DNA of 10,747 nt from Nitrososphaeraceae archaeon (lineage in GTDB: Archaea; Thermoproteota; Nitrososphaeria; Nitrososphaerales; Nitrososphaeraceae). The DNA is taken from the NCBI GenBank assembly GCA_035297365.1, contig DATGZA010000101.1:1-10747 (forward strand), read 5' to 3'. Below the pieces are notes generated by a model. It worked only from the letters and a program-made list of their open reading frames with translations, was not told the DNA's origin and ran no database searches. Made by a program: the position numbers and the translations under genes. Shown here piece by piece: positions 1 to 10,747 of this stretch (its first letter is position 1; every line of letters starts with the position of its first letter).

Positions 1-1
1 C

Positions 2-562
2 AGCCACCCGATCAATCCGATAAGGATTAAAGCTATTCAGTTGTTTGGTGAATCAGAACTTTACAGAAATGCCCTGAACGGCAATGTGGAAATTAAAACG
101 GATGAATCTCTTGAAGAAAGTATCATGGAACTGATCAGGATACTTCTAATAATGACATCCTCGGACCTGGCCAGGCACCGCCAGCATTTCATAGCTTCAG
201 CAGGTCTTATTGTTGCCTCTGCTGACGAAAAAATCGATAAAATAGAAGCGGAGGAGATCCTCTCGATACTATCGAATTACACCATCTTCCCTGAAGATTT
301 TCTTGATGCTGTTTCAAAAAGTGAAAAAGTGGAGGAGATTTTCAGGCAGTCAATTGAAAACATACTTGCAGCCAATCCGGGAGAAAGGGTTTCAATGATG
401 GAATTTCTGATAATGATCAGCATATCAAACAGGGATATTGCCCAGAAGGAAATTGATTTCCTTTTTCATGCAGGGACTGAGCTGCTGGGATTTTCCAGGA
501 AAGAGGTTGCGCAGATACTTGCTGAGCAGATAAGGTCGAGGTTTATGCCGGAGGTGTTCTGA
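2..562 (+). CDS. 5'-truncated probable M48-family (HtpX/Ste24-like) metallopeptidase with C-terminal TerB-like domain
   Basis: Frame 2 is open from the window edge, so the TTG start at 41 in the ORF track is probably internal. The upstream codons read SHPINPIRIKAIQL, matching the C-terminal [ST]HPxxxxRI motif of M48 peptidases. Downstream, IVASADEKIDKIEAEEI and ISISNRDIAQKEIDFL...LLG resemble the two A-x-A-D-G-x-x-x-x-E helical repeats of TerB domains. The HExxH motif would lie outside the window. Confidence 0.65.
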   Translation, partial: SHPINPIRIKAIQLFGESELYRNALNGNVEIKTDESLEESIMELIRILLIMTSSDLARHRQHFIASAGLIVASADEKIDKIEAEEILSILSNYTIFPEDFLDAVSKSEKVEEIFRQSIENILAANPGERVSMMEFLIMISISNRDIAQKEIDFLFHAGTELLGFSRKEVAQILAEQIRSRFMPEVF

Positions 563-610
563 CATGGTATCAGATCACCAAAAGACTTGAATCGAGTAAT
601 CCCTAATTCG

Positions 611-627
611 ATAAAATACTATTTTAT
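611..627. repeat. Perfect AT-only inverted repeat ATAAAATA-C-TATTTTAT between convergent stop codons
   Basis: 611-618 ataaaata is the exact reverse complement of 620-627 tattttat. It ends 2 nt from the stop codon of the minus-strand operon (630). Its function is unknown and it is too weak to call a terminator. Confidence 0.4.
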
Positions 628-629
628 TC

Positions 630-2195
630 CTATAGTGCTTCGGTTGCAGTTCTGTCAGAAATTATTAACTGCCCGATTACCCCAAGCGCTATAGAAATAG
701 AAATTTGGAGAAGAAAACTTTTTAGATTCAATATTTTCTTATTTTGACAATTGAGGAAAGTAAGTGGAAATTTGGTATAAAGTAAGGTTTTGTTCATTCT
801 TTTGTTTTGTTGTGACGAAATTTTTGATTCCGCATAATATTTCAACAATTCGGATAATTTCGCTTTACATGAATCCATATCCGAGGTGAAATAACTATAT
901 CCTGATAGTTTATCAAAAAAATGCTCAGGAACATTTAATATGTTAGATTCTTCTAATATCCTATAATGTGCTTCGTTTACGAAATCCATTAATGATGAAA
1001 AGAGATCTTCAATTTTATCCTGATTATATTCAAATATCGAATCTTGTTCCCTTAGTTCTCTTTGGGTGTTCTCAGCAATGTTTAAATTTGAGTAGCTAAA
1101 ATTATCCATCATCTGCAACATATCACCAATTCGAAAATTCAAATTCTTATAATGTAGATTTGTGTCTCCCCTAACTTCATTCCCAATTATTTCAACATTT
1201 TTCCTAAATCTAGTTAGTGCTTTGTTATAACGAGTAGAATAGTTATCCGAATTGGTCAAACTTTGTAGCTTTGTCTCAAAAGGTATATAAGGTAAGTTGT
1301 AATACTCGAATTGCAACTTATTAATCTTAAATTTTAAATCTTCTAATTTAATCTTCTGCTGTGATAAGTTTTCGATTGAATCATTTAAAAAATTCTGTTC
1401 TATTGCTGTTGCTTGCTTATTCCTAATAGGACCTAAAGAAGTGTTAACTAATAATCCGAAGACGACTGCGATAGTAACAGTATAGCAAAAAACAGGAATG
1501 ACTCTTCTCATAATGACTAAATCCCACCTAGTAGAAGGTGCATATTGGTGTGCTTCAAAATAAAGGAATGTCAAGGTCCCGATAATTGATACGAGGATAA
1601 TCAAAGCATAGGTTTGATCAGTGAGTCCATAGAATAGCCGTGTATTTTCCTCCGTAAGTACATATGTGGCCCAGATGTAAGTTACTGCGATAATTATTCT
1701 AGGCAGAAAAATAGAAACTACAAAATATTCAGATCGAGTACCATAGAACAGAATGAAGATAATAAGAATACAAAATAACCAAACAGAAATAGAAGTTAGA
1801 AAACCAATAGTAAGAATAAGACATATAAGGAGTATTAAAGTTCTTTTTGTAAAAGTACGATGTTTAATCTTCCAAAGAAACTTAGATGGCAATTGGTTAC
1901 TCTGGTTCAGAAAAAATTGACTGCAAAGTATAATAGCAAATAGAATAAACAAAATTGATAAAGTATTATTAGATAAAAAATATAAGGCTTTTAGTTTCTT
2001 GGTCAGAGAAATATTAAACAAAACATTATTCCAGTTGAATATTAACCATGCTATGAGAATATACAATAGAGTTATTGAATAGATTAAAGAAAAGAATGGA
2101 ATGTATATCCATGGAGAAAACACCAATTTCCATGATGATATAAGATCATAACGCTTAAGCAAAAACTTAACAGCACCGGTTTTATCATTATTCAT
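630..2195 (-). CDS. Multi-pass membrane protein (about 8 TM helices, large soluble helical/coiled-coil loop), unknown function; probably the C-terminal part of a gene frameshifted from 2198..2947
   Basis: 521-aa ORF. Hydrophobic segments lie at about aa 24-55, 78-96, 119-152 (two), 158-180, 195-215 and 232-250. A polar heptad-like region spans about aa 255-490 (IENLSQQKIKLEDLKFKINKLQ). A final TM segment (SFLLQISISIALGVIGQLII) precedes a short tail (SDRTATEAL). Confidence 0.8.
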   Translation of the reverse strand: MNNDKTGAVKFLLKRYDLISSWKLVFSPWIYIPFFSLIYSITLLYILIAWLIFNWNNVLFNISLTKKLKALYFLSNNTLSILFILFAIILCSQFFLNQSNQLPSKFLWKIKHRTFTKRTLILLICLILTIGFLTSISVWLFCILIIFILFYGTRSEYFVVSIFLPRIIIAVTYIWATYVLTEENTRLFYGLTDQTYALIILVSIIGTLTFLYFEAHQYAPSTRWDLVIMRRVIPVFCYTVTIAVVFGLLVNTSLGPIRNKQATAIEQNFLNDSIENLSQQKIKLEDLKFKINKLQFEYYNLPYIPFETKLQSLTNSDNYSTRYNKALTRFRKNVEIIGNEVRGDTNLHYKNLNFRIGDMLQMMDNFSYSNLNIAENTQRELREQDSIFEYNQDKIEDLFSSLMDFVNEAHYRILEESNILNVPEHFFDKLSGYSYFTSDMDSCKAKLSELLKYYAESKISSQQNKRMNKTLLYTKFPLTFLNCQNKKILNLKSFLLQISISIALGVIGQLIISDRTATEAL

Positions 2196-2197
2196 CT

Positions 2198-2947
2198 TTA
2201 ATTCGATCCAAAATAGTTGACAATTTGCAAGAGTTCAGTTTCGGGATGTGGGAACCAATAGGTTAATTCTTTTGATACCCATTGAGATGGGTACTTTTCT
2301 TCTAACTTATTGGAAAGCAATAATTCATAATACTCCTCAATGGCTTTCTCTTTTATCTTGGAGCATCCTTCTTCTCTATACTTGTAAAACATTATTCTTT
2401 TCAATAGAAAATCTCCTAAAAAGGCATTAGAAAGCTTAGTAAGAATTCTTTTCCTGGCAATGGATAAATTATCCTTATCCCAAGACTGGGAAATAAGCTC
2501 ATCTAATAAAATTATTAAAGCAAATCCCTGAACATCTTCCAATCTATATTGTTCTGTATTCTGAGTATTTAATTTATGTACTTTCAATGTTAATGGCAAT
2601 ATTTTTTTTAAATATTTTAACCGGTAATCCTTTTCTATGAGAGTATGTAAATTTATCTCGAATAAATTATTCCCCACTGATACATATCTTATTCTACTTG
2701 CATTTTTTATATCTTGATTTGTTTGATTACAGTTTTTTAGATTAATCCTTAGGGGGAGAGTAGACTCATTATTGAAATAATTAGAATCCTCCACGCTAAT
2801 GCTAATCATATCTGGTGACAGCGAAGCGAAAAGTTTGAGTTTTTCTAACTCTGAATTATTTATTTCAAATTTATTAAATTCAATAATATATAGAAGGTTT
2901 CTTCCATCATTTAAATTCTCTGAAACTTCGAGATGTTTAAATATCAT
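2198..2947 (-). CDS. Soluble hypothetical protein (249 aa); probable N-terminal cytoplasmic part of the downstream membrane protein
   Basis: Long ORF in the operon orientation, with a 3-nt gap to the upstream gene and a 2-nt gap to the downstream gene. It ends ...YWFPHPETELLQIVNYFGSN. The frame of the next ORF is already open across this end. Confidence 0.7.
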   Translation of the reverse strand: MIFKHLEVSENLNDGRNLLYIIEFNKFEINNSELEKLKLFASLSPDMISISVEDSNYFNNESTLPLRINLKNCNQTNQDIKNASRIRYVSVGNNLFEINLHTLIEKDYRLKYLKKILPLTLKVHKLNTQNTEQYRLEDVQGFALIILLDELISQSWDKDNLSIARKRILTKLSNAFLGDFLLKRIMFYKYREEGCSKIKEKAIEEYYELLLSNKLEEKYPSQWVSKELTYWFPHPETELLQIVNYFGSN

Positions 2948-2950
2948 TGG

Positions 2951-4741
2951 TTAAGGTTTAAATCTCAAGTTTATAGCCTCATGAAAACTTTGAATATCAG
3001 ATGTGTAATTATCTTTGATACCTTGCAAATTATCTAAAACACATAGCTGATTGTACAAGCGATATAAACATTCAACGCTTATTTCTTTTTCACTTTCTTC
3101 GCCATATGCTAGTGTATAATAGAGTTTTCTAATTAAACGATTAAGTCTGCAAAGATCGTTGTTGTTTTTAAAAAAGCTTTCTTCTAAGAAATTAGCAAAT
3201 AAGCTCCCCTGTTTAGAGTCTCTATAGATTTGTTCTTCATTACCATATTTTGAAATGAAAAAAACATATTCAGATCCAAATAAATTTTTCAACCCGGCTA
3301 TGTCTGTATTATCCTTTATAAATGGTTCCGCTTTGCTTAAAGATTTCTTTAAAAATTTTTTCAGCCCTTCTAGACTAAAAATTGCACTCTCAATTTGAAG
3401 TTGCAAGAATTTATTCAGGGTATTAATGAAAAGATATGGTGTATTGATTGGATCGGCACCTCTACTTAGGTACCAAAAATAATCTATCAATCTCACTCCT
3501 TTGTTTCTGAGATCATCAATGAATGTCTGATTAAATGAAGTTATCGGAAAAATCCAAAGTCTTTGGAGTGGGCCTCTATTTGCTTTAATATCTGAATAGG
3601 CATTTCGTAAAGAAAGATATTTGTTCTTATCTTCATTAGTGTATTCCTTTTTAGCTAATTTCTCATCTGACAAGTCAAAATATTGTTCTCGTCCATCGCC
3701 CCAAAATTCGGTTGCAAATTCTCGTTCATCTAAAATTTCACCATTCTCATTTTTTTTATTATCGAGTAGGTAATCCATCATTATCACATCAAAATGTAAT
3801 GCTCCATTACCAAGAACCTCTCTGGCATGTGAAAGACTTTTAACGGCGTGTATCTCTATAAAAAAACAATCTTCATCACCTCTTTTTTGATCTTTTGTTT
3901 TGATATGTTTTAAGTTATTACACTCTTGACAACATATGGGTTTACATTCAGTAAAGATTCGGACCGAAGAAATTTTATCATCTGAGCTTGTTTTCCAGCA
4001 GACATCATTTTTCTTATCGTTATCAAATTCCAAATCAAGCAAGGTTTTAATGAGTTTAGCTTTGCACCCTTTTTCTCCTATTTTATCATCAATGAGAAGA
4101 ATTCTAAAATTAAGGCCGTTATTCTTTTTGTTTTCTTTTGACTTTGTATCAACTTTTAGGTAAATTTCTAATTCATGAGACAAACAAAGATCTTCGCGCA
4201 ACTTCAGTTCATTAGAGTAAACATAAGGAGTTAGGTATTTAGAGTGTGCACCGTCAGGAGAATAACTTTCAGCCAGAGAATTTATTGTTTGCAACCGAAG
4301 GTGCAATGCAAGATGCTCCCATATGTTATTTATAAAATATTTCGGTGAATACATCTGTTCAAAAAGTTTTTTACCCTCCATTACCTTTTGGGTTATAAAA
4401 TTCTTAACATTTGTTTGGTCTTTTTGAATATCAATGAATCTGATAAGGATGTTTGAATTCAATAAAAATGTAACATGAGCAAAATCAAAGATGAATTTAT
4501 TATTAAAATTATCCGTTTCATATTTTCCATCAAACTTGCCAGTTGATGATATTATAAAAATTGGTTGAGCTTTTTTCTTGAACTCACGATCTGCATTCAG
4601 TATATTAAACAATCCATCGCAGAAAGCACCGTAAATTTTTTTATTTGTGAGAGCTTCACAGGGACAAAGAAACACATATTCTAATTCATTGTGCCAATGT
4701 ACCTTGAATGATTTACTTTTTATAGAAAATAAATTTGCCAT
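2951..4741 (-). CDS. Atypical response-regulator receiver (REC) domain protein with large insertions, no recognisable DNA-binding domain
   Basis: 596 aa. REC motifs occur in the correct order: beta1 FRILLIDD (D218/D219), beta3 FDVIMMDYLL (putative phospho-acceptor D323), beta4 WIFPITSF (T401/S402). AVKSLSHAREVL matches the beta2-alpha2 segment. The conserved Lys-Pro is not evident (GADP instead). Confidence 0.7.
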   Translation of the reverse strand: MANLFSIKSKSFKVHWHNELEYVFLCPCEALTNKKIYGAFCDGLFNILNADREFKKKAQPIFIISSTGKFDGKYETDNFNNKFIFDFAHVTFLLNSNILIRFIDIQKDQTNVKNFITQKVMEGKKLFEQMYSPKYFINNIWEHLALHLRLQTINSLAESYSPDGAHSKYLTPYVYSNELKLREDLCLSHELEIYLKVDTKSKENKKNNGLNFRILLIDDKIGEKGCKAKLIKTLLDLEFDNDKKNDVCWKTSSDDKISSVRIFTECKPICCQECNNLKHIKTKDQKRGDEDCFFIEIHAVKSLSHAREVLGNGALHFDVIMMDYLLDNKKNENGEILDEREFATEFWGDGREQYFDLSDEKLAKKEYTNEDKNKYLSLRNAYSDIKANRGPLQRLWIFPITSFNQTFIDDLRNKGVRLIDYFWYLSRGADPINTPYLFINTLNKFLQLQIESAIFSLEGLKKFLKKSLSKAEPFIKDNTDIAGLKNLFGSEYVFFISKYGNEEQIYRDSKQGSLFANFLEESFFKNNNDLCRLNRLIRKLYYTLAYGEESEKEISVECLYRLYNQLCVLDNLQGIKDNYTSDIQSFHEAINLRFKP

Positions 4742-4746
4742 ACACT

Positions 4747-5460
4747 CTAGCTATCAATAAAAGCTTCGTAACTCTCATCAATTTTATCCGGTAAAATTAA
4801 ATTCAACAAATAAGATTCTTTATCGCTTTTCCCCTCTAATTCATTAACAAGTTCTTCGTTATTGATGACTTTCCAAACATAATCACCAATATTGTGACTA
4901 AAACCATTAACAAATAAATTTTTGCCTTCCTCCAGTAAAAAATCATCGTTAAAAAGTGAGATTTTATTAATCAAAATCTTTTCGCCTTTATCATTCGAGA
5001 GGAAATCACCATCATGAAGAAAAAGATAAATAGTGTAGGGCAACCCATCATTTCTTTGATTATAATCTGAAATCTGAACCGAGCTTATAATCTCCTCTAA
5101 AATTTTTCTCAAATAAAATATTATTCTTCCATTATCATTTTGATGATTAATTTGTTTATCAAACCAATGATGATAGAAAAATATCTTGGAACTAGGAAAG
5201 CGTTTCAATTCACCTGAAAAATGAGAATTGATTTTATGATCATCATCCTTGAAATGGTTTCTCAGGCATTCGATAAATTGAAGTATGTTTGTACCTTTGA
5301 AATAGAAAGTCTTATTTTGTTTATTTTTAACAACATCTTTGTTTAATATTTCTATTAATTTATTTAAATGTTCCTTATTAGAAATATTTGGTGATTTTGA
5401 GGCAATGTTGTTACTATCAAAATACCTTGTAAGTATCAGTATTATGTTTTTGTGATTCAT
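4747..5460 (-). CDS. Hypothetical protein (237 aa), probable alpha/beta (receiver/Rossmann-like) fold with His/Asp residues at strand ends
   Basis: ATGA overlap with the kinase stop codon (5457-5460). Hydrophobic strands IILILT, IFFYHH, IYLFLHDGD and LFVNGFSH alternate with amphipathic helices. The fold is inferred. Confidence 0.7.
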   Translation of the reverse strand: MNHKNIILILTRYFDSNNIASKSPNISNKEHLNKLIEILNKDVVKNKQNKTFYFKGTNILQFIECLRNHFKDDDHKINSHFSGELKRFPSSKIFFYHHWFDKQINHQNDNGRIIFYLRKILEEIISSVQISDYNQRNDGLPYTIYLFLHDGDFLSNDKGEKILINKISLFNDDFLLEEGKNLFVNGFSHNIGDYVWKVINNEELVNELEGKSDKESYLLNLILPDKIDESYEAFIDS

Positions 5461-8400
5461 ATATTACTGATCTTTTGTTTATGAAATGGAATATATTTTT
5501 GATTATAAAATAATTCTGTAAGCATATACTTTGAATTTCCAAGGGCCCATTCAATTCCAGAAAGAGGAATGAAAGCTATTTCATTTTGTTCCTTAGTGTC
5601 TTTGAATTTGTGGAGATCACCTCTTCCCGAGTGAACGGAAATCTTGCCAGGATATTCGTTAAATATATTCTGAAGAGTAATAATTAAATCCTCATTGCTT
5701 TTCAATTTTTCATTAATTTTCTCAATAATCCCATAATGTATTGAAATAAAATGTGAATTCTTTATTTCTGTAAGAGTATGTTTTTTTTGGTCAATAGCGC
5801 TGATGAATAAAGGATTTTTTTGATCAAATTCCTCTATATCTACATCATAAATATCAATGTTTTTGCCATGGAAGTAGCTTCCCCAGCTCTTGATTATTTT
5901 TACTTCTTCAGTTACATTGAATGAGGCTTTCATCCAATTCTTAAATTTTTCTTCTTTTTGTCCAAAATAATCAAGTTTGTCATTGAAAATTATGTTTTCT
6001 TTTTCTGAGTCTCCTATGTTTATTCTTTCAATTGCAATACCGGACAAATTTGCATAACTGATAAATTTCCTAATTAAGTCTTGATATGAAAAATCACCTT
6101 GCCCTTCATTTAACAAATAGTTACTGAAATCAGCGAGTGATATATAGTCAAAAGCACTTGATGATGCTTTACTACTAAACTCAGGATTTTTATATTTTTC
6201 AAATAGTCTCTCATCAATAATAACTATTCGTGTAAGGCAAGATTCAATAATCTTAATATACTGTTTTAAACTCATTATTGAATTTCTTAATAATGAATTT
6301 GTATAATTGCCACCACTTATCCCTTCAAGAAAAGAACAGTAATGTGGCAGTGTCCTGATGAAATCGTTTTTTGGATCTATTGTTTCATAATGGTTCATAA
6401 AAAGAACATACTCAGATTTATATAAACTATCAAGACTTTCCACTTCCTCATTTCCTAAGTAATAGACAAAATTGGATAAAATCTTCTCTTCATTAATGGA
6501 AGATTCTTTTAGATTCTTTTTTGTCTGGTCTATTGCTAATAGAGTTATATCAAAGCAACTCTTATAATTATTATTATTTAGTTGTGTACAATTAAGAATA
6601 AAACTTTTATTAAAATAATAAGCACTTTCAATTTTATCACTGTCAATTCCATAAAAGAGATCTTTGCATTGATTATGAGGATTATTAATATCCTTTTTAA
6701 AAGTTAAATGTCTTCCTAGCTTGTGCTTTATATCTTCAAATTCTTCTGAAACAACAAGTCTTGGCAACCAAGGCTGTAGAAGTTTGTACTTCTTTTGACC
6801 CTCATCCTTATCTAGAATATAAATTTCTGCCGAGGGAAGTTTTGAAACAAAAGAAGCAATTCCTGTTTCAGTTAGATCGCTTTTTTCGTAATAGTAACAG
6901 CCAGGAACAACTTCGGTATCTTTTTCTCTTTCGATCAGAAATACCTTTTCTTCAAAACAATCGAGAGAAAATGATATAGCAAAGTTGCCTTCATTGTTTA
7001 TAATATAAAAATCAAGTTCTTCTGATGGATTATCTTCAATAATTGAGTAATTATCATTTCCCTTCATCCAAGATAGGCATATGAGAATTTCTTTAAGACC
7101 TTTGTGATTATGATCAGGTTTGGATTCTGATTCGTCAAGTATCTTTAAGGATTTTGATTCAATTTTGTATTTGTTTTCGTCTCCTAAATATTTGGATAGA
7201 ATTGTTTTGATTCCGGATTTATTAATGTTGTCTATAACATTATTGAAGTTTTTTTTGTTATCTTGAATTACGATATTATAAGAATACTTGCCTTCATGGT
7301 CCTGTTTCTTATTGACTGTTATAGTTATTTCAAGTCCATTTTGAGGAATATCTTTCTGCAAATGTTTGGCAGAATTCCTAGTAAAATTTTCAATAATTGT
7401 CAGAAATGCTTGCCGCCCATTGAGCCCATATGGAATCGATAAATAAATTGAATCCAATTTTTGAGAAACTGTACTTTGAGAGACTAAACTCTTTAGCGTA
7501 ATAGTATCTTCTGCTTCTTTCAAAGAAATGCATATTTCAATTTTTTTACCAGAACCGTACCTGGTTATTTTTTCAGAACTTACAATATTGTCCAAGATAT
7601 AGTTATTGAACATTTCTCTACTTCGATGCCTTATAGATGGTCCGTCATAAGCTAGATAATCAAAAATATGTTCTTTTAGATTCACTGGTCCTTTAGTGTA
7701 AGTCTCTCCTGAAGCAAGTACGGCAATAAAGTCCTGACGCTCTTGTATGTAATGAAGCAATTTTGAAAGTCCAGAGAGATCTTTCTGCAAAGTCTGACTG
7801 TTTAATGCCAGTCTTTCGAGTTCTGTTTTTGTATTAGTAATTACATGGCTACCTATATTATGACTCATATTTCTAGCCATGATTGCTGAAATAGCAGACT
7901 TCAAGGCATTCTGCCGAGCCCTTTTTGCCAACAAAATCCCGGAATCTAACAAGTAATTATAAGATAGCTCTTTAACCTTGGAAGAGATTAATTCACCAAG
8001 ATTCTCAAACTTATATTTACTATTTTCAAAGTCGATTGATGTTTTTGGTTCAAAGATGAAATAAATAAAACAGCAACCAAGACCATTAAGTTTGTTACTT
8101 TTGTTATCACTAAATGGGGCCCCTACTATTGGAATAGCACATAAAAGACTTTTTCTATTGGGGGAATATTCATTATGCATTAAACTATGCATTGCTCTGC
8201 AAACATCCTGAATTGATTTTTCTCCTGTATAATAATTATTTGCATTATCCTTAAATTCATTATATGATATTTTAAAAGATGCATTCTGAAGAAATATGCC
8301 TGTTTTATCATTTAATGAAACCAGATTAAGGAGGTCATCTTGGGGGATTTTAGAATACTGGGGTTCGGATTCATTACACAATGATAACAGCATTGTCTCA

Positions 8401-8792
8401 TCTTCAGGTTGTATGAAAAAACTAGGATGGTAGAGTATTGTGTTGCCATCACGATGTAGCTTTTTGACAATAGCATAAAACTTTTTATTAAAAACATCTA
8501 TATAAATATCAGAATTGGTTTTAAGTAGACAAAAATCTGATAACATTCCAGTTTCTAATGTGGACACAACTGTAATGAATTCGAAAAATACTGCCTCAAA
8601 ATCGAAATCTTTTATTTCATTTTGCACAATTTCGAAGAGAATTTTTAAACCTGATTCTTGATAGAAATCTATGGAACTACCCTTTAATTTATCCTGAGTA
8701 AATTTGCTTGCTTGGTCAATTTGAATCCTCTTAAGATTTTCAGAGAATTCCTCTTTGAATGTATTATATTTAGAAAATTTGAAGTCAATCAT
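5457..8792 (-). CDS. Large soluble atypical hybrid histidine kinase-like protein (GAF-like, HisKA-like H-box, GHKL/HATPase, C-terminal pseudo-receiver)
   Basis: 1111 aa with no TM segment. H-box-like helix SAISAIMARNMSHNIGSHV (H311). N-box AFLTIIENFTRNSAKH (E468-H477). G1-like IVIQDN (D511). G2-like HKGLKE (G565), followed by the strand NFAISFSL. GAF-like SLLCAIPIVG...LGCCFIYF lies before the H-box. The C-terminus has REC-like strands RIVIIDER, FISIHYG and ISVHSGRG. Confidence 0.7.
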   Translation of the reverse strand: MIDFKFSKYNTFKEEFSENLKRIQIDQASKFTQDKLKGSSIDFYQESGLKILFEIVQNEIKDFDFEAVFFEFITVVSTLETGMLSDFCLLKTNSDIYIDVFNKKFYAIVKKLHRDGNTILYHPSFFIQPEDETMLLSLCNESEPQYSKIPQDDLLNLVSLNDKTGIFLQNASFKISYNEFKDNANNYYTGEKSIQDVCRAMHSLMHNEYSPNRKSLLCAIPIVGAPFSDNKSNKLNGLGCCFIYFIFEPKTSIDFENSKYKFENLGELISSKVKELSYNYLLDSGILLAKRARQNALKSAISAIMARNMSHNIGSHVITNTKTELERLALNSQTLQKDLSGLSKLLHYIQERQDFIAVLASGETYTKGPVNLKEHIFDYLAYDGPSIRHRSREMFNNYILDNIVSSEKITRYGSGKKIEICISLKEAEDTITLKSLVSQSTVSQKLDSIYLSIPYGLNGRQAFLTIIENFTRNSAKHLQKDIPQNGLEITITVNKKQDHEGKYSYNIVIQDNKKNFNNVIDNINKSGIKTILSKYLGDENKYKIESKSLKILDESESKPDHNHKGLKEILICLSWMKGNDNYSIIEDNPSEELDFYIINNEGNFAISFSLDCFEEKVFLIEREKDTEVVPGCYYYEKSDLTETGIASFVSKLPSAEIYILDKDEGQKKYKLLQPWLPRLVVSEEFEDIKHKLGRHLTFKKDINNPHNQCKDLFYGIDSDKIESAYYFNKSFILNCTQLNNNNYKSCFDITLLAIDQTKKNLKESSINEEKILSNFVYYLGNEEVESLDSLYKSEYVLFMNHYETIDPKNDFIRTLPHYCSFLEGISGGNYTNSLLRNSIMSLKQYIKIIESCLTRIVIIDERLFEKYKNPEFSSKASSSAFDYISLADFSNYLLNEGQGDFSYQDLIRKFISYANLSGIAIERINIGDSEKENIIFNDKLDYFGQKEEKFKNWMKASFNVTEEVKIIKSWGSYFHGKNIDIYDVDIEEFDQKNPLFISAIDQKKHTLTEIKNSHFISIHYGIIEKINEKLKSNEDLIITLQNIFNEYPGKISVHSGRGDLHKFKDTKEQNEIAFIPLSGIEWALGNSKYMLTELFYNQKYIPFHKQKISNI

Positions 8793-9429
8793 CTTTCCTG
8801 ATTATTAATAAACCATCACGTATTGGCAGAAGGATTTTACTTATTCCTTTAAAATCTCGTATAAATGAAATGAACATCTTAATTCCAGTGGTCTCAACAT
8901 CATCTTTGTTTGAAAGAGGGTCAAAAGCCTTCTCACCCCAAAAGAGATTATCAACTAAAATGTATTTCCCCGGATTAACATTTATGAATATTTTATTAAA
9001 ATAATCAATATACTCATTCTTATCACCATCAATATATACTAAATCATGCTTTAAATTGATTGAGTCATATACATCAAAAAAATCTCCAAAATGAACAAAT
9101 ATTTTATCAGCATTATTTGTTAAGTTTATTGCGTTATGAATTATATTCTTCAATGAAGTGTCTCTTTCTATGGTATCTAACCTTCCCTCTTTTTTTAATC
9201 CTTTTGATAATGCAATTGCAGAGTATCCAACATAAGTTCCAATTTCAAGAATATTTGTTGGATTAATCATTACACTTAGGAACTCCAGAATTTTACCTTG
9301 AAGATGTCCAGAAATCATTTCAGGATACTTGATCAAACTAAGATTCCCATTTACAAAATCCTGCAAAACTTTATCCTCTGGAGTTACAAAAGATTCAATG
9401 AATTTAACAAATTTACGATCGAAGATCAT
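8785..9429 (-). CDS. SAM- and cation-dependent O-methyltransferase (caffeoyl-CoA/catechol O-MT, YrrM-like family)
   Basis: 214 aa. SAM-binding motif ILEIGTYVGYSA, acidic residue after beta2 (DTIE), metal/catalytic motifs LVYIDGDK and ILVDNLFW, C-terminal LPIRDGL. The N-terminal MISGHLQG segment is typical of Bacteroidota members. Confidence 0.93.
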   Translation of the reverse strand: MIFDRKFVKFIESFVTPEDKVLQDFVNGNLSLIKYPEMISGHLQGKILEFLSVMINPTNILEIGTYVGYSAIALSKGLKKEGRLDTIERDTSLKNIIHNAINLTNNADKIFVHFGDFFDVYDSINLKHDLVYIDGDKNEYIDYFNKIFINVNPGKYILVDNLFWGEKAFDPLSNKDDVETTGIKMFISFIRDFKGISKILLPIRDGLLIIRKDD

Positions 9430-10550
9430 TCGGCTGGCGTCAGTTTCCCATTAATATACTTACAAATTTCAAGACTCAGGTTCATCTCTCCATTATTTTG
9501 AAATGACAACTGACCTGTGATGCCCTCCAAATTAGTTTTAAGTATTTGTAATCTAAGGCTATCTTTATTTGCAATTGCATGACACTTTTTGATAACATCT
9601 AATAGGATAGTATAATTATCATAAGCATATGCGTTAGTATACTTAGGTTCTTTATGAAATCTTGTTCTGAATCTTTCTTTCCAATTATTAGTATTTGGAT
9701 TCTCTCGAGAGTTAAATATTGGACTTGTAACATAAAATCCCTCCAATAATTCGTTTGACAATTCGGCTGCTGCATCAAGCAAATCAAAAGAACAAATTAC
9801 TGTAGATTTTTCCGAAATCTTGTAAGCTTTAAAATCTTTAATTAACTGTATCAAATTGTCCTTAAATCCATTCATTACTATAACATCTGGATCATAGGCT
9901 TTTACTTTTGCCGCCAAATCTTTGAAATCAGATTTTGATATATCATAAGGTTCTTGCATAATGAATTTAATACCATAATCTAGGATTTGAGGTTTAACGA
10001 TCTGATTAAACTGAATATCCGTTCCGCTTATGTTAACATAAATGAGAGCTACTTTTTTAGGTTTAAATCGTTTGATAAAATCAACATAGAATTGAGCCTC
10101 AACTCCAAAGTTGACATAATTTCTAAATAAAAATTCTCCTTCTGTCAATCGAACAGGAGTAAATGCCCACAGGAAATGAGGTATTTTTTCTTGATTCACT
10201 AAATCCTTGATTGCCATTGATTGCTGTGTAACACCAGACATATAAATCTGAACATCCTCAAGTTTATGTTTTTGGAATATTGATAAAGCTGTCTTAGCCT
10301 CACCTTTATTATCTTGAAAATCATATAAAAGTTCAATATTGTACTTCTTTAGAGTATCACTAAATTCTTCTTTCGCCAAAGTTATACCTTCCTGTACCGA
10401 GATACCATATGTCGCCAAGTCTCCAGAAAGTGGAAGATTAACACCAACTTTTACAACTTTTTCATTGATTTTAGGTGCTTTTACATTACAAGATATCACG
10501 AAAAGAAAAAGCAAAATCCAAAGGCTACTGAAAATAAGTTTGGTTTTCAT
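9426..10550 (-). CDS. ABC transporter substrate-binding lipoprotein, branched-chain amino acid (LivJ/LivK, type I periplasmic binding fold) family
   Basis: 374 aa. Signal peptide with lipobox VIS-C21. Family motifs VKVGVNLPLSGDLATYG, DNKGEAKTA, FLFR, KKVALIY, DFKDLAAKVKAYDPDVI, AYAYD and EGITGQLSFQNNGE. The ligand cannot be determined from the sequence. Confidence 0.92.
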   Translation of the reverse strand: MKTKLIFSSLWILLFLFVISCNVKAPKINEKVVKVGVNLPLSGDLATYGISVQEGITLAKEEFSDTLKKYNIELLYDFQDNKGEAKTALSIFQKHKLEDVQIYMSGVTQQSMAIKDLVNQEKIPHFLWAFTPVRLTEGEFLFRNYVNFGVEAQFYVDFIKRFKPKKVALIYVNISGTDIQFNQIVKPQILDYGIKFIMQEPYDISKSDFKDLAAKVKAYDPDVIVMNGFKDNLIQLIKDFKAYKISEKSTVICSFDLLDAAAELSNELLEGFYVTSPIFNSRENPNTNNWKERFRTRFHKEPKYTNAYAYDNYTILLDVIKKCHAIANKDSLRLQILKTNLEGITGQLSFQNNGEMNLSLEICKYINGKLTPAE

Positions 10551-10552
10551 AG

Positions 10553-10747
10553 CTAATTAAAAATATTATTATGTAAAATATCCATATTAAATTTATCATC
10601 CAATTTAAATTCCCTGTCAATCACCCCCCTTTCCAGCAGCAAAATCCTGTCTGACAGCTGTTGAGCCAGCCTGATGTTTTGTTCTATCAAGATTATGCTA
10701 ATAGATTTCTGTTCCTTTATTTTCCTGACCGTCTCAGATATAATTTC
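10553..10747 (-). CDS. livF: 3' end of a LivF-type branched-chain amino acid ABC transporter ATP-binding subunit (truncated by the window edge; absent from the ORF track)
   Basis: Manual translation of the reverse strand from 10747 gives EIISETVRKIKEQKSISIILIEQNIRLAQQLSDRILLLERGVIDREFKLDDKFNMDILHNNIFN*. IILIEQN is the LivF-type H-loop (Q replacing H), followed by SDRILLLERG. The TAG stop at 10555-10553 is 2 nt before the binding-protein ATG. Confidence 0.85.
   Translation of the reverse strand, partial: EIISETVRKIKEQKSISIILIEQNIRLAQQLSDRILLLERGVIDREFKLDDKFNMDILHNNIFN

What the first reader, a model, noticed from the sequence alone, without database searches (positions are those of the whole stretch)
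630..8792. Candidate undescribed signalling/conflict system: atypical kinase, orphan, expanded receiver and membrane effector, with no transcriptional output
Seen: five co-oriented ORFs with junctions of -4, +5, +3 and +2 nt. They contain every element of a His-Asp relay (H-box, N-box, acidic-pocket receiver), but each is non-canonical, and none has a recognisable HTH, GGDEF or other standard output domain. The operon ends in a large multi-TM protein. Established: canonical two-component systems pair an HK with an RR that usually carries an output domain; many anti-phage systems are low-GC operons ending in a TM effector. Inference: this is a dedicated phosphorelay that switches a membrane protein post-translationally, either as a defence/abortive-infection type system or as a metabolite-sensing module. 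I do not recognise it as a named system.
Basis: partly seen in the sequence, partly recalled or inferred. Interest (0 to 1): 0.85.

Follow-up and report, generated by a model that had tools for sequence, protein, structure and literature searches.

The report
Transporter-coupled divergent kinase-receiver operon
The five genes are the tail end of a larger, widely conserved but unnamed operon in which a nutrient-type ABC importer, a small-molecule enzyme, a very divergent soluble histidine kinase, a divergent receiver protein and a dedicated membrane protein travel together, most likely as a signalling system that senses what the importer brings in.

Summary
The five co-oriented ORFs and their junctions (-4, +5, +3, +2 nt) are real. 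None matches Pfam, NCBIfam or PADLOC. The 1111-aa protein (A) folds like a histidine kinase, and its H-box, N-box and G1 Asp are invariant in relatives. The 596-aa protein (C) has a divergent receiver with an invariant DD...D pocket, supported by profile comparison but not by fold search. A, B and C occur fused in single polypeptides elsewhere. E belongs to a conserved membrane-protein family, and D is probably that family's N-terminal domain encoded as a separate gene.

The unit is larger than reported. LivF, a LivJ-type lipoprotein and an O-methyltransferase run into A without gaps, and this importer-enzyme-kinase-receiver-membrane order recurs across many loci and phyla. Distant relatives pair the kinase with canonical receivers, including NtrC-type regulators.

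Best reading (0.55): an ABC-importer-coupled His-Asp signalling module with non-transcriptional output. Nothing I checked pointed to defence: no PADLOC hit, no plasmid or phage match, one viral contig, and no recurrent defence family in the flanks.

Four literature searches found no description. This scan has met the same kind of system on other DNA (e1-2132037, e1-1178497, e1-1178496). In this genome it is a lone occurrence within its phylum sample, so transfer or mis-binning is possible.

The parts
10553..10747 (-). C-terminal 64 aa of a LivF-type ABC ATPase, cut by the contig end. It is the last gene of the importer that precedes the module in related loci.
   Evidence: 5'-open ORF; blastp to the C-termini of ABC ATPases of related loci, e.g. 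L004 residues 175-221 of 236, E 6e-8.
9426..10550 (-). LivJ-type (type I periplasmic-binding-protein fold) substrate-binding lipoprotein. It has a signal peptide ending in a VISC lipobox-like motif.
   Evidence: Peripla_BP_6 E 2.2e-37; one N-terminal hydrophobic segment, residues 5-23; a homologue lies directly upstream of the kinase in 94 of 131 loci with at least 1.5 kb upstream.
8785..9429 (-). Class I SAM-dependent O-methyltransferase (catechol/CCoA-OMT type). It overlaps A by 8 nt and occupies the variable 'enzyme slot' of the operon.
   Evidence: Methyltransf_3 E 3.2e-26; other methyltransferase families or other enzymes at the same position elsewhere; methyltransferase domains fused to A homologues.
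5457..8792 (-). Protein A, a soluble and very divergent histidine-kinase-like protein of 1111 aa. Its N-terminal ~250 aa are poorly conserved and poorly modelled.
   Evidence: 3224 representative clusters at E<=0.001 among 1.84 billion.
6918..8030 (-). Kinase core of A (residues ~255-625): a long helical hairpin with the H-box (H311 at 7860-7862, H316) and an ATP-binding domain with N-box N473 (7374-7376), D511 and the KG.KE lid motif.
   Evidence: all 12 PDB matches with E<=0.001 are histidine kinases or phytochrome kinase modules (e.g. 4gcz, 7z8n, 6qrj); invariant columns; weak HATPase_c hits in 2 of 20 homologues.
5460..6365 (-). Family-specific C-terminal alpha/beta domain of A (residues 810-1111). 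Invariant residues are G827, D860-E861-R862, H1019, K1025, H1054-S-G-R1057 and K1088. Function unknown.
   Evidence: alignment A4, 30 sequences; no significant PDB sequence match; no profile similarity to receivers (0.3%); no Atlas hit.
4747..5460 (-). Protein B, a divergent member of the small 'X' family found between kinase and receiver. Invariant residues are H149, D152 and H189 (LHDxD...FxH). Function unknown.
   Evidence: X-family HMM against B, E 1.8e-7, hhalign 93%. X family in 63 loci. X fused to C, and X within A-X-C fusions; invariant columns.
2951..4741 (-). Protein C: an N-terminal alpha/beta domain, a divergent receiver core and a conserved all-helical C-terminal domain (residues ~435-596).
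   Evidence: 45 relatives, none with a Pfam domain.
3392..4129 (-). Receiver-like core of C (residues ~205-450). It has the acidic pair D218/D219, the putative phospho-acceptor D323 (3773-3775) and T401. The usual beta5 Lys is replaced by the G-A-D-P-x-N-T-P motif.
   Evidence: invariant D218, D219, D318, D323; hhalign to a receiver profile 93.8%, E 1.7e-7, with the acceptor Asp aligned; controls <=4%; weak cREC_REC hits in 5 of 24 members and Response_reg hits in 2 of 24. Foldseek gives no significant match.
2198..2947 (-). Protein D, a soluble protein that probably corresponds to the N-terminal cytoplasmic domain of the 'c4' membrane-protein family, here encoded as a separate gene.
   Evidence: three weak, colinear matches to c4 profile positions 36-323 (whole-sequence E 0.14 among 8 queries), directly before the part matched by E; hhalign 56%; a relative appears to have the same split.
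630..2195 (-). Protein E, a polytopic membrane protein that is the C-terminal two thirds of the c4 family. It has 6 hydrophobic segments, a ~240-aa charged insert, a last hydrophobic segment and a short conserved tail.
   Evidence: c4 profile positions 365-749 of 750, E 5e-22; hydropathy; c4 family in 68 loci; 41% identity end to end with a 532-aa stand-alone protein (P0094).
2..562 (+). TerB-domain protein fragment, convergent with E. It is a neighbour and possibly a loosely associated component.
   Evidence: TerB E 3e-5; 37-43% identical homologues in 3 related loci (L003, L114, L117).

Best explanation
The five ORFs are the signalling half of one long operon of at least eight genes. In full-length relatives the order is two Liv-type permeases, two ABC ATPases, a LivJ-type binding lipoprotein, a variable small-molecule enzyme (here an O-methyltransferase), then A, B, C and a membrane protein (here split into D and E).

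Proposed mechanism:
1. The importer brings in a small molecule, and the adjacent enzyme may convert it.
2. The soluble kinase A detects the ligand, its product or the transport cycle itself. The detecting part would be its variable N-terminal region and/or its family-specific C-terminal domain.
3. A autophosphorylates on H311 (or H316) and passes the phosphoryl group to D323 of C. B acts as an accessory within the same complex.
4. Phosphorylated C acts through its helical C-terminal domain on a non-transcriptional target. The co-inherited membrane protein D/E is the most likely target.

Shown here: the gene order and its conservation, the kinase fold and conserved catalytic motifs of A, the receiver-type acidic pocket of C, the physical linkage of A, B and C through fusions, and canonical receivers next to distant A relatives.

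Inferred only: phosphotransfer, the nature of the signal, and D/E as the output.
For: Operon continuity in the window:
- The overlaps and gaps from LivF to E are 2, -4, -8, -4, 5, 3 and 2 nt.
- No terminator-like site lies between genes on that strand.

Conserved context in 160 related loci. Counts are, which scored 159 loci:
- A LivJ-type binding protein lies directly upstream in 94 of 131 loci with >=1.5 kb upstream.
- Binding protein, permease and ATPase are all present in 54 of 86 loci with >=6 kb upstream.
- Of 92 loci with >=6 kb downstream, 53 have C, 44 have X and 54 have c4; 53 have both C and c4.
- The full set is present in 32 of 68 loci with 6 kb on both sides.
- Other loci use other ABC importer types (SBP_bac_5 / BPD_transp_1).

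Fusions:
- A-X-C single polypeptides of 1567-2214 aa occur in 7 loci.
- X-C fusions occur in L104, L105 and L138.

Kinase:
- All 12 PDB fold matches with E<=0.001 are histidine kinases.
- H311, H316 and N473 are invariant; D511 is nearly invariant.

Receiver:
- D218, D219 and D323 are invariant.
- hhalign to a receiver profile gives 93.8%, E 1.7e-7; three control profiles give <=4%.

Partners of distant relatives:
- Response_reg in 14 of 90 downstream proteins and Sigma54_activat in 4 of 90.
- Clusters 12 and 13 are ~640-aa proteins with a central receiver (95-98% to the REC profile). Cluster 12 is related to C at 85%.

Enzyme slot: at least four methyltransferase families, isochorismatase, flavin reductase, PLP decarboxylase plus P5C-reductase-like, AlaRS-like, class V aminotransferase and radical SAM. 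Methyltransferases are fused to A in 4 of 47 hits.

Family size: 3224 representative clusters at E<=0.001.
Against: - No Pfam HisKA, HATPase_c or Response_reg hit reaches threshold for the window's proteins.
- The G1/G2 glycine motifs of A are degenerate, and the H-box loop is modelled with pLDDT <50.
- Foldseek did not recover a receiver fold for C. The best E was 0.04 and most top rows were Rab-type GTPases. C also lacks the conserved receiver Lys.
- A profile of C against PDB sequences gave only E 0.19 to the NtrC1 receiver.
- Nothing links C to D/E except co-occurrence. No C-c4 fusion was seen.
- 15 of 68 fully flanked loci have the binding protein but no c4, and 3 have c4 without it. About ten loci replace C-c4 with another pair of proteins. 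The output is therefore not fixed.
- The signal is unknown, and A has no recognisable sensor domain.
- In this window the permeases and most of the ATPase genes are missing (contig end), and no Liv permease was found elsewhere in the assigned genome.
Confidence: 0.55

Rival explanations
1. Anti-phage defence or other conflict system. The kinase senses infection, or an imported or invader-derived molecule. The receiver then activates the membrane protein D/E as a membrane-disrupting abortive-infection effector.
For: - Patchy distribution: not found in 0 of 40 relatives or in 0 of 300 further genomes of the same phylum.
- The components evolve fast. B and D have no tblastn-detectable homologues.
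- Parts are modular and swappable.
- The operon ends in a multi-TM protein.
- Single distant loci carry Card1-endonuclease/CARF, TCAD9 or deaminase domains downstream, 1 of 90 each.
- An earlier scan note (e1-2132037) read a sister locus this way. That note is not independent evidence.
Against: - No PADLOC model matches A-E.
- No relative in 72,556 plasmids or 50,697 phage records, and 1 relative in 2.9 million viral contigs.
- Flanking genes show no recurrent defence family. The top PADLOC families hit 3 of 130 proteins, matching the count of 3 Pkinase-domain proteins in the Pfam scan of the same set.
- The constant partners are nutrient-type ABC importers and metabolic enzymes.
- Relatives signal to NtrC-type transcription activators.
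Confidence: 0.15
2. Self-contained import, modify and export circuit, or quorum-like circuit. The membrane protein D/E is a channel or exporter for a small molecule. The ABC system re-imports that molecule and the slot enzyme makes or modifies it. The kinase-receiver pair gauges its intracellular level and gates D/E. In this reading D/E is a transport partner, or even the receptor, rather than a killing effector.
For: - The importer, a variable small-molecule enzyme and a conserved polytopic membrane protein are inherited together.
- The c4 family has conserved intramembrane Pro, Trp and Gln positions.
- LivJ-family binding proteins are recorded with non-amino-acid ligands. One example is CouP with p-coumarate, ferulate and caffeate (Table 2 of PMC8050422, passages seen). 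That would suit a catechol-type O-methyltransferase.
Against: - No similarity of D/E or c4 to any transporter family.
- The enzyme slot is sometimes empty (one search found slot genes in 70 of the loci scanned), and its enzymes share no common chemistry.
- No biosynthetic genes are consistently present.
Confidence: 0.15
3. A is not a protein kinase at all. It would be a GHKL-type ATPase with a structural or chaperone-like role, for example regulating the ABC importer directly. C would be a pseudo-receiver that is never phosphorylated.
For: - Degenerate G1/G2 boxes and an unusual double-His H-box in a modelled loop.
- C lacks the conserved Lys and was not recognised as a receiver by Foldseek.
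- The C-terminal domain of A has His where a receiver would have the acceptor Asp.
Against: - The fold matches are specifically to histidine kinases including their helical DHp part, not to other GHKL families.
- Both His residues and the Mg-binding Asn are invariant across 20 sequences at 23-42% identity.
- The acidic pocket of C is invariant across 24 sequences.
- Distant relatives are followed by bona fide Response_reg proteins.
Confidence: 0.1

Closest known systems
Classical two-component systems (DHp + CA histidine kinase with a CheY-like receiver)
   Same: A has a predicted histidine-kinase fold with conserved His, N-box Asn and G1 Asp. C has a DD...D...T acidic pocket. The two proteins are adjacent and sometimes fused, as in hybrid kinases.
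   Different: Neither protein reaches any Pfam or NCBIfam threshold. The H-box is SHN.GSH rather than the canonical form. A has no membrane or known sensor domain and carries an extra conserved C-terminal domain. C lacks the conserved Lys, has long insertions and has no DNA-binding or enzymatic output. A third conserved protein (B) sits between them.
Transporter-coupled sensing: PstSCAB-PhoU-PhoR and BceAB-BceRS
   Same: A histidine kinase without a ligand-binding domain of its own is encoded with, and presumed to read the state of, an ABC transporter. A small accessory protein (PhoU in that case, B here) may bridge the two.
   Different: PhoR and BceS are membrane proteins of canonical families with DNA-binding regulators. 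Here the kinase is soluble, the families are new, the importer type varies (Liv-, Opp- or polar-amino-acid-type), and a variable enzyme and a dedicated membrane protein belong to the set.
Binding-protein-stimulated sensor kinases (LuxP-LuxQ, TorT-TorS, XylFII-LytS, HptA-HptS), reviewed in PMC8050422 (abstract and passages seen)
   Same: A solute-binding protein gene lies next to the kinase gene. The review notes that binding proteins can feed both transporters and signalling receptors.
   Different: According to the passages read, those kinases are transmembrane receptors with an extracytoplasmic ligand-binding domain that docks the binding protein. A has no predicted membrane segment, so a lipoprotein outside the membrane cannot touch it directly.
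Detocs defensive two-component system
   Same: A multi-gene operon with a kinase, an intermediate protein and a receiver protein whose output is not transcriptional.
   Different: No PADLOC model matched any of the five proteins. No nucleosidase-type effector is present. The constant association is with importers and metabolic enzymes, and I saw no defence-island context.
cREC (PF20274), the cyclic-phosphate-processing receiver variant (PMC7824862, passages seen)
   Same: 5 of 24 C-family members give weak hits to this divergent receiver model (best E 0.0038).
   Different: All hits are below threshold. [quoted passage not shown] C is adjacent or fused to a histidine-kinase-like protein.

Membership tests
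Histidine kinase (DHp + CA/GHKL) | Bergerat-fold ATP-binding domain preceded by a helical hairpin | tested here: met
   all 12 PDB matches with E<=0.001 are histidine kinases or phytochrome kinase modules. The model has pLDDT 70-95 over residues ~320-700.
Histidine kinase (DHp + CA/GHKL) | Conserved N-box Asn and G1 Asp for Mg-ATP binding | tested here: met
   N473 invariant and D511 nearly invariant in 20 sequences. The glycine-rich G1/G2 motifs are replaced by D-N and K-G-x-K-E.
Histidine kinase (DHp + CA/GHKL) | Phospho-accepting His on the first DHp helix | tested here: inconclusive
   H311 and H316 are both invariant. They lie at a helix break modelled with pLDDT <50. Which one is the acceptor, if either, cannot be told.
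Histidine kinase (DHp + CA/GHKL) | Match to curated family models (HisKA*, HATPase_c) | tested here: not met
   no hit for A. HATPase_c at E 0.027 or weaker in 2 of 20 homologues.
Histidine kinase (DHp + CA/GHKL) | ATP-dependent autophosphorylation | not testable with these tools
   Needs biochemistry.
CheY-like receiver (REC) | Acidic pair after beta1 and phospho-acceptor Asp after beta3 | tested here: met
   D218, D219 and D323 invariant in 24 sequences. D323 aligns with the acceptor Asp of NtrC-type receivers.
CheY-like receiver (REC) | Conserved Thr/Ser after beta4 and Lys after beta5 | tested here: not met
   Thr/Ser is present (T401; family consensus PISAF). The Lys position is taken by a conserved G-A-D-P-x-N-T-P motif.
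CheY-like receiver (REC) | Profile or family-model similarity | tested here: inconclusive
   hhalign 93.8%, E 1.7e-7 over 55 columns, against <=4% for three control profiles. Pfam hits are only sub-threshold: cREC_REC in 5 of 24 members and Response_reg in 2 of 24. A PDB profile search gave E 0.19.
CheY-like receiver (REC) | (beta-alpha)5 flavodoxin-like fold | tested here: inconclusive
   The model has alternating strands and helices over residues 211-425. Foldseek gives no match with E<=0.001; the best E is 0.04 and most top rows are Rab GTPases.
Known anti-phage defence systems (PADLOC-DB 2.0.0, including two-component-like ones) | Match of at least one component to a defence model | tested here: not met
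   0 families for all five proteins at E<=0.1.
Known anti-phage defence systems (PADLOC-DB 2.0.0, including two-component-like ones) | Recurrent location in defence islands or on mobile elements | tested here: not met
   no PADLOC family in more than 3 of 130 flanking proteins; no plasmid or phage match; 1 viral contig. This is not a formal enrichment test.
Binding-protein-stimulated sensor kinases (LuxQ/TorS type) | Transmembrane kinase with an extracytoplasmic domain that docks the binding protein | tested here: not met
   no hydrophobic segment in A.
Liv/HAAT-type ABC importer | Peripla_BP_6 binding protein, two BPD_transp_2 permeases and two ABC ATPases in one operon | tested here: inconclusive
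   In the window only the binding protein and 64 aa of LivF are present, because the contig ends. Related loci have the full set. No Liv permease was found elsewhere in the assigned genome.

The most novel reading that the evidence does not exclude
This would be a large, unrecognised class of signalling system with about 3200 sequence clusters across Bacteroidota, Verrucomicrobiota, Desulfobacterota, Acidobacteriota, Planctomycetota and some archaea. A dedicated ABC importer and a swappable enzyme deliver and process a small-molecule signal for a soluble, non-canonical histidine kinase. In the Bacteroidota-type version the phosphorylated receiver would directly gate a dedicated polytopic membrane protein instead of controlling transcription. 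That amounts to a self-contained import-sense-membrane-response circuit, possibly for cell-cell or host-derived signals.
Probability: 0.25. Interest if true: 0.8.

Novelty: new variant of a known kind. Interest (0 to 1): 0.62.

Why it matters
Bacteroidota and other gut, rumen and soil bacteria are thought to sense nutrients mainly through hybrid two-component systems and ECF sigma factors tied to outer-membrane uptake. This is my general knowledge and was not checked here.

This operon family points to a separate route, invisible to current annotation. A binding-protein-dependent ABC importer is hard-wired to a soluble kinase-receiver pair that no family library recognises. The family is large: 3224 clusters at 50% identity. 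It is entirely labelled hypothetical.

If the mechanism holds, three things follow:
- It adds a new family of histidine kinases and a new receiver variant.
- It gives a testable example of transport-coupled signalling with a non-transcriptional, membrane-level output.
- It offers modular parts (importer, enzyme, kinase) whose ligand specificity appears to be swapped in evolution.

If the defence reading were right instead, it would be a defence system triggered through nutrient-type import, which would be equally unusual.

Tried and rejected
I could not fetch the contigs of the closest homologues (P0002, P0004/P0071, P0062/P0094).
- Complex prediction on A residues 250-625 with C residues 205-450 returned 'no answer' (score 0.00). 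This is not evidence either way.
- ESM Atlas gave nothing usable. The C-terminal domain of A had no usable hit. B had feature scores <=0.80 and TM <=0.35 by query.
- PDB sequence searches with A and C alone found nothing. Profiles of C and of A's C-terminal domain gave only E>=0.14.
- hhalign among the operon's own families (C, A-CTD, X, c4N) found no internal relationship. A's C-terminal domain shows no profile similarity to receivers, so 'pseudo-receiver' remains a topology-level impression only.
- I tested whether D/E is a fresh frameshift or an assembly error, and rejected this. Contigs of two runs from two studies carry the same junction with no indel, though either run may be the source sample. 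A 532-aa stand-alone homologue, P0094, aligns with E from residue 4 to the last residue. Its locus tag lies two steps from that of a C homologue, P0062. I infer one gene lies between them, i.e. the same split.
- The cross-tabulation of A's C-terminal domain against c4, X and C is uninformative. The single-sequence search for that domain missed it in 24 loci that do have c4.
- An RNA-library contig covers 2374-2547 only. That is too little to claim transcription.
- The promoter and terminator scans were at shuffle background: 59 promoter-like sites against 55.9 expected, and 3 terminator-like sites against 4.2.
- Literature: four searches found no description of this family. Subscription journals are not covered.
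- I considered cREC membership and rejected it (sub-threshold hits, wrong context).

Full report
**What is in the window**

One search lists eight co-oriented minus-strand ORFs that fill the contig from 10747 down to 630:
- a LivF-type ATPase fragment (10553-10747, open at the contig end)
- a 374-aa protein (9426-10550)
- a 214-aa protein (8785-9429)
- A (5457-8792, 1111 aa)
- B (4747-5460, 237 aa)
- C (2951-4741, 596 aa)
- D (2198-2947, 249 aa)
- E (630-2195, 521 aa)

The junctions are 2, -4, -8, -4, 5, 3 and 2 nt. A convergent TerB-domain ORF lies at 2-562.

Pfam names the 374-aa protein Peripla_BP_6 (E 2.2e-37) and the 214-aa protein Methyltransf_3 (E 3.2e-26). A-E match nothing relevant in Pfam, NCBIfam or PADLOC at E<=0.1. 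The window is the whole contig, which is C101 of a 2.52-Mb, 110-contig assembly.

**Protein A is a divergent histidine-kinase-like protein**

A word-indexed search found 46 relatives. All are unnamed or 'hypothetical', and four carry N-terminal methyltransferase domains. An exhaustive profile search found 3224 representative clusters at E<=0.001 and 1701 at E<=1e-30.

In an alignment of 20 sequences at 23-42% identity:
- S310, H311, N312, G314, S315 and H316 are invariant.
- R472, N473, A475, K476 and H477 are invariant.
- K564, G565, K567 and E568 are invariant.
- D511 is nearly invariant.

An AlphaFold2 model (mean pLDDT 67, and 70-95 over most of residues 320-700) was compared with the PDB. 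All 12 matches at E<=0.001 are histidine kinases or phytochrome kinase modules, including 4gcz, 7z8n, 6qrj and 8isj. Two of the 20 homologues give weak HATPase_c hits.

The N-terminal ~250 residues are poorly conserved and poorly modelled. A hydropathy scan finds no membrane segment.

The last ~300 residues form a family-specific alpha/beta domain. Its invariant residues are G827, D860-E861-R862, H1019, K1025, H1054-S-G-R1057 and K1088. It has no detectable relatives in PDB sequences, the Atlas or a receiver profile.

**Protein C carries a divergent receiver**

In 24 aligned family members D218, D219, D318, D323 and Y324 are invariant. The consensus reads LL.DD ... FDIILLDYLL ... PISAF ... GADP.NTP.

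Evidence for a receiver:
- A profile-profile comparison with receivers of NtrC-type regulators taken from related loci gives 93.8% probability (E 1.7e-7, 55 columns). D323 falls on the acceptor Asp. Methyltransferase, ABC-ATPase and binding-protein control profiles give 4% or less.
- Seven of the 24 members give sub-threshold Pfam hits to receiver models: cREC_REC in 5 and Response_reg in 2.

Evidence against, or missing:
- The window's C has no Pfam hit.
- A profile search of PDB sequences gives only E 0.19 to the NtrC1 receiver.
- Foldseek with the model (pLDDT 70) returns nothing at E<=0.001. The best E is 0.04, and most top rows are Rab GTPases.
- The conserved receiver Lys is absent.

I therefore call C receiver-like, with an intact acidic pocket but not a proven fold. 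Its C-terminal 160 residues are a conserved helical bundle with no match. No DNA-binding or enzymatic output was detected. None of 45 relatives has a precomputed Pfam domain.

**B, D and E**

B has no BLAST-detectable homologue. A profile of the small proteins that lie between kinase and receiver in other loci (the 'X' family, 63 loci) matches B at E 1.8e-7, and hhalign gives 93%. Its invariant residues are H149, D152 and H189.

E matches positions 365-749 of a 750-position profile of the 'c4' membrane-protein family (E 5e-22). That family occurs in 68 loci. Its members have:
- a 270-480-aa soluble N-terminal domain
- five to nine hydrophobic segments
- a variable insert
- a last hydrophobic segment

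D gives only weak matches to c4 profile positions 36-323 (E 0.14 among eight queries; hhalign 56%). These matches are colinear and lie directly before the part covered by E. I read D plus E as a split c4.

The split is not a fresh error, for three reasons:
- Contigs from two runs of two studies show the same junction without indels (either may be the source sample).
- P0094, a 532-aa stand-alone protein of a Bacteroidetes MAG, aligns with E from residue 4 to the end at 41% identity.
- The locus tag of P0094 (NT040_10555) lies two steps from that of a C homologue (NT040_10545). This suggests the same C / D-like / E-like order. That last step is inference.

**Conserved context**

Pattern scans found 152 relatives in one-genome-per-species contigs (79 loci kept), 443 in metagenome contigs (80 kept) and one in viral contigs. 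I called ORFs and clustered proteins across all 160 loci plus the window. One search scored 159 of the loci:

| Loci considered | n | With feature |
|---|---|---|
| >=1.5 kb upstream | 131 | LivJ-type binding protein directly upstream: 94 |
| >=6 kb upstream | 86 | binding protein + BPD_transp_2 permease + ABC ATPase: 54 |
| >=6 kb downstream | 92 | C: 53; X: 44; c4: 54; C and c4 together: 53 |
| >=6 kb on both sides | 68 | full set: 32; binding protein but no c4: 15; c4 but no binding protein: 3 |

Other observations on context:
- Loci without the Liv-type importer often carry another ABC importer, with SBP_bac_5 plus BPD_transp_1 or a polar-amino-acid-type permease.
- A, X and C are fused into single proteins of 1567-2214 aa in seven loci. 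X and C are fused in three more.
- The position between importer and kinase holds a changing enzyme: at least four methyltransferase families, isochorismatase, flavin reductase, PLP decarboxylase with a P5C-reductase-like protein, an AlaRS-like protein, a class V aminotransferase, and radical-SAM enzymes. The window's O-methyltransferase fills this slot.
- In more distant relatives that lack X, C and c4, 14 of 90 downstream proteins have bona fide Response_reg domains and 4 are sigma-54 activators.
- Two clusters of ~640-aa proteins have central receivers, at 95-98% to the receiver profile. One of them is related to C at 85%.

**Interpretation**

The recurrent pairing with receivers, the fusions and the kinase fold make a His-Asp relay the most economical reading of A and C. 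The constant presence of a binding-protein-dependent importer and a small-molecule enzyme points to sensing of an imported compound or of transport itself. It does not point to an infection signal.

Because A is soluble and the binding protein is a lipoprotein outside the membrane, the signal must pass through the importer, through the imported ligand or through the membrane protein. The first option resembles Pst-PhoU-PhoR (recalled, not read here).

The output in this subtype is not transcriptional as far as can be seen. D/E is the obvious candidate target, but only by co-inheritance.

**The defence reading**

Against:
- No PADLOC hit.
- No plasmid or phage record.
- No recurrent defence family among 130 flanking proteins from 25 loci (a subset of the 191 flanking proteins from 33 loci listed). 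The top count is 3, matching the count of 3 Pkinase-domain proteins in the Pfam scan of the same set.

For:
- The patchy distribution.
- The rapid divergence of B and D.
- The modular swaps.
- Single occurrences of Card1/CARF, TCAD9 and deaminase domains downstream of distant relatives.

I put this reading at 0.15.

**This genome**

The contig's GC (30.9%) and tetranucleotide profile (r = 0.979, sixth lowest of 79 contigs) fit the assigned genome, which is 30.5% GC.

The kinase family was not found in 40 relatives: 24 of the same genus and 16 of other families of the order. It was also not found in 300 further genomes sampled from the same phylum at E<=1e-10.

No Liv-type permease is present elsewhere in the 97%-complete assembly, and the contig carries no housekeeping gene. 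The operon is therefore either a recent horizontal acquisition or sits on a mis-binned contig. I cannot tell which.

**Novelty**

- Three family libraries give no name.
- Every source label seen is 'hypothetical protein'.
- Four full-text searches found no description.
- The review of binding-protein-dependent signalling (PMC8050422, abstract and passages seen) lists only transmembrane receptors.
- Supplements and subscription journals were not visible.
- Within this scan, earlier agents described the same kind of transporter-linked divergent kinase system on other DNA (e1-2132037, e1-1178497, e1-1178496). I reached the same architecture independently from the neighbourhood data and only partly tested their further claims.

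I class it as a new variant of a known kind: two-component signalling with new families and an importer-coupled, enzyme-containing, membrane-output architecture.

Noticed in passing
window 2-562 (+), and L114:12572-13078, L117:14631-15137, L003:5-283: The TerB-domain ORF next to the operon has 37-43% identical homologues in three related loci. By my reckoning from the gene map, in L114 and L117 it forms the C-terminal part of a ~403-aa protein directly after the alternative downstream module. Its first 500 bases are 41.6% GC against ~30% for the rest of the window.
   Followed up: partly
window ~562 and ~10607: Contigs of three runs carry loose ends at 562, and contigs of two runs at 10607. 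Depth is about twice as high outside these points. Other genomes in the samples seem to share the TerB and LivF ends but not the sequence between them, so the module may be a variable insert.
   Followed up: no
L004, L006, L087, L114, L117, L137, L145, L153 (downstream of the kinase): In about ten loci C and c4 are replaced by a short X-like protein (~175 aa), a ~630-850-aa protein (4 hydrophobic segments in the 849-aa example scanned) and a ~257-aa membrane protein. Neither has a Pfam hit or similarity to C or c4.
   Followed up: partly
L031, L046, L063, L067, L160 (the only viral-collection hit): There is a variant operon with an Opp-type importer (SBP_bac_5, two BPD_transp_1 permeases, ATPase) and a radical-SAM enzyme in front of the kinase. 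In most of these loci an NtrC-type regulator follows, and in L046 and L160 also a protein of ~840-1100 aa of the cluster whose representative (L037) carries a cold-shock domain.
   Followed up: partly
distant loci in alignment A8: Card1-like endonuclease with CARF, TCAD9, a cytidine-deaminase-type domain and Peptidase_C39 each occur once among 90 downstream proteins. I did not work out which loci carry them or whether they belong to the operons.
   Followed up: no
window 2374-2547: One 174-nt contig from a metatranscriptome library (run X9) matches D exactly. This is a hint of expression at most, since DNA carry-over is not excluded.
   Followed up: no
G000 as a whole: The kinase family was found in no other genome of the same genus (0 of 24), order sample (0 of 16) or phylum sample (0 of 300). 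The rest of the Liv importer is not in the assembly. The contig's membership of this genome rests on composition alone.
   Followed up: partly
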